NCBI GenBank assembly: GCA_002245135.1
Contig: NGBS01001166.1
Span: 124,001-188,000, forward strand
Reading direction: 5' to 3'
From: Proteromonas lacertae
Lineage: Eukaryota
DNA: 64,000 nucleotides
The position numbers and the translations under genes were made by a program. Numbering within the stretch: position 1 is the first letter of the stretch; every line of letters begins with the position of its first letter. Below the pieces are notes generated by a model. The model was not told where the DNA came from and did not search any database. It was given only the letters and a program-made list of their open reading frames with translations. Below are positions 1-64,000 of this stretch, in pieces.

Positions 1-36
1 GAAGAATCATCATATTCAATTTCTTTTATAAAGAAT

Positions 37-1039
37 ATGTTAGTTGATACTGAATCTGAATTGGTTGTAGATAATGCTATAACATTAACAACAGATACAT
101 CATCATTATATATCACTTATAAAGAATCAGATTACATTCATTATGATAATAATATTCTTACATCAAATACAATTGATATGATAAAAGAAGAATCTGAAGA
201 GTATGTTGTATGTGGTAATGAATCATTAATTTGTAAATCTCACAAATGTGAAAGTGTTATAATGAAAGAAATTGCTTTAGAATATAAAAGGAAACTTCAA
301 AAAACAGATGTACAAGTAAAAATAGATTATCCTAATCAATCAAAATATACATTAGTTCGAAAAAGAGATATTGAAACAATGTATCCCAACAAAAAGTACA
401 TTTCAAAAATACAAATTCCTGTAATGACAGTAGCAGCTCATAAACCATATATCCCTCTTAGACATATATCCATATCCAACTATGCTATTAATCTCTAATT
501 ACAAAAATTATAAAAATGAGTATATCCTGTTAAAGCCAAAATATGAAACTCTCAAACTTAACAATGCTACTAATATGGATACAATTAAACAACTTCAATA
601 TCAAATAGAACAGCAAAAAGATGCTATCAGACAATTAAACGAAGATAGACTGAATATGGTTAGTAAGACTGAATATAACTCTTTACTACAAAGAATTAGA
701 GAGTTGGAATTACAACCAATGACTAAAACTTTTCCTGAAACTCAAATAATGTCCTCTTCTTCTGCTTATACACCACAAAATTCACATTCAATGTCTAAAT
801 CCATGTATACTCAATTAGAACCAAGAATATATAACCCTACATATTCTTCAAACAATAGTCATTTAGTAAGTTCTGATATCATTCAGCCATCATCATTTTA
901 TGATACTCCCAACAACTCAAGAGTGAGATCTTCACAACCTCTCAACAAATCCTTTAATTCTTCATTTCAGCAATCTATTCAATCAATAGTAAAAGAAACT
1001 GTTGAACAAACATTACAAGACATGGATTTGGATATATAA
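37..1039 (+). CDS. Unknown protein, 3' part (coiled-coil then Ser-rich tail); probably begins upstream of the window
   Basis: Two overlapping ORFs (37-498, 482-1039) joined by a frameshift or small intron; no recognisable domain. Confidence 0.5.
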
Positions 1040-1275
1040 TATAAAATTAAATGTATGTTGATATTTTTTAATAGTTACGTAATTATACCTTTATTTAATT
1101 TTTCTTTTTGACTTTGCTGTTATAGTTCTACATAAACAAAAATGTTTGGTGCGAAAATGTACATCCAATTTTTTACTGTAATTACATAAAATGTGCAAAA
1201 ACCCCCTTAAATCTTTTGTTTTTGTTAGTTAATCAAAAAATTAAGTCTAATAAAGAGCAGCCCAAGCCATTATTT

Positions 1276-2433
1276 ATGAGTAAATCAACGATTGTGGAGC
1301 ATATGATAGATACTCCAATTGAGGACCAAGTAAGTTAACTAATTTAATTTAATAGCTGTCACCAGGTGATATAACAGCACAGATTAGAAGCGACAAAGTT
1401 CTTTCACCTATATCGATAGTATATTATTTTTTTAAAGCTCATTATAGCCACCTGCGTTAAGTATTAAGTCAAATGCTATACTGACTGACGGTTCTTCGAA
1501 TACAACCAATCTATCACACGTAATGACACCTTTATCTCATCCTAGCGTATAAATTGCTCCTTTATATAATAGTTGATACTGAGACACTTTTTTAAACCAC
1601 CAACGTTTGAAGTATTTTTTAAATATTTATATATAATAGAAAAAAGAGGATATAGCAGCCATTAAGATACAATCACATTTTAGAAGGCATAGAGTTCAAA
1701 ACTATTTTCTACAACATGAAATTATGCGAAGAGTATAATAATTCTATCATGCACATATAATTTCTATAGAAGCAACTCGAGTTGTCAATCAAACATGAAG
1801 ATGTACAACTGAGGTTGTATATGAAGATGAATATAGAATATGACGTATTACATGACCACTTTATACAGGACAATAAAGGAGATGGGATCTCTCGTAAAGG
1901 AATATTTCAATAGAAATACATTAGATAAAAGAATTGAATATTTAGAGGAAGTATTCTTCAAAATAACTGATACTGAAGATGTAAACTATATAACAAAAGA
2001 ACAATTAAAACACACATTATTATATATGTTGAATTTTCATGTTACGGAAGAAGAATGTGACAAAATATTACTTAATTCTAGTCAGAAGATAAATAATAAT
2101 CATATTAATGTGGATGAGTTTTATATGATACTAGAAAAATGTATTTATAATATATTAATAATGTCATCTTTAGTTAAAAATACACAAGTCACCATGAAAG
2201 GTAGAATCTTTTCATTATGTAGATCATTCATCGAACAGTTCTCATTGGATAATATCGAAAAATATATGTTCTTGAAATATAGCTCTATTGCTAGATCTAC
2301 AACATTTAAACGGTTTAATGAAGCAAATCCTCCATTTTTGCCTTGTGATACATGTCATATGGCATTTTTTACATTGAAACAATATTATAAACATATTATT
2401 TCGCATAAATTTAAGAACAAAGCAAATAAATAA
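1276..2433 (+). CDS. IQ-motif / EF-hand / C2H2 zinc-finger protein (multi-exon)
   Basis: AAIKIQSHFRRH IQ motif near 1655-1700; EF-hand-like loops TDTEDVNYITKEQL and NNNHINVDEF; CDTC-x12-H-x3-H at the C-terminus; short GT-AG introns after ATG 1276. Confidence 0.6.
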
Positions 2434-2671
2434 TTTAAAAGTGTTATTTATCATCTAATATAAATCTTAGCCTAATAATTAAAGCATACTTATCTTGTAT
2501 TTTGTAGTGTTTTCTGAATTGGGTTATAACTGGATGTGGAATAAAAGAATTAAAAAACGAAAGCTTGTATAGAAAGCTTGAACTTTAATAGAAAAAATCG
2601 TTATACCATTTTTCTTTTATATACTATAAGTTATATACTTATTTATTTGTGTGTTTGTCGTTTTATAGTAA

Positions 2672-4163
2672 ATGTTACCTCCTATACAGTTAAGGACAAA
2701 GGAAACTATCAACTCCTTGTAATTTTGCTCAGAACGTACATGTTAAAGAAGTTGTAAAGCCAGCAGTTATATCACCACCATCTACAATATTTAAAGTGAA
2801 CATTCCAAAAAGAAAATTAACTCCTGCATTCCCACAACAATTTTTACGAAAGTTATCAATAGGCAGTACACCAAAATCTCCTAGTGAAGAACCCTATTCT
2901 ATGAGAAGAGCTAGCATGACACGTTGTGGTAGTTCAACACCAGATACTGGATCAAGATCAAATTCAAGGAAGAATTCTATCAATTTTAAAGTTGGAATAG
3001 CTAAATCAAAACGAAATGAAATGTTTGTTAATCAGTTGCATAGTACTATTGAAAATGTGAAAAATCTGACAGGATTAGGTAAAAACTTCAATGAAAACCC
3101 TGAACTGCAAAAACAAATAGCAAATGATATTATATCCAATTTGAAAACATGCACTACTACATTAAATCAAACACATGTGCTGTTATTAGATGGAGATATA
3201 TGTATGGCTTTGTTTGATTTAGTATATTGATTATTTTGATTTTTTATTTTATAAATAATAGATAGTATATTGTTTCTCAATAGCCTCACCCAAATCTACA
3301 ACTGAATTTGTGAAAGATATTCGTATAGGAATCAGCATCTTTATTAGATACAATAACTCAAAGCAGTATGTATGTTGATGGTCCAATTACTGAGTATATT
3401 ACACCCAAATTAATAAATCATTTGATTCAATTATTACCTGAAGTTAATCAAAATGAGATTAACACTTATACACGATTTTTATCAAAGACATTTACTAAAT
3501 TTGAATCTTCTAGAGAAATTATCCAGAAAGAATTATTATCATTATTTCAGATTGTTATTTATGATGAAGGTGGTTCTTATGATATTCCAGAGAATTATGG
3601 AATTTTAATGGAATTTTCTAGAAGGATTTTCAACACAACACCCAATAAAACTACTAAAATAGAATTTGATTTTTTCAAATATTGTGTATTACAATTATTG
3701 AAAGTATAATAAATATATATTTATATCGTTATTTTATATTGAATAGAAAAACAATATTGCAATATTTACCAAGCCTTATACAAGCTTAATGAAATCATTT
3801 TTATTCAGAGATGAAGAATGTTGTTATGAAACAGTCACTGCCATTAAGAGATTTTGGCCATATCAAAACTGGAAGAAAGAAACATTTTTCTTAGAAATAT
3901 TATCATTAACAACTCAATGTTTGAATGATAAAGGTATATTAGATGAAGATGTAATGAAGAGAATAATAGAAATATTATACATTCCTATTCATTCACCAAA
4001 ACATCAATTAATAAATGCAGTTTCTGAGTTTTGTGATGATTGGTTTACTAATATGATTAGTTCTTATCCTAATTTGAAAGATCAGTTGATGAATGAAGTA
4101 CAGAAGTATAAAACAGCTGCAGAAAGGTGGGGTAAGATGAAAATTGATGATAAAATATACTAA
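2672..4163 (+). CDS. Divergent PP2A regulatory subunit B' (B56)-like protein (multi-exon)
   Basis: AIKRFWP...KETFFLEIL and IHSPKHQL segments resemble the B56 C-terminal repeats; ORFs 2796-3230, 3368-3709 and 3789-4163 are separated by intron-like gaps. Confidence 0.55.
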
Positions 4164-4220
4164 AATAGAATAAAACATATAATTTAAATTGCATATTTAT
4201 AAGAAAGATTATAAATTAAA

Positions 4221-4707
4221 TTAATTATCTTCACTTGAAATAAATAATGGAGTAATTGTCTCTAAATAGAACTTCCTCAATTGCTTTGATTTTTCTAATA
4301 ATTCTTTTCTTCTTGTTGAATCTTCCACATCCTTCAATCCATTCAAATAATTAGTATTAATCTCAATATTGAATCTTTTACTTTGAATAGTTTTAATAGC
4401 ATCATCACATGAGAAATTCTTTATTATAACTAAATAACAACATAACAATGAAGGACTTCTACATCTACCAAATCTTGAATGTATTAATATCTTTTTATTC
4501 AAATCCATTCCTTCATCAATAAACCATATTAATTCAGGTAATAGTTTTAATAATATCTTAAATGAAGCCTATTAATATATTATAATATATTAATAATATA
4601 TATACGATAGTATTATCATTCCCTAATACACAATATTTATGATCAATTGATGGAAATGTGGAGAGATATTTATAAGGAGAAATCTATTAAACAAAATAAA
4701 CCAATTA

Positions 4708-4744
<37 letters not shown>

Positions 4745-6012
4745 GTCATATCATTCGTAGAATCAAATAATGAAATAATTCTTGTGAAATTATGACTAGA
4801 AACATATTCTTTTAAAGCACTTTGATTATCTCCAATCCAAATTTCGCCACCTTTACCATTTTCATATATCAAATGAGAGTGTTGTTCATTATATCTTTCA
4901 ATCAAATATTCTCTCATCTTTTCATTGTTATTATCTCTAGCCAAATCCCAAAGATATTTATTATATAATTTGCTGGTAATATAAGTAGGAGTACCACAAT
5001 CTAATAACAGTTTCAAATTGTTTAATTTTCCCATATAAACAGCCCAATGACCAGCACTCCAACCCCATGCACTATCTCTATCTAAATAATTACATTGAAA
5101 TAATTTGGTAATTAGTAATAAAGTGTCTGTACTTGACATTGCTGCTGCTATATCTAATAAATTTCTTCCCTATTTCAAATAAAAAAATAAACATAAAAAA
5201 TAATATATACTAAATTATCACGAATTGTAATATTAGAGAGAGGAGCTAAATACTTAATGATTTCACATCTATTGTTAATAATAGCTAAATGTAATGGAAT
5301 ATATCCATTACAAGTTGATAAATTTGGATCACCATTTTCTTTGATTAATAATTCAACAATATCTAAATATCCATGAGTTGCAGCTATATGCATTGCTGTT
5401 TCAGCCTTGTTCGTTGGTTATATTGACATCTTGACCTGATAATAAGTATTTATTGACTTCATGAGTTTGACCATTTCTAACTAATGAGAGAAATGTTTTA
5501 TTTCTTACTTCTATTCGACTATGTTGAGAATTTCTATTTAATATAATAAAATAATAAAATTAATAATATACAAATCTTCTTTAAAACATTTCTTTGATCT
5601 TTCAATTGTCATTGTTACAGGTAATACACAATGATTAAACTTCTTCTTCAATCTTGAAAATCCAATATCTTTTACATCATGTCCATCAATTCCAACTAAT
5701 ACATCTCCTTTCAATAATATCGGATACATATTACTATACGTCTCATTCCATGAACTAATGATTCCTCCATAACCATATCCATCATCTGGAGGTTCTGTTA
5801 ATACAATATCTAATGGCGCTGCTTCTCTTCCTTCTAATGCACCTGCTTCTTTATCATATTCATCACAATCATCATCACTATAACCTGAACCTACTCGTAA
5901 TGTGTATGTTATATGTCGAGTAAAGAGAATTGTGAAGGGAGGTAACATATCGCGGATTTTGAGGATTATTTCTTCATAACTGGCTGATTCTACTGATTCA
6001 TCATTAACTATT

Positions 6013-6046
<34 letters not shown>

Positions 6047-6585
6047 TCTTTGAAACGAAGAATCCTGCTGGGACATGATTGTATTTTTCATATGCTTCAT
6101 CACTCATCCAACCTCCTAAGACTGCATGTTGTTCTAAATGACCATCATATAAGAATATTGGTAGTGGTTGACTTTCTACAATTATTTCTACTTCTTCCTT
6201 TCTTGGTATAACCAACTTCTTCTTCTTCTTTTCTGCTTTCTATGAATAAATATACAAAAACATACTTGATGTCCTTCTCCTTTTGGTGGAATTTTCGCTA
6301 AATAAATCATAATTTAGAATAATATATACTACTACACCATACAATTGAATGATTAGGTATATCGTGTAATTGCTTTACATAAGATCCATCTAATAATAAA
6401 TTCATATTTTCAATCATACCTAAAGCTAGAATCAATGAATTTATCTCCATCATATCCAATTTTTCTTTACATTGTCTTATAAAATGATCCCAGTCTGTTT
6501 TATTTGTTAAAACCATTCTATATTGATTGTCAGGATCAACATCACCTTCTTTACAAATCAAACAAGACTTAAACTCAGAAGTCAT
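4221..6585 (-). CDS. Multi-domain protein: PDZ-like segments, ankyrin repeats and a C-terminal dual-specificity phosphatase-like domain
   Basis: Ankyrin motifs (TAMHIAATHGYLDIVELL, GYIPLHLAI, GWSAGHWAV); DSP-like IWIGD...ILIHSRFGRCRS; co-directional ORFs linked by short introns. May be more than one gene. Confidence 0.65.
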
Positions 6586-6686
6586 AAAAAAATAAAAAAA
6601 AACGAAAATACACTTGTATAAAATATTGTATTTTTGTATATTTAGAAAAACATGATTTATATTTACATTTTAATATATTTACATAT

Positions 6687-8192
6687 TTAGAAGAAGACAA
6701 TGCTTAACACTGTAGTTAATACACCAACTATAACACCTACTGTAATCATTGTAGCTGCTAAACATATTTCTTTCTTTGAAAATATAGTAGCACCTCCTCT
6801 ATACAAATTTATTACTGCCCAAGACGGTAGAATCAATGAAATCAAAGCAGATGGAATACCTCCTAATAATTCAAATACTTTACTAATATCTTGGAAAAAG
6901 ATAGCTATTAACAATGATGCTATATAATAAATAAATAATGTTGCTATAATATACAGAAACATAATAGAAATGACAAAACCACATTCACTTTCATTGGTAA
7001 TTTCGTATTTTCATAAACATCTACACCTTTCTTGTACAGAAACATTAGAGTAAATCTAATAGGCAATATGTTCAATGGAAATGATAATATCACATTGGCT
7101 CCTAGTAAACAATAAGCTAAATTAATAATGATATTCATAATGATTGGTTTAGAAGGGATTTTCATCATTAATAATATATCGCCTTTTGTATCTGTCGGAA
7201 AAGCCCAATAACCAAACAAACCAGTTGATACAAGTCTATAAATGAATAATTAATATTATATACGCAAAAAAGCATAAGAATAAAGCAATAACACTCACTT
7301 TTCTCATCTCACTTTCTATTGGATTAGATAATTCACTTTGTATTTGAAATGTATTCACTTGACAGGTGAATGAAAATAATATTATTGGTAATGCTGATAT
7401 AGAGGATGTTGATAGATTGAACCATTTCACTGTATTATAACCATCAGTAGGATGATAATACATTGCATAGATAATCACTGAAAATGTGAAGAAAATACAA
7501 CCAATTAAAGCGATTGAAGAGGTAAATGATAGTTTATCAATATTTTGATTGAATGATAGTGGTAACATCAATAACAGCCAAAATACTATAGTGATTGTTG
7601 TTCTGTTAATATAGATGGATTCAATACCAAAATAACTCAAGACTGGGACAAATAAATCTCCAACAGCTATCAAATATGCTATACAAGCACCATAACAGAA
7701 TATAAACAATGAAGCTGATAGTAAATACACTCCAATTTGACCAATTGCCATTTGACATAACTGTTCATAGGATACTGCTCCTGTAACATTTCTTGCTTTA
7801 CATAACATGTTTATTGAATATATTGTGGAGATCATTGCTAGCAAAGAGTAAATAATTCCCAAAGTCATTCCAGTTGAAGCTATGGCATATGGCATTGAGA
7901 CTAATCCTGCACCTAGTGTAGCACTGCATAGATTAAACACTCCTCCCATCATTGAACCTTTTTTAAGACATGAAAAGCTATTCTTAGATTTTTCTTTATT
8001 TTCATCATCTGAATTTACATTATCAACATCTAATTTTAGAAACATAAAATTAATACCTGACAATCTTGTAATTGGGATTTGGATGTCAAAACTCCCTCTT
8101 TTCAACACTTTTATTGCTTTGAACGTGTCAATTAAATCGTTATCGATGTCCATATCACTGGTTTTAAGATCAAATACTTCCTTTTCACTCAT
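6687..8192 (-). CDS. Amino-acid transporter (AAAP/Aa_trans, SLC38-like)
   Basis: GGVFNLCSATLGAGLVSMPYA, FSFTCQVN and FGYWAF motifs; many transmembrane segments. Confidence 0.9.
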
Positions 8193-8277
8193 TAGAAATA
8201 AAGTGAAGAATATATTCGTTACATTTAATTGTATTTTCTTATTTATCAATCCAATACAATAACAATAAGAAAGATAT

Positions 8278-9609
8278 TTACATATTTATACCAATTAAAT
8301 CATTAATGTTCCATATCTTTTGTTCTTCCGTTAGTTCTTTAGTTTTAAATCTCATTCCGTTAAGTATTCTCATATATCGATCAAATATTGTATCATTTTT
8401 ATACATATAGTAAAATATTTTTAACCAACTTCTTGGTGTTAGATCTGGCATTCCTAAATATTCTTTCATTGGCTTATAAGATAAATAATTTACTGAATTT
8501 ATTACATTAGAACGACTAAGATCATTAGCAAAATCATATATATTTTCTATATGAAAAGACTGGTAATTAAATTCATATATTCTAAAAGTTGATGTTTGTT
8601 TATTTGGCTTTATACTCCCACCTACATAATTTACTACAAATGCATTTCTGTTTTTATCCTTTACAACTCTAACTTCAGGAGAATGAGTATGACCTGAAAT
8701 TACAGCAGTAACAACATCCCAGTATTTATTCAGCAACTCTTCCACTCTTTTACTATAATATTCGGCAAATTCATATGAATGAAGTGGTATATGATTCAAT
8801 ATAATTGCTTTTTTCTTTTCTTGTTTTGTTTTTCGAAGTATTGATTTTAACCATAATAATTGATCTGCTGGATCTTTCACAGGAGATAATACATTCCATG
8901 TTTCTACCCATAAACAATTCAATACTATTATTCTATTGTTATTAACTACATCAGTATAATAATATCCACCTTTCATGAAGTATTTGTAACTATAAAGAGG
9001 AATTGAAGGCTATTATATAAAAATTAGACATAATAACAATCTTACTTTCCATATTTCATAGATTATTTTAAAGTACCAATGAGGTAAGAATGAAGGAAGT
9101 TGATCTAAAGGAAAACTATCATGATTACCAATAGTTGGAATAATTGGAATATCTGGAAATATCGTATATAATAAATTTGCAATAATTTGCATAGGATGAG
9201 TTGTGTCATATAAGAATAATATATTTAAAGAATGATCTGGAATGTCTCCAGTGAACAATATTGCATCTAATGTATATTCTTTATGATTATTATAATAATT
9301 CTTTATCCAATAAAGTGTATCATTTATTAAACTGAATGGAGTACCACATCTTTCATCACCATATTCACCAGATAATCCTAAAAGAAAATAATATGAAATA
9401 GTAAATACTATAACTGTAGAATGGTAGTGATGATTTACGGCAACATCCAAATAATTCTGCAGGACAGTCAGCGTAGGCTCCTTTTACATAATCTATAACA
9501 ATGATTGCTATTGACTAATACATGGATCGAAATGAAAATCTGATAGTTGCAACATGGTGTGATATCCATATACTACTGAAAATATTAATGTTAAGTTGAA
9601 ATATTTCAT
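8278..9609 (-). CDS. Acid sphingomyelinase-like phosphodiesterase (calcineurin-like metallophosphoesterase)
   Basis: SDFHFDP, TGDIPDH, GNHD, NHIP and GHTH metal-binding motifs; hydrophobic N-terminus. Confidence 0.88.
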
Positions 9610-9896
9610 TTATATTATCAAAAAGTGATAAAGTATTTTCTGCCAAACAAGTATTATTACTTTTTGCTTATATTTCAGTAATTTCTGATTTATTTTATGT
9701 ATTACAGTCATTTATAAACATTTTCTTTAACCTTATACTCTATTTCACTAATTCATCCAGATCACTTTATTTAATCCTCAACATCTCAGATCACATCCCT
9801 TTTATACCACTATATCATATTAAACAAATCTGATATAATAATACATCTTATTAAAGTAAAACTGAAACTTAAAATTTTGAATTTTTGCCGTTTTTA

Positions 9897-12800
9897 ATGG
9901 ATGGTATGTTATAGTCTGACTATTTATCTATAGAATTTGATATAAACTATACTACTGCTGATGATAATCACACTGATAACCCATCACAACCGGGAGACAA
10001 CAATGATGATTTAATCGCCATGGCTGAAGGTCTTCTAGGAGACATTTCTTCCAATAACGGTGATGAACAAAAAGAGAATAATGTAGATGATAATATAGAG
10101 AAAACTGAAAATGCAACTGAAGAACAGAATAAAGAAAGTAATGAAGATGTTAAGCCTGCTCAAAATAATGATAATGATTTAAAAATAGATGATATTGATG
10201 ATATAGAAGATGAATCACCAAAATCTATTCCAAAACAATTACCTCCAATAAATTTACCTTCACATAATTTTTTAGAACCAATAGAACCAAAGGAAAATAA
10301 AGAAGAAGTAAAAGAAGAAGATGTAAAAGAGGAAAGTGTAAATGAGGATAATCAAGAGAATAATCAGCCTAATAATGTTAATACCGATGATTTAAAAGAA
10401 GAAGATATTGATGATTTAGAATCAATAGATAACTCACCACCAAAACTAACAGAGGAGAATAAAGAAGATGAGAATAAAGAAGAAGAGAATAATAAACACG
10501 AAGAAACTGATAATTTGAGTGATTATGATGATTTAGACGATTTATTATCAGATAAGAAAGAGAATATAGTAAAAGAAAATGATGAAAAGGAGCAAGAAGA
10601 AGTTAAAGAAAAGGAAGATGAAAAGTAGTTAAGAGAATGAAGAAGAGAATGAAGAAGATAAAGAAGAAGTTAAAAAAGAAGTTACAACAGAAGAAGATAA
10701 AAATGAAGAAGATAAAAATAAAGAAGATAATGAAGAAGAGAATAAAGAAGAAGTGAAAGTAGTGGAAGAAGAGGTTAACAATGATAATAATGAAGAAGAC
10801 ACAACAAAAACCAATGATTTGAATGATTTATATGATTTTGATGATGTAAATACATTACTATCAGATAATCCAACAAATAAGCCAATAACAACTACAACAG
10901 AAGAAGAAAAAGAGAAAGAAGATGATAATATAGACAATATTGAAGAAAAGGGTGAAGAAAAACTTCATGAAAATGAGAATAATGACGAGGATAAATTAGA
11001 TATATCAAACAATGGTGATAATAAGGAGGAAAAAGAAGAAGATATTGATGATTTAGAATCAATAGATAACTCACCACCAAAACCAACAGAAGAAGATAAA
11101 GAAGATGAAAATAAAGAAGAGAATAATAAACACGAAGAAACTGATAATTTGAGTGATTATGATGATTTAGACGATTTATTATCAGATAAGAAAGAGAATA
11201 TAGTAAAAGAAAATGATGAAAAGGAGCAAGAAGAAGAAGAAGAAAAGGAGCAAGAAGTAGTTAAAGAAGATAAAAATGAAGAAGATAAAAATAAAGAAGA
11301 TAATGAAGAAGAGAATAAAGAAGAAGAGGGAGAAGATAATGAAATTGAGAATAATGAAAATAATGAAAAAGAAAAACCAGATGATGAAGATGATGATGAT
11401 AAAAGTGATGATAATTTAAATGATGATGTTTTAGATGATCTATTATCTGATAAAAAGAAGAATATGGAAGATAATGATGAAGAAGATGGTAATGAAGAAA
11501 AAGAAATTAAAGATGAAAATAATGAGAAAGAAAAAGATGAAAATGAAGATGATAAATTAGATTTATTAAATAGTAATGATGAAAAAGAAGAAAAAGATAA
11601 CAATGAAGTAATAGATGAAGATAATAAAGAAAATGAAAATGAAAAAGAGGATAATGATGAAGATGAAGCAATGGATGATGATTTTGATGATGATTTTGGA
11701 GATACAATTGAAAAAGAGGAAGAACCAAAAGAAGAAAAGAAAGAAGAAGAAGAAAAGGAAGAAGAAATGAATAAAGAGAATGAAGAAGAAGAAAAACATT
11801 CAGAGGAAGAAAATAGTGAAAATGAAAAGGAAGAAAGTGATAAAGAAGAAAAAGAAGAAGATAAACATGAAGATATTAATGTCAATAAACAAAGTTTCCA
11901 AACCACAGAAGATGAACCACATTCAGTAACTGAAGGAGATGAATCAAAGCAAAGTCTTTTAATAACTAACAAAACAGATGATCAACAAGACAATAACGAA
12001 TTATCAATAGTAAATGAACAAACTGATGAAGGAAGTAGTAAAGATATAAATGAGAATGAAGTGAATAATGTTGATAGACCATTATCATCACATGATGCTA
12101 TTGGACAATATGGATATATAATGGAGAATGAAGAAATAGAGATGTCTGCTGTTGAGAATAATGATGATAATAATAATGAAGAAGAAATGTCTAATTATGA
12201 CTTTTTACAAGAAAAACATCAACCAAATAAAGAAGATGAAGAAGATAAAGTAGATAATAATAATAAAGAAGAAGAAATAAAAGATAAGGAAGAAGAAGAA
12301 GAAGAAGAAAGGGAAGAAAATAATGATGATAATGAAGAAATGGAAAATAGTGAAGAAAATGAAAAAGTTGAAACTGAAAATGAAAAGAAAGAAGATAATG
12401 AGGAAGAAAAGGTTGATAATGATAATGAAAAAGAGGAGAAAAAGTCAAATGATAATATGGATGATGATTTCGATGATGATTTTGGAGAAGCAAGTGAAAA
12501 AGAAGAAGTTAATGAAGAAGAAAAAACCAAAAGATGAAAATGAGACAAAAGATGAGGATGAAATCAAAGATGAAATAGTTGAAGAGGATGAACAACAACA
12601 GCAAGAAAAAGAAGATGATGAAATAGAAAATGAAGATAATGATGAAGATGACATGAATGATCTATTAGCTGAAGCTCCATATCAATCACCAGCAATAAAG
12701 AAAGAAGAACAACAGCCAAAAGATGAAGAAATTAAAGAAGAAATAGATGAAGATAATCAACACGAAAAGTCTCAAGAAAATGAAGAACCAAAAGTAGAAG

Positions 12801-14198
12801 AAGAAAATCCAAAAGAAGAAGAGATAAAGGATGAAATAGTTGAAGAAGATAATCTGAAGGAAGAACCAAAAGAAGAAACTGTTAAAAAGACTGAAGATGT
12901 AAAAGTTAATGATGAAGAAGATATGAATAATCTATTAGCTGAACCTCCATATCAGTCACTAGCAATAAAGAAAGAAGAACAACAACCAAAAGAGGAAGAA
13001 GCAAAAGTTGAAGAAGAAATTAAAGAAGAATTACCAAAAAATGTCGAAGAAAAGACTGAAGTGAAAGAAGAAACAACACCAGATAAAAGTCCAAATGATT
13101 CAACAAAACATCATCATCACCACCATCATGATAAAGATAAAACCAAAGAAGTAAAACCAATACACAAACATAGTAGTAATAGTTCAAGATCAGAAACAGT
13201 AGAACCAACAAACTCAAAGAAAGATAAAATGAAGAAAAAACGATCAACAACCACTACTACTACAACTACTCAAGATAAGAAAAGTAAACATGATATTACC
13301 ACATCTTCATCTAAGCCAGTACCTTCATCATTACCAAATATAAACACAAAAACAGAAGTGAAAAGGAAATCAAGAGTTCCAAACTTTGATTCACCTACTA
13401 AATCTTCTATAAAATCAAAGCCACCTCGATCAGATAGCAAAAAGAGAAATCCTTCAATTAAAAAGAATAGTACTACAAATGATTTATATTATGAAAAACC
13501 AGCTTCACCTAGAAGTGGTGCAAAAAGTGCAGAAGCACCAGTTCTTATGGATCAGGCAGTTGATTTAGAGAATGATGATTTAGAAACCCCATTAGATGAA
13601 TATGAAGAAATGCTTCATGTATCTATTATTATATTATATTTATTATGTATAGAAACAAGTTGCTGAATTAATCAAAGAAAGAAAAGAAGCAGTGGATGAT
13701 GCAAAAGAAATGAAACAATTAATAGACACATTTTTAACATCAGCAGATAAAATCAAAAATATTCTTAGAAAATTTGAGAAAAAGTTTGGATATAGTAATA
13801 ATACATCCCTATTGTTACGTACAATGAATTCACATATGCCTGACATACAGAAAGCAATGAATTTATATTTAGATCCAAAGAAAAGATCACCTCAACCACA
13901 TTATGATGCAATAATTGATAAGAAATTATCATTACCATTATTAGTTAAAACACCACATAAATTACCACCAGAGCCGTTACCTCCTGCTGCAATGAGATCA
14001 ATGATGGTAAGACAACAGAAATATGTTGTTCAATCTAGACCTGAGTTTGATACAAGACAAACACAATTACCTCCAACTTTTGATGATATTGCTAGAAGGA
14101 ATAGAAGAGATTATATTTATGAAAAACCTCGTGTATAAATACTGATTCTTATTATGTTTTATATATAGAAACATCGTCTACATCCTTATGCTCAATAA
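9897..14198 (+). CDS. Very long acidic (D/E/N/K-rich) low-complexity protein with a basic, Pro-containing C-terminal region
   Basis: Co-directional ORFs 10020-10628, 10753-12537, 12323-13666 and 13692-14138; frame changes near 10625 and 12530 fall in A-runs; short introns at both ends. Confidence 0.65.
10394..11240 (+). repeat. Intragenic direct repeat, ~210 bp x2 (about 10394-10602 and 11031-11238)
   Basis: KEEDIDDLESIDNSPPK...HEETDNLSDYDDLDDLLSDKKENIVKENDEKEQEE occurs twice with near-identical DNA. Confidence 0.9.
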
Positions 14199-14737
14199 AC
14201 CTATTAAATATTTAAGTCTATTTTGTTTTCATTTACTTATGATGTTAGTATGTACTGAAAAAATGTAGAACATCTGTTTTTATAGGGAATATTTAAATCA
14301 CTTTTCATTTATTTTATTGCATCTATCATTTTAATAATACAATTAATTTATTACATTCTAATATTAAGGATGCTTCTGTTTTATTTTACAAAAGGAGAGT
14401 ATGAAGCAAAATGTGAATGTAAATTGGTTAGAACTATAACAGAACTTTGGTGTTAGATTGTTCATATAATAAGGCAATTGTAATAGGGTGTATATTACTG
14501 CAAAGTTAAGAAGTCAGTATGGATGATTAATGCCACTTGGCTCCCAACAGTCAAAATGATACTCAGAATTATTGATATCATCAGTACAATCCATTTTTAA
14601 TATTCATCATTGTAAATGGTAATCCGATGAAGTCGTAATTCATTCAAAAATTATAAAAATGAATTTAAAATCATTTTGATTGGTTCGTTTCATCATCATT
14701 CACTTTTATTTCATTTAATCATTTTCATTTAAAAAGA

Positions 14738-15943
14738 ATGTCTGGTCTCCCAGAAGGTCACTTTTTGTTCACTAGTGAGAGTGTAAATGAAGGTCATCCA
14801 GGTATAATTTAAAACTAAGAGTTCAACTACTATATTTTAGATAAAATTTGTGATATTGTAAGTGATGCGATATTAGATGCTTGTTTAGCTCAAGATCCTA
14901 ACAGTAAAGTAGCTTGCGAGACCTGCACAAAGACGAAGATGATAATGGTGTTTGGTGAGATAACAACCAAAGCTACAGTGAACTATGAGAAAGTAGTTCG
15001 TGATGCGATAAAAGATATCGGTTATGACAGTGATGATAAGGGTTTAGACTATCAATCTGTGAATGTGATAGTAGCTATTGAAGAACAAAGTGTTGATATT
15101 GCTCAAGGAGTACATGTAGGTCGTGCTCCCGAAGAACAAGGTGCTGGTGATCAAGGTATAATGTTTGGTTATGCCACAAATGAAACAGAAGATTATATGC
15201 CAGCTACTGCTTATTATGCTAATAGATTAGGTTATAAACTAACCGAAGTTCGTAAGAATGGTACTCTTCCATGGGTTCGTCCAGATGGTAAAACTCAAGT
15301 AACAATGGAATATAAGAAAGAAGGCAACAAATTAATTCCTGTTCGTGTTCACACAATAGTAATCTCAACTCAACACAGTCCTGATGTTTCAAACGAAAAG
15401 ATTCATGAAGATTTAATGACTTATGTAATAAAGCCAATAATTCCAAGTGAATTATTAGATGATAAGACAATATATCATTTAAATCCAAGTGGTCGATTTA
15501 TAATAGGTGGTCCACATGGTGATGCTGGTTTAACAGGTCGTAAAATCATAGTTGATACTTATGGTGGTTGGGGCGCTCATGGAGGAGGTGCTTTCAGTGG
15601 TAAAGATCCAAGTAAAGTTGATCGAAGTGCTGCATATGCTGCTCGTTGGATTGCTAAGAGTTTAGTTCATGCTAATTTATGTGATCGTGTTTTAGTTCAA
15701 TTAAGTTATGCAATTGGTATAAATCATCCCTTATCAATTTATGTTGATACTTATGGAACTGGTAAGAAGAGTGATACTGAATTAATTGATATAATAAATA
15801 AGAATTTCGATTTACGTCCTGGTTGTATAATTCGTGATTTAGGATTAACAAGTGCTATATATCGTAAGACAGCTGCTTATGGTCATTTTGGTCGAAAAGA
15901 ACAAGCTTTCACTTGGGAAACTCCAAAAGATTTGAGTGTATAA
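14738..15943 (+). CDS. MAT: S-adenosylmethionine synthetase, copy 1 (intron 14802-14840)
   Basis: [23 protein letters not shown] after splicing the 39-nt intron; GAGDQG and GGGAFSGKD signatures. Confidence 0.98.
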
Positions 15944-16554
15944 GCTGTGAGTAATTTTAACATATTCTCAATATTTACATAAACATTGTATAGATAGACT
16001 AACCCTTTAATACTATAAAATAATATAAATTTGTTTTGTTTTTAAATAAAAATCAAAAGTTGAAATATAGTGAAGATGATGATGATATTATTAACAATGA
16101 TATATAGTTATATTTATTCAATCTGATGAAAAAGAAATAAATGAAAATATATTCGTTTCATTTATTTTAGAAATGTTAAAATAATGCTGTAGATGATGAT
16201 ATAACATCATCAATATTGAGATATGGTTGTAGAGAAATATGATGAAAAGAGGATGGTAAAAGTGTTAGATGTATGTGAAATGATATATATAGTAACGGTA
16301 GGCTCTGTGACTTAAACGGCTCTTCTTTCAAAATTTTATATAGGAAAAGTATACTTTTGTCCCAAAATGAAAATCTATTTTGCAACTTAAAGTTTCAAAA
16401 TAGAATTCAACTTCTATAAATGAATAAGTATACATTGAAGTAATTCTTGAACTCAAAAAGATAAACACTATAAAAACAAATTTATAATCAATATAATTCT
16501 ATAAATGGAATATATAATAATTTTAATTAATGATTGTTATTCTTTAAATCACTC

Positions 16555-17526
16555 TCATGTTAACCAAACATTTATAATATTTTCATCATACTCACCTCCT
16601 GGTTTGTTAGGAATTAAACAAATGTTATCTGGAGCAACAGTTACTTTAATCTGTTTCTGATCCAATTCATCTTGTACATTAAAGCCTTTGGTTAAAACAA
16701 GTGGTTTAACATCAGATCCTTCTAATAATAATATTGGCCTTTTATCATCACAACTATAATTTACACATACTTTTCCATTTTCTTTATAAGGAAATATAAC
16801 TACTCTAATCTTTGTTGTATCATGTTCAAAGAGAAATGCTTTATTAATAAACTCTTCCACAGCTTCAGTAATTATCTTTTTCCATTCTGGAATACCACCA
16901 TCACTATCTTTAACTGAAATCTTTCTTGGTCTTAATTTGTCGTCCTTATATGTCACACTACTAATTACAGTGTTGTCAATCTTTAAAGTGAAGTGATTAC
17001 CTTTGTCAAATGTTGAAGCATCATAAATATTACCAATTATATCTATCTTAAAATTTTTGTCTAACTGTAGCTTTCTGTATGTTCTATCCTTTGAATGATC
17101 GAATTTCCACTGTTTGATTTCACCAGGATTAGTATCATCTGTTGTCATCTTCTTTGAAGCTCTTTTAGCACCGCCATCATTTCTTTTCTGCTTCTTGATA
17201 GGTTGAATTACCTCATTGTCTTCACCTTGAGGTTCTGTTACTGGTCCATCTTCAGCATTGATATCTTCTCCTTGTAATTCTGTAGTTTCATTTGGAACAT
17301 CCATTTTACCTTTCACAATTCTTGCTTCAAATCCTTCTAATGGATGTATTTTCATTTGCTATTGTTGTTAAATGAGAATATAATGTAATACTTTAAATTT
17401 ATATACAACATCTTCATACTGCTGTTGCATTGTCTTTGTTTCTTCTTTCTTAGCAGCTGTTGCTATAGCTCTTTTCTTTGGTGGTAAAGCTGGAGGATTT
17501 GGATTTTCACTTAATGAAAGTTGCAT
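16555..17526 (-). CDS. Unknown ~307 aa protein, copy 1 (two exons)
   Basis: Exon 1 MQLSLSENPNPPALPPKKR..., a 48-nt GT-AG intron, then the 266 aa ORF; host-like AT-rich codons. Confidence 0.75.
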
Positions 17527-17952
17527 GTTAAAATATCTTGAAAACTACAAGAAAACTTGGAATGAAATTGGGACAATAATTAAAATTATTGTATGTCGTT
17601 TCACGAATCGTCACTAAATTTTGTTTTTTTATTTTAGTTTGGATTTTCTCTCTATATTTAGAGTTATATTTAATTCTATAGATTTTGTGGTTCTAGCAGT
17701 CTATGTCTCTAGAAGCAAAGAGACAAGATTATGAAATAAAGAGGAAGCACATATTAAGAAGTAATCAAGAAGAAGGCAACTATGTAGTATATATACGGAT
17801 ATCTACGAGATTGCTCCTACGGAGATTGCTGTTACAGAGGGATTCTTCCTAAAGGTACCATCTCCCAAAGGTGGAGTATTATTGATCAAAGGATCTTTTC
17901 GATCTAGGAGTAATTTTGTAAAGGCAATTTTCATTCCTTAAGTGTTTTCTAA

Positions 17953-18608
17953 ATGGCCTTTACAAGTGTTTATCACCAAGAGAGGTTGAAGTTGAAGTTT
18001 TTTAGCGACGATGATGACTTTGAAATAGCTTTTTAATGTAATTGAGGAAACGTGGGAACATGAAGCTAACAATTGTATACTTTTTACCAATTCTTAACTC
18101 CAGAATTTCCACTCTGTTCTCAACTACTCTGGAGTTCTTATAATTCACCATGCATCGTAATAATAATAATAATATTTTTGTAAGTGTTCTTTATGCATTT
18201 CAATGGCAAGTTCAACTCAGAGGATCGGTTCACCAGATCATTGACACCGACAAGAACTTCATCATCCAGCTCCTGAATGTTACCTTCCTACGATTCAACA
18301 ATGGAGAGCTCAAGTGCTGGAGGAACATCTCCGAGGAGCAGAAGAACCAGATGCTAATGATTGCCGAAAAGCAATGCAAGATCCAGGCAAAGTACAATGT
18401 TGCTTTACCAGCCTCTCCCGATAACGTTAAGCAAGTCTATGTTGTTGTAAGCAAAGTCACCCATAGATAAGAACTGCACTGATAAGGGATACTGTAAAAA
18501 TGAAATTGTCTTGTGGGTAAAGAACTATCAACTCACGATCAAGAGAAATCTTTACATCGATATCATCTATCCCAAGTATGAGGTGATCTCTCCGATCATC
18601 GTCCTTTA
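17953..18608 (+). pseudogene. Frameshifted viral-type ORFs in the left arm (mirror of about 24157-24812)
   Basis: MAFTSVYHQ... from 17953, then MASSTQR/HQIIDTDKNF...PIDKNC...YEVISP; C/G-ending codons like the island; broken by single-base indels. Confidence 0.5.
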
Positions 18609-19976
18609 GATGATGTTCACGATACCACTTTAATTGACAGTTGCTCCTCGGCCAGTGACCACGTAGAAGCGATGGAAGATGTTCTCGGTCTTGAGGGTGT
18701 CGGAGTACATTTCAAAGGTAAACTTAATATCTTGATCCATTCTCTTGCCTTGTCTATTTTGGAGATCGAATAAGCCAAAGTTACTAAAGTTGAGTACCTC
18801 GATGAACTTATCTTCCTCCTGAACGTAGTTGTACTGATCGTGCCAGCTACAGGCTAGCAAAGGCTTTATCATGTGGTAGTTATCATAGTCCTTGAGGTTA
18901 ACAAAGTCTGGGTTGTATTGGAAGTCATTGATAAGCCATCTGAACTTGGTACTTTGCTTATCTAGCTTCTGGATCTTGTCGTTCCCATCATAAGGACGAT
19001 AAGCAATGAACTTGATGTACTTACCGAGACTACTATTCAAGGTAAAGGTATATCGTAAGAAGTCCATGCCGGAGCTGCTAGTGACAGTGAAGCAATGGAA
19101 GTCATTGAAGTCAATTGTTTTGTTAAGGCAGTACTTGATCGTGTTGTCATTACAGGCTGGATCGTTGTTAATCTTCACGTAGAAGTAGAAGTTGTCTAGG
19201 CTTACTTTTACCTTGGGTTCTATCATCTTTGCTTTTACTGGATCGGTCATCTCCTTAGCTGTGCTATCCTTCATCTCATTGAACTTAGTACTCTTACTTT
19301 CCTTAGGGTTGTAGAAACCATCAGCCTTACCGGATCTCAAAGTGATGAATAGCTTCTCCGAGAAGAAGACATCTGTTGCTGAACTAAGTATTGTATTAAA
19401 GAGCTCTCCAAGGAAGATCTTTACAAGGTGTTGGTAATGCCCGTCCTTTAATTTTTCTACTTTAAACTCCTTGACTTCATAGTCCTCAGTGTCTTTGCTT
19501 TCCTCAGCATAGCAGCCATCAAAGTAAACCTTCTGATTATACTTATCAATATTCTTTCTTGCTACATGAACCATCATTTGCCGGAACAACTCATACTGAT
19601 GATCTGCATATAGTAACTGAACTCCATTGGAGTTGTAGACTTTGATCTCAGTCAAGTTGTATGAGTTGAATAACACGTAAGTATCGTAAAAGAACTTCCA
19701 ATCCCCTGCCTTATCAGTATTCTTACTATCAGGATCTATAGTCTTTCTATTGTTACCATAATAGTCAACGTAGAATTGGATGTAACTCTTGCTTAAGTTG
19801 CTGCAGTAATTACCAGGGAGTTCAAAGGTGATCTCAGGAGTCATGCATTGCTCTGGGCAGTCGACCTTAGGATAAGATTGAGTAGGAGTAAGCTTTATCG
19901 TCTGGTAGAGTGGATTCATGACTGGGATGATAGGAGCATGTTGTTGCTCCTTGGGGATGATCACTTGAGTTGACAT
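18606..19976 (-). CDS. Putative double-jelly-roll major capsid protein (PLV/Polinton/virophage type)
   Basis: 448 aa beta-rich ORF; N-terminal ITFELPG..NLSKSYIQF and central VKIFLGELFNTILS..TDVFF..KLFITL resemble PLV MCP motifs; lies next to a penton-like gene; TAA at 18630 is followed in frame by SGIVNII-stop. Confidence 0.75.
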
Positions 19977-20027
19977 TGCTTATAACTCCTTAGAATACAC
20001 AAAGGAAATGATTCAATGGAAAGGAAC

Positions 20028-20990
20028 TTAGAATAAGTCTACCTCGAAGTTGTAGTCATGCATCTTGAGGTCTAGCTGGAAGCCATCTTGTTGGGTAATG
20101 CTAACGATTACTTGACCTTCTGTGTAGTTACCTAATTGCTTTGCTCGGGAGATGAGATCGTTGTTGTTGAAGGCAATGTAAGGCTGGGTAAAATCCACGA
20201 TAGGGAAAGTTTCTAGGATCTTGGAGTCTTGATCTTGGTTCACCATTTCCATCCTGATGATTACAGAGTCTATCCAGATGATCGTAGGCTCTCCAGGTAA
20301 TGTTACTTCTGGATACTTGTAAGTCAATAGACCGGATGAAGTGTGTTGATGATCAGCTAGGATATATTGAGTATCTCCCATCCCGAGGAATCGATAAGCA
20401 ATCCCTGGAGACTTTAACTTGATAGAGCAGATGAAGGCTCCTGTGTATTCATTACCAGCGCTGTTGTTTACTTAAAGGCCGATGACATTGCTAGCTCCTG
20501 TAAAGGTTAAGTTGGTGGTGTAAATATGATGAGGATCAGAGGACGTGCAATTCTTCTTACTAAAGGCTGTTGATGGATCGAACATAAGGAGGTTGCTTCC
20601 TGTACTACTTGCTTCTAACTCTGGATGGACGGTCTTTATCACTTTGATAACTTCTCCTTGAGTGAGTTTCTCAAAGGGACTGTAGAACATCGCAAGGAGC
20701 TCATCACCACTATAGTCTCCTTTAGGGATCGTCATGTTGTAGTTGAACTCTACGTGTTCATACTTATCTCCTACAGTACGGATAGCGATCTGGAAGACAT
20801 AGGTCATCTGGTCATTGACTCCTTCTTGGACAACATAGAAGGAGTTGGGGATGCTAGCATACTTCAAGGCAATGTACTTGTAGATGTCCTTCCTTACATC
20901 GGTGGGGATAGCAATGATCAATTCATACTTGTTCTTCTGGGCAATTCTTCTAGCTGAGCTAATGCTAATCGTTCTTGTTTGGTTGGACAT
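20028..20990 (-). pseudogene. Putative minor capsid protein (penton, single jelly roll) split by one in-frame TAA at 20472-20474
   Basis: TISISSARR, IALKYASIPNSFY, TIPKGDYSGDEL, ILETFP and ITQQDGFQLDLKMHDYNFEV match the PLV/virophage penton pattern; ORFs 20472-21038 and 20028-20381 are in the same frame with an open 30-codon linker. Confidence 0.8.
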
Positions 20991-21045
20991 GTCCGAGAAA
21001 AATGAACTTAAGGAAAAGATTGAATAACGATTTACCATAAGTCTC

Positions 21046-21828
21046 TTACTTACGTCTTCGATAAAGCTTCCATAAGGGGATTCTTCTTCCTACCTTGCCA
21101 TATCCGAAGAGTCTTTTGACTGCTTGAAAGCCATTGTCCAGGGATGTTCCGAAGTTACCAAGGTTCTGAACTAACCCAGCAGCATTTCCAATCACTTGTT
21201 GTGGGTTGCTCCATAAGGTTCCTTTATTGTAAGCATCTCTGAGGTTAAGTAAGTTCCTTCCGAAGTCTGTAGTGGTTCCGACTGCTCCAATCGTGTTGTT
21301 GGTGATGTCCATGAAGCTCTGGTACATTGTCGGTCCAAAGGAAGTCTTGATCATCTCATCGGAGAAGTTCAAGAGGCCTTTGATCTCTGGGTTGTTGATA
21401 TAATTGAAGACTGCTCTGATAACATCACTGTTCGTAGCTACGGTGTTGGTAGCGTTCCTTAAGTTCTCGATGAAGCTGATTATACTTGTCCTGATCAATG
21501 GTTTCTGATCAGGAGCTGCGTACTTGTACTTCTCGATCATTGATTGTAAGTTGCTAAGAACGTTGTTGATCTGGGCAGTGTTCTGTTGATAGACTAGATG
21601 GGGATTGCTCATCCATTGATTTTGTTTAGCCTGCTGCTGTAAGCTAGGATGACTTACCGATGGATTACGATAGTAAGTTGATTGATTGGGATAGAGTGCT
21701 GAGAGGTTCCTTGAAGCTGGAGTGTTTATGTTACCAACAAAGTCTCGGTAGTTGTAGTAGTTGGCTTTACCGTACTGGTTAATCATGTTGGCCTTGTAAA
21801 GTTCTCTTGTTGGGGAGTTGTTTACCAT
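21046..21828 (-). CDS. N/Q-rich protein with Gly/Arg-rich C-terminus; candidate virion core protein (start may be 21786)
   Basis: Ends FGYGKVGRRIPLWKLYRRRK; directly upstream of the penton-like and MCP-like genes. Confidence 0.5.
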   Translation of the reverse strand: MVNNSPTRELYKANMINQYGKANYYNYRDFVGNINTPASRNLSALYPNQSTYYRNPSVSHPSLQQQAKQNQWMSNPHLVYQQNTAQINNVLSNLQSMIEKYKYAAPDQKPLIRTSIISFIENLRNATNTVATNSDVIRAVFNYINNPEIKGLLNFSDEMIKTSFGPTMYQSFMDITNNTIGAVGTTTDFGRNLLNLRDAYNKGTLWSNPQQVIGNAAGLVQNLGNFGTSLDNGFQAVKRLFGYGKVGRRIPLWKLYRRRK

Positions 21829-21855
21829 AGTACTTGATTGTATATTGCTGGGGGT

Positions 21856-22068
21856 TCAGTTCATCGATACTAGCTGCTGATTGTTACCTTCCATTACCTT
21901 GGCGTTGTTCTCCATCATCTTCACGGTCATTGCTGAGAGCTTCTTAACATCGGTGATGCCTTCAACCTTCTTATTGAACTCCTCCAACAATTGCTTCTTG
22001 ATGATCACCAGAGGATCATCACTTGTCTTTACCTTCTTGGGACTCTTGCTACTTGCCTTGCTTCTCAT
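21856..22068 (-). CDS. Small basic ORF of the viral island; probably frameshifted at its 3' end
   Basis: 70 aa ORF; an alternative frame continues AASIDELNPQQY...QHD-stop and overlaps ATG 21786. Confidence 0.45.
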   Translation of the reverse strand: MRSKASSKSPKKVKTSDDPLVIIKKQLLEEFNKKVEGITDVKKLSAMTVKMMENNAKVMEGNNQQLVSMN

Positions 22069-22094
22069 CGTCTTTACTAGAGAGAAATGGGCTA

Positions 22095-22289
22095 CTAGAG
22101 ATCGGAGGAGTCTACTTCATTGCCATGGACATTGATATCGACATCCTTGTAATGATCAGTGATTGCCTGGTAGTACTTCTTGTAAAGGTCAGAGTAGTGA
22201 CTGCTAGGAGTTGCTTTACATTGCTTCAATCTCTTGATGATCAGCTCCTTGAGCTTTGCCTTTTGCTTCTTGTTGAGTTTCTTAGTCAT
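22095..22289 (-). CDS. Small Lys-rich ORF of the viral island
   Basis: 64 aa ORF, same strand and codon style as its neighbours; preceded by a TTTTCCCTTAAGT motif. Confidence 0.5.
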   Translation of the reverse strand: MTKKLNKKQKAKLKELIIKRLKQCKATPSSHYSDLYKKYYQAITDHYKDVDINVHGNEVDSSDL

Positions 22290-22335
22290 AACAAGACTAT
22301 ACTTAAGGGAAAAGAATTACTGGGGATAGACATGC

Positions 22336-23450
22336 TTATGTTATCGCTTTAAGAGCTTTCTTCTTCTTCTTCATAGCACTGTTAAGTTCCTTGTCGAATT
22401 CTTCAACATCGTCTAAGTAGTTGTCTAAGCAGTAGGATGGATTGAGTCGGCTAGTTCATTGAAGACTGTATAGGAGTATGTAGTCTTGAGTGAGTCCATT
22501 ACCTTATTGATATCCTCAGAGGTAGGTTTCTTTGATTCATCATCATCATCAGCAGCAGCAGTAGTAGTAAGTAGTTGACTTAGTAAGGCCATTGTATTCT
22601 CATCATCATCATCGGAGCTTCCTCTGGCTCCTTGTTTCATCATCATCATCATCATTGTTAAAGGGTCAAGATCCTCGGAGGAGTCATTTACTTCATGGTC
22701 AGCTTCAATGCTCTTCATGATTGTAGTAACTACAAGGAAGCAAGGAGTTGATATCGCATCTATGATGGAGTCAGTTTTGTAAGCAACTCTCTTGCTCTTA
22801 CTCTTGGCCTTCTTGGGGATCAACGATCTTGCCATCCTTTGACTCATCAACTCATTGTTCTCCAAGGCAGTAAGATAGTCGCTAGCTACATTGTAAGCTC
22901 CTTGGAGTTCTGCATCCTTACCCATCATCGGATGCTTTGTGGTGTAATCTCTGAGCATTCCTCGGAGTTCATCTATCCTTTGATTCCTTCTTCACCAGAT
23001 AGCTCCTTGACGTTCTCTTGCTAGTGATTGTAAGTAAGCTTCATGAATGTCATTTAATCATCCTTGTCTACTCCATTGCCTTTGAAAAGTGCTCTTCGTC
23101 TATTAGCTAAGTTGAATCTCTTAAACTTGTTCATGATTGCTGCTGGAAAAAGAGATATTGCGAGTAACTTCTTATAAGTACATCCTCCCTGAGTTGTTTA
23201 CTCATAGTTTTTTACTTCCTGGATCTCGTTGTTATCATCCTCATCCTTGTCTTCATCTTTAGACTCCTTCTCTACCTCGATAACTTCCTCAAGGTGTTTT
23301 CTTAAGCTAGTAATCTCTTCATCAGTCATGTCTTCAATAAGCTCAGCATCTAGGTGTTCATCGTGTAAGTGATGACTACTTCGGTCTCTTTCTAACTCTG
23401 GTTGTTAAACTTCTTCAGTCTTGACATCTCTGGACAACTCACTTGATTGT
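22336..23450 (-). pseudogene. Degenerate acidic/coiled-coil viral ORF(s)
   Basis: One frame runs 23450 to ~22980 with TAR codons at 23405, 23198, 23054 and 23021, shifts in an A-run into the 177 aa ORF, then shifts again to ...DKELNSAMKKKKKALKAIT-stop. Confidence 0.55.
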
Positions 23451-24055
23451 TGTTGTTCCCCGTATGGCGGAACTCTATATTCCAGAATGATTCAATCAAA
23501 ACTAATATGATATTCATGATGTTCGGAGTTAGTTATTAACAAATATATAGTTAGTTTGTCATATGACCTACATCTGTGATATACTTTTTTATGAACTTCA
23601 TTATTATCAATATTAAACTAATTTTTGTATATTTTCTATTTTAATGTATCAGTAACTAATACAGTCTAAAATACATTATCTGATATGAATAGAATTCACT
23701 ATTTTTAATGTTAAGGCTGTCAAAAAAGAAAAAAGAAAAAATAAGTTCAAGCCTCACTCAAGCCTGCTCTTTAATTTCCTTTTTTATTACCTTAACATTA
23801 AAAATAGTGAATTCTATTCATATCAGATAATGTATTTTAGACTGTATTAGTCACTGATACATTAAAATAGAAAATATACAAAAATTAGTTTAATATTGAT
23901 AATAATGAAGTTCATAAAAAAGTGTATCACAGATGTAGGTCATATGACAAACTAACTATATATTTGTTAATAACTAACTCCGAACATCATGAATATCATA
24001 TTAGTTTTGATTGAATCATTCTGCAATATAGGGTTCCGCCATACGGGGAACAACA
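23451..24055. mobile_element. Non-autonomous fold-back element (MITE): 266-bp TIRs, 73-bp spacer, 5-bp TSD
   Basis: Arms 23451-23716 and 23790-24055 are reverse complements with about 4 mismatches; ends TGTTGTT...AACAACA; ATTGT at both 23446-23450 and 24056-24060; AT-rich within a GC-richer island. Confidence 0.93.
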
Positions 24056-25238
24056 ATTGTAACTCTGGCAATGCTGTTGATCATCAACATCCTTCACTTC
24101 TCTGAGATAGCTATCCTTGTAAGTTCATTAACAGTATGGAGAATAAATCCATCAATGCCTTAAGAATGATAGGAGAGATCACCTCATACTTGGGATAGAT
24201 GATATCGATGTAAAGATTTCTCTTGATCGTGAGTTGATAGTTCTTTACCCACAAGACAATTTCATTTTTACAGTATCCCTTATCAGTGCAGTTCTTATCT
24301 ATGGGTGACTTTGCTTACAACAACATAGACTTGCTTAACGTTATCGGGAGAGGCTGGTAAAGCAACATTGTACTTTGCCTGGATCTTGCATTGCTTTTCG
24401 GCAATCATTAGCATCTGGTTCTTCTGCTCCTCGGAGATGTTCCTCCAGCACTTGAGCTCTCCATTGTTGAATCGTAGGAAGGTAACATTCAGGAGCTGGA
24501 TGATGAAGTTCTTGTCGGTGTCAATGATCTGGTGAACCGATCCTCTGAGTTGAACTTGCCATTGAAATGCATAAAGAACACTTACAAAAATATTATTATT
24601 ATTATTACGATGCATGGTGAATTATAAGAACTCCAGAGTAGTTGAGAACAGAGTGGAAATTCTGGAGTTAAGAATTGGTAAAAAGTATACAATTGTTAGC
24701 TTCATGTTCCCACGTTTCCTCAATTACATTAAAAAGCTATTTCAAAGTCATCATCGTCGCTAAAAAACTTCAACTTCAACCTCTCTTGGTGATAAACACT
24801 TGTAAAGGCCATTTAGAAAACACTTAAGGAATGAAAATTGCCTTTACAAAATTACTCCTAGATCGAAAAGATCCTTTGATCAATAATACTCCACCTTTGG
24901 GAGATGGTACCTTTAGGAAGAATCCCTCTGTAACAGCAATCTCCGTAGGAGCAATCTCGTAGATATCCGTATATATACTACATAGTTGCCTTCTTCTTGA
25001 TTACTTCTTAATATGTGCTTCCTCTTTATTTCATAATCTTGTCTCTTTGCTTCTAGAGACATAGACTGCTAGAACCACAAAATCTATAGAATTAAATATA
25101 ACTCTAAATATAGAGAGAAAATCCAAACTAAAATAAAAAAACAAAATTTAGTGACGATTCGTGAAACGACATACAATAATTTTAATTATTGTCCCAATTT
25201 CATTCCAAGTTTTCTTGTAGTTTTCAAGATATTTTAAC

Positions 25239-26210
25239 ATGCAACTTTCATTAAGTGAAAATCCAAATCCTCCAGCTTTACCACCAAAGAAAAGAGCTAT
25301 AGCAACAGCTGCTAAGAAAGAAGAAACAAAGACAATGCAACAGCAGTATGAAGATGTTGTATATAAATTTAAAGTATTACATTATATTCTCATTTAACAA
25401 CAATAGCAAATGAAAATACATCCATTAGAAGGATTTGAAGCAAGAATTGTGAAAGGTAAAATGGATGTTCCAAATGAAACTACAGAATTACAAGGAGAAG
25501 ATATCAATGCTGAAGATGGACCAGTAACAGAACCTCAAGGTGAAGACAATGAGGTAATTCAACCTATCAAGAAGCAGAAAAGAAATGATGGCGGTGCTAA
25601 AAGAGCTTCAAAGAAGATGACAACAGATGATACTAATCCTGGTGAAATCAAACAGTGGAAATTCGATCATTCAAAGGATAGAACATACAGAAAGCTACAG
25701 TTAGACAAAAATTTTAAGATAGATATAATTGGTAATATTTATGATGCTTCAACATTTGACAAAGGTAATCACTTCACTTTAAAGATTGACAACACTGTAA
25801 TTAGTAGTGTGACATATAAGGACGACAAATTAAGACCAAGAAAGATTTCAGTTAAAGATAGTGATGGTGGTATTCCAGAATGGAAAAAGATAATTACTGA
25901 AGCTGTGGAAGAGTTTATTAATAAAGCATTTCTCTTTGAACATGATACAACAAAGATTAGAGTAGTTATATTTCCTTATAAAGAAAATGGAAAAGTATGT
26001 GTAAATTATAGTTGTGATGATAAAAGGCCAATATTATTATTAGAAGGATCTGATGTTAAACCACTTGTTTTAACCAAAGGCTTTAATGTACAAGATGAAT
26101 TGGATCAGAAACAGATTAAAGTAACTGTTGCTCCAGATAACATTTGTTTAATTCCTAACAAACCAGGAGGTGAGTATGATGAAAATATTATAAATGTTTG
26201 GTTAACATGA
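25239..26210 (+). CDS. Unknown ~307 aa protein, copy 2 (intron 25359-25406)
   Basis: 120-nt first exon from ATG 25239 splices in frame to CAA-ATG at 25407; identical translation to copy 1. Confidence 0.75.
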
Positions 26211-26821
26211 GAGTGATTTAAAGAATAACAATCATTAATTAAAATTATTATATATTCCATTTATAGAATTATATTGATTATAAATTTGTTTTTATAGTGT
26301 TTATCTTTTTGAGTTCAAGAATTACTTCAATGTATACTTATTCATTTATAGAAGTTGAATTCTATTTTGAAACTTTAAGTTGCAAAATAGATTTTCATTT
26401 TGGGACAAAAGTATACTTTTCCTATATAAAATTTTGAAAGAAGAGCCGTTTAAGTCACAGAGCCTACCGTTACTATATATATCATTTCACATACATCTAA
26501 CACTTTTACCATCCTCTTTTCATCATATTTCTCTACAACCATATCTCAATATTGATGATGTTATATCATCATCTACAGCATTATTTTAACATTTCTAAAA
26601 TAAATGAAACGAATATATTTTCATTTATTTCTTTTTCATCAGATTGAATAAATATAACTATATATCATTGTTAATAATATCATCATCATCTTCACTATAT
26701 TTCAACTTTTGATTTTTATTTAAAAACAAAACAAATTTATATTATTTTATAGTATTAAAGGGTTAGTCTATCTATACAATGTTTATGTAAATATTGAGAA
26801 TATGTTAAAATTACTCACAGC

Positions 26822-28027
26822 TTATACACTCAAATCTTTTGGAGTTTCCCAAGTGAAAGCTTGTTCTTTTCGACCAAAATGACCATAAGCAGCTGTCTTA
26901 CGATATATAGCACTTGTTAATCCTAAATCACGAATTATACAACCAGGACGTAAATCGAAATTCTTATTTATTATATCAATTAATTCAGTATCACTCTTCT
27001 TACCAGTTCCATAAGTATCAACATAAATTGATAAGGGATGATTTATACCAATTGCATAACTTAATTGAACTAAAACACGATCACATAAATTAGCATGAAC
27101 TAAACTCTTAGCAATCCAACGAGCAGCATATGCAGCACTTCGATCAACTTTACTTGGATCTTTACCACTGAAAGCACCTCCTCCATGAGCGCCCCAACCA
27201 CCATAAGTATCAACTATGATTTTACGACCTGTTAAACCAGCATCACCATGTGGACCACCTATTATAAATCGACCACTTGGATTTAAATGATATATTGTCT
27301 TATCATCTAATAATTCACTTGGAATTATTGGCTTTATTACATAAGTCATTAAATCTTCATGAATCTTTTCGTTTGAAACATCAGGACTGTGTTGAGTTGA
27401 GATTACTATTGTGTGAACACGAACAGGAATTAATTTGTTGCCTTCTTTCTTATATTCCATTGTTACTTGAGTTTTACCATCTGGACGAACCCATGGAAGA
27501 GTACCATTCTTACGAACTTCGGTTAGTTTATAACCTAATCTATTAGCATAATAAGCAGTAGCTGGCATATAATCTTCTGTTTCATTTGTGGCATAACCAA
27601 ACATTATACCTTGATCACCAGCACCTTGTTCTTCGGGAGCACGACCTACATGTACTCCTTGAGCAATATCAACACTTTGTTCTTCAATAGCTACTATCAC
27701 ATTCACAGATTGATAGTCTAAACCCTTGTCATCACTGTCATAACCGATATCTTTTATCGCATCACGAACTACTTTCTCATAATTCACTGTAGCTTTGGTT
27801 GTTATCTCACCAAACACCATTATCATCTTCGTCTTTGTGCAGGTCTCGCAAGCTACTTTACTGTTAGGATCTTGAGCTAAACAAGCATCTAATATCGCAT
27901 CACTTACAATATCACAAATTTTATCTAAAATATAGTAGTTGAACTCTTAGTTTTAAATTATACCTGGATGACCTTCATTTACACTCTCACTAGTGAACAA
28001 AAAGTGACCTTCTGGGAGACCAGACAT
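26822..28027 (-). CDS. MAT: S-adenosylmethionine synthetase, copy 2
   Basis: Mirror of 14738-15943; identical protein; two synonymous differences noticed. Confidence 0.98.
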
Positions 28028-28568
28028 TCTTTTTAAATGAAAATGATTAAATGAAATAAAAGTGAATGATGATGAAACGAACCAATCAAAATGATTTTAA
28101 ATTCATTTTTATAATTTTTGAATGAATTACGACTTCATCGGATTACCATTTACAATGATGAATATTAAAAATGGATTGTACTGATGATATCAATAATTCT
28201 GAGTATCATTTTGACTGTTGTGAGCCTCATGTTTTTGAAAAACAAATGTCCTTGATATATGAATTGCATATTTGATAATGGATCATTGCTTATTAGTAAT
28301 TTTTACGATTACTTTATTAGTTAGAATGTTAATTAGAAGTGATGTGATGAGTCATTTTTGAGTGATGTTTAAAATATATGATGAAAATCATAATTCATGA
28401 TATTTGAGAGTAATACAAAATGAGATTACTAGTTATTGAAGAAAATAAAAGAGTGATTTTAGATAATTTTTATGATTTATTGAGTTTATTTCTAATAATA
28501 CTGTATTTCACTATATTCAACACAAAATGTATTAAAATTTACAATCTAAACCTATTGATAATTATTAA

Positions 28569-31500
28569 TTATTCCATTTTCTGTTCTAATTTCGCATTTT
28601 CAATTCTAGCAGCACTTAAACTTGCTTCCAAATTCTTATTGGATGATTTTAATTCCATTATTTGTTTTTTCAAATACTCCACCTCACTTAATTTACATTC
28701 ATATTTGGTATTGATAATATTCAGTTTCTTGTGATATTCAACTATCTGTTTCTCCAATTCTGACTTGGAATCATATATTGAATCTTTCAAATTAGATTCT
28801 TCTCCTAATTCTTTCTGTAAATTACTCATCTATTGAGATAATCATATATATATATATACATTTAGTTTTGCTTCATCTAGTAATAATGTATATTCATGTA
28901 ATTTAACAGATAGTTTAGATATATTTTCTTCAAGCTGTTCAATATATAAACTCTTTTCTTTTAGATCTTTCTCTAAATTTTGTTTTATTTCAAGTAATTT
29001 ATTCTTATCAAGTCCTACTGAATTTAACTCTTTTACAATATCTTTACTTCCTTTTTTTAACGCATTTACTTGTCTAGTTAGTAGTTTATTCTCATCACAT
29101 ACCTCTCTGTATTGCATATAAATATCTTTTATTTCTTCATCTTTCATTTTCATTTGTGTATCATAATTATCAAGTTGGGTTGTTTGTTTATCTATTTGAT
29201 TTAATAATTATTATTAATAATATATACTTAATTGTTGTTTCAGTTTTGTAATTTCTGAGTTTAATCTTCCATTCTCTTCAAATAAATTCTGATTCTCATG
29301 TGTAACATTCTTTAAATCGGTAATATAATTCTTTAATTCTCCTTTCTTTAGTTGTAATTCATTATACAATTTTTCCTTTTCATCTTTCAGTCTTTCAATC
29401 TTTGATTCATATTCCTTTATTCTCTTTTCACTTCTATTTACGATTAACATATATTCAGATAATTGATTTCTTTCGTTTAACTCATTCTGTTGTGATGTTA
29501 TTCGTTGATTTACTTCTTCATTGTATTTACTTTCTAAATCGTTATATTGAAGTGTCAATTGATCAAGTTCATCCTATATATAACATATATATATATATAT
29601 TATTCATATTAAATATATATACAGTTATTTCATCTTTCTCTTTATCTATCAATATAATATTACTTCTCAATGAATTAATCTCATTTATTAAATCAGCTTG
29701 AGTTAGGTTTGAGTTTTCCAGTTGAAAAATGTTTTGATTATATTGTAGTGATGATTGATTATTATTCATTTTAACATCATTTAATTCTATTTTTAGATTA
29801 TTGATAATCATATCTTTATTTCTAATGTCTTGTTCAAATATTCTATTTTGAGTATTCAAAGTGTTAACTTCATTCCTTAATGCTGATAATTCTATTATCT
29901 TTTGTTGATCATATTCACTGCTAATAATACCTTCATAGGGTGGAGGTGGTGGAATATCAATATCTACTGAATCACACTGTTGATATACTAAATCCTTCTA
30001 TTATATCAGATAATTAATTATAAAATAATACACTTATATTTGTATTTGTATTAATCTGTATTGGGCTTGATAAGGTTTGATACATCTCCAACATATTATC
30101 TTTCTCATTTATTATCTGATATAATCTGTTTATCTCCTCATCTCTTCTATTTATTTCATATTTCAGTTTTTCATTTTCTTCACTTAAATCATGTTTTATC
30201 ACTGTATAATCAACTGCATTTCTATTACTATTATCATCATCGTTACTATCAGAATTTTCATTTAATTGTTGCTGTAATTTAGATATTATTTCATCTTTCC
30301 TATTCAGTTCATTTTCATAACTCATTGTTTTCATTAAAGTATCTTGCAATTGTGTTTGTAAGGAATCTATAAATTGATTATTGTTATTCTCTTCTTCTAT
30401 TATATTAATATCTTCATAATTATTAAACATCAATGTATTTGCAAGACTTATTCTTTATATTATCTAATTCTTCTTTTACTATTTCATATTTCAGTTTCAC
30501 ATCTTTATTCTAAAAAGGAAAATAAATATATTAACATATAAATAATACTTCATTTAATATTTCTTCATTTAATGATCTATTTGCTGATTCTAATTCAGAT
30601 TTCTCTTCTTCTATTGCAGTATAACTCTTCTTCAAATCACTTATTTCTTTATTCAGCTGTTCTACTGTTTTGTTCAATTCTTCTATTTTTCTTACATTAT
30701 CTAATTTATGTTTGTCTTTTGCAGCTTCTAATTGTTTCTATAAATAATAATAATATTAACAAATAGATAACTATACATTCACATAACTAAACTCTTCATT
30801 CAATTTTTCTTTCTCAGCTGTTAAAATATTCACTTTCTTATATAATTTATTAATTTGGTCTTGTAAAGTATCACAATATCTTGATTTTGCATTTAACTGG
30901 TCTTCTAAACTCTTCATTTGTTCACTTGCACTACCATAAGTATTCTATATTCATAAATAATAATAATAATAATAATAATACTCTCACAGTTTTACCCATT
31001 GAATCGATAGTGTGAAGTTCTTCCGTTATTCTTTTCATTTGATCTTTTAATTCTTTATTCGATCTCTTCAATACTTCAGCATCACTATAATAATAATAAT
31101 AATAATAATAATACGTCTTGTATTTCAATAATTTATCAACTATATTCTTCTGTTTTTCAATCTCTTTATCCTTCTCTATCATTTCCTCGTTCAAATATTT
31201 GACTTGATAGTTCAACTCTGATAAGGTTGTTACATTTACATCTTTTTTAAATTCAGCTGTCATTTTATCATCATTTAAATGGTTGTTATTAGAATACAAC
31301 ATTATTTCTTCATCTCTTATCTTTAATTGATTATTCAAATCTTCAATTTTCTTTTCTAATTCGGCTATTTTGTTCTTATACTCTTCTTTCTCTTTATTTG
31401 TAGCATCTATCATCTCAGCTCCTTCTGGTGATAAGAATGATTTATTAATAGATGTATTCAGTGTAGTTGTAGTTGTATTCATATCTGATTTTTGATTGGA

Positions 31501-32127
31501 AGATGGTTTTAATGGGTAAGACATATTTATTCCTGATTTTTTGTAGATTTCTGATAATACAGGTTTCATTTTTGACATTGGAATTACTGCTACAGTTTTG
31601 TTGTAGTGTTCATTTAATTCTCTTTTTAAATCAGATATTTCATTTGCATAACTATTACACTTATGTTTTTGTTGATTAAGGATGAAATTAGTTCGATTGT
31701 AATTGCTTTTTAATTCATTATAGTCTGTCAGCATTTTCCCCATCTCAGATGTGTGTTTTGCATTCAACTCAATCAATTCAGTATGTAACTAGTAGTAATT
31801 AAATCTCAAATTTATACTTGATTATTATCACGATGTAATTTTTCTACTTCCTTTCTCAATGGAATTACTTGTTTTGACATTTGCTTTTGCTTTCTCTCAC
31901 TTTCTTCATATTCAGTCTCTAAAAAGAATTTCATTACGTAAAAATACTCAAAGACTGCATTGATGTAGTTGTCATATACAAATCATTAAATAAGTGTTGA
32001 ACTAGGGGAAAGACTCAATTCCCAAAGGCTAGAATATTTAAATACAACAAATCGATACTTCATTATAGTCTAAAGCTTCTAACTGTTTTTTCAACCTCTC
32101 AAAATTAACTTCATCTGGTTTAAACAT
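28569..32127 (-). CDS. CEP135: CEP135/BLD10-like centriolar cartwheel coiled-coil protein (multi-exon)
   Basis: N-terminus FERLKKQLEALDY...PLGIESFPLVQHLFNDL..TT and PLRKEVEKLHRDNNQ resemble the conserved CEP135 N-terminus; long coiled coil follows. Confidence 0.72.
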
Positions 32128-32206
32128 CTTTTTTAAATTTGTGGTGCGAAAAAAATGTTTGAGAGAAGCTTGAAATAACTGTCATTTTTTTATTTTTTTA
32201 TTTTTA

Positions 32207-33351
32207 ATGGGTAATAATCCTAGTAACCCTATTTTTGATGTTGATTTCGAAACTTCACCTGTATTAACACATAACTTAACTATTAATAGGATTCTACAGT
32301 TTTCATTTCCAATTGCATCGACTGTATAAAGAAGAAAAGTGGTAAAAGTGTTAAATTATTTAGAGATACTGTGTCTATGCAAATTTTACCAGATAATGAT
32401 AAGCTGGCTGAGTATTACATTAAATATACCTTGCTAGCCATAATGAACTGGTTTCAAAAGTGAAATCTTTGATAAAAACTCTAGATAAAACTCATGATTT
32501 TAATATATTAAGTAATGTATATAGTTGAAGTTTTTTTTATAATTCTTTAGCAAACTGATTTAGATCTAGTACCAGCCTTATTTGTATCATATTTTCGTCA
32601 TTTACCAAACCCAATCATACCTACAAGAGTATACAATCGTTGTATAGATTTCTTTGAAAAGAATTACAATGATCCAACATTACCTAAACAATTAATTCTA
32701 ATATTACTCTGTTATGTAAAGAGTTTATCTGATAAAAACATTGTATATATATTCATATATATAATATAGGAAATAATAAATATGTTGTTTAATTTTTTTA
32801 AAGACTTATTGAATAATATAAACTATGTTGATAATAAATTGACGTTTCATAATATAGCCTTATGTTTTGGTCCAGCTCTATTTAAAATACCTCAAAGTGA
32901 TGGACTGAGATTGAAAAGATCAGAATATCTATTAACTATACTGTATGAAGGATGGTATAGTAATGCAAAAATGAAAGAAAAAATGTATAACAATCCTGAA
33001 CAAATAATATCAAATTTATATAAATTAACAAGATCTACACTTCCGATTAGTGATACTGATAAGAATAAGATATATAGACAAGTTGTTTCTTATTATATTA
33101 CCTACAGAAACAAAGAATTATTGTCAGATTGTTTTAAAAATTGGAAATTATATCATTATAAGGGTAAATTATTGTATTTAGAAAAACTAACTAAGAAACA
33201 ACATCAACAGATTGAGTCATTTGTACAAATAGTACAATCGAATGAAATGGAGAAGAGAGAATTAAATGAGATATTGTATAATGAAAGGCAAAGAAATGAT
33301 GAATTGCAATATATACAGTCGTTTCAATACTCTATTAATGAAGATAAATAA
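32207..33351 (+). CDS. RhoGAP-domain protein with MG N-terminus
   Basis: YFRHLPNPIIP and NKLTFHNIALCFGPALF RhoGAP motifs. Confidence 0.8.
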
Positions 33352-33505
33352 TTTAAACTAATTTATTAATTTTTACTTTTTAAGGAAATGATGCTAAGAC
33401 GTTTATTAGTAATTTAAATAGTAAGCATAAAAAAATGACATAATAGTGAAGATATAATAAAAATAAATAAAACAAAACGGATATAATTTCTAAAAATTAA
33501 AAAGA

Positions 33506-35955
33506 ATGAATTATTTCATAGACAATACGTTGTTCTCAATACTACCCATTGAAACAGGAGTATTGTGGTTATTTATTTTTTTAGGTTAATAAAAGAGTAG
33601 AAAAGAGTGAAAGTGAGGTATATTTGGTTGTTCAACATAAAAATGAAGTTAAAGCAGTAAAAATACTAGATATTCGTGGAATAAAAGACAAGAAGATATT
33701 AATATTCTATGAGAATAACTCGTTGTTGTTAGATTGTATAGATTACACTATTTATTCATCTAAACTGCTTCAAATGAATAATAACAATGAATTTGTGGTA
33801 TTAGAAAGAGAATATTACAACAGAGATTTAGAAACCGTTATTCAGAGTAAATCCCTTTCAAATTTTTATATTTGTGATGTGACATGTTCTATATGTGATA
33901 TATTAATGATACTGAGTGAATATAATGTATTAATTGGTAATTTAAAGAGTAGTAATGTTGTAATAGAGAATGGTGATGGAAATATAAAGTTATGTGATTT
34001 ATTCTTGAATGAGATAAGAAAGGAAGAAGATTTAAGATTATATGACATATGCTTCAAAAGCCCTGAAGAATTGAATGGATGTGAATGTAATGAAAGAAGT
34101 GTGATTTGGCCAATTGGATGTATATTATATGAGATGATGTGTAAAAAATTACCATTTGAAGATAATAATATGAATAGAACAAAAGAGAATATTCTGATAT
34201 GTAAATATAATAATGAGTTATTTAAAGATGATTCAATGAAAGAAATCATAAGTAGAATATTAAAAGTGAAGAATGAAGATAGAATGAGTTTAAAAGAGTT
34301 GAGAAAAGAGATGAGAAAGATGAGTGAAATATTAAAAGATGAAGAGAATAATCTAATGATATTGAAAGAAAAAAAAGAAGTGTTATTCAAAAATAATTAT
34401 GTAATTATCACGCTTCCAATAATATTTCTACCAGAATATTATCTTAAAAGTGAAAAATGGAAAGATATTCAAGATAAGTTGATAGAATCTTACAATATTG
34501 AACCTAATGAAAGAATATTGTCAATATTATTGATGATGAAATGTTACAAAAGAGATAAATCAATAAAAGAAATGTTGAAATTTCAAATTCATCATTATCA
34601 TCAATTTAGATATACAGAATGTTATTTGGATGAAATGATATTTAATATTCATGCTAGTGAAAAAAATAAGGAAATAATCATAGTCAATTCGAGTTATATT
34701 TGTTATTGCGAAAAAGGAATTAATTATTTCTTCAGAATAATGAAATTAATTAGTCCAACAAAACTTGAATTTGGTATAAATCTTATCATTTTTATTTTAT
34801 TTAGCTTATTCAGATGTACCAATCCAAAATCAATTATTATTTGGATCATATTTTACTCAATTATCAAACCTTCAAGAATTAGTGATGGGATGTTGTAAAG
34901 TATCTTTTTATTTCATTCAATCATTCGTTAAATCAGTTCCATTCATGAAATTAGAATATGTTAGTCTTTCATGTATGTATTGTTTTAATATTTTCTGAAA
35001 TAGCTAATCCAATTGGTCCAACAGGATTTGGATTACTACTTCCGTTTTTACATTTATTGATCAATAAAAATAATGAATTATGTCTTTATGAAATGGATTT
35101 AAATGATGAGTCAATGATATTATTATCAGAAGAATTATATAAATATCCAAAACTTAAGGAAATAGATATTAGAAATAACAATAATATTCATTCTGTTGGA
35201 TTAAAAGCCTTATTCTCCAAATTTCCAATTTCGAAAGTCAGATTTTATTTCAATGGAAGTAAAGAGTTGCTGATTGATAAAAATATTCCAGAATTAATAA
35301 AATACATAGAATGTGGTAATGGGTTGTATATATATAATTGTGAAATTGATGATGAAATTTTTGAAGCTTTTATTCAATTAAGATTAAATGATTTAACTGA
35401 AATAGAGATGATTGATTTGAGTAGTATTATTTGATATTTTTACATTATTTAGATAATAAACTAAGATATAACAGTATAAGAATGTTGATAAACAATTTAT
35501 CATCATTACCAAATCTTAAAGAGCTTCGATTATATGGAAATGAAATAGGAGATGAAGGAATGAGAATAATATCTCCTAATTTGCATTTATTATTGTATGA
35601 ATTTAAAAATAATTATAAACTAAATTGTTCTGGTATAACAAAAATCATTATTTTATATTTAATAGAAATGGGATTATCTTCAATAGGATTGAGATACTTA
35701 TTAGATGGTTTAAAGAGTATTTATGGAAAGATAGATATTGATATAAGTGATAATAATATTAATTCAGATGGAGTAGAATATTTGATGAGTTATGTGAAAG
35801 AGAATGATAATATTGAAACATTAATAATTGATAGTATAATATATTATTTGAAATTGTGCTTTATAGATAATCAAATTAGTAATACTATGATAGAAGAATT
35901 GAGAAAACTGGTAAAAGTACAATACTCACAAAGTAAACGTTGTAAAATTATGTGA
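33506..35955 (+). CDS. Kinase-like domain, RI-type leucine-rich repeats and C-terminal CaaX (CKIM)
   Basis: IGNLKSSNV, KLCD, KSPE and IWPIGCILYEM kinase subdomains; LPNLKELRLYGNEIGDEG LRRs; ends SKRCKIM-stop. Confidence 0.75.
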
Positions 35956-36119
35956 TAAAGTTTATATACTTAATTGTATTTTTTTGTACTTTTGTATTTT
36001 CTTTAAATATCACAAATGAATTATATACAATGAAAATATGTTAAATTTATATGAATATAATCACATCACATACAATATAAACAATAACAACAACAAATTC
36101 TTTTAAAAGAAATAATATT

Positions 36120-36633
36120 CTAAATTAAACCTTCTAATTCAGCTATATCAGAATCTAAATCAGAACCACTCTCACTATCAACATCTGAATCTGAATCTGA
36201 ATAATTATTATTATCATCTATATAAATTTCACCAACAGTGAAATATTCAAAAGTATTATTGTTTGAATTTATATTTCCAGTTATACATGGAATACACAAA
36301 TCTTGAGGATGAAAATGACAATTAACAACATTATTTTTAAGAGGTCCTTTTTGTTTAACAATATCTAAATAATTATATATATATATATATATATATATAC
36401 TATAATTTTCAGAATCAATTAGTGTAAAATATGAGTTCTTTTTGCTATTCGATTCTTTATCTAAATTCCTTGTGTCTTGCGAACTGTAACATAATAACAT
36501 ATCACCACCATCATTGAATTCATACATAGCTAAATCATAAAATGGAGGAATCTGTTTAAATGGACAATTCTTACGCAAATCCCATACATAATCACTTATA
36601 ATTACTTCTGGTTCTATTAAATATAATAAATAA

Positions 36634-36672
<39 letters not shown>

Positions 36673-39600
36673 TATAAGGATGGATAAGATTTGAATTGCT
36701 ACAGCTATTATCTTCTAATTGATAGGCATCTAATACTATTTTATTGCTTCTAATATCAACTACCACACCATCGACTAATATTAAATTCTTTTTATCATCA
36801 TAATCAAAAGCATCAGATAAATTCTTTGGACATTCATACGAATAAGTCATTCTATCGCTATTTATATCATAAATCTTTATTTCACCATAATATTCACCAT
36901 TAGTACTGTTTCTATCTCTTGAATCATCATGAAAATAACAAACTAATTCATTACTATAATGAGAAAAACCAACTGCATCTATATTATTGAAACTTTTTAC
37001 TATTTGATATTCTGTTGGTGATTTTATGGAGTATAATATTGAAGGTTCATCTGTTGTAATAAGTACAAATTTATTTGAAAAGTTTGAACGAATGTTTGAT
37101 ATTGATCCAGCTGCTTGTTCAAGTACAATTTGATAACAATAATTATGATCTAATAAACGTAATGAATAATGAATTATACTTGTAAGATCAAATAGAAATG
37201 ATTCAGCATCAAAAGTAGATGCTAATACATGACAATCATCAATAAAACAAAAATCACTATACGGTTTATCATTGAAAATCCAATCTTTTTTGTTATTTAA
37301 ATCTTTATAGAAATATCTATTGTTTAAATTCTTATATCTATAATGTAATGTAGAATCAGTGGACGTTTCAAATGTTAATAATCTTGTAGTCATATTGAGT
37401 GGAACAGTGTTTTGTATTGGATTTGAATTACATTTGTGCGGAACTAATAATGAAAACTTTGGTAGTAACTATAATAAAGAATATAATAACAATGATATAA
37501 AAGTAAATATATATATATATATATATATACAGATCCTGTATTAGGACATTTCATATGTTCATCATATAAATAATCAGTAACTACTTCCTCTAACCTTGAT
37601 CTAGTATTATTAATATTATTATTCAATGGTATATAATGAAATGGAGTTTGTTGTTGTTGTTGTTGTTGTAGCTGAGATGTATAATTTTCACTAATTCTTC
37701 TTTTCTTTATAGTTGATGATGGTGTAAATTGCATTGAATTGTTGTTGTTATAATTATTATTAGAGGAGATTGATGAAAATGGTCTTTTCATTGGAGATGG
37801 TTTTAATCCTATCAATTTAATCATTTCTTTCTTCTTATCATTTTTATTAACTGATTGTTGTTGAGATGGTGGTGGTAATGATGCTGCTTCTGATACAAAT
37901 GATTGGATATTACCTTCTTCTATTAACTTTTTAGCTGTTTCTTTTAATCCATTATTATTTAAATGTTCATAGATTATATACAATAACTCCTTTTTATCAA
38001 AGTTAATTTGATTTTTGTTGATGTTTTTATATTGTTTGATTTTCATATCATTTTCAAATTCATCTGATAATCTATATTCTAATTCAAATAGACTGTTATG
38101 ATATAATATTGAGAATATATTATTATAGTCAATGTCATTCTTAGCTGCATAAAGTAATGTATGAACCAATGGTTTTATAGATATTTTAAAGAACATTCTA
38201 ACTTGAGATTCTCTACATAATCCTAGTAATATTGAAGTGATATAATAATGAATGGTGATTAGATAATTGCTACCATTACATTTCTTAAATAAGTCTTTCA
38301 ATTTAGCAAAACCTTGGAATTCTCTGATTTGATATCTCATTGGTGCTTTTAGATCATCTTCCCAACTAAGATCGCAAGTACAATGTAATTGAGTATTGGA
38401 TGTAATCTTTTGAATTGTTGATAATTGTTGATATCTGAATAAATAGCATGAATTTGTATGAGTTTCCTTAAGTAAATTGTATAATAAAAATACTAATGAT
38501 TCTATATCAGTGAATTTCTATATAAATAAATAATAATAATGAATAAATATACTGGATCATTAATATGATCAAATACAATACTAATCAATTCACTATTTCC
38601 ATTCAATATAAACTTATAATTATAAGGTGATATTAAGAATGAATTAGATATATTTATCATATTCAATAACTCTTTATCTGTAGCATTTATATCATCTGTT
38701 GGATATTCAAATACATACTTTAAATAGTTTGTATCAAGGAATAATGTCTTTATTTTACTCCAATTTTCTACATCATATATTTGATAAGCTTCTTTGGGAT
38801 AGATGTATATTAATTTCATTACTTTATCTAATGCATTTTCAACATCATCAAACTATAATATAATATATATAATATATAATAATAATACGTTATTATTATT
38901 AAACAATATATTCTTATATTCATAAGGTACATTATTAATATTTCCAAACACTTTCATTGCTAGATCACTACCTCTCAATATCACTTCTACACTAATATAT
39001 ATACCAATTACATGTAATAATGGTTCAATAAATACATCAAACTCTTCATCTTCTATATCTCTAAAGTCCCTACCTAAATATGGAACATAAGTATCTAATA
39101 TATTCATTATTCCATCAACTTCATCAAGCTTTGACTTAAATGAATCATATTTTAGTAGATTTCCAATTAAGTCCAGCAATACTGATATTACCATTAAATG
39201 TCTATATATATAATGATATATAATAATACTTTGGTACTGTCTTGAAGATATACAACATATAATCAATTAAACTCTTCTTTATTGAATCATCAGAATCTAA
39301 TAAATATTTCACAGAATCTACAGTAGTAAGACATAAATAAATTTCCAGTAAACTCTCGCATATTGAAGGGTATTTCATACAAGTATGTTGGAAGTATAAT
39401 AAAATAGTTAAACCATGATATTGAGATATAAAATCAGATATACAATAAGATTGTCTTATCATATTGTTAACGACTTTCAATATATATTTAATAGTATATA
39501 AATCATCAGTTATTAATAAATAATGTATTAATAATTCAAATATATTGTTATTCTTCATTAATGCATATATATCAGTAGTAATGTTTGTTTTACTATATAT

Positions 39601-40874
39601 TTCTAATAACTTTAGAAATTCTGTATCGAATGTATTATTGAATGATAATTCGTGGTAATCAGGGTTATATAACTCAGGATCAGCTTGTATATGAGATATT
39701 TCATTATTATTTATATCTTCCATTGGTTTTAAATGACCTAATGGTATTTGAATGATTTCAGTAGAGTTTGTCAAGCCTACTACACCATCTGTGGAGGTAA
39801 ACCCCATTAAAGTACCAGTTAAACCTGTTTTTTCTCCACTGATGATTTGTACTAACATATTATGTTTCCATTTACTACCTTCTTTTGTTTTTACTGGAGT
39901 ATTATTATTATTATTATTATTTGTTTTTTTCTTCTCTTTTTCTCCTTCTGTTAATATACTTATTGAGATTTCTTCACAACTTTTATTCTATAAATATAAT
40001 ATATATATATATGATATACTAATAATAACTGTCTATGTGAATTATGCCATGTTTTCAAATCATCCATCATCTTATTCAATAATGGTAAATCTTCTGGAGA
40101 TTTAAATTTATCTAAACTATCTTCTAATGTTGAAAATGATAAATTGCATTTCCTATTCTCCTTTAATACACCTATTATTCTAAATAACAAATGATATGAT
40201 AATCTTTGAGTAAAATGACTGTATAGTGTCTTATTTGGATGTGATGCTTGTTGTGGTATTCCTACTGTTAAGGCTGTAGATTGCACTCTTAATGGATAAC
40301 AAGGGTTGGTTATTAAATCTGATATTTCACTTAGTGTCAAGCTTGAGGTTTGAATCGTTCCAGTGGTTGTTTCTTCAGCTGCTCTTTGAATGAAGAATGA
40401 GAAACTTAATAATCTTGCTGCTGCTATTTTTAGATGGATATTACTGCTTCTTAGATAATCTAAGACTATTCTGTACAGTTCAGATATTGTTTGATATTCT
40501 TGTACTAACGATGAGATGTTTGAAGGTGATTTATCTCTGATTGTAAAATCTTCTATCAAGTCATTCCTTTCTGCTTTATAGAAAATATCTGAAATGCTAC
40601 CAATATTACAAATATAGAATAATACATGTTCATTGTTTTTACTTTATCTTCAACACTAGTAGAAGTATCAAAAGTTAAAAGCTTTTGGATATTAAAATTT
40701 ATTTCTACAAGATAAAATAAAAATGAGTAATACCATGCATATCTCTCTCTTGATCCTATAAAACATTAAAAAGCAATAATATACTTGTGTTAGATTATTG
40801 AGAAATGCATTTTCGTCATCACTATCAAAACCATCATCAAGAAGTTCAATATCACTATCTGATTCGTCTGACAT
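36120..40874 (-). CDS. DCAF1: DCAF1/VprBP-like protein (ARM region, LisH, WD40, acidic tail; multi-exon)
   Basis: LisH ELLYIIYEHLNNNGLKETAKKLIEE; RLEEVVTDYL..EH.KC.N...PKFSLL.PHKC motif; beta-propeller-like C-terminal half. Confidence 0.75.
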
Positions 40875-40930
40875 GCAAAAAATAAATTCTAGAAAATCAA
40901 GCCAAAGTTTGAATCAAATTCAAATTTAAA

Positions 40931-43640
40931 ATGTCAGATAGTAAAGAGAATGATGAAAATGACATTAGACATGCTATTTTAGATAAAGTGCAACAAGAAG
41001 AAATTAAAAATAAGATGAAAGTATTATTTTATCAGATTCAATTGAATAGGCTCAACTAAAATCTCTTGTTTGTGCACAGCTACAAGATGAGTTACATTTG
41101 CAATTACCTTATAACTCTAATAAATATATAGCGTTAGTAATAAACCTATTTCTAGAATTTAATAAGTTCTATGATTTGAAATTTACTTCAGATACTCTTG
41201 TCTGTGAAGCTAACTATAGAAAGGATGAAATGAAATTAGATGAAATATTATATGTATAATTAAATCAATAATTTACTCTAGTCTCTTAATATATCTGATG
41301 ATGACCATCCTTTCATTGTAGATTACAAAGCAAGAGGAGAACCATTAATATTCTCAATATTACGAGATATATCGGAAAGATACAAGATAGAATATAACTC
41401 AATAGAAACTCAAACAGATGAAGTAAAACCAAATACAAAAACAATAGTAATTACAGAAGAAGAAAAATTAGAAAGTGCAATAAAGTATGGAAACTATGAA
41501 AAACAATTATTAGAATTACAATATCAACAGCAAGTAAGAGAAATGGAGATAGAATTATCATATTATCAAAAGGAAGTAGAAAGATTAAAACAAAATGAAT
41601 CATCCTTAAAATCAATGTTGAAAGATACAGAAGAGAAATTTTTACATTTTAAATTAAAGACTGGTGATTTGACTGAATATAAAAGTAAGATATTAATGCA
41701 AGAAAAGAGAATAAATGATTATATTCATAGTGAAAAAGACTATCAAAATAGAATAAAAGATTATGAAAGACAGATTAAAGATTTAATATCAAAATCAAGA
41801 ATGACAATACCATCGTATTATCCACCACAACAACAGCAAAAGGCTAATACAATGTATTTGACCAATCAAATTTCTCCAGTTAATAACAATACAAATTATA
41901 ATAATATCAATAGTGGTTATGATAATTTAAGTAGATATGAAAATGAAATATTGCAGTATAAGAACAGTATATCAGAGTATCAATTAAGAATGGAAGATAA
42001 TGAGAAATTAATAGGAGAATTAAAACAATCTGAGCAGAATAATGTTATATTATTAAAGAAATATGAAATGGATATAAAAGAATTGAAGAATACTTGTACA
42101 ATTCAACATATTGATCAAATATACAAACTAAATGAAGAAATTAAACAATTAAAAACAGTAGAAACGAAATATTTATTAGAACTTAATAATTATCAAAAGG
42201 AAGTAAGTGATTTGAGAAAAGAAAATGAGAAATTATCAAAGCAATATTCAAAGGCAAAAGCAGCATTTGATAATAAGATTAAAGAATTGATTAAAAAGCT
42301 TGATGCTAGTCAAGTTTTAGTTCAATCAGATCTTATTCCTTCTTCCACATTATATAGTACAAATAATAATGATATTTATAATGTATATATATTAATTGAT
42401 TTATTAATAATAGAATCCTCATTATAACCACACTATAACAACACAATATCCACCATCGAATTACGTACCAGTTGAACCAAATCCAAATGCAACAAATGTA
42501 TATATTCATATAATTATATTTCATTGTAGTATCAATTCACTTCAACAAGAAATATCCTTCAACCTCCACCAGCTACAGTATCATCTTCATTATTTCCATT
42601 AAACACATATCAAAATACAACTCTATTGCAACCATCACTTCCACCACCACCTCAACAACAACAACAAACTCAGTTTCAATCCATTTATGATAAGAATACA
42701 AACAATCTTATGGGAAATTCAAATCAACCAACAAATGATAATTATCTCAAACAATCAAGTCTAACACAACTAGTTAGTGACAATAACAATCTCAATGAAT
42801 TAATAAGAAAGAATGAAATAATTTCATCTGTTAATAATAGAGATCTGAGAAATGAAGAAGAGAGAAAAGCACAAGAAGATTATAGACTTAATAGAATTGA
42901 TGAATTTACACAGAAAGAAGTAATGAAATTGGATAATATAACACAACAACAACATCAACCAACAACACAACAGCAATCAATACCACCACCATTTACTCAA
43001 CCAGCGGTTCAACAGCAACAATCAATACCACCACCATTTACTCAACCAGCGGTTCAACAACAACAATCAATACCACCACCTTTTACTCAACCAATTGCCA
43101 AATCAACAAGTAAATCCTGTAATAGCACAAGAAACATATCAACCACAGCCAACCATAACTCAATCAGATATTAAACCAATCATTCAACCAGCAATTAATC
43201 AACCAGTTACACAACAATTATCACCACCAGTAGAGGTAAAACAACCTTTGATTAATCAACCAACAGTAACTACAGTAGAAATAAGACAACCTTCATTAGC
43301 AATACCAAATGTTGATGAAACTGCAGCAGCAAAAGCAGCGGAAGAGGAAAGAAAAAGAAAAGAAGCAGAAGAAGAAGAAAAGAGACGAAAAGAAGCAGAA
43401 GCAGCAGAAGAAAAAAGGAAAAGAGAAGAAACTGAATTAGCTGAAAAACTGAGAAAACAAAGAGAAGAAGAAGCCTTAAGACAGAAACAAGAAGAGGAGG
43501 AAAGAAGAAGGAAAGAAGAAGAAAGGCGAAAGAAAGAGGAAGAAGATAGAAAGAAGAAAGAAGCAGTTGTTGTTTCTGATGATAATACATCATCTACTTC
43601 ATTTACAAATAGTAGTAGTTTTGATGGTGAATTAATGTAA
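40931..43640 (+). CDS. N-terminal LisH-like (FOP/OFD1-type) coiled-coil protein with P/Q-rich and charged-helix tail
   Basis: KAQLKSLV and LFLEFNKFYDLKFTSDTLVCEA segments; ORFs 41543-42427, 42626-43174 and 43095-43640. Confidence 0.55.
42966..43093 (+). repeat. Coding tandem repeat, 45 bp x ~3 (QQQSIPPPFTQPAVQ)
   Basis: caatcaataccaccacc(a/t)tttactcaacca repeated three times. Confidence 0.9.
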
Positions 43641-43756
43641 TAATAATTAGTTTCATATATAAAACTGTTTATTTAACACACAAAAAAAAGTAATTAACAA
43701 AAATGAAAATACAAATCATTTAAAGACATTTTAGATACTAACATACATATATTTCA

Positions 43757-45000
43757 CTAAATTCTAGCTGTAACAACTCCAGAGTTATGCAGTTGATAAT
43801 AACAAGGAGTTTTCTGAATTGTTAAATTAGGAATACACACTCTTCTCCTTTTAGATTTCTGTGTTACTTTCAATTCATTCACTGTATACGGTTGTGTAGT
43901 TAATGGAGGGAAGGGTGAATAAGATCGAGTATAAGATCCTCGAGGTGAAGGTATTCTAGCACTACTAGTGACTAATGTACATCTATCTGGTCGATAGAAT
44001 CTTGTTAATTGTGTTGGTGATAATGATAATGATAAATCTATTTGATTATTATTATTCTGTTGTGGTTGTGGAGAAGAAGGTGAAGGAGGTGAAGGAGGTG
44101 GTTTTATTGCTTCATTTAATTCAGAAATAGGACATTTATATGGTAATGGCGATTTTGATGGAGATAGTGTAGGACTACATCTTTGAGACTTGGGTGATTT
44201 ACGAAATGGAGTTGTTGGTGTTTGTATACGTTTTCTATTCATTCTATAAGGTGAACGTCTACCTGAAGGAGGTGCTGATTGTGGAGGATTAGGTCGAGAA
44301 AGACGTGAATTCATATTATCTGATTTACGAAGTGATTCTTTTGCTATATCTTCTATTTCCATTAATTCATCATTACATTTAGTAATATTCTTTATAAAGT
44401 CAGGTTCATGACAGATTAACTTCTTAGTGAAATTAGCTCCAGCTTGATGCATTTGTCTATCTTTTTCCTGCTCTAATTTCTCTTGATCAGCTCTCATTTC
44501 TTTTAAATAGGATGGAACAGCAAAAACATCACAAAATAAACGAAATCTATAATCATCTTCTGACCTTCTATCGGCTATATTTGACAACAACTTATATCTT
44601 CTTAATGACTCTGCAAAGGATATTAAAGAACTTAACCATTGAGTCACTTTCTGTTCATCACATAATCTGTGTAATTCTATTTATTTTTTAATTATTATGT
44701 ATATAATATACTATTTGTGGAAGATAGCATCTGTGCAAACTCATCAAAGTCAATTTCCCCACTGCCATCAGAATCCATATATTTGAACTGTTCGATTAAA
44801 CTTCTAGCATCTTGAGTCATTCCTAGCATTTTCATTGCATCTTTTAATTCTGCTAATTCGATAGTACCAGAACCATCTTCATCTAATTGTTGAAACATTC
44901 CCTTTATTTGAGCCAAGTCTCTTTCGCTGATTTTATCTGTTGAGAAAGCCGGTTTCATATGCCGAATTCTCATCCATTCTTTTGTTTGATAGGAAAGCAT
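43757..45000 (-). CDS. EF-hand (calmodulin/centrin-like) protein with Pro/Ser-rich C-terminus
   Basis: Canonical loops DEDGSGTIELAE and DSDGSGEIDFDEF; intron near 44677-44710. Confidence 0.8.
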
Positions 45001-45106
45001 AAAAATAACTGGTCAAAACATCAAACATGTGTTAGAAGTTTTACTATAAAACACAAAAAACATCATAAACAACTTATTAAAAGGACAATTTAAATATAAA
45101 TATATA

Positions 45107-45725
45107 TTAGTTTATGTATTCATATGCTGGAGGTCCTATAACTACTTTTTTCTTAACCATAGAAATACAATGAGGAAGATATTCTAAACCAAATTCAATA
45201 TCTAATAAATAATACTAAACTAATAAATACCTTCTGCTGAATTAATATAATCAGGAATAACTTCATCCAATCTGTTCAAGAAAAATGAATTTATCAAAAT
45301 ATATAGTTGTGTTAAATATGGTCTTAAGAAGTTAGTGATCATAAATAATGGTTTTGTTCCATAATATAAAAACAAATGCGACACTTTTCTACCCTACGAT
45401 TTTGAATTAAGTATGAATTATACAAAAAAAGGTGGAAAGGTTATAATTTGACATAATGTAAATAATTCAAGTGAATATTTACCAAAATAGTCACAAATAG
45501 CATAGGTAAAGCCATAAATTGACCTAAATTTAAAATAAAGATAAAAAATTACCAATATAAAATCCATCTATTTTGACCTTTTATATCATCATTCTGTAAT
45601 GCTTTAAGAGTACAATAAACTGAATATAAGGTAGTTAGAAGGCTATTAATGAGTTATAATACATCATCATATATATACCAAAAGATTGAATATAAAATAA
45701 TAGTAAAACTAAATCTATCATCCAT
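45107..45725 (-). CDS. Small unknown membrane protein (multi-exon)
   Basis: MDDRFSFTIILYSIFW... through short introns to ...GPPAYEYIN-stop; absent from the ORF track because the exons are short. Confidence 0.45.
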
Positions 45726-45821
45726 TAAAAAAGCAAAAATATAAAAATAGACTTGATTTTGGTTTGTTGGTAAAAGGTAATTGTTAATGTAATTGACATT
45801 TTGAATCTTTTCATTTCAAAT

Positions 45822-47133
45822 ATGTCATTTGAGAAGTTAAATATAGTGCCACTAATTTTTTATATTGGTATATTATGCGCAGTATCTCTGGGATTTGCTT
45901 GCTATGCGAAAAAAGTCAAATCAGTTGCGAATAAACGAACATACACATTATTTTCTATTGCTGCACTATGGTTCGCTGTTAGTGTATCGATGACGATGTT
46001 TAACAAATACTTGTTTTCATTCGCGAATGGACATGGTTTTCGCTACCCGTTCTTAGTCACATCAGCACAGGTATATTTTATGCATTATGTTTTATAAAAA
46101 TAATAGATGCTAATCAAGTTAATTCTCTCCACATTTACTACATCAGTATGTACCCAAGATAATCCACAGAATCTATCAAATTATGTAATAATACGTCAGA
46201 CAATACCAGTAGGAATATGTACAGTTATTGATATTGCACTAAGTTCTCTAGGATTGGAATACGTAACAGCTAGTACATATACAATATTAAGATCAGGTGG
46301 TATAATATGGGTATTAGCAATATCAGTATTAATGGGGCTACAGGAGTTTCATTGGTCTTTATTGTTAATCATCCTCTTCATATGTGTAGGTATAATGTTA
46401 TCAAGTTATGGAGGAATAACATTCCATATGTTTGGTGTAGTAGTAGTAATTGGATCTACAATAGCTATGGCATTAAGGTGGTGTATGACACAGTATCTGT
46501 TACAAGGGCAATATAAATTATCACCAATGGTTACGTTGAAATATACTGCATTTAGTGGATTACTGTTCTTTTTACCAATTTCTATATATTATGAAGGAAA
46601 TCAGTTTGTTGAAAGAGAATTAAAGAGTATATTTATTTTATATATTATGTATATAGAATTATCATCACTATCACAACCACCATTTGAGTGGAATGAATTT
46701 AATCCTGAAGATATTGGTAATTTGTTGTTACCATTTATGTTTGTATTGATTGTTGGAGTGTTTGCATTTTTATTATTGAATTTAGAGTATCATTTCGTAC
46801 AGAAGTCCTCTTCATTAACATTAACAGTAGTTGGTCATTTTAAAGATATATTACAGATATTATTATCTGTATTAATATTCAATGATACATTGTCTATCAT
46901 TAATTACATTGGAATAACAATAGCGTTTGGAAGTATTATATCTTACAGATTAGTTTCATCTTCACTATCTGTAAAAAAGAAAATAGAACAAAGTATATAT
47001 AATATATTCATATAATATTTATTATTTATTAGTCTCTGAACGTACATTAGGATATTTACCTCTGAGTGTTCGAACTCCAAGAGAAATTGGAGGAACACCA
47101 AGAGATAGTAGAGAATCATTAAGAGTACTGTAA
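45822..47133 (+). CDS. Nucleotide-sugar / triose-phosphate transporter family (SLC35C2-like)
   Basis: FNKYLF..GFRYPFLVT, DIALSSLGL, ALRWCMTQYLLQ and SSSLTLTVVGHFK motifs. Confidence 0.88.
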
Positions 47134-47250
47134 AATATATAACTTTATCCTTTAATTTTATTAATTAGTTCAGTGATTTATAATATATACAGTTGTTGTA
47201 TTATTAGAGGTGTACATAAAAACTATTTTAATAAATATATTTATTATTAA

Positions 47251-48314
47251 CTATTTTCCCATAAAATTACCTTTAATATCAATCTGTATTTCATCACCAG
47301 CTTCAACATCAAGATCTTCTGGAGTACTACTTAAATCTATTTTCTCTCCATCAAATATCATCTTTTCAACAACATAAGACCTTGTTTCTAATAAATACTT
47401 CACAATTCTATCAAATGTTCCATCTGGAGGTAATGAAACAGGAATTGTTTCTTTTTGGCCTAATAACTTCAAATTAATAGAAACTTTTGATTTATTTTCT
47501 TCATCTTTCTTTTCTTCATCATCTTTCATTTCATCAAAATCATTACTATTCTTATCATCTCTTCTTCCTTCAACTTCTTTTGTAGCTCTAATTGTGATTG
47601 AATCTCCACTTAATAATACAAGATCTTTAGTGGTTGTGGTGGGTAAAATTCGTTCTTTATTTGTATATAGACATTTAAATTCATATTTCTTTCTATCTAA
47701 AAATGCAAAGACTTTATCAAAACAGTCATTTTCATTAATTGTCACTTTTTCTTTTTTATCATCTATTTCTATTGTTATAAATATTTTATTCTATTCAGAC
47801 AAGTATAAAAATGTTATAACATATACACATTCATTTACTTCTGCTATATCTTCATCATCTTCATCTAGATTTGGTGGTTTTATTACTTTATTTCTATATA
47901 ATGATATTTTATTTTAATATATACATATCTATATTGTCTAATATTGATGTCTTTTTCAGTCTAGGTAATTCTATTTCTTCTAAAGGAGCTGGATGAATAT
48001 CTTTTAGACTTTTCCAATCTATTGAATTTAATAAACTATATAATCTCATACTATCATCATTATTATTAAATTCAACTACCTCTATATCATCCTCTTCATT
48101 ATTATCTTCTTTTGCTCTTTTACTTGTTCTTTTGTATGAGCCTTCATTTGTTTTTCTTTTTTTACCTGCATCATTATTTTTAGCTATATCCTTCATAGAG
48201 TTTTGTCTCTTTCTTTCTTTCAATTGTTTCAATTCTAATATAAATGGCAAATAATAAAATACTTAGTTCTAGCATTTCTTTTTCATAATTATTCAAAGAT
48301 ATTTCTTCACTCAT
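47251..48314 (-). CDS. Protein with two C-terminal SUMO/ubiquitin-like domains (Rad60/Esc2/NIP45-like)
   Basis: FDGEKIDLSSTPEDLDVEAGDEIQID, plus a preceding Ubl-like segment; disordered charged N-terminus. Confidence 0.7.
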
Positions 48315-48393
48315 TAACTCAATATAATACAAAATAAATATATATAGGTTTGATTATTATCAAGCTTTTGGTTTTTTAAATTTTGAATTTCTT

Positions 48394-50686
48394 ATGGACT
48401 TCTTACAAAAAGTGAAATCAACTTATAGAGTTTTGTCTAAAATAACCCCATCTACCCATTATAAATGGTTGGTTTACCAGTATATATTTTATTCTAGTTA
48501 TTTATTGATAGAAGAAGGAGTTATTGCAAAGCATTCACAAAGAAATTTCCAAGAAAAGACATTCATATCATATATGACAAATTATACACTACAAGATGGC
48601 AAATTCAAACAAGTCTCCTTCCCTTATTCATTGGACAGTGTAAAAATTATTTCACCATCACCATCAGGCAATTTAATTGCACTTGTAAAATCTAAAAAAG
48701 GAGATAATAATGTATTTTGAATTAATGCAATTGTAATAGGAAGCAGATGATGTAATTGAAATATGGGATCATGGTAGTCTTCGTAATTCCATTAGTACCA
48801 AAACTACCAACCAGCAAATCATCACTGATCCAACATTCAAAACATTTGAATGGTCAAAAGATGAAACAAAAATCTTATACGTCGCTGAACCAAAACATCC
48901 TAAATCATCCGGATACTTAGATCCAATCGATGACAAGAATCGACCAGATTCAGTAGGTGAAGAATTCAAGTATCGTGAAGAGTGGGGTGAACAATTAGTT
49001 GGAATAAGTATACCACGTCCATTTCTATTAAATCTAACACCAGATCCACCAGTAATTAGAGTATATTTTATAGAAATATTATATATAGGCAATCAAAGGT
49101 ATTAATGATGAAATATCAGTTGGTCAAGCTTCTTTCACCTCTGATTATAATCATATTGTATTCGTAGGATATCATCATAAACCACGCCGTTATGGCTTAA
49201 AACATTGTTGTAATCGTTATTCATCTTTATATGTAATGGATATTACTGAAAATAAAATTAAAAAAGAAAAAAGCACCAGTGAAGATGATGAAACAATGGA
49301 TATTGGACATGAACCAGAATTATTATTATCGACCAACGAAAAGTTTGTCCATTTCCCCCAATTTAGTCCTGATAAATCACTATTAGCCTACTTTACACAT
49401 GATTATTGTATTGCTCATCAAACTGCATTTAAATTGAACATAATGGATTGGAAGACTAAATCAACTAAAACAATAGTCAATGTAGTTGATAAACCAAAAT
49501 CAGTGGATGAATTTCCTGGTTTATATTTATGCGCTTATTTACCAAATCAAATATTTACATCTGATAATAAATATATTATATTAAATTCACAATGGAGATC
49601 ATCTTATGATATGATTAGAATAGATACAACAACAGGTGAAATTAAGAATATATCTACACATAATCAAGAGAATTGTACTGTTTTGTCTATTGATAATGAT
49701 CCAATGAATGGTTCTAATAGAATATTAGTAAATATTAGTGAACCACATCATCCACCATATTTACAAATTAGAAATATTAATGGAGAAATATTATACAACA
49801 TGTATCAGGAAATACAACCATCAGAATGTAAAGAAATATTAAATTCATTTGATTATGAAGTATTACAAGTAAATCCGAGAGAATCATCTGATTTTAGTGA
49901 ACAGTATGAATGTACATTATTTACGCCTAAGAATGTTAACAATACTCCATTATTAGTATTACCTCATGGTGGTCCAAACAGTAGTAATTGTATTGGATAT
50001 TCATTTCTATTACCACAATGGATACAAATGGGATATAGTGTATTAACTGTCAATTATCGTGGTTCTATTGGTTTTGGGAATTATTTATTGAATTCACTTC
50101 AAGGAAATATTGGAACGAAAGATGTACATGATATTGAAGATGCTGTAGCATTAGTAATAAATAGAGAAAACTCAGTTATTGATAAATCAAAATTGTTAAT
50201 TTGTGGAGGAAGTCATGGTGGATTTTTGGCAGGTCATTTAATAGGACAACAGCCTGATATGTTTAAAGCAGCTGTATTAGAATGTGCAGTATTGAATATC
50301 GCATCAATGGTTTCCACCTCAGATATTATTGATTGGTGTGTTGGACAAGCTACTGGTGATTATAAATTAGATCATTTAAGAGGATATACTGGTGAAGAGT
50401 ATGAAATTATGAGAAAATGCAGCCCTATTGCTTATATTGAGAATGTTAAAACACCTGCATTGATTTTATCAGGTATGGTTGATCAAAGAGTGCCATATAC
50501 AAATGTTTTGGAGTATTTTAATATTTTGAGAAATCGTGGTGTTGATACAGAGTATATTCGTTTTTATATGTTTATTGTTTTTATAGATTCTACTTATATC
50601 CAAAAGATTGTCATAATCTTGATGATTTTGGAACATCTATTGATTGTTTCTTCCACATTGCCGAGTGGTTTAACAAATACATTTAA
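48394..50686 (+). CDS. APEH: Acylamino-acid-releasing enzyme (S9 serine peptidase)
   Basis: HGGP, VNYRGSIGFG, nucleophile motif GGSHGG and DQRVP; last exon YLYPKDCHNL...WFNKYI-stop. Confidence 0.9.
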
Positions 50687-50777
50687 TTGTTTTTGTTTTA
50701 TATTATTTATTATGTTTGTTTTAAATTATTTAAAACCCAAATAAATAAAAAATGAGATTATAATCAAGAAGGTTAAT

Positions 50778-53680
<2,903 letters not shown>

Positions 53681-53874
53681 ACAACTGAATAAATTATATT
53701 ATGATAGATATATATAAATATTTTTTTATGATTTGGTTTAAATAGAAATTAATTAAAACAAATTGAATATAATACTATTTATGTTTAATAACAATAAAAA
53801 GATATAAATAATGAAAATGAAAAAGTCGAGCCAGATTTGAGCAAACGTAACTTGTATTTTTTATTTTTGAGTAA

Positions 53875-55074
53875 ATGAAGAGACTAGTGGTGTTTATATT
53901 ATGCTCTATAATCTTAATTACATATGCCTGTCAGAATATGTGTAATGGACATGGAGATTGTGCTAAAAAAGACAAATGTGAGTGTTATCCTGGTTGGGGA
54001 GGTGCTGATTGTTCACTAAGTATTTATTAAATTCATATACATTTTTTAGGAGCTTGTCCATACGATGTTGCATTTATCGATGCTAATCTTGGTGATCTTA
54101 ACCATAATGGTAAATTGGATGATGAAAAAACATATATAAAAACAGAATGGTATCCACAATCAGGTATACCAGAACAACCACCAGCTTCTCACTGGTATGC
54201 AGAATGTTCAGGTGTAGGTAATTGTAATAGAGAATCTGGTGAATGTGAATGTTATCCAGGTTATACTGGTTCAGCTTGTCAAAGAACTGCTTGTCCAACT
54301 AAAGTAGAAGGTGAACAATGTTCAGGAAATGGAGTATGTATCTCATCAGAACGTCGTTTAGCAGAATCACATAATCCATACGCTAGCTGGGAAACACCAA
54401 AAATGTATTCTTGCAAATGTGATAGTGGATATGAAGGAATTGCTTGTGATAAAATACAATGTCCAGTTGGAGCAGATCCATTATTGTCTGATCAATTAAA
54501 TATGACAATAAATTATATATTAGGTGAAAATAGTGATAAACCAACTTGTGATTGGTATTCAATTCGTTATACTTATGATGGATTAACATATGAAACAACT
54601 CAAATCAGAGCAAGAGGAACAAATGCATTAAAAAAGAAAGAACAAATCCCACCAGATGAAGATTATTCAAGAGAATATTCTGCTGAAATTGCTCAAGCTA
54701 TTCACGATAGTATTCCACCATTAACATCAGCAAGAGTTGGTATAGAACTATCAGGTGCTAATTATCAAGTAGTCATTCAAACAAATAACTTAGATATTGA
54801 AAAATTCAAATTATCAAAAGTAGAGATTACAGGAGAATGTGCTGCAGCTAGTGGAATATTTGCATCTTCAGGAACACAATACACATGTTCAAAGAGAGGA
54901 AATTGTGATTATTCAACTGGATTATGTAAATGTTTTAAAGGTTTTACAGGATCAGCTTGTGATAGATTTATTACATCTCAATTACCAACAACAAACACAA
55001 ATTCTAATACTAACACAACTATAACTCCAACTTCAACAACTGATATTAAAGTTGATGTAACTACATCTTCATAA
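53875..55074 (+). CDS. Secreted EGF-repeat protein of the stramenopile tubular mastigoneme (OCM/Sig-like) type
   Basis: Signal peptide; [10 protein letters not shown]...[37 protein letters not shown]-terminal [22 protein letters not shown]. Confidence 0.72.
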
Positions 55075-55174
55075 TTTCATTATATATTTTATTATTATTT
55101 TATTCTGTTTATATTCTTTTACATTTATATTTTCCAATAAACAATTTATATTAACTATATTTAAATACAAAAAT

Positions 55175-56152
55175 TTAAGCAATAAAGATTATCAAAAACA
55201 ATATAAATATTACCAATACCATAAATAACTTTATCACTAATGATTTGTTATTTCTAATGCTATCTGCATAATCCAACAACTTAGTATAACCTGCAGACAC
55301 ACGTTCTTCTGCTTCAGATACTGTATCATCAATATAAATAATCTGTTCTCCTTGTAAAGCAGTAACATTAGCCAATCTTGAAAATAGTTGTGATACTTCT
55401 TCCATTTGATGTTGGATATTCATCATAGCTTGAGCTCTTTGTTGTGCATAAGTTGGTCTTGCTAAAGTTGGACTAGCTAATACTACACCTTGATCTGGTG
55501 ATATTACTGGAGCTGATGGAGATCCCACAGGACGAGGTAAACCATCGCTTTTTGGAGTTGATGTTGATGATGGTGATTCTTTATGTCTTGAACTATAAGT
55601 GACTGGTTTTGATAATTCTGGTAATTTTGTTCCAAACTTGGCTTTCTTATCTTGTGTATCTGCTAAATTATCATGACGTATTTGTAATGCATTTTGCAAT
55701 TCGGCTGTCTTTACTTTCAATGATGATTGTAATCTTGATATTATTATTTGATTATTTTCGATTGCTTGAGACCCACTATCTTTCTTTGCAGATAATGATT
55801 GTTCTAATTTCTCCAAATCACGAGTAATTGATATTATTTCTTCTTTCACACTGCTTGATAGATGTGAAATTTCTTCTTCTGGATCATCAAACATAGCTTT
55901 CTTTTTTGCCACTATGAAATATAACAGAGTTTATGGAATACACCTAGTTAATTGTTGAAGCTTTGTAGTGGTTGTAGAAATATGCCTAGCTACTTGTGAA
56001 GCTAACAATGAAAATTCTGAAGGTCTCATTGGCTGACGAATATCCTAAATATATAATATCACGAACATTTGTACTAATAACCCCCTTTCTTCCTCTTTAC
56101 ATAAGGTTTTTGCAAAATCATAAAAATCTTTTGTTCTGTTTACCGATACCAT
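55175..56152 (-). CDS. STX5: Syntaxin-5/Sed5-like Qa-SNARE
   Basis: N-peptide NRTKDF; AKKKAMFDD; SNARE motif with QGE; C-terminal TM helix. Confidence 0.88.
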
Positions 56153-56277
56153 TCCCTTATCCTACTTAAAAAGAGAAAAGAAGTTAAAACAATTCAGTCA
56201 AAATAGATTCTAAAGTAGCATTTATTTGTAATATAATTATGTAAATTCTATATTGCATAATCAAATCCGTTGCTAAA

Positions 56278-57112
56278 ATGACTTTTTTAAGCTATATAGT
56301 GGTTATCATATGTATATAAAAATATAATTAATTCATTAAAGGCTTTTTACATCCAATATGGTCTTGTTACATTCAAGGAAAGGATGGTGGAGTTTGTGTT
56401 AATCCTTCTGAATATCGTGATGATTTTTTCGGAATTTGTAGTGGTTTAATCACTTACAGGACATGTGTACCAAAGACTGTATATAAATGAAGAGATATTT
56501 TTTAGGCAAGTTATACAAACCCTAACTTGACGGTTGCAAACAAAGTTAGATGGATAGAAAATACATATAGAGAGGTTGTAGACAATCAAATTGCATTGGA
56601 ACAGAATAAAACTTATAGACAAAATAGTATTTTTCATTTTCATTTCATTTTAATTAATAGTTGATGAAGTACATATTAGATTTTATCATAATAAAGATGT
56701 ATAGCAATTATAATTATAAATTTTTATAAAATAGTGTCAAAAAGCATACTTGAATTACATTTGTTGGTCTAATTTCCCTCGTTGTGATGAAGAAGATCGT
56801 AGTCTAATGTTATGTAGATCTGTCTGTGAAAATTACGCTAAAGCATGCAAATTAACAAATGATTTAAAAAGATGTGGTCCAACTGAGTATCAGAATGGCT
56901 ATGATCCAGAAAAAGCAGAATATACAGATGTAAAGGGATATACGAAGTTTTATAGAGATTTTTTCCCAGGCCAACCCTTTAGAGATGGTGAATTTGATGG
57001 AAGAAAACCATTACCTGTCTGTACACCTAGTATTCTTAATGATTCACTTGTATTCTCGCCATCATTTATTATACTCATTGTATCTATATTTCTAACAATC
57101 TTACTCGTCTAA
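56278..57112 (+). CDS. Secreted/anchored cysteine-rich (Frizzled-CRD-like) protein
   Basis: CQKAYLNYICWSNFPRC...LCRSVCENYAKAC pattern; hydrophobic N- and C-termini. Confidence 0.6.
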
Positions 57113-57230
57113 TAATACTATAATTTAAGAATTATATTTTATATTACACCACTGTTGTTTGGAATTATTTAAATATATCAAATTAACAAAAATATAACAA
57201 TATTACAAGGAAAGATTTTAATCTTAAAAA

Positions 57231-58571
57231 TTAATTAAGTTCAATACTTAGAAATATACTCAATTGGTCTTGCTTTCGATAAAAATTCTTGTGCAATCTT
57301 TGAAGCAGCTCTTCTTCTAGTTAAAGCACCAGTTTGAATATCATATCTCAACTCTAAAGCTTTCTTTGTAACATCATCATCTTGTTTTACTCTTCTAGTC
57401 AACTATTCAGTGTAAATAAATAAATAATTCAATATATATAATATATTATACATAATATTGTAACTGACTCCACATAGCCGTTTCATATTGCCATTTTCTC
57501 TTCTTTTCCATTTCTCCACTCTCTAAACCACTCTTCCAAAATCTTTCAATACAACTGTATATTTCATCCATGTAAGTCTTCTTCATTGCACTACATTTCA
57601 ACACTTCAGCTGTCCAATTAGGTGCCTTTTGACCTAATATTGCCATTCCCTTTGAATTCTCTTCTACCACTTTTTCGACTGTTGCTTTTGGCACCATATC
57701 TATTTTATTAATCACAATTGCATCAGAATGTTCCATTATTCCTTTCTTCACTCCTTGTAATGAATCACCCATTGTTGGAGGCATTACTAGCATAAACATA
57801 TCAACCATATCATCCACTACTACCTCAGATTGACCTAAACCGACTGTTTCTACAATCACAAAATCATATCCAACTGATTCTGTTAATAATACTAAATCAG
57901 CAGTATGTTCTGTTACTCCACCTAAATCACCATTACTGGGAGATGGACGGACATATGCATTAGGATCTACCGATAGTTCAATCATTCTAGTTTTATCACC
58001 TAATAAACTTCCTCCTGTTAAGATACTGGAAGGATCTATACATAAGACACAAACTTTGTATCCCTTTTTTGTTAAATATTTTCCTAATGCTTCTACTAAT
58101 GTGGATTTACCTGCTCCTGGAGGTCCTGTTATCCCTAATCGAAATGCGGCTGGTTTGAATTTATCTTTGCCGAATTTTTCTTCTAATTCTTTACGTTTGA
58201 CTGATGTAATAAAATCTAATAAATAATCGGCTTGGATAGCATGATCCCATCTTTCTGATTCCACTATTTATCATATTAAAAATGAAGAAATACGTAATGT
58301 AATTGATCTACTAAGATGTGCTCTACTTCCACTAAGACATCCCTTTATTAATTCCCATGTTTCTGGTTTTAATTCTTTTGGCACATGTACACCCTATGAT
58401 TTAAATATTTATACATACTTTATATGTTTTTGGTATTTCGCATGCACAAATACTACGTTTCCTATACAAAATTAATAAATTATTATTTTTATTAAATATT
58501 AAATACAAGCTTCCATTGAAAACCATTCTACGTATGGCAGAACCTAAATATTTCGATTGATATGCAAACAT
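57231..58571 (-). CDS. MMAA: Methylmalonyl-CoA mutase-associated GTPase (MMAA/MeaB)
   Basis: GITGPPGAGKST, DPSS, LGDKTRM, VETVG.GQSE, QGVKKG and NKID motifs; presequence-like N-terminus. Confidence 0.93.
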
Positions 58572-58636
58572 TAAAAGAGAAAATTGGATCTAAAAAATAA
58601 TGGTTATTGAAAACTCAAACAGGTTCGACATTAAAA

Positions 58637-60595
58637 ATGACAAAAAGAAAAAGAGGTAATAGCGACTTTGTTAAAGTTAAAGAAAAGGTTGGTAAGAAAG
58701 CTAAGAGGTTAAATGAGACAAATACAAATTTTTTTATGAAATCCATCGTGATGCCCAAACAAAGTACCTTTGATGAGAAAGGATCAGCAGTTAATCAAAG
58801 AAACCTTCGTTTTATTGATCTGATTCCACAATTAAAACATTACAATCCTTCAATTAGAAAAGATGCAGTTTTAGGTTTGAAGGATTTTTTCATCAAAAAT
58901 CCAGAATCATTATTACCAAAATTAAGTCAAACATTAGATGCAATATTACCAATGTTAATTGATGTTGAAAAACAAGTTAGATCATCTCTCAAATTATTAA
59001 TTGAGTATATACTTTCAAATGTTCAAAGTACTCAATATCAACCATATATGAAATTAACAGTAGTGTATATATGTCATGCAATGACATCAATGCATACAAA
59101 TGTAAGAAAAGACATTACAACAATTATCAGATTATTCATCAATTTATATCCAAATTTAATAGCAGAACACAGTGAAATGATAATAAAAAATATGTCTTCC
59201 TTATTAAAATCATCATCTGATGATATAATGACAAGAACAAAACAAATGAATAAAAACAAAAATAAAGAATTAGATGTTGACATTGATTTAATTGAATGTT
59301 TGAAATTATTCTTGAATATTTTATGTCCAAAAACAACTTCTACAGTTTTATCACATAAAGAAAGTAATAAATTGAATTTTGAAACAATTGGTATTAGTGG
59401 ATTAATGGTTTTATCACAATTTTCAGATTGTATAGTATTTAAACCAATAGTTAATTATGAAATATCAAAAACATCAATTTCAAAAGATTCTTTACAAAAC
59501 GCATTTGTTGTTATTTGGAAAGGTTTGTCAGATATTTGGCTTGAGAAAATAATAGAAGTTTCATCTACAACAAATCCACAACCAATTTTAATAAAACTAA
59601 TAACACAGATAATGGAATGTAAATATAATATTTCAAATTATTTTATTGTCAATGAAGAATATGATTCTTTAATTGATATTAATAATTATATCAAATTATA
59701 CATATCACAATATATGTCTCAATATCCATTACACTTAGTAGATAACACAATTCAGAATAAAAATGAATTAAATAAACTAGTTATAAATCATAATTTGTTG
59801 TTTTCATTATATCAATTTAATTTAAATGATATATATCGTAGGAATAATCAGAAGAAGAATAAACCAATTCATAGTGATTTATATACTAATATTATATCAT
59901 ATTTAAATGAATTATTAAAATTAATTGATTATAGACAGTTTGATGTTGATAATACTAGTTGTAATTATTTGTTATACTTATTCACAAAAGCAACCAAACA
60001 TATTGATTCAAATGAAGAAATATCACAGTTACTTGAGAAATTTGTTAAGAATGTAGTAAGATGTCCATATAGAAATAGTAATAAGATATTATTGTATCAG
60101 TTTTTACTTCAAATATTTGATAAACAGATTATTATAGGAAATGATGATTATTGTGTTGATAAAACATTAATAAAGCAGTCATTGAATCTGATTCCTGAGT
60201 TATTGTCTCATTTTGAATATAATGAAGGTAATAAAGATGATGTGAATGAATTGTTACACAATTGGAATCATTTGATTGTGAAAATGGATGAAAGTGAAAT
60301 GAAAGATGTTATTAATTGTTTGTTAGTGTTTTTCAAAATTCCAATAGAAGAAAAGGATAAAACTTTATTAGAAATACCATTCATAAACCAATATGATGTT
60401 GATACACAAAGATTATTGTTCAGTTTGTTTTATTATATACCATTTAATGAAGAATTTATAAATGCATTAGTTAATTATATCAAAAGTGAGTTTAATCATT
60501 TAGACAATTCTCTTCTAACCTTCTTGATAAACATTTTAAATATAAAAAACGAAACTGAAGTAGTTGAAGCAATACAAACAGTAATTAACAAATAA
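58637..60595 (+). CDS. TEX10: Rix1-complex component Ipi1/TEX10
   Basis: DFVKVKEKVGK..NETNTNF, LKHYNPSIRKDAVLGL and AMTSMHTNVR motifs. Confidence 0.85.
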   Translation: MTKRKRGNSDFVKVKEKVGKKAKRLNETNTNFFMKSIVMPKQSTFDEKGSAVNQRNLRFIDLIPQLKHYNPSIRKDAVLGLKDFFIKNPESLLPKLSQTLDAILPMLIDVEKQVRSSLKLLIEYILSNVQSTQYQPYMKLTVVYICHAMTSMHTNVRKDITTIIRLFINLYPNLIAEHSEMIIKNMSSLLKSSSDDIMTRTKQMNKNKNKELDVDIDLIECLKLFLNILCPKTTSTVLSHKESNKLNFETIGISGLMVLSQFSDCIVFKPIVNYEISKTSISKDSLQNAFVVIWKGLSDIWLEKIIEVSSTTNPQPILIKLITQIMECKYNISNYFIVNEEYDSLIDINNYIKLYISQYMSQYPLHLVDNTIQNKNELNKLVINHNLLFSLYQFNLNDIYRRNNQKKNKPIHSDLYTNIISYLNELLKLIDYRQFDVDNTSCNYLLYLFTKATKHIDSNEEISQLLEKFVKNVVRCPYRNSNKILLYQFLLQIFDKQIIIGNDDYCVDKTLIKQSLNLIPELLSHFEYNEGNKDDVNELLHNWNHLIVKMDESEMKDVINCLLVFFKIPIEEKDKTLLEIPFINQYDVDTQRLLFSLFYYIPFNEEFINALVNYIKSEFNHLDNSLLTFLINILNIKNETEVVEAIQTVINK

Positions 60596-60639
60596 AGAAG
60601 AAAAAAATTAAATCTATTCTATTGTATGTATTATTCTTT

Positions 60640-61167
60640 TTATATTCCTGATGAGTTTTGTGTTTCCCATCCTGATCCTACTGATAAACCAACATCTTCA
60701 GAAGATACTATTCCTTCTTTTGACGAAGATGTTTTTGACTTCTTTGCAGCTGTTTTTACTGATGCTTCTGCACGTCTCTTCTTTGCTTCCTTTTCTTCCT
60801 CTTTACGATTCAAGAATTTTGGATAAATCTTCTTTAATTCTTCATCAGAAAAAATACCATACTCAATACACCATTTTAATGCCATATATGAATTTGGATT
60901 TTCATGATATAATGATTCATAGAACACTCGATCAGCAGAACCCTAATTTCACTAAACAATAACAAAATATACTGGCGATGGTGTTGGACGCAATTGCCCT
61001 TTCTTGTGTAATGTAACTTCGGTATCATCCACATTTACAACAACTCCAGAATCACTTTGGCTTAAAACTACTGTTTTCTTGTCTTTTATATCTTTAACAT
61101 CCTTTGGTGGTGCATTTTTTGTTGTATGTTCCAATTTAACTGGCTCATCATCAGAGGATGAAGACAT
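60640..61167 (-). CDS. Small conserved-looking hypothetical protein (two exons)
   Basis: KKGQLRPTPSP / GSADRVFYESLYHENPNSYMALKWCIEYG across a short intron. Confidence 0.6.
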
Positions 61168-61238
61168 TTTTTAAAAATGGAGCGAAATTGTCAAACCAAA
61201 AAGCTTGATAAAAAGACGTTTTTAATATTTTCTAAAAA

Positions 61239-62130
61239 ATGTATCAAAGCTATCAAAGACCAGAGCCATTGCATGCTGAATTCAAAATCGGTAGTGTTAA
61301 TGGAAGAATGAATTTTAATCAGAATTCAAAAGCATTTCATACTTCAGATATTCCCCAAAGAGTGTTAGAGAAGAAGAAAGAAGTGTTATCGTTTAAAGAT
61401 CCAGATTACTTGAAGTTAAAAACTCCAGGTTGGGATAGAAGTACTTCTGCACCTAAAAAATTGTGTGAAAGACTATCAGCTCAAATAGCTGAAAGAGATT
61501 TATTGGATTTTCAATATAATTATCGTGCAGAAAGTCTCCACAAAAAAGAACAAATATATCAACCACCTCCAAATAAATTCGAAATTGATAGACTAACATT
61601 ACTAAGTAATAAAGAGAAAAAACATTCTGTGATCATGCAGTTGTATATATTAAGATATCATTATTATTATTTAGGCTTCAAGAAGAAAACCTTTGATAAT
61701 AAGTGAAGATCTTGAAGATAAACCACAATTTAATACGTCTACAGTAATAAATCCATTTTTAAATGAATCTACACTATTCAATACAACAAAGAAATCAATA
61801 GAATCAACGAAGAAATGGAATCAATTGCTAGAAACAAAAGGATATAGAAAACCAGAAGAAAGATATAATGATAAAAACACAATAAAACTTCATGAGACAG
61901 TGGAGAAGTATTATGAACTACCTCCATTAGATCCAGAATGTACATTTCATCCTAAATTAACAACAAAGACAATTGATAGAAGATATGCTGTTTATTCACA
62001 TCCAGGTACTTTTGGACCATCTCCAGATGGTGGAACAATGTGGTCTTGCTGTTTACAATCAGATAAAGAGAGCAGAGGCTGTGTTAAGAAGGTGTATAAT
62101 CCTGATCAATTAAATGTTGCATCTATTTAA
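61239..62130 (+). CDS. Unknown protein with C-terminal Btk-type zinc motif
   Basis: HPGTF...WSCC...GC; two ORFs joined by a short intron near 61640-61675. Confidence 0.6.
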
Positions 62131-62240
62131 GATATAAATGTATTTTAGTAATTATTTTTTCTTTGTTAATTATTTAGTAATTTTATTTTTTGTTGTATTA
62201 GTTGAAAATAGATAGAATATAAATTTGAACAATCATTAAC

Positions 62241-63152
62241 TTATTTAGTTTTTTTCTTTTGTTTTATTTCTTCATATGTTTTACCTTCTGATTTACTTTC
62301 TCTCTTATATTCATCAGAAGTTTGTATAGATTTTAATTGTTTCTTGGTCTTCGTTGGTTTTAAATCTTCTTTCGTCATTCCTATTGCTGCTAACGCCTCT
62401 TCATCAACTTCCATCAACCTTTCATCATTTATTTCTTTACTTTCTTCTTTTGGTTTTGATGGTTTTAAATCTTCTTTCGTCATTCCTATTGCTGCTAACG
62501 CCTCTTCATCAACTTCATCAACTTCATCATTTATTTCTTTACTTTCTTCTTTTGGTTTTGATGGTTTTAAATCTTCTTTCGTCATTCCTATTGCTGCTAA
62601 CGCTTCTTCATCTGGTTCTTTAAATATGTATTCATCAAGAACAGATTTCTTCTTTTTATCTCCATTGACTGGCTTTGTAAAATTTTCCATTGCATTCTTT
62701 TCTATTGTATTACAAATAGGAGCTATTTCTATTTCTATTTTCTTTAAAGCTTCAATAAATTCCGAGTGGTATAATTTTGATTCTTCATTACTGACATTAT
62801 TAAATTTCAACTCAAGATTATTTAAATCATCTCTCAATTTACTATTTTGGGTTTGTATTTTTTTTATACTTTGTAATCTCCTTACATTTTGTTTTATCAG
62901 TGATTCATATAATGACTTTGATTGTAAATCACTTGATAAATATAAAATTTTCAGTTTAGCACAATTACTGTTTATTGAGTTTGTCCTATTATAAATATTA
63001 TTTCAATATACCTTAAATTAAACATTTTATCTATTGTATTAAGGCAGTCACGAATTCTTGTACTTTCTAAAAATAATTAAATTCATATACCCATTATAAG
63101 ATTCAGAAAGACGAAAAGAAATATTGTTGAAACGGCTAGTATCTTTAACTGT
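62241..63152 (-). CDS. Unknown coiled-coil protein with internal repeats (5' end uncertain)
   Basis: 198 aa ORF plus short upstream exons. Confidence 0.5.
62355..62612 (-). repeat. Coding tandem repeat, ~100 bp x3 (DEEALAAIGMTKEDLKP...)
   Basis: ggttttaaatcttctttcgtcattcctattgctgctaacgc occurs three times. Confidence 0.9.
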
Positions 63153-63180
63153 AAAATACTCAAAACAAAAGTAATAATAA

Positions 63181-64000
63181 CTAATTAAGCTTTATAAATT
63201 TTATATATTGAGTTGATTATATCATCTGCAAGTGTTGAACAATCAAATTCATTAAAAGCTAGTAATTGTGCTTTGCAAATCATTGAACAAGCTAGGTAAC
63301 ATGCTGACATATATCCATATTCATTTCTAATGCATTTTATAAGCAATATAAATAATTATACACTTCTTCAACATAATTTCTGTCAGTGATTTGACTAAAG
63401 AATCCAATCATTCCAGCCAAAATATCTCCTTGACCTCCACATCTGCGGGGTGATTTTTCTGAGGTGAAACAAACTGTATGTTTGCCATTTGTTATAATAT
63501 CTTGAGCTCCTTTCAATACAATTGTAATATTATTCAATCTAATGACATATATATATATATATATATATATATCAATTACTACTATTATACCTTTTTGATA
63601 GTTTTTCTACTTTTTCAATTGATTTCTCTTTTTCTAATCCATAAGGAATATCTTCATGATAATAACTTTCATATATTCTCTTAAATTCATTGAAATTGGG
63701 TGTTAAAATAAACTTTGAATAATCTTTTACTATATTCTCATCACATGAAAGATAGAATAATGCATCTCCATCTAAAACAATTGGTATATTCACTTTCTTG
63801 ATATTTGATATAACAGTATTAATCATTTGTGGTATTATATCTTGTCTACCTAGACCTGGTCCTATTACTACTGAATTAGCTCTTTTAAAATCAAATGAAT
63901 CACTATTATATTCATTATTATAATAAGCTTATACTAATGTTTATCATTATCCCATTGTGGAATTACTATCAATTCAGGATGATATGATTTAATTGGAATG
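63181..64000 (-). CDS. NAXD: ATP-dependent NAD(P)HX dehydratase, 3' part (runs off the window)
   Basis: VVIGPGLGR, VLDGDAL, ILTPNFNEF, LKGAQD and RRCGGQGDILAG motifs. Confidence 0.93.

Follow-up and report, generated by a model that had tools for sequence, protein, structure and literature searches.

A near-identical 4-kb inverted repeat carrying host genes flanks a decayed viral capsid cassette in the Proteromonas lacertae assembly

Results

Features of the locus

The window, i.e., the 64,000-nucleotide stretch of Proteromonas lacertae contig NGBS01001166.1 that was analysed as a whole, had a GC content of approximately 27% and short introns. It contained two arms in inverted orientation, each carrying host genes, and between them a segment of virus-like DNA (Table 1). 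Eight ORFs of the window had no exact-sequence entry in the protein collection.

Table 1. Coordinates of the features described in the text, counted from the first base of the window.
Feature	Position	Strand	Remarks
Left arm core	14545..18593	+	4049 bp; extended by blastn to 14539-18599
Right arm core, inverted copy	24172..28220	-	Extended by blastn to 24166-28226
Possible short box C/D snoRNA (weak lead)	14560..14614	-	Outer arm edge; mirror 28151-28205
S-adenosylmethionine (SAM) synthetase, host gene	14738..15943	+	Intron 14802-14840 from sequence; frame intact; mirror 26822-28027 (-)
Second arm gene, host	16555..17526	-	Intron 17359-17406 from sequence; mirror 25239-26210 (+)
Frameshifted virus-like gene	18150..18609	+	Spans left inner junction; stop 18607-18609
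Predicted double-jelly-roll major capsid protein gene	18606..19976	-	Premature stop 18630-18632, seven codons short of family-typical end
Virus-like frame, 336 codons	20028..21038	-	One in-frame stop, 20472-20474
Further virus-like genes	21046..23450	-	260-aa ORF, 177-aa ORF, fragments with stops and frameshifts
AT-rich palindromic insertion	23451..24055		605 bp, 26% GC; TGTTG...CAACA ends
Unique virus-like DNA	24056..24171	-	116 bp between palindrome and right inner junction (24171/24172)

Host genes in the arms

The SAM synthetase contained the N, M, and C domains of Pfam and matched a PDB entry with an E-value of 6e-147. The second arm gene had two homologs at 49%, where the start of P0034 resembled the predicted exon 1, and had no match in Pfam or PHROG. 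The two genes showed low GC3 values (0.15 and 0.19, respectively) versus 0.44–0.53 in five central ORFs, and introns were visible in both, as the original prediction had stated; thus, they were regarded as host genes and not as viral cargo. The possibility that the SAM synthetase is a viral auxiliary gene was ruled out by its intron and its GC3. Both outer neighbour genes end approximately 345 bp from the arm.

Among the 120 matches listed for the SAM synthetase, those with names included proteins from Placidida, Suigetsumonas, and Blastocystis (72–75%). Five SAM synthetases of close relatives were 96–97% identical. In a quick tree of the window protein and 75 of these 120 matches, it adjoined, together with two others, six rows of the Blastocystis clade with a weak support of 86%, suggesting a stramenopile host close to Blastocystis. 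Among the matches listed, two of the three named Blastocystis genomes held near-identical SAM synthetase pairs: one was identical at 376 of 376 residues under consecutive accessions (KAK8820716/7), the other at 385 of 386 under accessions 90 apart (KAK8805460/5550), and both members of each pair were on contigs of equal size. A metagenome scan with the SAM synthetase listed 80 loci at ≤75% identity, none of them from Proteromonas lacertae.

A decayed capsid cassette

A full HMMER search with the central 448-aa ORF yielded 18 relatives (E ≤ 0.001); these were assembly proteins, and the 10 of the 18 that were looked up occurred only in Logan. A word-based protein search recovered no capsid relative among 1603 candidates. 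The structural model (pLDDT 75.9) matched the double-jelly-roll capsids of mavirus, iridovirus, Sputnik, and PBCV-1 in PDB, and its top BFVD match was a 'MELD virus sp.' protein (E = 1e-13, TM 0.54, 10% identity). On the basis of the Atlas, the aligned relatives, the model, and the fold matches, the ORF is assigned as a predicted double-jelly-roll major capsid protein. The 336-codon frame next to it is a candidate minor capsid (penton) gene by its position and size; its model had an uninformative fold (pLDDT 33.6), and profile searches gave no significant family match. Profile scans, including PHROG, matched no family to the further genes upstream, and the frameshifted gene across the left inner junction had no Pfam or PHROG match and no usable Atlas match.

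The premature stop in the capsid gene, the in-frame stop in the next gene, and the fragments upstream together indicate that the cassette has decayed. Packaging ATPase, PolB, integrase, and transposase were absent from the central and arm frames in profile scans, which very divergent fragments could escape; the missing viral replication genes may have been lost. No viral terminal inverted repeats with a target duplication were seen, the 4-kb arms and the internal palindrome being the sole inverted repeats observed, and no related viral locus was found in the viral contigs, prokaryote genomes, or phage records searched. Of the approximately 0.9 kb of virus-like DNA originally proposed for each arm, 18200–18593 was clear (GC3 of 0.63 and a frame scan), while 17700–18200 was ambiguous. 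Since viral codon usage was confined to the inner part of the arms, the virus–host boundary lies inside the arms and not at their ends.

MELD viruses with divergent virion proteins have been reported from Blastocystis data (PMC8502044). The cassette resembles these viruses and Polinton-like viruses as described there in its very divergent double-jelly-roll capsid and in the related host group (PMC8502044), whereas it has broken genes and no detected PolB, integrase, packaging ATPase, or viral terminal repeats.

A palindromic insertion within the viral DNA

The inverted repeats of the 605-bp palindrome were approximately 270–280 nt long and 97% identical around an imperfect centre, and the predicted hairpin had an energy of −284.5 kcal/mol. 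A 5-bp direct repeat, ATTGT (23446–23450 and 24056–24060), exactly bounded its TG...CA ends; the chance of such a 5-mer match was 0.0019 per register, with 15 registers examined. The sides of the palindrome were not mirrored, and an acidic frame appeared continuous across the insertion point. It was present as a single copy in the window and had no match in viral contigs, and its 605 bp leave no coding room for a Gypsy-like integrase.

Ginger elements are described as ending in TGTNR, with 5-bp target duplications made by TDD-4/5 (PMC2836005). The palindrome shares with Ginger2/TDD the TGTNR termini, long terminal inverted repeats, and a 5-bp duplication as in TDD-4/5 (PMC2836005); it differs in having no transposase and one copy in the window, and its repeats exceed the 50–180 bp given for Ginger2 and are at the upper limit of Ginger1 (PMC2836005). 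It is likely a non-autonomous Ginger-type element inserted in a viral gene, judging from its termini and flanks. The AT-richness of the palindrome, its near-perfect symmetry around an imperfect centre, and its location in viral DNA would also suit a hairpin telomere of a linear viral genome, or a point at which two such genomes are joined head to head, with the arms arising from a replication dimer. This reading was rejected as extremely unlikely on the direct repeat exactly at the ends of the palindrome, its unmirrored sides, and the acidic frame that appears to cross the insertion point. The palindrome had been absent from the original description of the locus.

Extent and age of the mirror repeat

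A self-blastn of the window aligned 14539–18599 with 28226–24166 in inverted orientation over 4061 bp, with 99.90% identity, 4 mismatches, and no gaps (E = 0). The mirror repeat is a real feature of the assembly, and it is probably a real feature of the chromosome as well. The original prediction had described 14539–18593 as mirroring 24172–28226 without net indel, which was borne out, the arms even reaching 6 bp further inwards. Its three differences (14544/28221, 14983/27782, and 15037/27728) were all present, whereas a fourth, 18594/24171, had been overlooked.

The two cores, separated by a spacer of 5578 bp, differed at 2 of 4049 positions. Both differences (14983/27782 and 15037/27728) lie in the SAM synthetase and are synonymous, as previously noted (AAC/AAT for Asn and GAT/GAC for Asp). 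They span 54 bp within the outer 493 bp of the arms, a placement with a probability of approximately 1.5–2.7% by position alone, whereas the inner 3556 bp (15038–18593) were 100% identical. The upstream DNA and the intron in the outer 440 bp were also identical between the arms. An identity of 99.95% that includes non-coding DNA indicates that the duplication is very young.

The remaining mismatches, 14544/28221 (outer) and 18594/24171 (inner), immediately flank the cores, and five matching bases follow beyond each. The post hoc chance of this mismatch-plus-five pattern was 0.0024 and 0.0012 per end. Past the five bases, 218 and 202 of 300 shuffles scored as high as the flanks; ancient homology of the outer flanks was therefore rejected, as flank similarity did not rise above that of shuffled sequence. 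Arm ends of this form can be read as resembling template-switch or repair junctions.

Consistent with the reported lack of a target-site duplication at the outer ends, no direct repeat exceeding 2 bp was seen at 26 symmetric outer boundaries. In their geometry, long inverted arms flanking a viral module resemble a composite mobile element of 13.7 kb that has taken up host genes into its 4-kb terminal repeats, which had been proposed as one origin of the locus. However, in addition to the missing target duplication, no transposase, integrase, or polymerase match was obtained from the central and arm frames, the viral genes are broken, the virus–host boundary lies within the arms rather than at their ends, and self-comparison of the 64-kb window revealed no further copy of the 13.7-kb unit. 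The arm ends also resemble repair junctions, and this proposal was abandoned as very unlikely.

Assembly artefact versus genuine duplication

If the arm were single-copy in the cell, the mirror would derive either from chimeric molecules, e.g., those formed during whole-genome amplification, or from the merging of haplotypes or paralogous loci into one consensus. In one study of multiple displacement amplification (MDA), more than 85% of the chimeras were inversions with deletions, primed at 2–21 complementary bases (PMC1855051), and the locus shares this inverted, short-homology form (PMC1855051). An artefact also predicts near-identical arms. Single-base frameshifts in the tubulin genes of the window point in the same direction: in the beta-tubulin, residue 248 ends at 53081 and residue 249 begins at 53083, the alpha-tubulin breaks near residue 173, and two further tubulin frameshifts were noted by eye, which points to imperfections of the consensus in genes that often occur in several copies. 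On the other hand, the return to unique DNA demands two chimeric junctions, a mis-join makes no new junction sequence whereas all four junctions were sharp, and the arms differ at two clean sites with the SAM synthetase free of frameshifts. Long single frames elsewhere in the window were likewise intact (664 and 551 codons), and near-identical SAM synthetase pairs were also listed for relatives. By reasoning, neither one fold-back read nor simple heterozygosity for an inversion, with the arm in single copy, could give four distinct junctions. An artefactual mirror is somewhat unlikely, and should reads fail to support the duplication, the locus would serve as an assembly warning only.

Probable native and new junctions

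Of the 12 capsid relatives aligned, 7 extend eight columns beyond the premature stop of the window, while the remaining 5 terminate sooner. A matching tail is encoded in the window and stops at 18606–18608, 13 bp from the left inner junction. The stop of the virus-like frame in the arm (18607–18609) overlaps this tail stop on the opposite strand, and a random continuation would stop at that codon approximately 4% of the time. The simplest reading of this tail-to-tail join close to the left inner junction is that the virus had it natively, and the new junction is therefore likely the right inner one (24171/24172). Viral contigs, prokaryote genomes, and phage records gave no relative whose gene order would corroborate this. 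The right inner junction lies 116 bp outside the palindrome, which is itself intact. Either outer flank may be the original one, because a flip of the centre interconverts both cases.

Discussion

Origin of the inverted duplication

We tentatively propose, at somewhat less than even confidence, that the mirror repeat is a recent inverted duplication born of DNA repair in an already decaying provirus and not a mobile unit. A MELD- or Polinton-like virus would have integrated beside two host genes, decayed, and taken the Ginger-like palindromic insertion. A replication fork would then have stalled or broken just past the palindrome, whose role is suggested by its closeness to the junction. The free end would have annealed through a few imperfectly matched bases to the opposite strand, 5.6 kb back and past the end of the capsid gene, and copying would have proceeded 4 kb backwards through viral DNA, the second arm gene, and the SAM synthetase. 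A second short-homology switch would have joined the copy to distal host DNA, with the loss of the intervening DNA, perhaps including viral replication genes. The SAM synthetase would thereby be left in two intact copies, and recombination between the arms would invert the centre.

A recent fold-back duplication triggered at the provirus had been the other origin suggested for the locus. The junction anatomy fits this suggestion, whereas a simple fold-back does not suffice, as the 5.6-kb spacer and the return to unique DNA need two switches. In yeast, inverted duplications are reported to be primed at 5–11-bp, partly imperfect repeats and to be stabilised by a second rearrangement, with fold-back spacers of 6–35 bp (PMC10622511). 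The locus resembles these reported cases in its inverted neighbouring segment, the possible short imperfect homology at its junctions, and the second rearrangement required for rejoining (PMC10622511); it differs in that its spacer measures 5.6 kb rather than tens of bases and that it starts inside a provirus. A long-range template switch would fit the 5578-bp spacer better than a short-spacer fold-back.

The human dupINV class is grouped with fold-back and template-switch inverted duplications. The locus would represent a rearrangement of a familiar kind, met here in an unusual context, and defines no new class of element.

The clustering of the two synonymous differences fits a single fresh copying poorly; it would call for conversion afterwards, for another, third paralog, or for noise from polishing. 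It fits better with a two-step route, in which an older inverted SAM synthetase pair suffered a break near the palindrome that was repaired by invasion of one copy by the other, extended into the virus, and rejoined at 24171; of the junctions, the right inner one alone would then be recent. Both SNPs fall in the outer 493 bp, beyond an inner 3556 bp without differences; the near-identical pairs, of whichever relative orientation, in two of the three named Blastocystis genomes among the matches listed and the stop of both outer neighbours at about the same distance from the arm also favour this route. However, a single event is favoured by the identity of the upstream DNA and the intron across the outer 440 bp and by the mismatch-plus-five pattern common to the outer and inner ends, and the position of the host beside Blastocystis has only the 86% support of the quick tree. 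On balance, we regard the two-step route as unlikely.

Meaning of the locus

That the arms would invert the centre by recombination, as originally suggested, follows from their geometry. In plastid inverted repeats and herpesvirus isomers, two familiar cases, a unique segment lies between long inverted arms of identical sequence, which permits inversion isomers. The present locus is like these flip-flop systems in its arm geometry; flipping, and a function for it, would be conjectural here. It is doubtful, to a high degree, that the palindrome in the dead virus drove a rearrangement that doubled the SAM synthetase and created an invertible cassette, that the duplicate was kept by selection on SAM supply as a dosage gain recurring in the Blastocystis-related lineage, and that both orientations of the centre coexist in the population.

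If the duplication is real, the locus provides a very recent and clean example in which an endogenous virus, together with a small palindromic transposon, served as the place where host genes were duplicated in a protist that has received little study, with junctions of sufficient sharpness to reveal the repair route. Neither this locus nor an equivalent one was found described in a search of titles and abstract beginnings that covered a minority of subscription journals. The analysis additionally documents a divergent capsid lineage that was encountered here in assemblies only.

At the outer edge of the arms, a candidate snoRNA was noted as a minor observation. All 6 Rfam matches were below the gathering score; the one to SNORD52 reached 20.9 bits (E = 1.7) against a gathering score of 45, and C- and D-box-like motifs were recognised in the candidate by eye.

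Relatives of the capsid and duplicated host genes

For the unnamed capsid family (P0001-P0032), Logan assemblies were the only source among the matches that were looked up (10 of 18), and a search of viral contigs for relatives of this family returned none. Regarding S-adenosylmethionine synthetase, the host gene carried by each arm, one near-identical pair was found in each of two Blastocystis assemblies (proteins P0082/P0085 and P0098/P0099), where both members of each pair were located on contigs of the same length.

Edges of the arms and other features of the window

The short RNA candidate sits at the outer arm edge and is present twice, having been copied along with the arm. The outer neighbor genes on the two sides have predicted stop codons at 14198 and 28569; their distances from the arms are nearly equal (~345 bp) despite the unrelated flanks, which is possibly due to chance.

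Additional features in the window
Feature	Position (strand)	Remarks
Box C/D-like RNA candidate, short	14560-14614 (-); 28151-28205 (+)	Rfam match below threshold
Coding region, long, strongly acidic	10020-13666	Internal repeats
Tandem coding repeat	62344-62612	Unit ~105 bp; ~2.5 copies; 94-96% identity
Alpha- and beta-tubulin genes	50790-53660	Divergent

The acidic coding region is spread across three frames, which may reflect frameshifts or introns. The alpha- and beta-tubulin genes apparently contain two single-base frameshifts each, which are likely consensus errors derived from mixed paralogs or alleles.
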